DNA of 64,000 nt from Eledone cirrhosa (taxonomy: Eukaryota). The stretch's first letter is position 1; every line of letters starts with the position of its first letter. The notes beneath the pieces are model-generated. The model was not told the DNA's origin and searched no databases. It saw only the letters and a program-made list of their open reading frames with translations. The stretch is from contig OZ024743.1 of NCBI GenBank assembly GCA_964016885.1, positions 189,782,001 through 189,846,000 on the forward strand, given 5' to 3'. Shown in pieces: positions 1-64,000 of this stretch. A program made the translations under genes and the position numbers.

Positions 1-640
1 CATTTTATTACTAATTATATCTAAATGTTTCTTCTCTCTTCATAATGTATTTTTAACTCTGATACTGGTTCAGTCTGGTTCAACTGAATTGGTCTGTCCC
101 AGTCATTCATTGAGCAACATCGGTGAAGTTGGCACCCTTAACTCACGGTTGGGTGCGGATGCATTCATGTATATATGCGTGTGTCCGCATGTATCTGTGT
201 GTTTCTAAATATATTAATAACTCCCTCTGGTCGAGCAATCTTTGAAGTGTGGGGACAACTGGAAAGCTTCCATTACTCATACTTCTCGCCTTCTTCACTA
301 CCTCTTCTACGGCCTCGATATGAATACCCCCTCCGCCTCCGTGGTATTTTCTTCGTGGTTATAAGAGGCTTAGCTCTGTTTCTCGACCGTTATATCGCGT
401 GACTATCTCCCCCTCCGCCTTTTGGGATTCTTTCTCACGTCGTGTAGACGCGGTCTTGAGACTAGTAAAATGAGGTATCCTCTTGATAAGTCGGCAGACC
501 TCGCAGGGACTCTATATCTTTGATATATTGTTTTTGTTTATGCCACGAAACTACGTAGTCGAGGAATTTAGGAGCAGTTTAGGTATGATACATTTTATTA
601 CTAATTATATCTAAATGTTTCTTCTCTCTTCATAATGTAT
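1..640 (+). mobile_element. Penelope-derived/retrozyme-like unit with partial tandem repeat
   Basis: 1-50 is identical to 591-640 (590 bp period); an HHR motif lies at 478-565 just before the second copy; ends in (TA)n. Confidence 0.55.
478..565 (+). ncRNA. Type I hammerhead-like motif (variant core UUGAUAA)
   Basis: helix I tcctc/gagga; core ttgataa; helix II gt(c)ggca...tgccac; GAAA; palindromic helix III ctacgtag; GUC site. Confidence 0.65.
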
Positions 641-705
641 ATATATATTTATATATATATATATAAATTTTATCACGTGATAAAATTTGCTTCGGACATA
701 ACACC

Positions 706-796
706 CGTGTCTGAAAGAACCCGCAGAAGTAGAATCAGCCAGATCCATACAAGGACCATGACTCGAGCTACATGCCGGTGAAACATTTGTAACACG
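706..796 (+). ncRNA. Type I hammerhead-like motif (core with 1 nt insertion)
   Basis: helix I cgtgt/acacg; ctgaaaga; helix II acccgca...tgccggt; GAAA catttg; GUA site. Confidence 0.55.
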
Positions 797-1244
797 AAAT
801 AAACTAAGTCCAGATGCATCACTGATTTTTCGTTTTCTTTATAATACATATATATATATATATATTGTTATACTTGGGAAGGGTCATATTTGTGTAATAT
901 TGCCAGAATTAATATCAGAACACACTCACTGTTTGGTTGGTTTTCGCTTTTCGCTTCTGTGTCTTTTATATCGGTAATCTAATTTATTCGGTCCTCAATG
1001 TTGCCATTGACTGACCAACGGTCAAAAATAATACAGATACAATATCGACACAAACACATATATATAGTTTATCAAAGTTCTTTCGTTGCACATCTGCAAC
1101 ATCGTCAGTGGTGCTATTGTTTCCTCTCGTTACATTGTATCTCTACGCCATCTTTATTTAGTCTGTTTATATATTTAAGTATAACAATATTTGTTTCGAC
1201 ACACGATTTCATATAAAAAACCTCGCAAAACTAATTCATCGCCG

Positions 1245-1362
<118 letters not shown>

Positions 1363-1363
1363 A

Positions 1364-1600
1364 TCATCATCATCATCATCTTCGTTTAGCGTCCATCTTC
1401 CACGCAAGCATGGGTTAGACGGCAGTTGTCCCACTTGAGGCAAGGTAGGTCGAGTGACCATGTCTCGCTCATATAGGACTATCTGGCAGATTTTCTACGG
1501 CTGGATGCTCTTCCTAACACCAACCACATTTACAGTGTGGAACTGGCAACTTTTTACCGTGTTACCTACACGGCCACATTACAGCGTGGACTATGTGTTT
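1364..1600 (-). mobile_element. RTE LINE 3' tail fragment
   Basis: (CAT)n tail and the ggatgc.cttcctaacaccaaccacatttacagtg motif shared with the 3' UTR of the RTE at 14797-15300. Confidence 0.8.
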
Positions 1601-1645
1601 TTTTTATTTCTTTTTTTTTATATGTATAATATATATTTATAATAT

Positions 1646-1677
<32 letters not shown>

Positions 1678-1884
1678 GTATTAATTATACTATTTATGGT
1701 TATGTAAATACAAAAACCTTTTGCAGTTATATGTATTTTTTTATACAAACCTAAATAGTGGTAGGCAGTAATATATTACTAACTTATTACCAGTAAGTTA
1801 AGTAGCTCAATGTAAAAACATGAGATGATTTACAGAGCAGTTATATGAAATATAAGAATCAAAGAACTGTTCAAAACATTTTTG

Positions 1885-1931
1885 TGCTTACAGCTGTTTC
1901 CTCCAAACCGAGGTTTGGATTCTTCGGAGCA
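1885..1931 (-). ncRNA. Type I hammerhead ribozyme, left arm
   Basis: reverse complement of 3378-3424. Confidence 0.75.
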
Positions 1932-3377
1932 ATTTATTAATGAATGGACAGTTATATGACCTCCTTTTCAGCCAAGAGACATACAGATACATATGCAAAT
2001 ATTGTGGGTCAACATTCATTACAGCATTTAGAGTGGCAGTACACACTTCAAGATTACATTCATATTAAAAGGTACAATCAAGAATCAAAAATACAGGTTA
2101 AAATACAACATGAAAATAAGCGGTTATATAGTGCAAATGTTATATGTGTGGCAAGCACGTGCGTCTTGTTTATATAGTGTGGCAGAGAGTTACGTGTAGT
2201 AGGAGCACTTAGGTAGGTAACAAGAGTGTTAGGTTGGTTGATCTGGTGACAAATTCTTTATATGATTGTTATAGTCTGTGTGTGGAGAAATGATATAAGC
2301 ATTAAAAATAGTGCAAGCATTAAAAATATTAAAAGTATTGGAAATGCACAGCGAAAGGATGACAAGGACTTCATGTACTTCGACATTTTCATGGTCAGGG
2401 GAGTGTATTTTTCAGATTATATGCCCCTCACATAATCTACGACAATTCGATATTGAGCGTTTGACAATCCAGTTAGAGAATCGTAGTCTGATGTTCTTTA
2501 GTTCAATACAGGAGGTTGTTACGTTTCGAGAATCGACATTGAATACTACCCGGAAGTGTGTGTGTGGCTAAAGGGAGTTAATGCATGAGGGGAGGTAACT
2601 CCGGGGTTTCTATTCCTGGCTATTGAAATGTGTCTCAATATAGACCCTAATTTCTATGGTTATGCGCAACTTCCAAAACACTTTATACTTTAGAAATTTT
2701 TTGGAAGTTGCCCATAACCATAGAATTTAGGGTCTATATTGAGCCACACACACACTTCCGGGTAGTATTCAATGTCGATTCTCGAAACGTAAAAACCTCT
2801 TGTATTGAACTAAAGAACATCAGACTACGATTCTCTAACTGGATTGTCAAACGCTCAATATCGAATTGTCGTGGATTATGTGAGGGGCATATAATCTGAA
2901 AAATACACTCCCCTGACCATGAAAATGTCGAAGTACATGAAGTCCTTGTCATCCCTTCGCTGTGCATTTCCAATACTTTTAATATTTTTAATGCTTGCAC
3001 TATTTTTAATGCTTATATCATTTCTCCACACACAGACTATAACAATCATATAAAGAATTTGCCACCAGATCAACCAACCTAACACTCTTGTTTACCTACC
3101 TAAGTGCTCCTACTACACGTAACTCTCTGCCACACTATATAAACAAGACGCACGTGCTTGCCACACATATAACATTTGCACTATATAACCGCTTATTTTC
3201 ATGTATTTTAACCTGTATTTTTGATTCTTGATTGTACCTTTTAATATGAATGTAATCTCGAAGTGTGTACTGCCACTCTAAATGCTGTAATGAATGTTGA
3301 CCCACAATATTTGCATATGTATCTGTATGTCTCTTGGCTGAAAAGGAGGTCATATAACTGTCCATTCATTAATAAAT

Positions 3378-3424
3378 TGCTCCGAAGAATCCAAACCTCG
3401 GTTTGGAGGAAACAGCTGTAAGCA
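3378..3424 (+). ncRNA. Type I hammerhead ribozyme, right arm
   Basis: tgct|ccgaaga|a tccaaac-ctcg-gtttgga g|gaaa|cagctg|ta|agca; palindromic helix III, GUA site, U4C core variant. Confidence 0.75.
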
Positions 3425-3544
3425 CAAAAATGTTTTGAACAGTTCTTTGATTCTTATATTTCATATATATATATATATAATATATATATATATAAAATAT
3501 ATATATATAAAATATATATATATATAATATATATATATATTATA

Positions 3545-3815
3545 TTAGCTTGGAAATGTCACTACGAGAGGCTACTAAATGAGGAGAATAATTGGGAAAA
3601 AGAAGTCTGCCCCAAATCGATCCAATAGAGGGACCAGCAGTGCAAGTTGAAGGTAGTATAATAAGTAAGGCAATCAAAGATATGAAGACAGGCAAAGTAG
3701 CTGGGCCTTTGGAGAAATGCTGAAAGCATCTGGGTCGGTGGGACACACTATGGTCTCCCGGATAGTAAACCAAGTCATACAGAATGGGGTCATACCAAAT
3801 GACTGGCGTAGCACA
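3545..3815 (+). mobile_element. Internal RTE fragment
   Basis: translates to LPQIDPIEGPAV...KAIKDMKTGK...MLKASGSVGHTMV, matching the RTE ORF at 16740-18323. Confidence 0.85.
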
Positions 3816-4232
3816 TTTGAACATTACAGAAACAATTGTCACACTACATCCACCATAAACTCATAATTTTAATACACAAACACCTTTGCCTGCTTAATAT
3901 GCTTGTATACCTATGTTATTTTATGTGATACCTTTGCCATACAGGAATTATATATGCCTAGTACCATTGCTTGTTTCATACCTAACTGTCCCGTATATGC
4001 CTAACACATTTGCACTCTCTATACTGCTTTAATTATCATACCATTCTCTTGTAATCTCTGTCACATGCATTCCACTCTGTGCCTCTTTAATTATTATACA
4101 ATTCTCTAGTAATCTCTGTCACCTCCATTCCATTCTGTAAATATGAAACTCTTGATGACAACATTAATATCCATGTATCTATATGATTGTTCAGTTGAAT
4201 AGGAAGTTAATTATATGTCCAAACTTTGCTAG

Positions 4233-4279
4233 TGTTCCGAGGATTTCAAATGAAAGTTTGGAAGAAACGATTGTCAGCA
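4233..4279 (+). ncRNA. Type I hammerhead motif, same PLE family as 3378
   Basis: tgtt|ccgagga|tttcaaat-gaaa-gtttggaa|gaaa|cgattg|tc|agca, followed by the same aaaatgttttgaaca downstream sequence. Confidence 0.65.
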
Positions 4280-4341
4280 ATAAAATGTTTTGAACATAGT
4301 TTTAATTATTGTGTAATTTATATAAATTTATATATATATAT

Positions 4342-4393
<52 letters not shown>

Positions 4394-4401
4394 TTATATA
4401 C

Positions 4402-4441
<40 letters not shown>

Positions 4442-4989
4442 AAAAGCTAATCATAAATAACAACACAAACGGTACAGTATATGGAAGGAATATATTAGTT
4501 TAATGCTTGAAATAGCAGAAAGAGGTCCTTAACGTTTTGGACGCTAGTCCTTTATCAGGAGAAAAATGAGAAATTAGAAAGATGATTGAAAGGATGGGCA
4601 GGGAGTAATTGTGAAAAATATTTTTTAGAAAAAATGTACAGGTCCATTCATGATGGTGTTATATATATATATATGTGAAGGTGCATGGTTAAGTGGTTGA
4701 AGTGTTGGGCTTATAATCACAACAATCTGTGAGTTTGATTATCAGATTCGGCTGTGTGTTGTGTCCATGAGTAAGAGGAATCAGAAGCAGGAATCGAACC
4801 AACAACATTATGATCCTCCATCAAACATCCTAACCATTAGGCCATGCACCTTTAGTGCTGAATGCTAAATTATCAATTATGTAAATCGCAATGTCTTGCC
4901 AAATTTCATCTAAACAAAATATCGTGAAAATTGGCAATAAAAAACAAATGATTAACAAATAAATATAAAAAAGTAAAATGGAGGGAGAT

Positions 4990-5230
4990 CTCATGTTTGG
5001 TCTGAGGGACAAAGATTTCATTAATTCTCTTCTGTTTAAAATGTTATATCTCTCCAATAAGTTTTTCTCTACCTAATCTGGATGAGGAATACTATACAGA
5101 TCTCCAATGAGATATTATTGTTTCTCTATCAATAGGACTTGTTTATTTCCAAGCCATTTATTTATTTACATCGATTTGAATGTGGAACTGCTTGATGTTT
5201 TATGACAGAGTTCTTAGAACATTAGATAGA
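4990..5230 (-). mobile_element. Degenerate Penelope endonuclease C-terminus
   Basis: minus-strand YNILNRRELMKS resembles DILLNKRQELIISC at the end of the 23164-23688 ORF. Confidence 0.4.
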
Positions 5231-6289
5231 ATGCTTTATGGTATTCATTCTGGTTCTCTGCACTCTGAGCTTAAAACCTGCTAAAGTCAACTTTGTCTTT
5301 CATCCTTTTGAGGGCAATAAAAAAGTATCAGTCCAGTACTGGGATCGATTCTCCTTTAATTCTCTTTTTCACTTCCTCTCTATCACTCTTTCTCTCCTTC
5401 TTTGGGAGAAATTTGCTAAAAGGGGTAGGCACCGTCAGGTTTAAAATGACTAAGACATGCTGTATGTCATGTTGGTGCTCCTACAACTCCATCACGAGTA
5501 CAGATCCATCCAACACACATTAGTGAGAATGCCAGGTGGAAGTGAGAAAGAGAGAACTATGACAAAAATACGGAGTGGGACAAAAATAGTGAAAAAGACT
5601 AGGATGTTAAAGGAAGGTAGTTGATATAATCTAATGAAAAACTATGAGGTACTGAGAGAGAACAGGTGACAAGGTGATGAGGAGAAAGAAGGATAGAATA
5701 TAAGAAAGGATGGAGAGATGATGAAAGAATAAAGTAATAGAGAAGACATGAATAGGAGGCAAGAAGAAGTGATGTATGATGAAAACAAGAAGTTAAGTGG
5801 AAATAGGAGAAAATGAGAAGAGAAAAGAAAGTAGAAGAATGTTGAGATAGGTATGCAATATTAACTAGAGAATGGAAGGTCAGCAATGTCAAGATATAAG
5901 GACACTCATAAATGTATAATATTACTAATAAAATATAAGTATATGTTATATTGGTACAGGGAGGGAACTTAGTGGGCAGATAACTGAAATTAAACTTGAT
6001 ATAGGTAGACATACATCTGAGTTGGCTAGAGATCATGATGATGATGATGAATGTAAACATAAAATATATAAACTACATAAGTAACCACACTTTAATAAGA
6101 AAAGTGATAAAATTAGTAATAAAAAATAATCACAATGTTGACAATAAAACATAAAAATAATAAAGTGAAAGGATATCAGCCAGAGCAACAATAAATTTGG
6201 ATTTAAAACACATAAATGCCTACTGTTGAATAGGATTCTAGAACACTCTGAGAATGATCACTTTGATCTAATAAAAAAAAAACAACATA

Positions 6290-7080
6290 AAATCTATACA
6301 AATAACTTTCTAATAGGACTTACACAGCAAAATGAAGGATGTGAGAAAGTTAAGCTCAATGTATGTCCACTCTGACAAGATCAGGAATTTATATGAAATT
6401 TATATTGCTACTTAAAACCACTTTACTTCAAATTATCTCACCAGCACATAGAAGAAATCCACATAGATCACACTAAAAATTATTAATATCCATTGGCATA
6501 GAATTACGTATCAAGTGAATTCAAACAATACAACAAAATTGCTTAATCCTGGGCAGCAATATTTCAATTTTAATGAGCATAAAAATAATTTTAACAGCAA
6601 TTCCTCAAACAGAATTATTAACCCTACCAAATAAAACATAGGCATTACCAAGCAAAATACTTTACATAAATTTCTACCTAAGCTTAAGGATGTGTCTTAC
6701 TTTACATTGGAATAATACACTACCAGTCATTAGTCAGTTCAGATCATTTCTCAATAAGATAAATATAATTTCATGTTCCTGCAATTTGATATAGAGGGTT
6801 ATTACATATCGATCAATCAGTTACTTATAATTAGAGAACTAAAATATGCTAGAACCAATAATTACATAAGTGGAAATTAAAAGGATATTATCTTGCAAAT
6901 CAGGAAGCCCCTATGTTCTATAACAACTCCATTTTAATGTAAAAAAAAGTCTCTTCAAATGTTCCATTGGATATTAGCATAGGATGCTGCAGAAGATAGC
7001 TACTTCATTGGATCATTTCTGCATTCCAATCAAAAATGCAATTTTTCCTTCTTTGAGAGTGATTAATATGAGAATTGTGA
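6290..7080 (+). pseudogene. Degenerate Naiad/Penelope RT
   Basis: VHSDKIRNLY (~6365) and LQFDIEGYYISI (~6780) match VHSDKTGNLY and LQFDIDNYYYSIS of the 21239 ORF; many stops. Confidence 0.75.
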
Positions 7081-7429
7081 CATTTTACTTCTCAGAACAT
7101 ACAGACAGGTGTGCCAACTGCCACATTTTACTTCCCAGAACATAGGTACAGCTGTGCCAACTTCCTTATTATGGTAAGAATTGTACTAATCTATGTCCAT
7201 TTTCTTATTTCTTATAATTAGATATTCTCTGATAGAGTTTAATTCAAGTAACAATTTTTTAAAACCACTGTGTTTTAAAGTTTTATTCTAATATGTGTAA
7301 TGTTTTATTTTTAAATATTTACTTGTTTGTGGATAATGTAGTTCAACTCAAGCATTTAATGAGGGAGTTGGACTCTACCAAGGATGCGTATCGTGACCCC
7401 CTCTTTATTATTTTCATGAACAGGACTGA

Positions 7430-7780
7430 CATGTGAAGATAGGTTGGAAGTGGTATTACAACTGACAAGTGTAGGATCAGTCAACTGGAACTTGCAGACA
7501 ACATGGTATTACTTAACTCTTCAGAAGGTGATCTCCGACATGTACTATATAGATTTGATGCTGTGTGCTGCATGGCTGGAAAGAAAATCAGTGCTGCAAA
7601 GATTGGGACGCTTGTCCTCTTAAGCAGTAGGAGAAGTTCAAGTATCTTGGGGTGAGTGATTGAAGGCAATCGGCTGAATTAAGTGCAAGAATTGCAGAAG
7701 CTGGTGCAGTAATGTGCCAGCTTCAGCATTCAGTAATCAAATGCCAAACTCACTATCTTCAATTCGGTATTCTTGCCAAT
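7430..7780 (+). mobile_element. Old RTE-clade RT remnant
   Basis: decayed ...EKFKYLG...ARIAEAGAVM pattern; related remnant at ~57270-57790. Confidence 0.5.
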
Positions 7781-7866
7781 ATATATATATATATATATGG
7801 AAAAATGAAACAAAATTTCATTTCTCACTCTTAGTACGGCTGTTACTTAAATATAAGTATGTATAT

Positions 7867-8200
7867 GGAGCCACATGGCTTAGTGGTTAGAGTATTGGCC
7901 TTGCAATCGAAAGGTTGTGAGTTCAATTCTCAGACCGGGTGATGTGTTGTTTCCTTGAGCAAGGCACTTTATTTCACATTGCTCCAGTTTACTCAGCTGT
8001 AAAAATGAGATGATAGGGACTGGGGTCCCTATCATTCCACTGCAAAGTGGACGTGTAGGTGCCACGGCAAAAAAACATCCATCACTCACTGTAAATGAGG
8101 TTGGTGTTAGGAAGGGCATCCAGCTGTAGAAATCAAGCCAGAATCAGTTCCCGTCCCACCCTTGCAAGCAGGGAAAGTGGACGTAAAATGAAATGATGAT
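7867..8200 (+). mobile_element. tRNA-derived SINE with RTE-derived 3' tail (family 1)
   Basis: A box tggcttagtgg, B box gagttcaattc, central ccttgagcaaggcacttt, tail shared with RTE 3' UTR, ends in a tga/aaatg repeat. Confidence 0.85.
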
Positions 8201-8644
8201 ACGTACATACATATATGTATACAGACGTACAGTAGTATGTATATATAAACAAACTGAGCATTATAATAAATGTTCGGTGAATCCATACATACATATATAT
8301 ATGTGTGCATGTATCTATATGTATACATACTACTGTAATATACCGTTAATATGCATAAGGAAAGTATATACTTTCAGACGTTCAATCATCTGGCAGGAAG
8401 GTATACAGTGCTGACAATAGCTAATAAGCTTGAAACTAGTATATCGTTCCTTTGTCAGTTTTGAACAAAAGGACAACGATGGTTGCTAAACACTGTACGG
8501 CTTAATTCGGGATGTTTGCTTACAAACCAAACCGAGCCTTATAATAAATGTTCGGTGAATCCATACGTACATATATATATGTGTGCATGTATGTATATAT
8601 ATACATACTACTGTACGTCTGTATACATATATGTATGTACGTAT
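8199..8644 (+). mobile_element. Small non-autonomous PLE-like element with inverted ends and internal direct repeat
   Basis: 8199-8247 is the reverse complement of 8596-8644; ~85 bp direct repeat at 8251-8336 and 8528-8613; HHR at 8408-8444. Confidence 0.65.
8408..8444 (+). ncRNA. Minimal hammerhead motif (CUGACAA variant)
   Basis: gtg|ctgacaa|t agct-aata-agct t|gaaa|ctag|ta|tat; helix I is weak. Confidence 0.55.
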
Positions 8645-8648
8645 ACAT

Positions 8649-8685
<37 letters not shown>

Positions 8686-9639
8686 GCATGTAAGTCCATG
8701 TTTATGGTTATGTTTATGATTATACCTGTGCCAGTGTTTATGTTTCATACGTTCGTGGCTCAACAAAAAATCGATCACTAAAATAAGTCTCAAATTTGAA
8801 AAATACGGTGTGTACTGGAATCATACTCCAACATGACTGCAATCTAATGACTGAAATCAGTAAAAGAATGAAAGTATTTTAATTACTTTAAAGAATTAAA
8901 ATAATTTCAATTAATTTTATATGTGCATATATCATTGACACAACTTTACAAAATATACTATAGACATCCTATTATTTCCTATATCTTAATAGCTCTGTAG
9001 TTGATCACTGAATTTGTGTTTAATACCCCACCCACCTATCCACTGCTACCAGACTCCTCTGTTATTTTTCTTTCACTTCTCTTCACCTCTCTTATTCACA
9101 TCTATTTTCTCATTTTCATCCTCCAATTCCCATTGTTCTTCTGATTCATTATTATTCATCTGTTCTCTAGTAGATTATTTTTTTTTTCTTCACACATCTT
9201 TATGGACTCCTTGTCTAATCTCTTTCATCTGTTCTTTCTTAGTATCTCACACATTATTTTTACATACATCCCACCTTCCTTCTTTTTTACTCTCACCTGT
9301 ACCCTGCATTTCCTTAAAGGGTTTTCTTCTCTTTCATTTCCACCTTATTTATATTTTACATTGTTTTAGCAAATATTTTCCCTCATTTGCTTCCTCTCTT
9401 TTCCTTCTCATTTCTTTAAGGTTTTCTTTCTTTTATTTTCCTTTCTATTTCGGCTGTTTTTGATTGATACTTCAAACTGTATTCTGTAGATATAGATGGT
9501 TAGTAAGACCAGTTAAATTCCTTTGAAGAAAGACTTGAAAGTTAAAACATATTGGTCATATGAGAAATGATGAATTAAATACACTTTTATTAATTGTGAA
9601 TTACTAAAATAACTTGTCTGTTGTGGATGTAGGAGTTGA

Positions 9640-10560
9640 ATGAGTCACCTGCATATTCAGTTAGGTAATAAATATAGGATGGTATCATACCCAATAATTG
9701 ATGCAGCAGTATAATCATTAATTGTTACAAGGAAAAAAAGTGATGCTCTAAAATTGAACATGAAACAGATGAATCAAGTTATGAAAGACACGGAAATATT
9801 ATTAGTATAACTAATTAGAGAAAGAATCAAATTAGATGATATGTAATTTTTTGTGCAAGGAAAGAGCATGACATTTGCCCTCTTCTTAATGACAAAACTA
9901 CAAGAGAAATGCCTGGTTAAGTGTAAGCTGCTTTATTTAGAGTTTGTAGATCTAGAAAAATCCTTAGCGGAGTGCCAGGATATATTTTCTTCACATTTGT
10001 AAAGGAAACTGGGAGTAGACAAGTGGCTTGTGAGTTCAAGCCATATACAGAGATGCTGTCAGTAAAATGGGAGTAGGTAATGGATTTAGTGAGGAATTCA
10101 ATTGTTGTTCATCATTATTCATCTTCAGCCCCTTCTGTTTATTATAGTTCTCCACACCATAATAGAGGAGTTTAAGACTGGGTATCCATGGAAAATTTTA
10201 TATGCTGGTGACATGATTCTTATAGCTGGATGTGTGGAAGAGCTTGAAAAGAAATTCCTGCTGTGGAAACAGAATTTAGAATAAAACATAGCCAACGACA
10301 AAGGTTTAGTAAGAAAGATGAAACAATTCTGATTCCATCAAGGAAGTAGCCATTGTTGATATATAGAAAAGGAGTAGGGAGGAACTCTGGAATAAAAGGT
10401 ATTCTGTAATTTCTAAGAAATGTAATGTTACATGACAATCACACTGAACATTCTGAATATTTAAGTAGAAGAATGCAGAAACTGGATAGAAATTAGTCAA
10501 GTATTATCTATTGAATGTGTAACATTAATTTGCATGAAATTAGGGTAGAAGTGAGCTGAG
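9640..10560 (+). pseudogene. Degenerate RTE RT fragment
   Basis: EEFKTGYPWKILYAGDMILIA...ELEKKF is homologous to EEFKTGCPWELLYADDL of the 15304 ORF. Confidence 0.8.
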
Positions 10561-11479
10561 AGGTGTTTTAGAAATTACCATTTTTGGCACCAACCTATCT
10601 TAAACCACTTCTGGCTTTATTATACAAAGTTGCCCATTTCAAATTCTGTATCTAAATTAAAACATTCCATCATAATTTTATGTAGGAACATTTTATTAAG
10701 CAACTTTCCAAAAAAGCTGCTTATTAATGAAAAATGAGTTATTTTTCGAAATCCTTCCAAGTCGTTGATTGTTTTTAAAATTAATTAAAACAGTGGGTAT
10801 TTTATTAGAAATATTGTCATGAAAAGGTTAAAGGCATTGAATGAAATATGCACATGTGATGGTTATTCTGATATGAACATGTAATATTAATTCAGAATGA
10901 ATGTTCAAAGGAAAATTATTGTATGCTGTCAGTAGAGGACACCTTTAGCAGTGTAAGGCCAAGAAAAATACAGAAAGAAGTATCAAATTCAGGTCTCAGA
11001 ATACTGGGCCTCACATATATCATCATCATTGTCTTTATATCAACAAATCTATGCTGGCATAAGTTGTACAGCAACTTTTGAGGCAATGTTTTACAGCTCT
11101 TATCTCAACAAATTATTTTTGCTATGACTGTTAAGAAACTCACAAGAAAGCTGGACAGCAGAAGTCTTCAGAGAAGAAATCCCCTTCATGTGAGTGTTTC
11201 AGCCTAGTGAGGCTCAGATTGACATTCAAATGTATGCCAAATTTGTTACTTCAATACCCAGATAAAGTTAAAAGATAGTTGATTGAAATAAGTGTTGTGA
11301 GTTTTATACATACAAATGAGGTTGTTGTCAATGTTGTAGATGGAGGTGGTGGTAAAATTATCTAAGTGGAGGAGAGGTAGGTCTACTGTATTACAGGAAA
11401 CTACTACTTGCAGCTTATATATAACAGTGATATTAAATAAAGATGTGTCTCTGTGTAAGTGTGTGTCTGTGAAACATAT

Positions 11480-11600
11480 ACATATACACCATGTCCAAAC
11501 ACAAAGGAACCAAACTCCCACTGTCACTGCCTCTGTCTGTCCTGCTCTCCCCATCTCTTGCTATTATGAGCAGATGGAGGCCCACGTGCTGGCTGCCCCA
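11480..11600 (-). mobile_element. 3' end of CRE-like retrotransposon
   Basis: reverse complement of 52505-52620, which follows an RLE C-terminal motif. Confidence 0.6.
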
Positions 11601-11977
11601 CAGTCTCACCAGACTGGCTGCCACCAGCCCTGGTGGACTGAATAGAGAAGGTGTTTCCCCAGTGGATGGTAGGGAGACATGCTGGAAGAGCCTTTCTAGT
11701 TTCCGAGGAGGTGATAACAAAGAGGCAAAATTGTGGTTGTTATTTTTACTTATATTATTAATGGAGGTGTTGATAATGTGGGTAAAATGTTTGTCATGTA
11801 TAGCTGCTGCTCTTCAATCAAATTAGTCAATCAAATAAATTAATCAGCTGATTTTATCCATTTTTTTAAAAAGAAAACCCTATTATGAAATATCATTCCA
11901 ATAACTGTAAATTCCTAGTAACACTATTGAATGAAATAAATTCTTGGTGATAAATTAGAAATAAACTGTTTTCTCAG

Positions 11978-12035
11978 ATACAGAAGGAAGAAAAACTGAC
12001 ACCATATTGAATCATTGTGCTAGGGAACTCAAAAG
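11978..12035 (+). other. Candidate host micro-exon (58 nt)
   Basis: tgttttctcAG acceptor, AG|GTATGT donor, open frame TEGRKTDTILNHCARELK, non-repetitive context. Confidence 0.3.
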
Positions 12036-12522
12036 GTATGTTGTACTTTATTGACAGAAAACATAAATTGATTAATTTTAGGAATGTAATTATGCTTTAA
12101 AAATCCTATCTATAACACAAATGCAACTGCTTCAGACATTTTGAATATTTCAATATTTTTCAAAAGATTTTTGATGTTTATCAAAATATGAAATGCTTGA
12201 GGCACAAAAGTTTCTTGAATATTGATGTAAGTTCAAACCTTACTAAAACAGTCATTAGGCTGTATCTCTAGGCAAGTTACATAGACTTAAATATAAATTA
12301 TAAAACTATTTATTGAAAAGCTTAATAACTTCAAGTATTCAATAGAGAAATCAATATCCTATTTATACAGCATTCAACATTTGATGCAATAAACAAATCT
12401 TGTCATAAATATTCTTATTAAAGACAAAGGGTAGTTATTGATAAAAATATCTAAGAAGTCCATCCAAATATGAATAACAATCTATCTGTCTATCTCTCTC
12501 TCTTGTTCTTTCTATATATATG

Positions 12523-13060
12523 TATCATCATCATTGTCGTTTTAATGTCTGGTTTCCCTGGTAGCAAGGGATGGACATGTCTATATAGACCAATTCTATA
12601 TTGAAGTGGAGCTACAGACCTCCCAAGCAAGCCATGCTTATGTACAGGCTCACATTCCATTGAGTACTCAGGAGATGTTGTCATGGCTTTTACACAACTG
12701 AGTGTCCTCCAAACCCTTTGTTTGGCATTATTTCTATGGCTGGATGCCATTCCTATCACCAACCACTTTACAATGTGTACTGGGTGCACTTATTGTGTTA
12801 ATCACCAACACTAAGGAGGTTGTGATGTCCTTGATATGACTGGAGGGTTCTCCCAACCCCTTGTCTGGCAATTTTTCTATGGCTGGATGCCTTTCCTATC
12901 ACTAACCACTTTACAGTGTGTACTGGGTGTGTATATTGTGTAGATCACCAATACTAGGTAGGCTGTCATGTCCATGACATGACTGCAGTGTCCTCCCAAC
13001 CATTTATATTTTGTTTGCTTGGTAAGCTCTCTATAGCTGGAAGCCCTTCCTATCACCAAC
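12523..13060 (-). mobile_element. RTE-type 3' tail with tandem ~170 bp subrepeats
   Basis: three copies of a motif like ggctggatgcc.ttcctatcaccaacca; (CAT)n end. Confidence 0.6.
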
Positions 13061-14497
13061 CAGTCAGTACTTAAGTGGAGTCTCTGACGTCTAGGTAGAC
13101 ATTTAGTGGGTGGTGGTGGTGGCTAATATACAATGCAATGCTCTAGTGAACACATTTTGTCAAGTCCCCAAAACTAGGGAAACTTACTGTTTTTATTTCT
13201 CCATTACAACTTGGTTGTAGAGTTTTCTAATATCAAGCACACACATAATAATTCATATTTTTAGAAATGAAAGCCATGGCACCAACAGCAACACTAGTAT
13301 CACAAATGAGTGACTCTGTTGCTGTTAAATTCTTGAAAACAATTCATAGAAATATTAATCTTGCTTTCTTTAAATTTTTACAAGAAATTAAATAAATATA
13401 ACATTGACATAGTTTAAAACATCAGTTGAATGGTTTACTACAATAACTTCTGTTTTACCTCTTGCTTTTATGGTAAACTAGGAAGATGATAAGCTCCAAC
13501 TTGGCCAAGAATCTGTTTAAGATTAGTAAATATAGTGCCATAATGTATTCAAAGGATGTTGACTTTCTTTTCAGTAACACTAGTTGAGAAATGTCTAACT
13601 ATCTTTACAACAACAAATATATGACAAATAAAAGATAAAAAGAAACACTTTTGTTGCAACAGTTATATCTCCAACACTTCTCACAGTACAAAAATGACAT
13701 CAATAACAATAAAACACACCTCTAGCAGTTAACAATAGCAGCTACAATATCAGCAGCAGTTTTACTACTGAGTTCTGCCTACTTGTTAGGTACTACTAGC
13801 AACAATAATAAATATATCTAAACATTCTGAATATAAACCTTCCCTGCCAGGTAAATTTAACATCATATAAAGATTCAGTTTTACAGCTATAGATAGCGAA
13901 GACATAGCATAAAGGCAGAATGTTTTGTTGTCTTGAAACACTAATAAAAAAAAAAATCTTGCAAAAGGAAAAGATAAACAAAGAAAAAAAAAACATAGTG
14001 CAGTGTGAAAGTGGGGATGCAGCAATAAAACAACAACAATAACATAAGCAGCAATATCAAAGATTTTACATAAGCACCACCTGAAATGTTATATTTTCTT
14101 TTTTCTCATGGCACACCAATATATTCTACTTATGTACGTTAATATAATTACCAGCATCAGGATTTCCCAAAGTTTTATGATCTGATAATATACTTTAAGA
14201 GAAAATGAGTCTTAATGACAACCATAAAAAAATACTAGAAATAGAAGAAAGCTAGACACAAACAAATGAATTCATTAGATAAAGTAAAAACAAAGGAAAT
14301 AAATTTTGAAAAAAAGAATATTTGCTGCATTTCTTTCTTTTTTGACTAAGAAAATGGCAGAAGACTCTTAATTTCATTGTTGAATAATTGAATTTTTAAA
14401 ACAAATGAAGACTGTAAAATATATAAGAAAAAATATCTTTATATTCTTCTGATGTACACCCACACAAACATGCACACATGCTCACACATGCATACAG

Positions 14498-14529
<32 letters not shown>

Positions 14530-14534
14530 GTGTA

Positions 14535-14585
<51 letters not shown>

Positions 14586-14796
14586 TCATTCATCATCATT
14601 TATATGATATATATATCATGATATATATATATATATATATATAATATATAATCATATATATATATATAATCATCATCATCATATATATATATATAGTCAT
14701 CATCATCATCGTTTAATGTATATCTTCCAAGCTAATATATATATATATATATGCATATATGTATATATATATATATATGTATGTATATATATATGT

Positions 14797-17700
14797 ATCA
14801 TCATCATCATCATCATCAGGTTTAGCGTCCGTGTTCCACGCTTGCATGGGTTTGGACGGGGGTTTTCCCACTTGAGGCAAGAGTGGTTGTCTTGCTCGCA
14901 TAGGACTGTCTGGCAGGTTTTCTACAGTTGGATGCCCTTCCTAACACCAACCACATTTACAGTGTGGGGCTGGGAGGTTTTTACCGTGTTGCCTACACGG
15001 CCACATTACAGCGTGGACTGTCTGGCGGGTTTTCTACAGCTGGATGCCCTTCCTAACACCAACCACATTTACAGTGTGGGGCTGGGAGGTTTTTACCGTG
15101 TTGCCTACACGGCCACATTTACAGCGTGGACTGTGTGTTTTTTTGTCGTGACACCTACACGATCTCATTTGTTTCGGCCTGGATGTTGTGGGACCAACAT
15201 AACTTTACATTGAAAGGGGCGGTGTGGATGGGGTGGAGGTGGTGGGACGGGGGGGTGTTTTGATAGAGATGCCTACTGACTGTAGTAGGTTTTTACTTTG
15301 TATTTAGGTAAGGCGGGTCTTCTCTATTACTGAGTACCGCCAAAGGTCTCGGTCCAGTGACATTGTCTTGGAGAGGTGTAAGCGTGTGAGGTCGGAATTT
15401 ATCAGCTCGTCCCATGTTTTTCTGGGTCTGCCTACTCCGTGGCTACCGTCTATCTTTATTGCCCTGCACTTTGTTATACAGCTGTCGTCTTTCATGCGCA
15501 TCACGTGACCGTACCAACGTAGCCTTCTCTTGAGTAAACAACATCTGATCCCTCTTATTTCTAATTTTTTCCTCAGTTCGTTTATGCTTTGCCGTTCACG
15601 TATATTACTATTGCACATCCAGCGGAGCATGCAAGCTTCGTTCCTCTCTAGTCTGCGTATATCCTCTGCACACAATACCCAGGTCTCACTGCCATGCAGC
15701 ATTGCTGTTCGTATGCAGGCATCGTATAACCTGCCTTTCATTTTTAGGGAGAACCCTCTAGCGGCTAATAGTGGTATAAGCTCTCTGAACTTTTTCCATC
15801 CAGTTCTCACTCTAGCTACTCTACTTGCAGAGCACCCTCCCCCACTGCTGATTTTGTCACCCAGGTAACGGAAGCTGTCCACAATTTCTATAGAACCCTC
15901 TGCGCAGTTGAAGGAGCTAGTATTTTGTGGGCAATTGCTGCTACTTATTGCACCAGAGCACCGGCCACATGTAAAATCTATGTTCTTAGTTAGCTTACCT
16001 GTGATCCCACTACATCTTTTATGCACCCATACTTTGCATTTGGGACATAAAATGGAGTTTCTACCTACGCCTTTCCTACACACTGAGCATGGCCATTTCC
16101 CAGATGGGACTGCCGCCTTATTTTCTTTCCTACAAACTAGAACTTTAGTCTTAGCCAGGTTAATTTTAAGGCTTTTTGATTCTAGGCCGTGCTTCCATGT
16201 TTGGAATTTCTTCTCTAGTTCAGTCATTGATTCAGCTATGAGCGTTAGATCATCTGCGTATAGGAGTTCCCATGGGCAGCCGGTCTTGAACTCCTCTGTT
16301 ATAGCCTGAAGGGCAATAATAAATAGTAGGGGGCTAAGAACAGAGCCCTGATGTACACCAACTTTTACCCTAAACTCTTCACTATATTCGTTGTTAATTC
16401 TAACCTTACTGACTGTTTCTTTATACATGGCTTGTATAGCTCTCACAAGCCATTCGTCAACACCTAGTTTTCTAAGAGACCACCAGATAATGGAACGGGG
16501 GACTCTGTCGAAGGCTTTCTCCAAGTCGACGAAAGCTAAGTATAGGGGTTTACTTTTAGCTAGGTACTTCTCCTGTAGTTGTCGTACAATGAAAAGAGCG
16601 TCTGTGGTACTTTTGCCTGACACAAATCCGAACTACATTTCATCTAGATCAATTCTCTCTCTGATTAGTTGCGCTATTACTTTTTCCGTGACCTTCATGA
16701 CCTGGTCGATTAATTTAATGCCTCTATAGTTACTCCTATCTAGGGCATCTCCTTTTCCCTTATAGCAGTTAACGATGATGCTGCTACGCCAGTCTTTCGG
16801 AACAACCCATTCTGTACGACTTGGTTAACTATCCGGGTGACCATGGTGTGTCCCACCGAACCAGATGCCTTCAGCATCTCAGCAACTATTTCCGAAGGAC
16901 CAGCCGCCTTACCCGTCTTCATATCTTTGATTGCCTTGCTTATTGTACTACCCTGGACTAACACTGCTGGTTCCTCTATTGGGTCGATGTGGGGGAGACT
17001 GTCTTTCTCCCATTTGTTCTCCTCATTTAGAAGCCTTTCGTAGTGACACTTCCAAGCTACCTTCTTATCAGCGTCGGTGATGGCAAGTATGCCATCATCG
17101 TTAAGTACACACTTCTCCCCGACAATATCACGGTTTTCCTTGACACATTGCCTGGCAATCCTGAACACCTCACGTTTTTGGTCCTCACGTTGTAGAACAT
17201 GCTTGAACTTTCTTTCCTCTGCTTCCCTTCTTGCGAAGTACACTTGTCTCCTAGCTTCTCTCCTGGCCACTTGATAGTCTTCTCTACTTCCCCCATCCCG
17301 CCATGCTTTCCAAGCCTGCTTTTTGGCCTTAATTGACTCCTCCACCTTACTGTTCCACCACCATGTTACTCTCCTCCTACCTACAGGCCTGCTCCAGCCA
17401 CAGACTTCGTCTGCCACCGTCAGCAGGTTTGCTCTCAGGAATTCCCACTGTTCCTCTATATTATACGACTCTAATTGCTCTTCCTTACTGTCGAAAGCGT
17501 CAAGTAATATGCTTTGAAATTTATTTCTGGCTATGGGGTCCTTTAGCTTCCATATTTTTCTCCTGAGGATAGTCCTCTTCCGCTGTCTAGTACGTCTCGT
17601 CCTGACTATGAGGTCGCTAATTATCAGTCTATGTTGGGAGGTGAATTCTTCATGGGGGAGGGATTTAGTGTTAACAACAGACACTCTGTCACGTCTTCTG

Positions 17701-18410
17701 GTAAGGATATCATCTACCTGGCTTGTGTGTTCCCCCGATCTATAGGTGATCAAGTGATTGTCTCGTTTTTTGAAGTTAGTGTTACAGATAGTTAAGTTAT
17801 TTGCGTCGCAGAATTCCAGGATTCTGGAGCCTTCCTCATTTCTAGTACCGAACCCATAGCCTCCATGGATTCCGTCATAGCCGTCACAATGTTGTCCAAC
17901 GTGACCATTTAGGTCGCCTGCAATAACTATATAGTCACTGTCGGTTATTTGGGAGGTAGCGAGCATCAGTGTCTCGTAGAATCTGTCTTTTATAGCACCG
18001 GGCAGTCCGGATTGTGGTGCGTACGCAGATATTACTGTCACCGTAGTTTTATTGAGGACAAGTCTTATTTTAATTATTCTGTCGTTCACTCTATTTACGT
18101 CTATTATCTTATCTGCCCACTTTTCTGCTACCATGATTCCTACCCCACCCAACCCATTGTCATTTCCCACCCAGAAAAGCTTATAGCATCGTTCTTTACC
18201 CACGATGAATCTAGCCGACCCTCCCCTCCACCTGGTCTCTTGAATACAACAAACATCGACCTCCTTACGTTCAAGCATTTCTACAACCTCGTTAGAGCGA
18301 CCCTTTAAGGTGCCTACATTCATGGTACCAACTCTGAAGTTTTGGATTGCGTTTGGAGGGTGGGAGCAGTGGGGCGCGGGGGGGGGGGGAGGGTTATGTT
18401 AGCCATCCTG
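14797..18410 (-). mobile_element. Near full-length RTE-clade LINE (APE + RT with PHD finger)
   Basis: APE motifs NVGTL, CIQETRW, GDLNGH, SQHRL; RT DLEKAFD, HQGSVLSP, YADD; 3' UTR with two ~112 bp tandem units; (TGA)n tail. Confidence 0.95.
15304..18323 (-). pseudogene. RTE ORF (APE-RT-PHD), disrupted
   Basis: ORFs 16740-18323 and 15304-16623 join through a frameshift near 16805 and an in-frame TAG near 16634. Confidence 0.9.
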
Positions 18411-18438
18411 TATGTATATATATATATATATATGTATG

Positions 18439-18499
<61 letters not shown>

Positions 18500-18519
<20 letters not shown>

Positions 18520-18769
18520 AGATATATATAGTTCAATAATAAACAAGAAACAACACACAGATGCATATGCATCTATGTATAAAAATATATTGGTGAAGAC
18601 GACAGAATAACAAACAAAACAGAGAGAGTCCAAAATCTTCAGTCGATCACAGGAGATATGTTGTTTTAAGATCGATATAACTGGATTAAGCACACACACA
18701 CGCACAAACACACACGCATACACATATATATATATACATAAACATACATGTATCATATATATGTACATA

Positions 18770-18775
<6 letters not shown>
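18500..18775 (-). repeat. ~280 bp segment duplicated in inverted orientation at 25215-25490
   Basis: near-identical reverse complements, with matching ORF translations at 18394(-) and 25226(+). Confidence 0.9.
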
Positions 18776-18841
<66 letters not shown>

Positions 18842-18843
<2 letters not shown>

Positions 18844-19891
18844 GGGAGGGTGCTCTGAAAGTACAGTAGCTAGAGTCAGAACTGGATGGAAAAAGTTCAG
18901 AGAGCTTATACCACTATTAGCCGCTAAAGGGTTCTCCCTAAAAATGAAAGGCAGGTTATACGATGCCTTGCATACGAACAGCAATGCTGCATGGCAGTGA
19001 GACCTGGGCATTGTGTACAGAGGATATACGCAGACTAGAGAGGAACGAAGCTTGCATGCTCCGCTGGATGCGCGATAGTAATATACGTGAACGGCAAAGC
19101 ATAAACGAACTAAGGAAAAAATTAGAAATAAGAGGGATCAGATGTTGTTTACTCGAGAGAAGGCTACGTTGGTACGGTCACGTGATGCGCATGAAAGACG
19201 ACAGCTGTATAACAAAGTGCAGGGCAATAAAGATAGACGGTAGCCACGGAGTAGTCAGACCCAGAAAAACATGGGACGAGCTGATAAATTCCGACCTCAC
19301 ACGCTTACACCTCTCCAAGACAATGTCACTGGACCGAGACCTTTGGCGGTACTCAGTAATAGAGAAGACCCGCCTTACCTAAATACAAAGTAAAAACCTA
19401 CTACAGTCAGTAGGCATCTCTATCAAAACATACCCCCGTCCCACCACCTCCACCCCACCCACACCGCCCCTTTCAATGTAAAGTTATGTTGGTCCCACAA
19501 CATCCAGGCCGAAACAAATGATATCGTGTAGGTGTCACGACAAAAAAACACACAGTCCACGCTGTAAATGTGGCCGTGTAGGCAACACGGTAAAAACCTC
19601 CCAGCCCCACACTGTAAATGTGGTTGGTGTTAGGAAGGGCATCCAGCTGTAGAAAACCCGCCAGATAGTCCACGCTGTAATGTGGCCGTGTAGGCAACAC
19701 GGTAAAAACCTCCCAGCCCCACACTGTAAATGTGGTTGGTGTTAGGAAGGGCATCCAACTGTAGAAAACCTGCCAGACAGTCCTATGCGAGCAAGACAAC
19801 CACTCTTGCCTCAAGTGGGAAAACCCCTGTCCAAACCCATGCAAGCGTGGAACACGGACGCTAAACCTGATGATGATGATGATGATGATGA
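18842..19891 (+). mobile_element. 5'-truncated copy of the 14797-18410 RTE
   Basis: near-identical to the reverse complement of 14797-15843, with scattered substitutions and a frameshift near 18968; (TGA)n tail. Confidence 0.95.
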
Positions 19892-19898
19892 TATATAT

Positions 19899-20030
19899 AT
19901 AAATTAATAAAATAATGAATAAACAAAGAAACAGTTCCTTATATTAAAAAATTCATCATTTTACGATCGTTTCTAGGATATATATGTGTTAGAGTTGGTA
20001 TGCATATTCTATAGATCTATGTACAAATAT
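19899..20030 (-). repeat. Inverted partial pLTR at the 5' end of the Naiad element
   Basis: reverse complement of ~20826-20958 (HHR helix II apex to 64 nt past the cleavage site). Confidence 0.9.
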
Positions 20031-20054
20031 ATATATATATATATGTGTGTATAA

Positions 20055-20130
<76 letters not shown>

Positions 20131-20761
20131 TTTATATTCTTTTAATTTCCCCTCATCTTTAACAGCACTTTTCAACTGCATCTAACTCTTATTTATCATA
20201 TCTATATGTATTAGTATAATTTTATCAATATAAATATACCCATCAATTAAATTAATTTATATTCTATTCATACATGTATTTTTTTCACTAACATTCTTAT
20301 CTTAAAACTTTAGTCACCTTAGATATTTGTATTGGCATTACTATTTTATAACAGCAACTGCTTGTATACCTTTTACTGACCACCTGACCTATTTACACCC
20401 CTAAAATAAGCTTCAATTACTACTATTTTACCACTTGGCCAATTATTAACTTTCTATTGGTTAATTCTAAACCTCTTACCAAACAGACAGAATATATTAG
20501 ATCTTTGTTGGTTTTATTCAATGAACAAATAAAATTATTTCTGAGGTCAGCATAAGACCTATTTCTTCCCTAAAATAATCCTTCATTCATAATATTCTTT
20601 TCCATCCAAAACTGAAATCTACCTTCCTCTACCCATAATTTAAGGTTCTTCTACTACTATATTACTATCCTGACCCTCACTATCTCTCTATTGGTCAATT
20701 CAAAACCTGTTCCCAAGTAGACCTATTGTATTGAATCTTTGTTTTTTTCAATAAACAAATA

Positions 20762-20903
20762 TCATTATTTCTGAAGACAGCATATATATGTGTAGGTATG
20801 TATATTCCCTCTGATAGTTTGTATAAATATTGTACATAGATCTATAGAATATGCATACCAACTCTAACACATATATATCCTAGAAACGATCGTAAAATGA
20901 TGA
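20762..20903 (+). ncRNA. Type I hammerhead with long helix II (5' pLTR)
   Basis: 9 bp helix I tcattattt/aaatgatga; canonical CUGAAGA; helix II with atatatatgtgt/acacatatatat and ggtatgtatattc/gaatatgcatacc; GAAA cgatcg; GUA. Confidence 0.85.
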
Positions 20904-21238
20904 ATTTTTTTAATATAAGGAACTGTTTCTTTGTTTATTCATTATATTATTAATTTATCTTGACTCTGTTTTCCGTTTATTTTTCACCGAAATAGTTTTT
21001 GAATGCATCTTCTCTTTTCATGATATCCGGATTATATTGAGTTCTTCATACGGATTGGACACTACCGTAAACTTTTGGTAGATTTATCTACATACTTTGC
21101 TCCTATTTTCATGGGGATATTCTTATTTTTATATTGTATGTGTATATATATTTATATATATATACATATATGTGTATAACTTTATAACTCCATATACGAA
21201 TAGTTGAGCTCTTTTTCTTATCCATTATCCATATCACA

Positions 21239-23688
21239 ATGGAAAAACAATACTTGGGAACTTCTTTAAAGAATATACCATTACCTTCTAAGGATGATTT
21301 CTTACTTCTTATGATACAAAAAACCAACCAATTTATCAGAAGAATCAGATGGAGGGCCTACCACTTCGATAAAAAAACAAAATGTACTGATAGGAAATAT
21401 TTGTATGATTTCACTACATATAAAAATCCACCACACAACTCCTTACTTGAAAACTTTGAGAAAGACCTTTTTAATTTAATCAAACACCTCAAATTTAAGA
21501 GGTATAAATCTAATTTTCAAAAGGACCTTGATTCTACCCTATTGGACCTAAAAAAATATAAAAAAATCCATGTCCACTCGGACAAAACTGGAAATCTATA
21601 TCACAGGGATATTGAAAATTACAATGAGTTCATATATAAAGAACTCAGGAAAAATTATAGAAAAACAAATAATGCGTCACTTACCAACATCAACAACAAA
21701 ACACACAGCATAGTGAATAGACTTAATATTGAAGATAGAACTGAACCTTTGGCATTGAAAAGACCACACTTCAATCTGAAAGATCATAAATCTAACTTTA
21801 ACTCTAATCCTTCTATAAGGCTTATATGCCTTTCCAAATCTGATATTGGAATAATTAGTAAAAAAATTTTAGATAGAGTCATCCCACCACTAAGAAAACA
21901 TGTTAATTTACCACTCTGGGAAAACACATCCCAGGTAATTAACTGGTTAAATAATATTAGAAATAAATCCTCTGCTTCATTTCTACAATTTGATATAGAT
22001 AATTATTATTATTCTATATCACCTATACTCCTGAACAAAGCCTTGATATTTGCTAAAAATAGATCTAACTTAACTTTGGATGACATTAATATTATTACAC
22101 ATGCTAGACTAACACTATTGGAATTTCAGAATAAATACTGGACCAGAAACACATATAGTAATCTATTCGATATTACTATGGGCTCAAGCGATTCTGCCCA
22201 AATTACTGATCTTGTAGGCCTCTTTCTTCTTTTTAACATAAATGCTTCTTTTCCCCACCTTAAAGGTGGTTTATATCGTGACCACTGTCTTCTTCTTTCC
22301 AATAACCTTAGCCTCTCAGAGATAGAAAAAAATAAAAAGCTTATTAGAACTTTCCACAAAGACTATTATAGTCTAGATATTACATTTGAAAACACAAGTA
22401 AAGTAGTTAATTTCCTAGATATAACATTAGACTTATCTACGGGTATCTACCAACCTTACCATAAACCCAACCAAAATTTACACTACATACACTCACAATC
22501 TAATCACCCTAAATCTATCCTTAAAAACCTTGCATATAATATATCACTTAGAATTTCTAACCTTTCGTCTAACCAAGATGTATTTGATAAAAATGCGACC
22601 TTTTATAACGAAGCTCTAGCTAGAAGTGGCCACAAAAATAGATTAGTATATATACCTTCTACCAATAACACTACAAACATACAACCTAATATTACCAACA
22701 AACACCAAATGAAACATACACACCTAAATGCCACTCACAATATACCCCAAAACACCAACATAAAACCAAATTTCTCTAACTCTTCTAATATACAGTATAG
22801 TAACTCTCAAAAAACTACTCATCCTACAACTCTAATAAATGTTAATAATAAAACTCCTAATAAACAAGCTAAAACACCTAAATCAATAAACTAAAAATGT
22901 GTGTGGTGAGGTCATTAACAATAATTCTCTTAATAAACATCAGGATGCATCCTAAAAAAACAATAAACAACATCGAAACCGTAATAGACGAGTTACTTGG
23001 TACAATGCTCCATTTAATTTACAAATTAAGGATAATATACCTAAAAATTTTTTTAATATCCTAGAGAAAAACTTCCCGCCAAACCACAAATACCATCAAA
23101 TCTTAAATAGATCAACGGTTAAATTCTCCTACTCAACAACCAAAAACATAAAACAAAATATAAGTGCCTATAATGCATATAAATGTAAAAAAAACCATGA
23201 GTATACCACCAGTACATCAAACTAACCATAATATCTCCTCAGATACAGGATTCACGAAAAGTTGTAACTGTAGAAACAAGGCAAACTGTCCATTAAAAGG
23301 AAATTGCCTTGTTAATAACATAGTATATAAATGTAAAGTTAACACTAAGGACTCAATTTATTCATATATAGGAGCTACCTCTAACAAATTTAAGGTAAGA
23401 TTTAATACCCACAAACATAGTTTTAAAAATGCCGCACTAGCTAATACAACATCTCTAGCTGAAATAATAAATAGTTATAGAAAGAGGAATATAGAATATG
23501 ACCTGACATGGAGTGTGCTCAAAAGGGCCACCCCTTATCAAAATAGTAGAAATGAATGTAGATTATGTTCCCAAGAACTTTTTGAAATAATGAAATCTAA
23601 GGATATCCTATTAAATAAGCGACAGGAATTAATAATATCGTGTAATCATAAACTGAGAAAAACCTTTAAATATTATAAACCTAATTAA
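21239..23688 (+). pseudogene. Naiad RT + CxC-C-C linker + GIY-YIG endonuclease, disrupted
   Basis: LQFDI, ITMGSSDSA, GLYRDH (catalytic YRDD changed to YRDH), VNFLDITL, VTWYNAPF, CNCRNKANCPLKGNC, IVY...YIG, CRLC; frameshifts/stop at ~22890-22955 and ~23190. Confidence 0.9.
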
Positions 23689-24188
23689 TATACACTTTAG
23701 AAATTAATTTATAAATTATTTTTAATTTAGTTAACCTATAATTAATATTCTACTACTGATGAACTACATAATTTTGCTTTCCTTCTTACAAATATCATTT
23801 CCTAAAACTGATACCATTAAGTAAACATATATAATGCTTTAACTTCAGGTTATGACTCTATGTTCCTTGAAAACTATATATATTTACTATTTCTCACTAA
23901 TAAATTTAATCCCCCCCCCCCAATAATTATATGTATATATAAGTGTATATGTGTGTGTATATATATGTGTATGTATGTATATGTGCATGTATATATCTAT
24001 GTATATATATATATATATATATGTGTGTGTATATATATGTATATATATATGTATATATGTGTGTATGTGTGTGTGTGTATGTGTATATATATGTATATAT
24101 ATATATATGTAAGTGTATATATATATAAATATATATGTATATGTGTGTATGTGTATATATATGTATATATATATATATGTGTGTATAA

Positions 24189-24224
<36 letters not shown>

Positions 24225-24855
24225 TTTATATTCTTTTAATTTCCCCTCATCTTTAACAGCACTTTTCAACTGCATCTAACTCTCATTTATCATATCTATA
24301 TGTATTAGTATAATTTTATCAATATAAATATACCCATCAATTAAATTAATTTATATTCTTTTCATACATGTATTTTTTTCACTAACATTCTTATCTTAAA
24401 ACTTTAGTCACCTTAGATATTTGTATTGGCATTACTATTTTATAACAGCAACTACTTGTATACCTTTTACTGATCACCTGACCTATTTACACCCCTAAAA
24501 TAAGCTTCAATTACTACTATTTTACCATTTGGCCAATTATTAACTTTCTATTGGTTAATTCTAAACCTCTTACCAAACAGACAGAATATATTAGATCTTT
24601 GTTGGTTTTATTCAATGAACAAATAAAATTATTTCTGAGGTCAGCATAAGACCTATTTCTTCCCTAAAATAATCCTTCATTCATAATATTCTTTTCCATC
24701 CAAAACTGAAATCTACCTTCCTCTACCCATAATTTAAGGTTCTTCTACTACTATATTACTATCCTGACCCTAACTATCTCTCTATTGGTCAATTCAAAAC
24801 CTGTTCCCAAACAGACCTATTGTATTGAATCTTTGTTTTTTTCAATAAACAAATA

Positions 24856-24997
24856 TCATTATTTCTGAAGACAGCATATATATGTGTAGGTATGTATATT
24901 CCCTCTGATAGTTTGTATAAATATTGTACATAGATCTATAGAATATGCATACCAACTCTAACACATATATATCCTAGAAACGATCGTAAAATGATGA
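24856..24997 (+). ncRNA. Type I hammerhead with long helix II (3' pLTR)
   Basis: copy of 20762-20903, 4094 bp downstream. Confidence 0.85.
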
Positions 24998-25184
24998 ATT
25001 TTTTTAATATAAGGAACTGTTTCTTTGTTTATTCATTATTTTATTAATTTATCTTGACTCTGTTTTCCGTTTATTTTTCACCGAAAGTAGTTTTTGAATG
25101 CATCTTCTCTTTTCATGATATCCGGATTACATTGAGTTCTTCATACGGATTGGACACTACCGTAAACTTTTGGTAGATTTATCT

Positions 25185-25222
<38 letters not shown>

Positions 25223-25535
25223 TCTATGTACATATATATGATACATGTATGTTTATGTATATATACATATGTGTATGCGTCTGTGTTTGTGCGTGTGTGT
25301 GTGCTTAATCCAGTTATATCGATCTTAAAACAACATATCTCCTGTGATCGACTGAAGATTTTGGACTCTCTCTGTTTTGTTTGTTATTCTGTCGTCTTCA
25401 CCAATATATTTTTATACATAGATGCATATGCATCTGTGTGTTGTTTCTTGTTTATTATTGAACTATATATATCTATATCTCTCTCTCTATATATATATAT
25501 ATATATACCTATATATATATATATATATATACATA

Positions 25536-25650
25536 TGAGTTCAAATCCCGCCGAGGTTGACTTTGCCTTTCATCCTTACGGGGTCGATAAAATAAAGTAC
25601 CAGTAATGCACTGGGTAATTGCTGGCCTTGTGCCTAAAGTAGAAACAATT
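25536..25650 (+). mobile_element. tRNA-derived SINE family 2, 5'-truncated
   Basis: gagttcaaatcccgccgaggttgactttgcctttcatcc...gtagaaacaatt, as at 61239-61411. Confidence 0.8.
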
Positions 25651-25939
25651 ATATATATATATATTTACACACACAAATTACTCGAATACACATTATATAA
25701 AGACTTTTTTTCAGTCTTGACAAATGTTTTTGCTGCCTAAAATAAATACATTCTTCATAAGAAATGCTATTTGATGGTGATTGATAAATAACAATAAGAA
25801 TTTAATTTGACTAAACACCTCACAGTTGATGTAAAAGAGAGAACACTTATACAGACACACACACATATCTATATATAGTACATACACACACATATATCTA
25901 TATACATCCAGTAGTACACATACACACACATATATATAT

Positions 25940-26552
25940 CACACCGTAAAGTGGTTGTGATGGCAACATAACAAAAAACACCAAGCCCACACACTTTAAA
26001 GTGGTTGTGTAGTCATCACAGCAAAAAGAACACAGGCCTCACTGAAGAGTGATTGTGTAGGTGTCACAACAAAAAAGCACCCAGCCCACAGTGTGAAATG
26101 GTTATATAAGAGTCACGACAAAAAGCAAACATGGTAAATATGGTTCACATTAGGATGGGCATCTAGCCATAGAAACCAAGTCAGAAACAGTTTTGTGTGA
26201 GCAAGACACAGTCACCTGACCCAAGTTGCCCTAAACGAGATAACCCGTCTAACCTATGCTAGCGTTGAAAAATGGATATTAAAATGATGATGATGATGAT
26301 ATTTCATATCATCATCATCATCATTTTACGTCCGCTTTTCCCTGCTTGCAAGGGTTGGACGGGTCCTATTCAGCACAGCATCTCTCCCCTTGTCACGGTC
26401 CTTTGTCATCTCCTCGGTGAGTTTCATCGATCTGAGGTCTGCTCTCACCACCTCCGCCCAGGATTTTCGTGGTCTACCTCTACTGCATCTTCTTTCTACT
26501 GGTATTTCTTGGCACTTCTTTACCCAGCGGTCATCCTCCATGCAGCTGAAGT
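25940..26552. mobile_element. Two tail-to-tail RTE 3' fragments
   Basis: plus-strand tail ending (TGA)n at ~26300; minus-strand WVKKCQ...RGRPRKSW...RTRPT ending (CAT)n at ~26305. Confidence 0.7.
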
Positions 26553-26796
26553 ATGATAAAATTAATATCTGTAAAGATACAGAGTGTGTAACCAAGACTG
26601 CACAAACATGTATGAATATATACATATATCCAATATACACTTTCCATATTGGATATGTATATATATATCCAATATGCAAACATGCAAGATAATATGAATT
26701 ACCCTGTAAACTGAAAGAAATGGTAATTGGACAGTCATCAGAAGGCATGTATATCATCCACAACGGAACATGCATTTAATGGCTATATATATATCC

Positions 26797-28135
<1,339 letters not shown>

Positions 28136-28327
28136 GTATGAAGGGAGCTTATAGATAGGACAACACACGCTGTCGTTTCTGGAGTTTTTAATTAACTTTT
28201 GTATTCTGAAACATCAAATACAACAATTTTTTGGTCACTGGACTCGGGAATGTTACGACAGAAGTTTGTGGAAGTTACACAAATATTTTCGTATATTTTA
28301 CTAGAGCAATCCTTATTTATATTTTAC

Positions 28328-28907
28328 ATACATATATGGTGGCTGCCAACTCGTTTTTTAGTACGGCCACTACTTTATATCCATGTAGGAGAACCCCTAC
28401 CGAAGCGCTGAACAAGTGTGACTTTTTAGTCCAGCCAGCCACTTGAAAACTCTGGTACAAACACTACACTTGTGACAATTATTGACACATAGTGCTGGGC
28501 CCATTGTACCATGTGACGACAAGTGCAGAGAGATCTCCAGATATAAAGCAATGCCTGTGCTGTGAAGCTTTTATAGTGAGCAAAGGCACTGCACAAAGCC
28601 AGTCCCACTCTCTTAACCACGATGATATTTACAAAAAAGAACAAGTCAACATCATTGGATACCATCAGGGTTGCAGGTGTTATATCAGAGTTTTCCTTCT
28701 CCTAGAATTCTGACTTGACAAAGGTTAAAGGGTCATCTCTCCCGGTGATTTTGGATGGCCATTGACTCTTAAGAGCTCCTTTGCCCTTTGACAGGTTTTG
28801 CTTTTAGTCCTGCAGGATGTCCAAAGTCACCCTCCTCACAAAGAAACCTTGATGGGGTTGCCAGTTTAATCGCCAACGACCCGACCATGAGACAGGTTGT
28901 ACTGGGT
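28328..28907 (-). mobile_element. Bipartite non-autonomous RTE (5' UTR fused to 3' end)
   Basis: 28545-28745 is homologous to the RTE 5' UTR at 35975-36195; it is followed by a C2H2 remnant CSVCTRVFKWLAGLKSH and a ggcagccaccat...atgt end. Confidence 0.7.
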
Positions 28908-28995
28908 GTACGTACATACATGATGATGGCTGCCCCCTCGTTATCGAGCATGGCCATTGCACGAGAAAGAAAAAAAAAAATAAATAAAAAGAAAA

Positions 28996-29028
<33 letters not shown>

Positions 29029-29265
29029 AAAAGAAAAAAAAAGAAAGAAATATATATATATATATAAAGATACACACACACATACACACACACACACATA
29101 CACACTCACACACACATATACACACACATACATTAATAACACCAATAATAATAATAATAATAACAACAATAATAATAACGACAACAACAATAATAATATA
29201 CATATACATATATATACACACACACGCACACACATAAGCATATCTACACACACACACACGCACAC

Positions 29266-29317
<52 letters not shown>

Positions 29318-29323
29318 TAGCAA

Positions 29324-32300
29324 CTAACAGCGCTGCGATCGAATGTGGCTTTTTAGCCCAGCCAATGATCTAAAATGACTTGCACAGAGTCGGCAACCAA
29401 AATATTCACTGGGAATAGTCGGCTGTAGTTGGAGTTCGTGTACTTTTGCATGTCTCTTGAACCCTCCTGCTGATTTACATTCTCTACCACATATTTGGCA
29501 AGCATGATGAGTAGCATCTCCAACAGCAGCCTGGTAGTCAACCACTGGTCTTACTTTATGACTGCGAAGATGACTTTCGAGTCCAGCTTTGCTTAGGCAG
29601 AGTCTCGCACATACGCTGCATGTCAGCACCATAGGAGGACCCTCGCCGTCTGGAAGTGCAACAGCAATGCCCTTCCTCACATCCCGCTTTACTTTCTCGT
29701 ATGCGATTCGAGATGCCTCAAAGGCAACTTTTCCCTCATATACAGTCTTTCTCCATTTATTACGATCAGCAGCAATATTCTCCCATGTATCAGCAGAGAT
29801 GTTAGCGTCTTTCAGAGAGGCTTTCAAGGAATCCTTATACCTCTTTTTTGGTTTATGTGGCGGTCGTTTTCCTTTAACCAACTCTCCATAAAAGAGTTGT
29901 TTTGGTATTCTAGAATCCTTCATCCTGGCAAGGTGACCACTCCAACGGAGTCGTTGCTTAAGCACAAGAGCTTCTATACTGTCACACATAGAGCTCTCCA
30001 AAATCTCGACATCACTGATGTGGTCCCGCCAGTGAACGCCATGGATCCGTCTGAGACACATCTGATGGAAACGCTCCAATTGCTTAAGGTGGTGTCGATA
30101 TGTGACCCAGGTCTCGCAGGCATAAAGAAGACAAGAGAGCACACATGCCCTGTACACCTTTACCTTTGTCTTCCTGCATATGTCTCGCCGACCCCAGAGT
30201 CGCCTTTCTAGCTTTCCGAAAGCATCACTTGCTTTCCTAATCCTAAGTGAGATTTCACTGTCAAGGTTGCCGTATCGATTGACAGTGCTCCCCAGGTAGA
30301 CAAACTGATCAACCACTCCAAGTCGTTTGCCATACACATAGATGTTTGGTTCAGTGTACTGCTTACCAGGGGCAGGTTGGTACATGACGACGGTTTTCTT
30401 GAGACTGACAGTCAGACCTAGGGCAGTGCAAGCGTCAGAAAATGCATTCAAAATGTGCTGTATATCACTCTCTGTGTGCGCTACAAGATCGCAATCATCT
30501 GCATACAAGAGGTCTCTTATGATTGATGTAAATACATTTGTCTTCGCAGCAAAGCGCCTGATGTTAAATATGCTGCCTGAGGTTCGATATCGGATGTAAA
30601 CACCATGCTCGCAATTCCTGAATGCAATACAGAAAACCATTGCAAAGTATATGGCAAACAGGGTCGGTGCTGGAATATCCCCCTGTTTCACTCCATTTTT
30701 TACTGAGATAGGCTCCGACATGTTACCTCCGACATTAACCCAAGCCTTCATGTCGTCATGGAAAGACCTAACTAAAGCAAGGAAATTATCAGGGCAACCA
30801 AGTTTCTGGAGAACCTTCCATAATGCATCTCTGTTAACAGTATCGAAAGCTTTTGTCAGATCGACAAAAACCTGATACAGATCCAAGCCTTGTTCCATGC
30901 ACTTCTCCTGGAGCTGTCTAGCTGAGAAGATCATATCAGTAGTGCCGCGTCCAGCACGAAAACCAGATTGACTTTCAGGAAGAACACAATCTGCAATGTG
31001 TGTCAGCAGTCGGTCCAGAAGCACCCTACATAAAACTTTCCCTACGACAGAAAGCAATGATATACCTCCGTAGTTCCCACAATCGTTCCTGTTACCCTTT
31101 CCCTTGTACAAGACCACCATTACTGCATCTCTCCAGTCCTCAGGTACGGATTCATTAGCCCATATCCTGCCAAACAAAGAGTGAAGATGTTGCAGGAGTC
31201 TCTCACCACCATATTGTAGGGGCTCAGCATGTATGCCATCCATACCTGGAGATCTTCCACTGTTCAGCTTCGAAATAGCCACTGCAACCTCCACAAGCGT
31301 CGGAGGTTCTGCGAGAGCTACTTTCACAGGACTTTCTGGAATGAGATTGAGGAAATCTTCACTGACGACAGACGGCTGATTCAAAAGATCATCAAAGTGC
31401 TCTCGCCACCTTCGTAGAATTCCCTGTGAGTCACGAAGAAGTTCTTTGCCATCCCTGCTGCGAAGCGGTGTCACCAGAGAAGAAGACGGTCCATAAACCT
31501 CACACAAGAGACTGTACAACAGCTTTGTGTTATTGGAATCAGACGCAGTTTGTATCTCACCAGCCTTCTCACTCCACCACTGATCCTTCATCTGAGAAAG
31601 ACTCCGCCCAACACGTGATTTTACATCCCTGAGCTCCTCATGCAACGTATTCCTCTCCTGTGGTTTTGCTGTCAAGTAGCGTGACAGAGCACGCCTCTTA
31701 TCAGCCAACAAGTCTTCTATATGTACATCATTCTCATCAAACCAGTCCTGATGTTTACTCTGCGCCAATCCCAGAACACGCCTGCCTACATCATAAACCG
31801 ACTTTTTAAGGGTCGGCCAATCCTCACCAAGATCTGCAGCCTGCATCTCTCCTTCCAATGTCCTCTTCACATTTTTATCCTTAAGACGAGCAGCATTCAA
31901 TCTTTTGAGCAGGGCAACACCAGGAGCCCGGATTTTACGTTTAGTGATTAGTTTCACTTTTGCGCGTACCAGGCGGTGGTCTGTCCAGCACTCAGCTCCA
32001 CGAAGAACACGAACACACTGCACATCCTGTCTGTCACGCATCCTGACTAGGACGTAGTCCAAAAGATGCCATTCCTTAGATGCAAGATGCATCCATGTGG
32101 TCTTGAATTTGTTCTTTTATTGGAACATGGTGTTGGTAACACACAGATCCAGCTCCTCACACATCTGCAGCAGGAGCATACCATTGCTGTTACACTTTCC
32201 CACCCCATGCCTTCCGATTACATTCCATGTGTTAAAATCCCTACCCACTCTAGCATTAAAGTCACCAAGCACGATGACTTTGTCTGCCTAAGGGATATTT

Positions 32301-32869
32301 CTTAAAACACCTTTCAAGGCATGGTAAAAGGACACCTTTTCCTCATCGACAGAACTCATAGTTGGAGCATACACACTCACCAGGATAGCATATCTTCCCT
32401 TGTCCAGCGGAACTCTCATGGACATAAGACGCTCACTAATCCCTACTGGGAATTCTTCTAATTTGTTCACAAGCACAGTCTTAACAGCAAATCCTACCCC
32501 AGCTTCTCTTCTGGTTCCTTCATCTCTTCCTTTCCAGAAGAATGTATATTCTCCACAAAACTCCGTAAGATGACCATCTCCAGCTAGCCTCGTCTCAGAT
32601 AAAGCCACGATGTCAAGATCGTAACGTCGAAGCTCCTTTGCAACAAGAGCAGTGCTTCGTTCAGGACGCCTCAAGGAATCCCTGTCAAGCAGCGTCCGTA
32701 CGTTCCAGCAGCCAAGACTAAATGCCTTGTTTGGCTCTATTACAATGGCACGATGACGAGCCGGCCCAGGCTGTGATAACCTGGGGCCCCTGCCCTTATT
32801 GCCAATGATCTTTTTTGTTCCAGAACCTAAATTGCCAATTATCTCTTTTATATTGTTCTGGAACATCAT
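29324..32869 (-). pseudogene. RTE ORF: APE + RT + three C-terminal C2H2-type zinc fingers
   Basis: WNVRTL, LSETR, GDFNA, WTDHRL, DLTKAFD, KQGDIPAP, YADD; single frame with two in-frame stops (~32289, ~32118). Confidence 0.92.
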
Positions 32870-32907
32870 TGAATTGGAAAAAAAAAAAAAAAAAAAAAGT
32901 AATAATA

Positions 32908-32946
<39 letters not shown>

Positions 32947-32948
<2 letters not shown>

Positions 32949-33786
32949 CCATCAGTGGTTGGCATCCTCTGGACTGAAATCGGAGACTGAAGGACTGATT
33001 ATATCCGCACAAGATCAGTGTCTGCCAACAAAAAATTACCAAGCCAACATAATAAAAAATGGGTGCAGCCCACTATGCCGTGTATGCAAAAAACAACCAG
33101 AGACCATTGACCATATAATTTCAATGTGCAGTCCTATAGCTCCAACCGAATACCTAAACAGGCATGACAGAGCTGCACAATACATACATTGGATAATGTG
33201 TAAGCATTTTGACCTGCCCCATCAAAAGAATTGGTGGGAGCATCAACCACCTCCCATACTTGAAAAAGATCACATCTCAATCTTGTGGAACTTTAGCATC
33301 CAAACAGACCGAAAAATAGATGCAAATAGACCTGATATAATATTGAAGGACTTTCAAAGGAGGGTATGCCTGCTAATTGATATGTCTGTTCCAATAGACA
33401 AGAATGTATCTATAAAAACATTTGAAAAATTGAGCAAGTATAAGGACCTGGAGATAGAAATTGGAAAAATGTGGAAATTGAGAACTAAAACAATACCAGT
33501 GGTTGTAGGTGCTCTGGGAATGATACCTAAGGGGTCTAACGACTACTTATCGCAAATCCCAGGAAACCCGCGTATAGGAGAAATACAAAAGATAGTACTA
33601 ATGGGAACTGCCCATATACTAAGGAAGATCCTGTCAATATAAGTACATCACAAGTCTAAACACTAAGGATGCATGTGTGAATATGTGTGTTCTTTCTTGA
33701 ACATGGCGGACCTTGTTGTCTCTTGAGGTCACTGGTTGTGACTTGGTGATAACTCGTATAAACATAAAGCAAGATGAATGCAAATA
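32947..33786 (+). mobile_element. R4/Dong-like 3' fragment, family A
   Basis: AQDQ, CRVC...HIISMC knuckle, RPDII...DMSVP RLE; flanked by (TAA)n. Confidence 0.9.
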
Positions 33787-33799
33787 ATAATAATAATAA

Positions 33800-34030
33800 A
33801 GTGATCCCGATTGTCATAGGCGCACTGGGGACTATCTCCAAAGGTTTCCAGGGATGGTTAAAGAAAATCGGCCCCTTTACGCTTTTTGGAACGCTTCAAA
33901 AGGCATGCTTGCTTGGAACAGCAAGAACCCTCCGATACGTCCTGAATATCTGAGGCTGCAGGTAGTGGCTTGATATTCAATCCAACGGACTTTCCAGTTA
34001 ACCAACATCAATGACTGAGATTCAAGGAAT
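33800..34030 (+). mobile_element. R4/Dong-like 3' stub, family B
   Basis: near-identical to 35692-35922; (TAA)n flanks. Confidence 0.9.
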
Positions 34031-34039
34031 AACAATAAC

Positions 34040-34067
<28 letters not shown>

Positions 34068-34070
<3 letters not shown>

Positions 34071-35922
34071 GAGGAGACACACTGATCTTGCCATGGGATG
34101 GATAGACTACAGAAAGGCATTTGACATGGTGCCTCATTCTTGGATCACCAAAAGCATGGAGATCTTCAAGGTGGCAGATAACATCAGACAGTTGCTGGGC
34201 AGGAGTATGGGGTCCTGGAAGACAGAGTTGACATCAACTGGAGAATCCTTGGGAAGCGTGAATATCAAGAGAGGTATCTTCCAGGGAGATAGCCTGTCCC
34301 CTCTGTTGTTTGTCCTTGCCCTGATGCCCTTGACCATTATGCTGCGAAAAGTGAGAGCAGGATACAAGTTGGGAAAGGGAGAGCTTACCATCAATCACCA
34401 CCTCTTCATGGACGATCTTAAGTTCTTCGGGAAGAGTGAGAAGGAGTTGGATGTGCTTGTTGACACTGTCCGTATTTTCAGCAGTGATATATGTATGCAG
34501 TTTGGTATTAGTAAGTGTGGAGTCATTGTGATGAGGAGGGGTAGGTTGAGCAGAAGTAACGGAATCCAGATACCAACAGGTGAGATGATAAAGGAAATTG
34601 ACTCTGAGGAAGGATACAAGTATTTGCGCGTTCTGGAGGCTGATGGCATAAAGAACAAAAAAATGAAGGAATTGTTAAGAACTGAATACATTCGGAGAGT
34701 AAGGAGCGTATTGAAATCACATCTGAACAGCAGAAATGCCATAAGCGCAGTAAATTCCCGAGCTGTGTCTATTATTAGGTACAGTGCGGGAATTCTGAGA
34801 TGGAATGTTGCTGAACAAAAAGAAATGGATAGGAAGACCAGGAAGCTATTGACTATCTACAACATGTTCCACAAGAGGAGTCATGTCGATAGACTCTACC
34901 TAAGGAGATCTGAGGGTGGAAGAGGTCTTATCAGCATAGAGGACTGTGTTCAGATAGAGAAAAACAACCTATACAGATACGTGACTGATAGTAAGGAGCC
35001 AATGCTCAGAACTGTACTGAAGGAGGGGACAGTAGGCCAGGGGATGTCCAAGGAGGAAATAACATCAAGGAGAAAGAGCAGCCTTCAGGGAAAATCCCTT
35101 CATAGTACCTTCTTTGAGAAAACTGAATTTAGAGATCCACAGACATGGAACTGGTTGAGAAGAGGAGACCTCAAAAAGGCTACAGAAGGAATGTTAATGG
35201 CTGCGCAGGAGCAGGCCCTCAAAACGAAGTGGTCGAAACACCATATTTACAAGGAGGAGGCTAATCCACTGTGCAGGATTTGTGGAGAGAGAGAGAGGAG
35301 ACTGTGGCTCACATTGTATCCGAGTGTAAACACCTAGCCCAGACCCACTATAAGGGCTGGAGACACGATGTGATGGGCAGGGTGATCCACTGGCACCTGT
35401 GCAAAGTAAACAATTTACCACATTCTGAGAAATGGTATGAACATAGGCCAGAGGCGGTGATGGAGAACGACCAGGTGAAGGTGCTGTGGGATTTTAGGAT
35501 ACAGACGGACAAGAAACTGGAACACAATAGACCTGACCTGGTGGTTGTGGACAAAGAAAAAAGAGCGTGTCTGATTGTGGATGTGGCCTGCCCATTCGAC
35601 ACGAGAGTGCAAGAGAAGAAGAGGGAGAAAATTAACCGATACCAGGACTTAAAGTGGGAGGTAAACAGGATTTGGAACTGCCATGAAGTCAAAGTGATCC
35701 CGATTGTCATAGGCGCACTGGGGACTATCTCCAAAAGTTTCCAGGGATGGTTAAAGAAAATCGGCCCCTTCACGCTTTTTGGAACGCTTCAAAAGGCATG
35801 CTTGCTGGGAACAGCAAGAACCCTCCGATACGTCCTGAATATCTGAGGCTGCAGGTAGTGGCTTGATATTCATTCCAACGGACTTTCCAGTTAACCAACA
35901 TCAATGACTGAGATTCAAGGAA
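34068..35922 (+). mobile_element. R4/Dong-like 5'-truncated element, family B (RT + RLE)
   Basis: DYRKAFD, GIFQGDSLSP, FMDD, CRIC...HIVSEC, RPDLVV...DVACP; frameshift in (GA)n near 35290. Confidence 0.92.
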
Positions 35923-36217
35923 TAATAATAATAATAATAATAATAGTACACTATTAATAATTATTAATGCACTCGTGCAATGCCTGTGCGTGACGAATAT
36001 TTTTAAAGTGAGGAAAGACTGTGCACTAAGCCAATCCCACTCTCTGAGCGACAGTAGCTATAACCCGAAAAGAAGAAAATATCAACATCATCGGTAACTA
36101 CTGAGCCGCAGGTTTTATGTCGGAGTTAACCCAGTTTCCTGAGATGCCTTCTCCTAGAAGAATGCCCTGACAAGGCTAGGGGTTCTTCACTCCCAGACGT
36201 ACATACATACATACATA

Positions 36218-39200
36218 AATGGCAACCGTTGTGGTCAGTGTCCGATAATCAGACGTGTGTAATTACGGCTTACATGAAGGCAACATACCATATATTGGAA
36301 AAAGTTGAGCTACATTACGCGGTAAGATTACATACAATAATTCTACATAAGTGTTTGAACTGTAAGTGTGTTGTAAAACACCTATTTATATGAACGATAC
36401 ATACACTTTAACATATAAATGCAACGTTGTTATATTACATTTATAAAGAAATATAAAAGTAACGTTTTCGATTCAGAAGCAAAAAGATAAGTGTTTGAAC
36501 TGTGAATATGTTGTGAATAAGTTGTAGAACACCTATTTATATGAATGATACATAAACTTTAACATATAAATACAGCGTTGTTATACTATATTACATTCAT
36601 AGAGAGATATACTAAGTAACGGTTCTTTTTGTTCTCGATTCAAGAGCAACGTTTAAAACACAGTTGTAGAATTAAAAACTAACTGAAAAGAAATATTACC
36701 CAAACTGTGAATAACTTTAAATTTGATTCTGACAGAACTTTGTCGAAACTTTTAAAGAAGATCATCGACTATTTTGAAAAATAAATACGAAATATTAGTG
36801 AATAGACGAACTCATCATGGCAAACAGTACAAGTCTCCTTCGACCAAATCGCAACTACAACCGTTGTATACAGTGGAGCTACGAGCTTAACAAAGTATTA
36901 TATGAAGCATACAAACAATCTGAACCCCAAAAGTTCGGTTTTATGCAAAGGCTAAAAACTTTATGGAACTCCAAACACCCAGAATTAGACTTTTCTCCAA
37001 AGCATTTAAATGAACAGGCAAAACGTATCATTAGATGTAAATTGATACATCTATAGCGATGAACGGCTGCGTGTTCGTATCACGTCAGGGTTACCAATTT
37101 AGCGAGATTACTGAGGTTGTATGAATGTAACAAAACGAGACATGGTTTGTGTGTATAATATTTAATTAACGGTAGATAGTATACTTGACATGTCAAAGAT
37201 AGATGTTAGAATGAAACAAAGTTAGTAGTTACCGTTTTGATTGCCAGGCAAACGCGGCTGGCAGAGGGCGCCTGGCTAAGGCCAGGCGCCTGTTGGCCAA
37301 ATTAATGGCAGAGCCAAATGAGAGGCTCTTGTCCTGGTGCCGAAAAGGCAAAGAGAGAAAGGAAGCTTAAAGTTGTTAGTTTTATAGGGCTCTGACCGGA
37401 AGTTGCAGAAAGGGTTCCACTTCCCGTCTAGATCCTAATCAAAACAAGGGAGACAACCGCTACATAACCTCCCGCCAGAATTTTAGTGTATAAAAATCGA
37501 AATGAAAATATGTTGCAAGTTGGCGAGAATGTTGTAACAGGCATGAAAATTACGACAAAAGAATGTTTGGAAAAATCAATGATAGATATCAAGGTAGCCA
37601 ACCGCTCTTGGCCAGATAACGACTGGACATCCATCTATCCATCACCCAAAGATACAATGTAATAAAGTAAAAGTAATAGAAGAGCTCAAAGTTCAAAATA
37701 TAGCTCACAGGTGTGCAATCACATGACAGCAGGAAAGAAAGTGTGTTCCAGAGAATGAATGCAGGTGGTTTCTGTTCTGTGGTATATCGTGAAATTTCCA
37801 ACCTCCGAATGGATTTTCTCACAGGAAGAGTGCTGCAAAAATGAATTCTCTGGCTTTGGTTAAGCTGTATTGATGTATTGCTGTTGCTGTTATATTGCTG
37901 TTGCTGTTGCTGTTGTCTCGCTGAGTGAGCGTATTCGGTGTTTAAATTCACAGTAAAAAATTTTTTTTTTAGAAAAAATGAGTTACGCAAAGTGCTAGAA
38001 ATAGCAGCCGAAGTTGATGGTCGATGTTGAGAATGCGTTGACCTGGAAGGGTCAAGAGGCCAGCGACCAGAGAAATAAGCATTCTTAATAAATGCGCGGT
38101 TATCAACTGTAAATTTACATTGTAAATTTATAAACCGGCAAATAGAAGAATATAGCTTAAGGCTGAAGAATCCCTGGTGAGAAATGTTATCTCTGGCGTG
38201 CGGCTGTCTGTGAGTAGAGACATCTCTGTGAATCGAGAATTTGTGCTGCCTACACGTGACAATACAAGGTTGAAAAAAAATAATATTTCTAACGCGCGAG
38301 AAAATGATAGTGCAATGTTGAAAGTGACAATGATGAAAAAGAAAGGCTTCACTCAGCATAATTATTGGTGTGAACTTTGGAAAAAAACAAAAAACTTGAA
38401 CGATGAAGAAAACGATGAACAAAAAGGCAATGGTTCATCGAAAATAAATGTTCCTGTTGAAATGTTTTTTAAAGAATATCAAATTTCTTTTTTTTTTTTT
38501 TTTGCGTTTTGAAAGAGTTCGTTGTAAGAAACGAGAAACATATATATATATCGTGAAATGTTTTTTTTTTTTTTTTTGTTTTGAAAGTGTTCGTTGTGAG
38601 AAACGAGAAACATATATATATATATATTGGTGAAATGCGACAGTTAGTTGATGCGTGAGAGAAAAAGTCTGTCTGTGCGAATTCCACATGTGCGTGTGTG
38701 CGTGTTTCTTTTACTGAGTATTTTTATAGTTTGTCGATAAATTTACTGTGTATTCGTAATGTTACTCACAAAACCAGATGTGCTATTTTTTTCTTTTTTT
38801 GGGGGGTGACCACTTATAGCGATGAACGGCTGCGTGTTCGTATCACGTCAGGGTTACCAATATAGCGAGATTACTGAGGTTGTATGAATGTAACAAAACG
38901 AGACATGGTTTGTGTGTATAATATTTAATTAACGGTAGATAGTATACTTGACATGTCAAAGATAGATGTTAGAATGAAACAAAGTTAGTAGTTACCGTTT
39001 TGATTGCCAGGCAAACGCGGCTGGCAGAGGGCGCCTGGCTAAGGCCAGGCGCCTGTTGGCCAAATTAATGGCAGAGCCAAATGAGAGGCTCTTGTCCTGG
39101 TGCCGAAAAGGCAAAGAGAGAAAGGAAGCTTAAAGTTGTTAGTTTTATAGGGCTCTGACCGGAAGTTGCAGAAAGGGTTCCACTTCCCGTCTAGATCCTA

Positions 39201-42200
39201 ATCAAAACAAGGGAGACAACCGCTACGCATCTAACGGAATTGAGTGATACTACAAATACATCCCTTGTAGACAACCACCCCACCTCCACTGACAGACAAA
39301 GAGAATGGCCAGCTAAATCTAACAGTGAACAGCTCACCAACAATTTTGCTGAAATACATCCCACTTCCACTGAAGAACAGCGAGAAAGGTCAGCTAACTC
39401 TAGTAGTAATTGTCACCACATCAACAACGAGGCTGAAATTCATGACTCTACTGAACAAACAGAGCACCAAAAACTTGTGGACACCCTACAAGTTACATGG
39501 AACGATATGTTTCAAGAGATACACAGCCTTAATGTGAGTGACCGACCATACAACACCAGAATCAGTAAAGAACCCACTAAATTGGAATTGGAAGCGGTGA
39601 ACGAAATAGCTGGCAATTATCTGAAGGCTATACGATCTAAAGGTGTAGAAACGACATTTGAAACGCTTAATGTTTTGTTATATGTTTCAGCTGTCACATT
39701 GCTATCATATAACACACATCTAAAACCAAACAATCAAGATACAAACAGAAAGCCTGAACCAGCGTGGATGCGAAATTTAAAAACCAAAATTTTGTCCCTG
39801 AGACGAAGTATCTCACACATCGCAGTCCTTATGAAATGCAACATAGAGAGCAACTTCACACGACACCAGGAAGACCTAAAGAAAAAGTTAGAGAGACGAT
39901 TTGGAGATACAAAATTTAAAACTTTGAACTCTAAATTACACCAGTTGAAACAACTCACAGCTACAACAGAAAGACTAAAATATAAGTCAACAGCACATAA
40001 ACGACAAGTGTTAAATAGATTATTTGCCAGAGATCCTAAATCAGTTTATCGCAGCTTCGGTGGCAAAAGCTCAATCCCTGTAAACGACATCCCTCTAAAA
40101 GAACAGGTTGAGAGCTACTGGAGATCTGTATGGGAAACGGATGACGGATTCAACAGACAAGCTAATTGGCTAAAAGAACTGGAACAGGACTACTGCCAAC
40201 ATGTCCAGATAAAACAATATGACATAGATGGGTCAATACTGGAAACAGCTCTACAGAAAATGTCGAATAGGAAATCGCCAGGCCCAGACCTCATTACAGG
40301 ATACTGGTTAAAGAATTTCACTTTCTATCGGCAAGATCTCATACGGCTGTTTACAGAAACCATTAAAGGCACACAAGAACTGCCCAAATGGTTATCAACT
40401 GCCACTACTCTCCTCATTCCCAAAAATAGCCAAACCACCCTTGCTAAAAATTACCGCCCAATAGCCTGCCAAAACATCATGTATAAATTATATACTGGGT
40501 GCCTTAACCTGTTCTTACAGGATCACTGTGCTACAAACAACATCATAACACCTGAGCAAGTTGGTGGAAAGAGGGAGGTGTGGGGTTGCATAGATCACCT
40601 ACTAACTAACAAAATGATTCAGGAAAAAACAACAAAGAATCGCAGAAACATGACTGTGGTGTGGCTGGACTATCAAAAAGCATTTGATTGTATACCTCAT
40701 GGGTGGATTATTAAGGCTTTACAGTTAGCTAAAGTCCCACAACCATTGGTAGCTGCTGTTGAACGCCTGACCAAGAACTGGTACACCAATTTGATCCTTA
40801 GAGGTGAGAAGGAGCAAGTTAAGACTGATAAGATACATTACCAGAAGGGCATCTTTCAGGGTGATAGCTTGTCAGTGCTATTCTTCGTTCTCTCACTCAA
40901 TCCACTATCTTACCTATTCAGGAAACAGGGTGGACACAGAAGTATCTCCCATCTTTTCTTTGTTGATGACCTGAAGTTCTATGGGCCAAATATCAACGAC
41001 ATCAAGAAACAATTGGACCTCATTACACAATTTTCAACCGACATCAGAATGAAATTTGGCAAGTCCAAGTGTGCATATTTGGCAATAAAACGTGGAAGAG
41101 CTGTGCCCTACTCTAGAAATCTAGAGATGAACGGCCTGACAATACAACCTCTGCAGTCAGATGACAACTACAGATATCTTGGACAGGATGAGAATGTCAG
41201 ATATGATGGACCCATAAATAAGGAGAGAACCAGAACTGAATACCTCAGAAGAGTAAAGAAAATATGGTCATCAGAACTGTCAGCATACAACAAATACATT
41301 GCCCACAATACTTATGCTGTGCCAATTCTAACACCAACATTTGAATTGGTCATTGCAAGAACTAAGTGAGATGGATGTTAGAACTCGAAAACTTCTCAGT
41401 GTTACTGGGAACTTTAACATCAATGGTGATGTGGATAGGCTATCCTTCTCACGCAAGGAAGGTGGCCGGGGTCTAAAATCAATATTAACAACATATGAGA
41501 CCCGGATAGTAACACTGAAGCAACACCTTCAACAGAGGAAAAAGGTTGGCAACCATCTTGCCCAGGTTTATGAGCATGAAAAAAAAAATATCATTAGAAT
41601 AGCGACTGATCTGGAGGAGAGATATGGAATAAAGCCTGATATAAATCTCTCACCCAGAGAAATCGGAAGATCCTATTCAATGTTCAAACAAGATAAAAAA
41701 ATTGACCAATTTACAGAAAAAGTTGTGCATGGATACTTGAGGCGTAAAACACAAACCATAGAGGGGATAAACCACTCAAAAAGCCTGGCATGGGGTTCCG
41801 ACAAATTTATGACATCACACCTTGAGGGATATCTCTATGCAATACAGGAACAAGAACTCCCTACCAAATATCTGCTGCACAAAAGAGGAGGGCCAGCAGC
41901 TGACAATAAATGTAGGCTATGTAAAACAAAGATCGAGGATGTAAGCCACATTGTTGCCAGCTGCGAAAGAATGTCATCTCGCTACTACCTCCCCATGAGA
42001 CACGATGGGATAGCTAGAACCATCTGGAACGCACTTCGGAAAACAAAATTAACAACAAACGAGGAAGAATATATTGAGACAGATAGCACTAAGGAATACT
42101 GGTGGAACCTGAAAATAAAAACTGCCACCAAATTAAAGCACAACCGGCCTGATATTGTAGTTTGGGACCACACATTGAAAACGTGTTCTGTTGTGGAGAT

Positions 42201-42560
42201 CAGCTGCCCACTTGATGTAAACGTCAGAAAAATACAGGAGAAGGAGGACATCTACGGACCATTGATGAGGACTTTACAAATCCAGTATCCAAGATACACC
42301 TTTAGCTTCATACCCATCATTATTGGAGCTACGGGTTATATACCAACCCGCTTGGACCAAAGTATGACTGAACTTGCATTTGCGGACAAAGAGTGCAGCT
42401 CCCTAATTCATAGTCTACAAATGTTTGCGATAGCTGGCACCTTCAAAATTTGCAAAACATTCTTGCGATTCAAGGGATGACAATTTCTTTTCTTTTACAA
42501 CCTTGCCACCAGGAAGGTGGCCGGTCAAAAAAAATATACTCGAAATTAAGAGAAAGAGAC
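36218..42560 (+). mobile_element. Near full-length R4/Dong-clade element, family C, inserted in (CATA)n
   Basis: ORF from 36817 is restored in frame when the LTR insertion is removed; DYQKAFD, QGDSLS, FVDD, CRLC...HIVASC, RPDIVV...EISCP; frameshift near 41340; ~140-165 bp tandem duplication in the 5' UTR. Confidence 0.9.
37052..39227 (-). mobile_element. Non-autonomous Gypsy-type LTR element (TRIM/LARD-like)
   Basis: 413 bp LTRs 37052-37464 and 38815-39227 with 2 differences seen; CATC TSD; minus-strand PBS-like TGGTCACCCC and PPT-like ctggcgggaggtta; no gag/pol recognised. Confidence 0.9.
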
Positions 42561-42562
42561 AT

Positions 42563-42653
<91 letters not shown>

Positions 42654-42675
42654 TACACACATACATACATACATT

Positions 42676-42709
<34 letters not shown>

Positions 42710-42714
42710 TATAT

Positions 42715-42915
42715 CCAGGAGTGTAACTTGGAGTTACTGTAGGTTCACCAGGGTGAGCACTCGATGTTTTGCGTTCACTTCAGTGTCGAGGTGTAAAGTT
42801 AGACAGAGTGTATTAAAGTGAAAGATAACAAGGACGATTGGTTACTCCTTCATTACATTTATTGGTTGGTGACGCGTGTTTCGCCACTGATCAGCTCAAG
42901 GTTCGATCATTGTCA
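42715..42915 (-). mobile_element. PLE pLTR fragment with HHR 3' half
   Basis: minus strand gatcagtggc GAAA cacgcg TC accaa; homologous to 62836-63234. Confidence 0.6.
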
Positions 42916-43075
42916 GCTGAAAATGAGTATCACCAATAGCTGGGTGTTTAACCCTGTGATGGACTGGCATCCTGTCCAGGGGGAAGTATTGTACTCTCAG
43001 TCGCTTCACGCCATGAAACCGGGATAAGCATCGGCCAAATGAGCCTTCTGGCTTAAGACAGGGTTTAGATTTTTA
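42913..43075 (+). mobile_element. SINE central/3' fragment
   Basis: accctgtgatggactggcatcctgtccagggg...gaaaccgggataagc, a motif typical of tRNA-SINE bodies. Confidence 0.6.
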
Positions 43076-43308
43076 GTTAGTATTATTCAGAAAAGGGCAT
43101 ACTAATTTGCATATAGTTAGTGCTCATGCTGGTAATTAATTAAGAAGTGTAGTCACAGATGAAGTGTATAATACAGTTATATCTGTATAGAAACAGTTTG
43201 TAATCGAAACAGCACCAACATGTATAAATGTATACACACATCAAATATGTAAACATGTAAACATAACAGAAAATAGAAGTTTCCCTGTAAATTGAAAAAA
43301 TCATAAAC

Positions 43309-43353
43309 ACATTTAATCGATTTTCAGATCCATTTGGAGCCTCGTCAGAATAC
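43309..43353 (-). ncRNA. Type I hammerhead ribozyme, canonical core
   Basis: gtatt|ctgacga|ggctcc-aaat-ggatct|gaaa|atcgat|ta|aatgt. Confidence 0.75.
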
Positions 43354-44094
43354 CTGTATATCATCCAACCAACCACAAGGAAACATGTATTCGATAGGTA
43401 TATATACCATTTGTTCTTAGTTGTTTTCTACATTTAGATAAATAATAATTTCAACACCACACATGCACACTTGTAGGTCAGCAAAACACCACATACATAC
43501 AAATATGATAAATGCCATATACACACAATCGTGCCCACAACTTCGCCACACATGCATTTAACTCCATAGTACACAAACTCATCTAATTAAAAAAAATGTT
43601 CAAATAAATGTTTACTTCTGCTAGTAATTTAAGTGTTAGCTTAGCAACCAGTAACAAATATAACTAAAAGAACTCAAACTAATACACGGACTTGAAATTA
43701 CGACAACAATTGTAATATAGACTAGATGATCTATGAGCTTTTGAGATAACTAAAAAAAAGCTTCTTTTGTTAACAGATATATTTAGTTTTTCAATGGGTG
43801 ACCAGCCTACTCTTTGATCAGTATGAGCTAACCTCTTATTGAGGCATCAATTCCATGGCTCTGTTGTCTGCAAATTGGGAAAAACATGCCTGCTGGTAGA
43901 TGCACATACACACACACCCACATAAATCTTCAATATATAGAATTCTACCTCCTCTTAACAATTCTATCTTATCCATCCCTACATAAGTATAAAATACAGA
44001 TACACATAGACACACACATACATATACACACTTACACAGTTACATGCCCACACACGCAACCACTCCTTAAATATATAAAAATGTATGTATGTGT

Positions 44095-46880
44095 CATCAT
44101 CATCATCACCGTATTACGTCCGTTCTTCTACGCTAGCATGGGTTAGACGGGTTGTCGGCAGTGTCCAGTCGGCTGAACTTGTCTTGCTCATACAGGAACT
44201 GATTCTGGCCTGATTTCTTCAGCTGGATGCCCTTCCTAACACCAACCTCATTTACAGTGAATGCTGGGTGCTTTTTTTCTGTGGCAGCTACACGTCCACT
44301 TTACAGTTAGGGCTGGATGCTTTTTTGCCATGGCACCTCCACGACCACTTTGCAGGAGGCGGGGGCATATTGTCTATATGCTTCAGCTTTGGCTTGTTCC
44401 TGTAGGAAGTCGAGTCTTCTGTTTTACTGCGTGACGCCAGAGTCGCGGTCGTGTGACATTGCCCTTGAGAGGTGCAATTGGGTAAGGTTGGCTTTTATCA
44501 CCTCATCCCAGGTCTTCTTGGGTCTCCCCACTCCACGGTTTCCATCGACTTCTAGTGCTTAGCACCTTTTTATGCAGCTCTCTTCCTTCATATGCATCAC
44601 ATGTCCATACCAACGTAACCTCCTCTCCTGCACACAGCATTTGATTCCTCTTATGCTCAGTCTCTCTCTCAGTTCGTTTATGCTTTGCCGTTCGCGTATA
44701 TTACTATTACACATCCATCGGAGCATGGAAGCTTCATTTCTTTCTAATCTGCGCATGTCTTCTACAGACAATGCCCAGGTCTCACTACCATGTAACATGT
44801 TACTTTCATGACCTGGTCCATCAGCTTTATACCTCTATAGGTTCCTCTATCTAGTGCATCACCTTTACCTTTGTAGCAGTTGACACTAATACTGCTGCAC
44901 CAATCCTTTGGTATGATACCCTCTAGTATTACCTGGTTAACAATTCATGTGGTTGAGGTGTGACCTACCGACCCAGATGCCTTCAGCATCTCGGCAGCTA
45001 TACCAGATGGACTTGTTGCTTTCCCTGTCTTCTTACTTTTGATTGCCTTACTTACTACGCTGCTGCTGACTTGTACTGCTCTACAGTTTTCGCTTGGGGT
45101 AGGGTCTCTTTTTCCCATGCATTCTCCTCGTTTAGTAATCTTTCATAATGGCTCTTCCATGCAGCTTTCTTCTCGTCATTTGTGAGGGCAAGTTCACCAT
45201 TATCATTCCGGATACACTTCTCTCCAATGACATCACAATTCTCTCTGACACACTGCCTCACAATCTTGAACACCTCCTGTTTCTGGTCCTCACGTTGCAA
45301 AACATGCTTGAATTTTCTATCCTCTACTTCCCTTCTAGCTAAGTATACTTGTCGCCTAGCTTCCCTCCTGGTCTCTGTAATGTACCCTGCTACCCCCGGT
45401 CTTCCATTCTTTCCATGCCTGTCTCTGTAATGTACCCTGCTATCCCCGGTCTTCCATTCTTTCTATGCCTGTCTCTTAGCCTTAACTGCCTCGTCTACCT
45501 TATTGTTCCACCACTAAGTCACTCTCCTCCACCCTGTGGACTTGCTCCAACCACAGACCTCATCTGTCGCCTTTAGTAAGTTATTTTTTAGGATCTCCCA
45601 GTGCTCTTCTACATTGAATGTCTCTATCTGTTCTTCTTTACTGTCATAGGCGTCGAGTAGAATATATTTAAACATGTTACTGACTGAGGGGTCTTTCAGC
45701 TTCCAGATCTTTCTTTCCCAGGTTGCCTTCTGTTTCCAAGTTCGTCTAGTTTTGAAAGTGAGGTCGCTGACAACTAAGTTATGTTGGGAGGTACATTCCT
45801 GCCTAGGGAAGGCTTTTGTGTTTATAACCATCTATCTATCATGCCCTCTGATGAGGATAAAATCTATCTGACTAGAATGCACCCCTGATTTATAGGTGAT
45901 CAGATGGTTGTCGGGTTTTTTGAAGTTTGTGTTACATATCGACATGTCATTGGCACCGCAGAATTCCAGAAGCCTGAAGCCTTCTTCATTTCTTGTGCCA
46001 AACTGGTGGCCTCCATGGACACTATAGAAGCTGTCACTGTGTTTACCAATGTGTCCGTTAAAATCTCCTGCAATGATTAGGAAGTCATTGTCGTGTGTTA
46101 GGGCAGCAGTGTGCATTAGGGACTCGTAAAACCTATCCTTAAGTTCGTATGGCAACCCCAATTGGGGTGCGTAAGCTGATACTATTGTGGTAATTGTTTT
46201 ATTCAGGACTAGTCTGAGTTTAATGATTCTTGCATTCACCCTGTTCACTGAGATTACCTTATCAACCCATTTATCAGCTAATAGTATATCTACACCTCCC
46301 ATCCCGTTGTCATTTCCCACCCAGAAAAATTTGTAGCATTGACTTTTGCCTACGCGGACTCTAGCACAGTGCTTCTCAAACTATCTGATGTGGCAAACCG
46401 GCATTTTTATTTTTAATGTGCCACGTACCGCTAATATTTCGTAGTAATATTAATTTATACCGGAAACGATAAATATAATGAATATAATAATAGTTGACCA
46501 TTTTTTTATCCTCTATTTATTTTGTAAACAAATAATACAATATCAAAACATATAAAAAAGTAATCAAATAAATTCCTCAAATGATTCCTTAGCATGTCCT
46601 GGACACTGGCCGCGTACCGGTAGCTGATGGCTTGAGTACTGGCACCAGACTCTCTAGCGGACTCTCCTCTCCACCTACATCTCCAGCATACATCAAATTC
46701 CTTTCGCTCTAGCATCTCTACAATTTCTCCTGCTCTTCCTTTCATCGTGCTTACATTGATGCTTCCAACTCGGAGTTTTGGACATTTGCCATCACTCGTA
46801 GGATGGGGTGAATTTTTGTGGGGAGGGGGGGCGAATGCTTCCTGTCTCTGGATTAAAGCTTTGCATGGGTGTTTGGTAGC
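44095..46880 (-). mobile_element. Older RTE subfamily copy with the RT core deleted
   Basis: APE segments at 45514-46800; DQVMKV joined directly to MLHGSETW near 44797; 50 bp tandem duplication 45368-45476; (CAT)n tail. Confidence 0.88.
46367..46651 (+). mobile_element. hAT/Charlie-like MITE lacking its right TIR
   Basis: starts CAGTGCTTCTCAAACT; 8 bp TSD-like ctctagca/ctctagcg; interrupts the RTE APE region. Confidence 0.55.
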
Positions 46881-48399
46881 TTGCAGATTCATTTGTATAT
46901 ATAAAATACAATTCATTCTAAAACTTTTCTGCAACATCCTATAAAGAAAATTTGCAATTGGATGGAAAGCCACACCCCTGATGATCTAGCCAGTCAATCT
47001 TGAGCCCTTTTGGCTAACTGTCTGGAACTAGCTGTTGAAAGGGCAAGAGCTCAGCCATTGGGTTCTGACTCTTTATAATAGAGCCATACACTACAACCCC
47101 AAGTATCAAGTACTCTGTTGAGTAATGGTCTAACTAGTTTTAAACTGGTTCTATTCCGATATATATATATTTATGTATGTATATTTATATATATATATGT
47201 CATGTATTTATAATTAGAAGTACCATTAACATAGCATGCTTTATAATAGAGATGTATATTAAAACATGTATAACAATCATACATAAGTTTTAATGATCAT
47301 ATCACAGTACCTCAGCAGCCAAGTCAGAATTCCAGATGCTTGTGTTTTATGATATTGCTTACATATGGATTTTGTTTATTAAACATCTGCTGCAGATGCT
47401 CATTTACATATAGTCTGTGTATTAATAATTAGCTGTAGCATTAATATAGTGTAATGCAGGATATTGGCAGATATAGAAGTATGTAAATAGGCTTATGCCA
47501 ATATTTTCTCCTTGTTTTTAATAATTTCTTTTGTTAAAAATGTCATAAATACACCATAATTTTATATTGTTGTTGTTCCAATATGGTGATCTATGCAAAT
47601 ATGGTTCTATCTCTCTCTTCTTTTTCTACTTTGAGCATGCTCTTACATAAACCAACCAAAACCCTTTACTTTTGCCATGCTGAATACTGCTCAATTTGAA
47701 TTTCATTCATGTTGGATAACAGAAGGCAGGGCTTTCACCCAAATTTATTCATCTGGTAATGTGCCAAGAGAATGGAATATGGAATCAACAATGGACCCTG
47801 GCACGAAGTCGGTCTATCGAAGGAATTCATGGCTGGATAACCTAAAAAAAAAAATTGACAGAAGCTGAAAAAAAAATTATGAGAAGACTTTCATTTTGAA
47901 AAATGTGTTATGGCAAAAGGCACAATCAAAGGTTGGCAAATCTAAATCAAATTCCTAAATATAAAAATTATATGTATTCATAATTCACTTGGAGAAATAT
48001 TAGAAAGAGAAAATGGAAAACAATAAAATCAAAAGACTACAAGCATCCAACACAATCAGTATTATATTGTTTGTATTTCTAATTCGATATCATTTTCTTT
48101 TCTTTCTAGAATACTCTATCAATTATTTTTCTTTCTCTTTCCTTTAACTATCCTTACAAACACTTTAATCTTTATATTTTCTGTTGACCAAGGCAGAATT
48201 ATTGATATCCACAGATGGTCTGCTTAATCTATGTAAATTTATTGAATTTAATAATTCCTTTTATTAATAATTTCTTTTATTAAAGGTGTCATAAAGACAC
48301 CACAATTATTTATTAATGTTGTTCCAATATAGCAATCGACACAAATATGTCTCATTTTCTTCCCCTTTTTCAATGATGCACAGATCAAACAATCAAAGC

Positions 48400-48438
<39 letters not shown>

Positions 48439-48930
48439 ATATTTATTATTAATTGTGATTGGCTTCTCAAACCAGTAATGAATGGCTAGTAATTGATAGA
48501 ACCAATCACAATATATTACTGGTGGGTGGTCTTTTGTAGATGACTGAACTAACCAAATAGAGAAAAGGCTGGTGGTTCACTACATCACTAATACAGCATT
48601 CTGTCCGAAGGTGAAAATGTTTAAATTTTCAATGATCCACCCAGTCTAGTTGTAGATAGGTACATTTTACAATGCATACTAGTACCATGGTTAAGTTTGT
48701 TATTATGGTTTTAATCCCAGATCAACCTAGACAAATTTTAGAGGGACACAAACTAAGTATTTCGTGGGTTCAAAGTGTTTGATATAGTTGCTTTTAATGT
48801 TAATAAACATTATTAGTTTGTGTCATTTCCCATATATATAATACTTTTATCCTGTCAGTTAGGTTTCAACAGTAATACATCATATAGAATGGTTAAGAAA
48901 TACTTAACCTTTTATGTATTTTTCTGCCAG

Positions 48931-48968
48931 GAGTCAAAATCAAATCCATACATAAGCATAGAGACAGT
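48931..48968 (+). other. Candidate host micro-exon (38 nt)
   Basis: ttttatgtatttttctgccAG acceptor and GTAAGT donor; two frames open. Confidence 0.35.
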
Positions 48969-50224
48969 GTAAGTGTTTACTATTTTAGCTTTATTTGGTA
49001 TTTAACCGAATTTGAAAAAGTGTTCTTTTTGAGAAAAACTTTCTGTACAACACCTGAATCACCCCTCTACATTGACAAACGATACATGCTCTAATGTGTA
49101 GTCTTGTTAATAATGCCATACATAGAGACGAAACTACTTTATGGTATCAATATATTTTGAGATATTCATCAACACTGCTGATATATGTCTGCACAGAAAA
49201 AAGTATAGAGCATTTCCAAAAGAATGATTAAAGAAATGCTGCCAGCCTTGATTGAGTTCCTCAATTTCCATTTCATTTTCAGCTTTACTATGCCTCAACA
49301 CTTATCGAGGTTCAAATAGCCATCAGAAAGATGAAGAATAAGAAGCCCTGGGTCAAACAACATTCACTGAATGTGGACAATCACTAATTACTTAATTGCA
49401 TCATCTATTTCTTCTCATCTGGGAGAGACAAGTTCAATCTGACAATTTTCAAAAAGAGTAGGTCAGACATTAATGATTCTATAAGGAATTTGCTTGCTTC
49501 AGTTAGGAAGATCCACATGTGAGAGCCGAAATGATAACCTTCAATGGATTAAATTAGAAATCTAAAAGAGTGTGTGTGTGGTGATGGTGGAGAGCAGATT
49601 TGGTCAAAACTAACCTGAATCTATTTATTGACAGGTGTGACTGAAAGGTCAATCCACACTTTCATTTGTATTTCACAGAATTAGAAGCTTTGGTCACTTG
49701 ATAGAATTCAGGATCAGTAATGAAAACATTCTGTAATTGTAAACATCTTGTATCATAAACATTCAATCTTTTCAAAGTGGCCATATTGAAACTATTGCAT
49801 ATATGTAACATTAGTTCATTAACTTCAATAATTTTCAAAATCAGAGTAAATAATGCTACCATCCATTACCAAAATAATGTCCAAGACATTTGTAAGAGCC
49901 AATGAAGGCATTGGAGTTGCACTCACAGAAGTTGATTCAGCAGCCAGCTTGACAGCCCCAAAAAGTAGCAGTAAAAACTATCGCTACCATTAATAAGAGG
50001 AAGTCAACGCCAGCGACAGTGACAATAACATCACCAGCAACAACAACATATATTTCCAAGATTTATAGACTCATTTTTAGCAACATAATTCTATGAGAAA
50101 CTGTTAACATGCTCACATAATTACATACAGATCTCTAAGTTTTTCTGCTGGGAACAACGCCTGGTTTATTTATTCATTTATTCATTTTTTTTCTCGTATG
50201 TGTCCCCCCACCCTTTTCTGTCTT

Positions 50225-50515
50225 GTCTCCTGTTGCCTACAGATCTGGTGTAGGTGAGCTATGAGGCCTCACTCATATCAGCTCCCTGCCCACATCTACC
50301 AATTCCATTTTTTCCCTTCCAGCAACCTGGTGCAGTCTGCAACTAGCCCAGGTTCTTCTGCACTTCAGGCTGAGGAAGGTAAACTCTCCAAGTACCGGTT
50401 GCTTTCTGACAGGTTTGCAGTCGAACCCCTTGCAGTGGAGACTTCTGGTGTCCTTGGTCCTTGGGCTACCTGCCTACTTACCACCATAGGTGCTGAGCTG
50501 GCTATCTGCAGGTGG
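50225..50515 (+). mobile_element. CRE-like RLE C-terminal fragment
   Basis: AEEGKLSKY...EPLAVETSGVLGP motif. Confidence 0.65.
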
Positions 50516-51183
50516 ACAAGTATCACTCATTTGGCAAATCTGCTATTGTCCAATCAGAGTATAGCATGCAAACATATTCCAGAATATTCTAAATACTTAA
50601 CTGTATATAAATTTAGAAGACATTTATTAATTTGTTAGCGTTTGTACACTTTCAAAAAGTCAGCGTTTCAATATATATTTACTTACGCATCTTTTTGTAT
50701 TTTCATTTCAACTGTTGGCAAAAGCATAACACTCTCAGTTGCAGGAAGAATCTTAGCAAAATTCCTATTAAAATGACAGACATAAAAAGAACTTATGGCA
50801 CATTATAGTCTTTCAAAGTTCTGTAATCTGATGCGACAATAAAAAGCTGAAACTGCATTAAGTTGGCAGCACTTCCTAAACATGATGGAAACCTCTGTAT
50901 TTCATGGCTCACCAGTACAAATCATTTTCTGAATTCTACTTATATCTATTTTGTATTTGATTTCCAGAAAGTATCAAGATACAATAACAGGTTTAGGATT
51001 TAAATCATTTGGTTCTTTAAAAGAATACAAAACACAAAAAAAGCATCATGAATAATTCTTGAGAGAAAATTTGTTTTCAATATTGAAGAACTTCATATAA
51101 TTTCTGTTAGTTTGATATCAACATGATGTACAGGAACACACATAGACACAAATATACACACACACACACACATATAGATGTAA

Positions 51184-51226
<43 letters not shown>

Positions 51227-51396
51227 GAGGAGATATGTATCATAAGAAAGGAGGAGAGAGAAAAAAGTGTGATACAGTATGCTAGATGCCGATAGCCGAA
51301 GCGAGGTGTGCTCAAGGCTTAGGGTTGCAGTGTTAAATATTAAAGAGGGGTTAATATTTAATGAAGAAGACAAGCAGAGCAAGTATAAATAAGGGT

Positions 51397-51597
51397 GATG
51401 CAATACGTTTAAAACCAAATTTTACTTCTTACATTATGTTTCATCCATACCACAGTGAGTAACATCCATACAACAGCATTAACAACAAAATATACATGTG
51501 CGTACACACACAAAAAAATATGTATGAACTGTTACTCGCTGTTGTATGAATGAAACATAATGTAAGAAGTAAAATTTGGTTTTAAACGTATTGCATC
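51397..51597. repeat. Fold-back inverted repeat containing an HHR 3' half
   Basis: arms 51397-51472 and 51521-51597; GAAA cataatg TA agaag at 51552-51569. Confidence 0.75.
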
Positions 51598-51678
51598 TAC
51601 CTCATTTATTTTGCTGATATATATATATATTATTCAAAATATTAATAAATGAAGACGTTTACATAATAAAAATATATG

Positions 51679-51740
51679 TTTTATTATATATATTTCGGAG
51701 GTACTGTGCTGTTTTTTCAGTACGTCCTCGTTAGATAAAA
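51679..51740 (-). ncRNA. Hammerhead motif with G5A core mutation
   Basis: ttttat|ctaacga|ggacgtactg...cagtacctcc|gaaa|tatata|ta|ataaaa. Confidence 0.65.
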
Positions 51741-51800
51741 TACATGAATTGATGTATGACATACCTCAACTGCCTTGATGGTTCAATTCCAGTATTGGCA

Positions 51801-51849
<49 letters not shown>

Positions 51850-51850
<1 letters not shown>

Positions 51851-52194
51851 AAATTTTCGCTCTACATGGCTGAATACAATAAATGTAATCTGAGTTTTTC
51901 GAATATTAATAATAACATTCGATTTGTTTGCAATTATGCAAACAAGCCTCAATTTTATAGCCATGTCAGTAGAATGAACCCTTCATTCTTGCTCTTGTGC
52001 TGGCATGTGAACAGAACTGTAGAGACTAATGTTTCTGGGTATCACCGTTCATCAGTACAGTTCACTGTTCACCTGCCAAACTGTCAGAGCTAGTGAAAAT
52101 ATATGCTATTTTCAAAAATACACAGTGACTGATCGGCCTAATTTGCATATTAGCAGACTGATTTGCATATTCAGCCATGTAGAGCGAACATTTT
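51850..52194. mobile_element. MITE-like element with ~27 bp TIRs
   Basis: ttcgctctacatggctgaata / tattcagccatgtagagcgaa; second copy starts at ~63750. Confidence 0.65.
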
Positions 52195-52321
52195 ATTTTT
52201 TATTTGAATTTGGCAAAGTCGGCTATTTATCGCTCGTATACAGGAAACTGACTGGCCAGTCTGCTTATATGCAAATCTGGCTGATCAGTGGATCTGCTAA
52301 TATGCAGATTTGTGGTCGAGC

Positions 52322-52620
52322 TTATAGCAGTGCGACTTCTGGCATCCTTGGCCATAGGAACATCTCCTTACTTACCACAATTGGTGCAGAGTTGGCTACC
52401 TGTAGGTGTGAGCCTTGTGAGCTGGAATGGTTCTTCCAGTGCATTTCCCTCACCATTCTCTAGGGAAATGCTTTCTCTATTCAGTCTGCTGCAGCTGCAG
52501 GGCATCCAGCATGTGGGTCCCTGATTTGCTTATTATAGTGAGAGATGGGGAGAGCAGGAGAGTCAGAGGCAGTAACAGTGGGAGTTTGGTTCCATTGTGT
52601 TTGGACCTTGTGTATATGTA
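52322..52620 (+). mobile_element. CRE-like 3' fragment
   Basis: TSGILG...LEWFFQCISLTIL*GNA, resembling the QRIS..IQRGNA C-terminal motif. Confidence 0.6.
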
Positions 52621-53867
52621 TATATTTATTTATCATACCACACTAATAGTCAAGATGTTCAGGAAAGACAGAGAACAAGAAAATAAAAACAAAAAACAAA
52701 ACAAATTAAATGTGAATACTTAGCATTTATTTATATTTTTGTGAGTTGTGACAGGGAACAGATGAATTCTTAATCTTCCCTAAGTAAATAGCTAAATATT
52801 CTGAAGACCAATACAGGGCAGATAATTTGTAACTTACTTATAAACAAAATACATTCCGCAATTTCTGTCAAGACAGTGTATGGCTATAACAATGCATCTA
52901 TATGTAAGGTTATTTATGTATCAATAGAATTCAGTATTCATGTGTATTTGCATACTATTATATACATATGTATGTAAGGATGTGTGAGCAAGTGTATGTT
53001 TTTCAGCTTTTATGATGGGTGGAACTACTAAAGCAAGAGCTATAATGCAATTCAGAAGGTAGATAATGTAATAGAAATCAATAGAAAGACATTGTGTAAA
53101 TCCAATTAAGGGAACTCTGCAATGTTTCCTAGCCAAAGAACAGTAAAAAGAAATAAAACATGCCTAATTATGCCATTCTGTTGTAAATGGCAATATCGGT
53201 TTTGAAGAAGCACAAATACGGCACATAAAGTAAGGCAGTAAACTTGGTAAGTAAGTACCACTAATGGACTGATTAAAGATGATATATTAGTGGTATTCTA
53301 GTGAAATTAATATCGAAAATGTATTAGAAAACGGCCATTCAATGTGCTCCTGAAATTGAAAACACCTGTCCTATATAACATTGTTACACTAGTAACATGT
53401 AGAAATACAGTCATAAATAGAATATATATTCATATATATATATAAATTATGTATCAGGTATTGTGGAGCTGTTCTTAAGTGGAGAGGGCTAATAAAGCAA
53501 AGCCTATGTGTGTGTGCACGCACAGACATGCATTTATATATATTAAATGACATGGTATGAAATGATTTAGAGTGTTGAGTGTGTAAATATTTCATAAAAT
53601 AGTAAGAATCTCTAACACCAAAATAGCTGTAAAACAGCCAGCTGCTACGATAATCATAGCAAAGAGGCAGGTTAAATCAAAACCTCTTAATAAATGGAAG
53701 ATAGATAGATAGATATATAGAGAGAGAGCAAAAAAAGTTTAGTAGGGAGAGAGAGAATGAAAGTAGTAGAGCATATAGCATATAATGGGAGATGGGACAG
53801 ATAGAGAGAAGAAAGAGTGATTGAGAGTGGTAGAACATATAAGATAACATAAAAACCCCTCAGAAAA

Positions 53868-54090
53868 CTGGCACATTTGGTTACAATGATGAGTGTTCCA
53901 GTTGATCTGATCAATGGAACAGCCTGCTCATGAAATTAATGTGCAAGTGGCTGAGCATTCCACAGACTTGCATACCTTTAATGTAGTTCTCAGGGATATT
54001 CAGCATAACACAGAATGTGAAAATGCTGGACCTTCAAATTACAGGTACAACTCATTTTTACCAACTGAGTGGAGTGGGGCAACATGAAAT
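53868..54090 (-). mobile_element. Deu/Nin-domain-type SINE fragment
   Basis: ggaacagcctgctcatgaaattaatgtgcaagtggctgagcattccacagac, recognised from memory as a common cephalopod SINE body. Confidence 0.55.
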
Positions 54091-54130
54091 TTATTTATCA
54101 GATTACACAAAATAGTGAAACAGTAAGATG

Positions 54131-54638
54131 GCAATGCTTGCTACTGCTGGACTTGAAAACAGTCGGGAATATATAGTTTTCTCATCTGTGTAAATAAGGT
54201 GATTAATGAAGCTGCATAAGTTGGCTCACCTTATAATAGAAAAGAAATAAGACTTCGCTTCAAGCATAGCTTTATACAATATGTATAGAAATTTCGTATT
54301 TCTAAAGAAATACGGTTTTAGAAAGCTGTAGCTATGCTAACACCCTCTGGTGGTGTCCAGCAGAAGCAAGCAGTGGGAGGGACCGTCCTGATGAAGAGCA
54401 TTCGCAACTGTTTTCAAGTCCAGCTGTAGCAAGCGGTGGGAGGGACCATCCTGATGAAGACCAGTCAAGCCTGAAATGCATAGACGGTTGTCCCCCTTGC
54501 TTCTGGTGGATACCACCAGAGGGCGTTCGCCCCAGTGTTTGCATAGCTATGGCTTCCTAAAACCGTATTTCTGTAGAAATACGAAATTTCTATACATATT
54601 GTATAAAACTATGCTTGAAGCGAAGTCGTATTTCTTTT
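54131..54638. mobile_element. Rod-like palindromic element with an apical hammerhead
   Basis: arms 54240-54370 and 54496-54638; loop holds two CUGAUGA half-motifs and one 3' half; extra inverted copy of loop sequence at 54131-54170. Confidence 0.75.
54445..54488 (+). ncRNA. Type I hammerhead ribozyme, canonical CUGAUGA
   Basis: accatc|ctgatga|ag...ct|gaaa|tgca|ta|gacggt; helix II is weak. Confidence 0.7.
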
Positions 54639-54660
54639 ATATATATATATATATATATAT

Positions 54661-54990
54661 TTTCATTTCATTTCATTCATTTCATTCATTTTACGTCCAC
54701 TTTTCCCTGCTTGCAAGGGTGGGACAGGAACTGATTCTGGCTTGATTTCTACAGCTGGATGCCCTTCCTAACACCAACCTCATTTACAGTGAGTGCTGGG
54801 TGCTTTTTGGCCGTGGCACCTCCACGAATGATAGGGATCCCAGTCCCTATCATCTCATTTCTACAGCTGAGTAAACTGGAGCAACGTGAAATAAAGTGTC
54901 TTGCTCAAGGAAACAACACATCACCCGGTCTGAGAATTGAACTCACAACCTTTCGATTGCAAAGCCAATGCTCTAACCACTAAGCCATGT
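54661..54990 (-). mobile_element. SINE family 1
   Basis: reverse complement of 7867-8200. Confidence 0.88.
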
Positions 54991-55239
54991 ATATATTTTT
55001 ATTTGTTTGACCCGAATATATATATTTTTATTTGTTTGACCCGAATTACTTGGTCGTTTTTGTGGCTGTGCGGATGATTGTTTAACCATCGTCTCAGTGT
55101 GTTTGTCCTTTAATGTATGTTGTAGCTCTGGTTCATCTGAATCATTGAGCGCTTGCCACACATCTCGGAAGTTGTTTTTCATTAATTCCTAAGCCGAAAT
55201 ACGATTCTCGCTAATTTATATATATATATATATATATAT

Positions 55240-55546
55240 CTTGCAATCGAAAGGTTGTGAGTTCAATTCTCAGACCGTGTGATGTGTTGTTTCCTTGAGC
55301 AAGACACTTTATTTCACATTGCTCCAGTTTACTCAGCTGTAGAAATGAGATGATAGGGCCTGGGGTCCGTATCATTCCACTGCAAAGTGGTTGTGTAGGT
55401 GCCACGGCAAAAAAGCACCCACCACTCACAGTAAATGAGGTTGGTGTTAGGAAGGGCATCCAGCTGTAGAAATTAAGCCAGAATCAGTTCCCGTCCCACC
55501 CTTGCAAGCAGGGAAAAGCGGACGTAAAATGAAATGAATGAAATGA
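55240..55546 (+). mobile_element. SINE family 1, 5'-truncated
   Basis: matches 7900-8200. Confidence 0.88.
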
Positions 55547-56163
55547 TATATGGGGGTTGCAATTACATATGAAGCAAACTGTCACTCTCTGTAATTTGTT
55601 TACTAATATATGTAAATGTATATAATAAAATATGTATAGGATATATAGGTTGTTCTTACTTAGCCTCTGATCAGCTGACCAGCCTTGTTTGTTTCAAATA
55701 GTCACATACTAATGCTATTCCAGCCATGATCATTTTGTGCACATTTTCTTTATTTAGAATTACATTATTCAATATGACAGGAGAGTCAGATTTGTAACAA
55801 TTTTGGCTGCTCTCTCTAGCATGCCAAGCAACTGCACATGTGTTACATTATTGACTCATGTATTTTTGGTAAGACAATGAGTATTTGTAACAGAGGCTTC
55901 CTGTCGTTGAAAGCCATCAGCTTATTGAAATATCTTACTGAACATACTACTATGACTGGCGATGTAACAATGCTACTGAATTTCCCTTTCAGTTTTAGAG
56001 AAACTGAGAACTAGCTGTAATTGTTAGTGACTACCATGGAAAAGGGATATCATTTTTTTTGAAAATTAGAATTAATTGATTTACAAACGTTGAAGAAGAA
56101 ATATCTAATCTTTGCAAAGAGAAACTGTGCACATGTCTTAGTCTATTAGATTTTACCAGCATG

Positions 56164-56328
56164 CAGAGCCAGATTAAGGCCCTGTGCTAGTTAAGTTATG
56201 AGGCCCCTTTCTTGGACCCTGAAGGAGGTAGGCCCAGTAATTTTTTCTTTTATTTTTCGCAGGAAGATGGTCCCTCATGGCTAACAGGGCCCTGTGCACA
56301 CCTACACACAATGGTAAATCTGACACTG
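56164..56328. mobile_element. hAT-like MITE
   Basis: imperfect TIRs cagagccagatta / taaatctgacactg; 8 bp TSD-like ccagcatg/ccagcaca. Confidence 0.6.
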
Positions 56329-56497
56329 CCAGCACACTATAATTTAACAAAGTTGCAGATTTGTTGACACAGATATTTGCACATAGTAAAATAGTTGGAA
56401 TATCTCTTGTTTTACACTTGATCTAATGTTACCTACTTGTATTGACCTATTATGTGAGATTTTGTAGGATAGCATTAAAATGGCTGTGATTTTACAA

Positions 56498-56630
56498 TGG
56501 CTGAAAACGTCAAGCAACATATTTGCATCAAATTTTGTATGAAGCTTGGTGAATCATTACCAAGACCCTCAATATAGTTCGTTAGGACTTTGGGAGACAT
56601 TTTTATGTATAACAAAGATTTTTGAAGTTC
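56498..56630 (+). pseudogene. mariner transposase N-terminal remnant
   Basis: MAENVKQHICIKFCMKLGES matches the QRxCIKFCxKLG start of mariner transposases. Confidence 0.7.
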
Positions 56631-57828
56631 AAGCAAGTATTGGTTCAATCCCACTGAAGTAAGCGTTGCCTTTCATCCATTAGAGCTTGATAAAAAATGT
56701 ATTGGTTCAGGATATACGAGGTTTAAAGTGCCCAAGATATGCAAAAAGAGTTGGTTAAAGATGTTGGACATTCAGAGTGATCAATCTATACCCAAACATT
56801 AAAACATGGCAAAATATAAAACCAATGAACTAATAAAGCTAACTCCAAAGCTTCTAAGTCATACATACCAACAACAGGATGTGGGACCAATGAACCATTT
56901 TTATATAGAGTTAGTCAACATATTTCATTTTAAAACAGAAAATATGCCCAAATAAAAAACAAAAATATAATGAAAATATAATAATTTCTATAGAAATAAG
57001 TATTTTAGAAACAGAAAATATATCCATAAATCTGAAGAAGAAATATTTCCCATAGCAAACATTAACAATTTTCAATAAATATATTTATAAAAATAACATA
57101 AAAAATGACAAAAGAATAACAAATATAAGTAATCAATAGAATGCCAGAAAACAGTAAAAAGAAACGTTCTTAACTACACAAAAATAGAAGAAAAAAGCAA
57201 AACAAAATTAGAAACCAACCAATGACAGAGTCACAGACAAATCCTGAATAAAATAAGAAAAAATGGAACACCAGCGTAAAATAGATATCTTAATTCAACT
57301 AGATTTTAAATTAAATGCAAGAATTGCTGGAGCTAACACAATAATATACTTGCGTCGTCACCCAGAAATCAGAAGGGATGTAGATGTAAAAGCCAAACTT
57401 GCTACTTTCAATTCCAGAATATGATTATGAAAGAAAACTGATAAAATTGGGCCACTCCAATGGGCCTATGGAGCAATGTTACTTAAAGCACGTAACCTGG
57501 AAATAAGGGAGTCACTTCAGGAAAAGTCATTACTTCTTTACATTGAGATATTGCAGACGCAGTAGTAGAGACATGTGACTAATATGTCTAAGGAAAGAAT
57601 CACAGGAGAGATCTTATAAAGAAAGCTAACTGGCAGAAAACCCAGATGTAGACCACAAGCACTATAGTTGGATAATATCCATAAGCTTAGTTGGACATGC
57701 TTGGGGATCCATCCATATCTTTTGGAGACTGTTGTTTCTGATAGGATCCTCTGAAAGACATGTTTGCCCCAATGAGCCTTTCAGCCAGGAATAATAATAA
57801 TAATGATAATAATAATAATAATAATAAT

Positions 57829-58668
57829 GCTTTCTTTATTAACCACAAGGGTTTACACAAAGTAGACATTAAGGACAGTACAGGACAATACAGGACGGTA
57901 CAAATGGGCATTTCTGCGTGTAAAAAACAAAAAAACAGAGGAAGTAATAATAGAACAATGAAAAAATTCCCCAATAGGGGCGAGACTTCCGAGGGCCATT
58001 GTGGAGAAAGCCCATTAAAAAAATCCACGGTGACCCTGACCACCAGAGCAATTGTCCTCTCCCAGTTTTCCACCTTCAATTTACAGACATATACTCAGAG
58101 TAGGTCCATTCAAACGAGCCTTCTTGCCTCTCTCACCCATCTTTCAACAAAATGCTGGGAAGAGAGCACCTCCCTCTCTGCCCTGATTTTCCTTTTCAAA
58201 TGAAATTGGAAAAAGTTAATCAGGGCATCACCAAAGAGGTAAGTGCTCGTCTTTAGCCCTTTCAGATGTGTCCACCATACTATCTCTTTCGCCATGGCCA
58301 CCAGACAGATAAAAACTGCCTGCCCTTCCCGGCTAAATGAAGAGGGCGGGGCAATCCTCATGAGGGACTCAGCTGATAGTCAGATCCGTTCTACATGCGA
58401 CAGCAGGTGTTCGACATAAACCCACAAGTCAGCAATGCTCGGACACTGGACGAGTGCATGCAGGACGGTTTCATCGCCCTGCGCGCATCTCGGACATGCC
58501 CGGCTGATGGCACCTGCATGCCTGTAGAGTTTATCCCGAACTGGCAAAGCTCCTCAGTAGCACTGCCAAGCCAGGGATTTCTGGAAGTTGTCCATAGGCC
58601 CCGGTCCGAAAGTTCATCCAAAGAGATTGGCTAGTTGATTTTCGTCGACGCCTAGAGTTTCCCCAAGT
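57829..58668 (-). mobile_element. Tx1/L1-clade LINE 3' fragment in (TAA)n
   Basis: LPVRDKL...CPRCAQGDETVLHALVQC knuckle, ...FVERW; aataaa before the (TTA)n tail. Confidence 0.8.
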
Positions 58669-58689
58669 AATAATAATAATAATAATACC

Positions 58690-59606
58690 TGCACAAATAT
58701 GTGACTGACAGTAGGGAGCCAATGCTCAAAATTGTACTGAAGGAGAAGACAATAGACCAGGGGACGTCCAAGGAGGAAGAGCAACCTTCATGAAAAATCA
58801 CTTCATAGTACCTTCTTTAAGAAAACGGAATTTAGAGATCCACAGACATAGAACTGGTTAAAAAGAGGAGACCTTAAAAGAGTTACAGAAGGAATGCTAA
58901 TGGCTGCGCAAGAGCAAGCCCTTAGAACGAAGTGGGTGAAACACCATATTGACAAGCAGGAGGCTAGCTCACTATGTAGGATCTGTGGAGAGAGAGAGAG
59001 GAGACTGTGGCTCACATTGTATCCGAGTGTAAACACCTAGCCCAGACTCTCTATAAAGGCTGGAGACATGATGTGATGGGCAGGGTGATCCACTGGCATC
59101 TATGCAAAGTAAACAATTTACCACATTCTGAGAAGTGGTATGAGCATAAGCCAGAGTCGGTGATAGAAAGTGAAGGTGCTATGAGATTTTAGGATACAGA
59201 CGGACAAGAAATTAGAACATAATAGGCATGACCTGGTGGTTTTGGACAAGGAAAAAAGATCGTGCCCGATTGTAGGTGTAGCCTGCCCATTTGACACGAG
59301 AGTGCAAGAAAAGGAGAGGGAGAAATTTAACCGATACCAGGATTTAAAGTGGGAGTTAAAAAGGATTTGGAACTGCCATGAAATCAAGGTCGTCCTGATT
59401 GTCATAGGTGCACTAGGTACTATCTCAAAGAGTTTCCAAAGATGGTTAAAGAAGATTAGCCCAGCCCCGCTTTTTGGAACACTTCAAAAGGCATGCTTGC
59501 TGGGAACAGCAAGAACCCTCCGATATATCTAAGGCTGCAGGTAACGGCTTGATATTCATTTCAACAAACTTTCCAGTTAAATAACATCAATGACTGAGAC
59601 TCAAAG
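58690..59606 (+). mobile_element. R4/Dong family B 3' fragment (diverged)
   Basis: homologous to 34965-35922; (TAA)n flanks. Confidence 0.9.
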
Positions 59607-59645
59607 AATAATAATAATAATATTAATAATAATAATAATAATAAT

Positions 59646-60049
59646 TGATATGTCCGTTCCAATAGACAAGAATGTATCTATAAAAACATTTGAAAAATTG
59701 AGCAAGTATAAAGAGCTGGAGATAGAAATTGGAAAAATGTGGAAGTTGAGAACTAAAACAATACCAGTGGTTGTGGGCACTCTAGTAAAGGTACCTTAGG
59801 GGTCTAATGATTACTTATCCCAAATCCCAGGAAACCCGCATATAGAAGAAATTCAAAACATAGTACTAATGGGAACTGCCCATATACTAAAAAGATTCTG
59901 TCAATATAAGTACATTACAAGTCTAAACACCTAATGGTGCATGTGTATGTATGGTCTTTCTTGAACATAGCGGACCTTGTTGTCTCTTGAGGTCACTGGT
60001 TGTGACTTGGTGATAACTCGTATGAACATAAAGCAAGATAAATGCAACT

Positions 60050-60050
<1 letters not shown>
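59646..60050 (+). mobile_element. R4/Dong family A 3' fragment
   Basis: homologous to 33376-33786; (TAA)n flanks. Confidence 0.9.
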
Positions 60051-60086
<36 letters not shown>

Positions 60087-60189
60087 GAAGAAGAAGAAGA
60101 AGAAGAAGATTTTAAGATGTTATAATTAAATCAGGTGAGATGAAACTAGAATAATTTAGAAATTCTAATTTATCAAATAAACTCCAAGC

Positions 60190-60600
60190 CCTGGCTGGAG
60201 TGAATATTCCTTCAATTCGTAACCCAACTGAATTGTCTAGGGTTGCTGGGAAGAGGCAAAATAGTCTTACCCTTTGCCCTTAGGTAAGAGGTAGAAATCT
60301 CATTTGGGATGCCACAGTAAACAAGGTTTTTGCTCCTTCCCACATCCTAGATGTTGTGAGGAATGGAATAAAGTTCTGAAATACCAGGAATTATCAGTAA
60401 ACTATTTTCCCAGCCTGTAGCATTTATGGGGTTTGTGCGAATTGAACTGTTAATAACAAAGTTCTTGTCGTTGTTGGCATCTCAGCTAACTTAGCTATCA
60501 AGTGGTGCTCACAATGATGCTTTGTTATTCCAGCACCTGAGGTTCTCTATCATCCATAGCAATGCTGTTCATGTATTGGTTTGCTTCCAACATTCTTAGA
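60190..60600 (+). mobile_element. Old CRE-like RLE remnant
   Basis: decayed GRNLIWDAT...KY..L...LFQHL...NA pattern. Confidence 0.4.
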
Positions 60601-60997
60601 AGAATATTCTAGTGCCTCTTGTGCTATGTGACTGAATTTCTGGTTATTCTCCCTCTTTTTTCTTTACTATCTCCCAATTTGCCTTCCTAATCATTCTCCC
60701 AATGTTTCCTATTTTTAGAATTGTATATATCTGCATAATCATATCCATCATATGATTGATATTGATACATTTATTGATATATAAATACTTCTCAAATAAA
60801 TAAACCTTATCAGACTTTCCTTACTAGTTGTTGTTTAAGCTCTCATCAATCAAAGGCATTGTATCAATGCCTATTCATTTTCTTTCTTTAGTTATAGCAT
60901 ATTTCAAAATAACCTTTCCATTACCAAACTACTTAAAACCGGCCAAAATAACCTATTTATGTTTAAATGAAAATATGAAAGTAGCCCCCATTAGTAA

Positions 60998-61218
60998 GGC
61001 TGGTGGATTGGCAGAATCATTATAATCATTATAACATTGGACAAAATGCTTTACAGCATTTGTTTCAGCCCTTTACATTCAGAGTTTAAATCCCACTGAG
61101 GTCAACTTTGCCTTTCATTGATTAAGCTTGATAAAATAAATATCAGTCAAATACTGGATCGATATAATAGACTTATCTCAACTATGAAGAAGCAGGTTAT
61201 ATGCTTAGATTAGAAATC
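60998..61218 (+). mobile_element. SINE family 2, old copy
   Basis: ggtggattggcag head and gaggtcaactttgcctttcat core. Confidence 0.75.
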
Positions 61219-61238
61219 ATTATTGAATATAGAAATCA

Positions 61239-61411
61239 AGGCGGTGGATTGGCAGTATCGATAGAGGGTCGGACGCCATGCTTTCCAGCATAGTTACGTC
61301 CCTTTACGATCTGAGTTCAAATCCCGCCGAGGTTGACTTTGCCGGGGTCGATAAAATAAAGCACCAGTAATGCACTGGGTAATTGCTGGCCTTGTGCCTA
61401 AAGTAGAAACA
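61239..61411 (+). mobile_element. SINE family 2 with 20 bp TSD
   Basis: tRNA-like head; attattgaatatagaaatca repeated at 61219-61238 and 61412-61431. Confidence 0.88.
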
Positions 61412-62740
61412 ATTATTGAATATAGAAATCACAATAATATCTGTGATAGCACATGACTTCACTAGATAAACACTTGTTCAACATCGTCTGACATTTGTTA
61501 ATGTAAAGTTTGTCTCCTTTAAATTTGGGGATATTTTCCTCCATTGTAAATTGTATATTTTATCTAATTGTATATACATTTGGATAAAGGTGAGTAGCAG
61601 TCTCATGTAGGGGTTCTGAATTTGGAGGATTTTCAAAGAATAAAAACAAAGCAGTGTTTTGCAACCAGCAGAAAAATTCATAAAGTACAATTTAGGGCTG
61701 TATATTGTGCTGCAATTTGTGTTGCAAATAATGAGGGTTTGTTTTCCAGTGATTTAAAATATTTTGATTTCGAATTAACGTATTTAACTCACAAGGAACT
61801 TCAATGTATTTGATTTACATTGATTAATTTGTCAAAGTATGTTGAAATATTAAGCAATAAGGCACACATTTTTGTGTACATCAGGCATAAAACCAAACGC
61901 CAAAACAGCACTGATTATTGATGGACGTTATACTTACTTGATTTGTTCATTTGGAATGACAATAATTACGGTGTGAAGAAGAAGATGGATTGCAATTAAG
62001 AATGCACTGACAGTATATATAAATCTGGTAATCCTATAGTTAGAACAAAAACATATGTCATGTAAATAAAAAGAGCAAACAGATTTTATTGAAAGTTACC
62101 ACAATTGTATTGTACTGACTGTGTGGCCAAAACCATGCCTCTCACACAATCTTAAGGAATTTATATTTTTTATTTAATCTTTTCATTATGTCCTAAAATA
62201 TTCTTAGGCTTCACCACTGCGACATACAAGCAACTGGTGGGACATATTTGAGAATATCTGGTATATAGTAAATATGAGTATTGGAAATACCTTTTTACTA
62301 TATACTGAACCACAGGGGTCTCACAAGTATTATAACCATCTATAGTTTTGATCTGAATTAGCAATACAGTTGGGGAAAAACTATTCATTAACAAAAAATA
62401 GCTATTGCGAAAAAGGCAAAAGCTTGCCAGAGGGATACCCCTCTGAATTCATCAAATCTACATAAAATGAAAAGAAATCGATGGTCACAAAAAACAGTGC
62501 CAACATCTGAAAAGAAAAGCTCCCAGTAGGCAGGTAATTGAAATAAGAGCCAATTATGCATTTTGCAGAGAAGAATACTATCGCAACTTTCTCTGGCTAA
62601 AACATTATATAAATTGTGTATATGTAATTTAATTTTATAAACTAATTCATTTTCAAATTTCAAATTTACTAGAGTTTCAATTTCTTTTAATTTTATTTAC
62701 CTGTAAAGTGAATGAGAGTATGCTTAATGATTCATTATAT

Positions 62741-62783
<43 letters not shown>

Positions 62784-62835
62784 GCAAGTGTGGAACATGG
62801 ACGTTAAACGATGATGATGATGATGATGATATATA

Positions 62836-63402
62836 TCCAGGGTGAGTAATGCGAAGGTACTGTAGGTTCACCCAGGTGAGCACTCTATGTTTAGGTTCAT
62901 GTCAGTTGCGAGCTGTAGAGCTAGACAGAGTGTAGTATAATAATCGTTTCTACTTTTGACACCAGGCCAGAAATTACCCAGTACATTACTGGTACTTTTT
63001 TATCGACCCCGTAAGGATGAAAGGCAAAGTTAACCTCGACGGGATTTGAACTCAGACCGTAAAGCGAAGTAACTATGCTAGAAAGCATGGCGTCCAACCC
63101 TCTACCGATACTGCCAATTCACCGCCCTACAGAGTTTAGTATAATAATACAAGGACGATTTGTTAAGCCTTCATTAAATTTATTGATTGGTGACGTGTGT
63201 TTCACTATTGATCAGCTCAAGGTTCGATCTGTATTGATTTGGCCCAACTCTGGAATCAAAAGCTTGTCAGACCTCTGTCATAGTAATGACAGAATCGATA
63301 CAGCTTGATACAGATCGAACCTTGAGCTGATCAATAGTGAAACGCGCATCACCAATCAATAAACATAATGAAGGCTTAACCAATCGTCCTTGTATTATTA
63401 TA
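62836..63402. mobile_element. Fold-back PLE pLTR with a nested SINE
   Basis: arms 63140-63234 and 63308-63402; family 2 SINE (minus) at 62945-63128 with a 20 bp TSD. Confidence 0.75.
63189..63273 (-). ncRNA. Hammerhead motif (CUGACAA variant)
   Basis: ggt|ctgacaa|gcttttgat...atcaatagt|gaaa|cacacg|tc|acc. Confidence 0.55.
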
Positions 63403-63404
63403 TT

Positions 63405-63940
63405 ACAGGGTCGATAAAATAAAGTACCAGTAATGTACTGGTTAATTGCTGGCCTTGTGCCAAAAGTAGAAACAATTATTATATAAGGTAGTGGATTGGT
63501 AGTAACGGTACAGGGTTTGACGTCATGCTTTGCAGCAAAGAGTTATGGCCCTTTATGATCTGAGTTCAAATCCCGCCGAGGTTAACTTTGCATTTCATCC
63601 TTACAGGGTCGATAACATAAAGTAGCAGTAATACACTGGGATAATTGCTGGCCTAGTGCTAAAAGTAGAAACAATTATTATTATATATATAATAGTATAT
63701 ATATATATATATATATAATTGTATGTGTATATATATATATATATATATATAAATTTTGCTCTACATGGCTGAATACAATAAATGTAATCTGAGTTTTTTT
63801 AATATTAATAATTGTTTCTACTATTGGCACAAGGCCAGAAATTACCCAGTACATTACTGGTACTTTATTTTATCGACCCCGTAAGGATGAAAGGCAAAGT
63901 TAACCTCGGCGGGATTTGAACTCAGAATAGCAAGGGCCGT
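63405..63940. mobile_element. Cluster of SINE family 2 copies; the last is nested in a MITE
   Basis: 63405-63480 (+), 63487-63680 (+), 63812-63940 (-) with a ttttaatattaataat TSD inside the 63750-64000 MITE copy. Confidence 0.8.
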
Positions 63941-64000
63941 TTTAATATTAATAATAACATTCGATTCGTTTGCAATTTTATAGCCATGTCAGTAGAATGA

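Follow-up and report, generated by a model that had tools for sequence, protein, structure and literature searches.

Non-LTR retrozymes of metazoans have been described as non-coding repeats of 150–450 nt with a GC content under 50%, each carrying one canonical type I hammerhead with a palindromic helix III (Cervera and de la Pena 2020, PMC7229834). According to the accessible part of that paper, they are species-specific, occur in many copies arranged as head-to-tail arrays, have target-site duplications of > 4 bp when these are present, and form self-paired circles in which the hammerhead helices can form; the unit lengths given are 220–245 nt for coral, 350–390 nt for mussel, and 330 and 350 nt for axolotl, with mollusc examples among those known. 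Further invertebrate retrozymes are held in its supplement, and in the accessible main text no cephalopod family is named and the word "inverted" occurs 0 times. No description of a cephalopod retrozyme was found in the literature searched, which took in few of the subscription papers, and in the available text on the giant squid genome 235 Rfam hammerhead matches are tallied but not analyzed further (PMC6962438). The hammerhead form with a palindromic helix III is presented, in the available sections of PMC4209133, as one that works in dimers.

Li, Clavereau and Pollet (2026, bioRxiv 10.64898/2026.07.22.740005) regard retrozymes as non-autonomous derivatives of Penelope elements, a model that predicts dispersed monomer and dimer copies and a reliance on Penelope enzymes and that rests, in the portion of the preprint available, on co-occurrence and on homology to Penelope terminal repeats (pLTRs) in 35 vertebrate species, with no mollusc among them. 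Insertions of Penelope-like elements are characterized, as far as the accessible accounts go, by an inverted 5′-truncated copy, a tail of 30–40 bp and often (TA)n targets (PMC8557442, PMC3846280), and a Penelope protein is reported to cut and extend both target strands (available text of PMC11167929).

Here we compare with these systems a locus at 54131–54638 of the window, i.e., the whole 64-kb stretch of DNA that was analyzed, which consists of AT-rich animal repeat DNA with LINE-type reverse transcriptases, SINEs and microsatellites. Our preferred reading, to which we assign a probability of roughly 0.7, is that the locus is an animal non-LTR retrozyme with a 308-nt unit and one type I hammerhead, inserted with a Penelope-like inverted-copy pattern.

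Layout of the locus and its repeat unit

The inverted arms of about 130–140 bp reported in the initial annotation are present (54236–54370 vs. 54496–54642, with 125 of 135 aligned bases complementary and one 12-nt indel in the alignment; 108 nt at 93% plus 35 nt at 89% in the inverted-repeat listing), as are the smaller palindrome inside each arm (54295–54314 and 54564–54583, the latter listed on the forward strand as a small unit hairpin from sequence repeats and folding) and the repeat with a 63-nt period (54355–54403 vs. 54418–54466, 43 of 49 positions identical). The long hairpin was also recovered, the fold of 54131–54638 reaching –255.4 kcal/mol (z –16.6, 0 of 100 shuffles as low), a stability that is expected for any 135-bp inverted repeat. 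The arms are not the ends of the repeat, since the left copy extends 100 nt past the arm edge at 54236, down to 54136.

Alignment placed both halves of the locus as pieces of one circularly permuted unit (308 nt, 42% GC), which we numbered with position 1 at 54400. An inverted, 5′-truncated copy occupies 54136–54370 on the minus strand, as seen in its alignment to the forward copy and in a family depth that begins at about 54136 in the own species and is nil in the one other species compared. It comprises unit positions 97–308 and the first 35 nt of the next unit, its start (unit position 97) lies 13 nt past the hammerhead cleavage site, and its left edge at 54136 is uncertain by about 4 nt. 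The outer 35 nt of this copy (54136–54170, minus strand, unit 1–35) are an inverted match to 54400–54434 (32 of 35 identical), the 35 nt immediately upstream of the proximal hammerhead; the unit is therefore circularly permuted or tandem. This terminal redundancy is also borne out by an opposite-strand joint at 54136–54436 (70 raw reads, 1 start), which at another locus ties the left-copy end to the hammerhead in the way expected of a tandem unit, though on a single read start; no array with two whole hammerheads was seen among the reads. The forward copy (54400–54637, plus strand, unit 1–238; alignment, folding and own-species family depth) runs up to a (TA)n run at 54638–54660 at the right end, a possible target site recognized from sequence and listed with no strand.

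Between the two copies lie a 16-nt strand-switch site (54355–54370, plus strand), identified by side-by-side comparison and DNA duplex energy, and a 27-nt junction fragment (54371–54397, plus strand, unit about 35–61). The former can be read in two ways, directly as the 5′ strand of the ribozyme's extended helix I or, reverse-complemented, as the 3′ strand, and its DNA duplex with 54136–54152 amounts to –18.4 kcal/mol with one internal mismatch. The junction fragment is a direct repeat of 54434–54460, has the lowest raw-read depth of the element, and holds the distal half-core CUGAUGA (54388–54394) without a helix II partner of its own. The head-to-head layout of the unit, with the strand switch at 54355–54370, accounts for the 63-nt repeat, the apical hammerhead and the arms that extend helix I; that they extend helix I and not helix II, as had been pointed out, fits a strand switch inside the extended helix I. 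The rod of about 400 nt that had been taken for an RNA unit consists of one linear unit present twice, the copies facing opposite ways, and both the rod and its second half-site are by-products of how the locus copy was inserted.

The unit has neither a poly(A) nor a tRNA head, the locus is bounded on both sides by a 3′ end of the unit, neither of which carries a tail tract, and no second copy of the unit occurs within the 64-kb window. A target-site duplication, which the initial annotation had suggested looking for, was not found; none adjoins the right end, and a 5-nt word beyond the neighbouring SINE pair lies away from any edge. The ATT beside the left end equals the cut motif given for the anole Penelope protein in the accessible part of PMC11167929; being 3 nt in AT-rich DNA, it carries no evidential weight. 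An open frame of 55 codons (54476–54640), with its ATG within helix III, is probably due to chance.

Several other repeats in the window are also arranged as inverted pairs. Directly to the right of the locus, two tRNA-derived SINE copies form such a pair at 54676–55542 (arms of 287 nt, 93–96%), with other copies of the same SINE at 7873–8176 and 44192–44294; we take this SINE to resemble octopus SINEs. A 730-bp inverted repeat (98.5%) with a 120-nt palindrome at its apex (2629–2748) spans 1842–3467, and 921-bp inverted repeats (99%) enclose LINE-type endonuclease and reverse transcriptase ORFs at 14797–19889. Among 120 listed relatives of one window ORF, the only 2 named proteins are Octopus gene models (30–43% coverage). 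Together with the likeness of the SINE, this gives weak support to an octopus as the probable host, a point on which none of the other results hinges.

The hammerhead motif and its family

Both CUGAUGA halves named in the initial annotation are in place, starting at 54388 (distal) and 54451 (proximal), together with the single GAAA half at 54473, the palindromic helix III and the cleavage triplet AUA at 54480–54482; helix I pairs 6 of 6 bp with the distal half and 5 of 6 with the proximal one. The proximal motif (54445–54488, plus strand) is a type I hammerhead of canonical size, as judged from sequence, a descriptor with shuffles, majority letters in reads, and folding. Its helix I has 6 bp (54445–50 with 54483–88), its core consists of 54451–57 and 54473–76, helix II has 4 bp and a 7-nt loop (54458–72), helix III (54476–81) is a 6-nt palindrome, and cleavage is predicted from the sequence to occur after 54482. 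Within one unit, imperfect pairing of 54418–54450 with 54483–54514, supported by alignment and folding, gives an extended helix I (54418–54514, plus strand). The locus copy has two helix mismatches, at 54448 (helix I) and 54460 (helix II), the A–C mismatch at the third helix II pair being present in both the distal and the proximal half. The type I descriptor matched the proximal motif; among shuffled sequences, any match at all arose 1 time in 5000 for the 512-nt region and 3 times in 200 for the whole window. Searches with Rfam returned 0 matches at the gathering score across the 64-kb window, and 6 weak matches with 0 hammerheads among them at E ≤ 10 for 53800–55700. A second, unrelated type I hammerhead-like motif was observed on the minus strand at 43304–43354, with an intact core, a helix II of 5/6 bp, a short A-rich loop, a palindromic helix III and a weak helix I; no other copy of it and its surroundings exists within the window.

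For the family as a whole, 4 of the 23 listed sequencing runs (own species plus two runs of another species) were mapped onto 53800–54650 at 80% likeness. Contig depth in the own species, which in this mapping is not a copy number, was 3,803–169,168 over 54119–54650 vs. 4.7–12.6 on the unique flank, with 22–116 different own-species contigs per position among the rows listed. In the two runs of the other species (X14 and X16) depth was zero in 17 of 17 bins over 54119–54611, and the same runs do cover the neighbouring fragment at 53875–54090, a truncated high-copy SINE-like repeat that the other species also has; the word shares of 6–10% in these runs come from this fragment, not from the unit. 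The unit is a multi-copy, lineage-restricted, non-coding family in the host genome. A hammerhead-region pattern gave 0 matches in viral contigs, and a first search of metagenome contigs gave 0 matches as well. A single metagenome-contig match (L001) was rejected as chance, as it covers 19 nt only in DNA of 70% GC.

Family letters could be read from the 40 of 258 difference rows listed. The pairing G at 54448, which completes helix I, is found in 400 of 411 raw reads (reduced-representation reads, biased to few loci) and in 15,531 of 16,570 of contig depth, so the mismatch recorded earlier in proximal helix I is real at the locus but private to this copy and foreign to the family; it is a CG to CA change of the CpG-decay type. 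At 54460 the pairing G, which completes helix II, accounts for 47,562 of 49,281 of contig depth but for only 211 of 447 raw reads, which leaves A to a large subfamily or to a few loci of high depth. In the hammerhead position numbering, 54455 is the variable core position N7, and it varies here too (C in 181 of 421 raw reads). With the family majority letters, the motif has the canonical type I form, i.e., a helix I of 6 bp, a helix II of 4 bp and a short palindromic helix III. According to the available part of bioRxiv 10.64898/2026.07.22.740005, 1 of 9 Xenopus retrozyme constructs cleaved in vitro, and a good-looking motif may therefore not cut.

A monomer circle was built from both copies of the locus and folded as a circle, with a predicted energy of –86.3 kcal/mol (z –3.8, 0 of 100 shuffles as low). 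The predicted probability of helices I and II rose from 0.00–0.01 as is to 0.66–0.98 with the majority letters at 54448 and 54460, and that of helix III was 0.0 with or without them. A self-paired monomer circle with the hammerhead free to fold is thus predicted once the two majority letters are in place.

The letters of the locus copy itself also record part of its history. At 54253 in one arm and 54625 in the other there is, in unit sense, a G that is rare in the family (A in 121 of 123 and 496 of 497 raw reads, respectively), and the junction fragment and the proximal motif have in common a T at N7 and an A in helix II; these shared letters indicate that the segments derive from one template or subfamily, and later conversion between the arms may have taken place. 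Over 165 paired positions there are 12 differences, with the family letter in the left copy at 6, in the right copy at 2 and in neither at 1, the remaining 3 lying outside the difference rows listed, and one family CG is CA in one arm and TG in the other. The arms, 7% diverged from each other without compensation, mutated independently after insertion, and the locus copy is probably inactive.

Insertion pattern and competing explanations

As in the metazoan non-LTR retrozymes of the accessible part of PMC7229834, the unit is non-coding and of fitting size and composition, has one canonical type I hammerhead with a palindromic helix III, and occurs in many copies with a species-specific sequence, the comparison being with two runs of one other species. 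It differs from them in that the locus is a head-to-head pair and not a head-to-tail array, and that it has no target-site duplication. The pair resembles insertions of endonuclease-bearing Penelope-like elements, in which, as far as the available descriptions go, an inverted 5′-truncated copy adjoins a forward copy head to head with a palindrome at the junction; further points of likeness are the (TA)n run as a possible target and a hammerhead in the repeat (PMC8557442, PMC3846280, PMC11167929). The 35-nt redundancy at the left end, seen at one locus, has the size of the 30–40 bp Penelope tail and may correspond to it. Unlike the Penelope-like insertions in these accounts, the unit has no ORF or element body, is 308 nt long and permuted, and its junction uses the ribozyme's own extended helix I and contains an extra, duplicated half-core.

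By analogy with the known family (accessible part of PMC7229834), transcripts longer than one unit would cut themselves at the hammerhead, with the palindromic 2-bp helix III pointing to a dimeric fold for cutting, and the resulting monomers could be circularised and returned to DNA by a reverse transcriptase that an autonomous element, most probably a Penelope-like one, supplies. The locus itself would have arisen when two cDNAs running in opposite directions, or a single cDNA folding back on itself, were joined at the 16-nt complementarity, with a second jump duplicating the half-core. We infer this order of events at the junction from one locus, and the 63-nt duplication could postdate the insertion.

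A Penelope-like element with Hydra-clade motifs lies within the same window (19999–25190), with ORF pieces at 21188–22894 and 23164–23688 in which RWR, DKT and GIY-YIG-like motifs were read by eye; the ORF pieces lie between 1.1-kb direct repeats (96.8%), which contain an internal repeat of 234 nt. Retrozymes are expected to coexist with autonomous Penelope-like elements, and this one is at most a putative partner; it has no sequence similarity to the unit. Hydra-clade Penelope elements are said to have a hammerhead, and none was found in the repeats of this element. Pfam gave no family for its ORFs, nor for the 3 scanned of their 122 relatives, and no parent pLTR of the unit was found within the 64-kb window. 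An inverted 177-nt piece stands beside the element at 19900–20076.

The initial annotation had suggested a viroid- or retrozyme-like rod RNA, or a hybrid of a MITE and a hammerhead, with alternative folds and two competing catalytic half-sites. Of this, the link to a hammerhead-bearing retrozyme is right, while the rod RNA as a unit, the MITE hybrid and the competition between half-sites find no support. The locus shares a rod-like fold and a hammerhead core with hammerhead viroids and viroid-like rod RNAs, but its rod is formed by two genomic copies of one sequence in host repeat DNA and is not itself the repeated unit, and it has one complete hammerhead in one polarity. A viroid-like rod RNA does not fit the locus, the rod being made of two smaller units, the one pattern used having no match in viral contigs, and folding of the free rod predicting no hammerhead. 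This rod, apex included, might still be amplified and transcribed as an element of its own, with an alternative hammerhead built on the distal half-core, and some observations lean that way: the distal helix I forms in the free rod with a predicted probability of 0.90–1.00, the distal fold with an open core lies only 4.8 kcal/mol above the ensemble (16.7 kcal/mol for the proximal fold), contig depth in the junction bin (54380–54408) is still 6,044, in part because the sequence there fits two places, and a further joint of opposite strands, at 54420–54461, is seen in a contig of depth 180, so that inversions elsewhere around the hammerhead may be present and repetitive. Yet the core is paired up in the free rod, helix II pair probability stays at ≤ 0.013, and a distal helix II of 2 bp would have to enclose an insert of 78 nt (probability 0.01); for the genomic rod, whose arms diverged without compensation, folding predicts neither hammerhead. 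The distal half moreover sits in the bin with the lowest raw-read depth (about 4 vs. 28 and 50 alongside and 419–577 over the proximal hammerhead, in the same biased reads), no joint matching the apex of the locus is among the 15 of 172 joints listed, and another contig runs from 54370 into plain unit. We consider such an amplified rod quite improbable. That the locus is a MITE whose apex looks like a hammerhead by chance is exceedingly improbable and largely refuted, for although long inverted arms stand beside a TA run and no Rfam hammerhead match was obtained, the rarity of descriptor matches in shuffles, the restoration of both helices by family letters, the continuation of the repeat beyond a left arm that is not terminal, the lack of a target-site duplication and the poor read coverage of the apex all speak against it.

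The remaining alternatives concern the kind of element to which the unit belongs and the enzyme that moved it. The unit could be the pLTR of an autonomous Penelope-like element, with the locus representing two short truncated ends in the usual inverted arrangement; the insertion pattern would be the same (available part of PMC8557442), truncated Penelope ends with hammerheads are described as abundant in animals, with opposite-strand pairs 100–700 bp apart in Schistosoma (available part of PMC4209133), and the 55-codon frame starts in helix III much as the ORF of the anole element starts within the hammerhead (accessible text of PMC11167929). We regard this as unlikely, because the 3′ end of the left copy runs straight into the sequence upstream of the hammerhead, so that an ORF would have no space there, and a read joint reveals the same continuity at another locus. 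The helices of 6 and 4 bp are moreover those of canonical tandem-repeat hammerheads and not of the minimal Penelope type with a helix II of 7–8 bp (PMC4209133, in the part available), and no protein relative of the 55-codon frame came up at E ≤ 0.01, in a weak test with 1 candidate. The unit does not have the build of an autonomous element, with a reverse transcriptase plus GIY-YIG ORF between pLTRs, as the longest frame examined in it is that of 55 codons and the end of the unit joins its start. We consider it very improbable that the family is a satellite or SINE-like repeat that owes its spread to a LINE enzyme or to processes at the DNA level. Under that explanation the inversion would stem from LINE twin priming or a repair fold-back and not from Penelope, and it draws on twin priming by L1 and on a window rich in LINE-type reverse transcriptases and large inverted duplications of other sequences. 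LINEs have also been named as possible retrozyme partners (PMC7229834, accessible part), but the unit lacks the poly(A) or tRNA head, and its outer 3′ ends the tail tract, that would speak for such an origin, and the 35-nt redundancy and the (TA)n end fit the available descriptions of Penelope.

Implications for retrozyme mobility

A retrozyme inserted with a Penelope-like pattern, our preferred reading, would add a probable cephalopod retrozyme family, and what makes it valuable is the family as a whole, since the ends of its many copies could be used to test the role of Penelope enzymes in retrozyme movement. The enzyme that moves animal retrozymes has so far been argued from co-occurrence and sequence likeness, and the sign offered here is the insertion pattern. 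Head-to-head junctions might in addition recur at the extended helix I, whose stem would let two Penelope-made cDNAs anneal, with some rods amplified and giving transcripts with an apical split hammerhead; the contig joint at 54420–54461, among the 15 of 172 joints listed, would be compatible with this, and we hold this extension to be rather unlikely. If it were true, the family would document naturally how integration of the Penelope type comes to its end, and would directly demonstrate the movement of retrozymes by Penelope enzymes. As it stands, the presence in a hammerhead retrozyme of the inverted-copy arrangement known from Penelope insertions lends Penelope a modest and independent piece of support.
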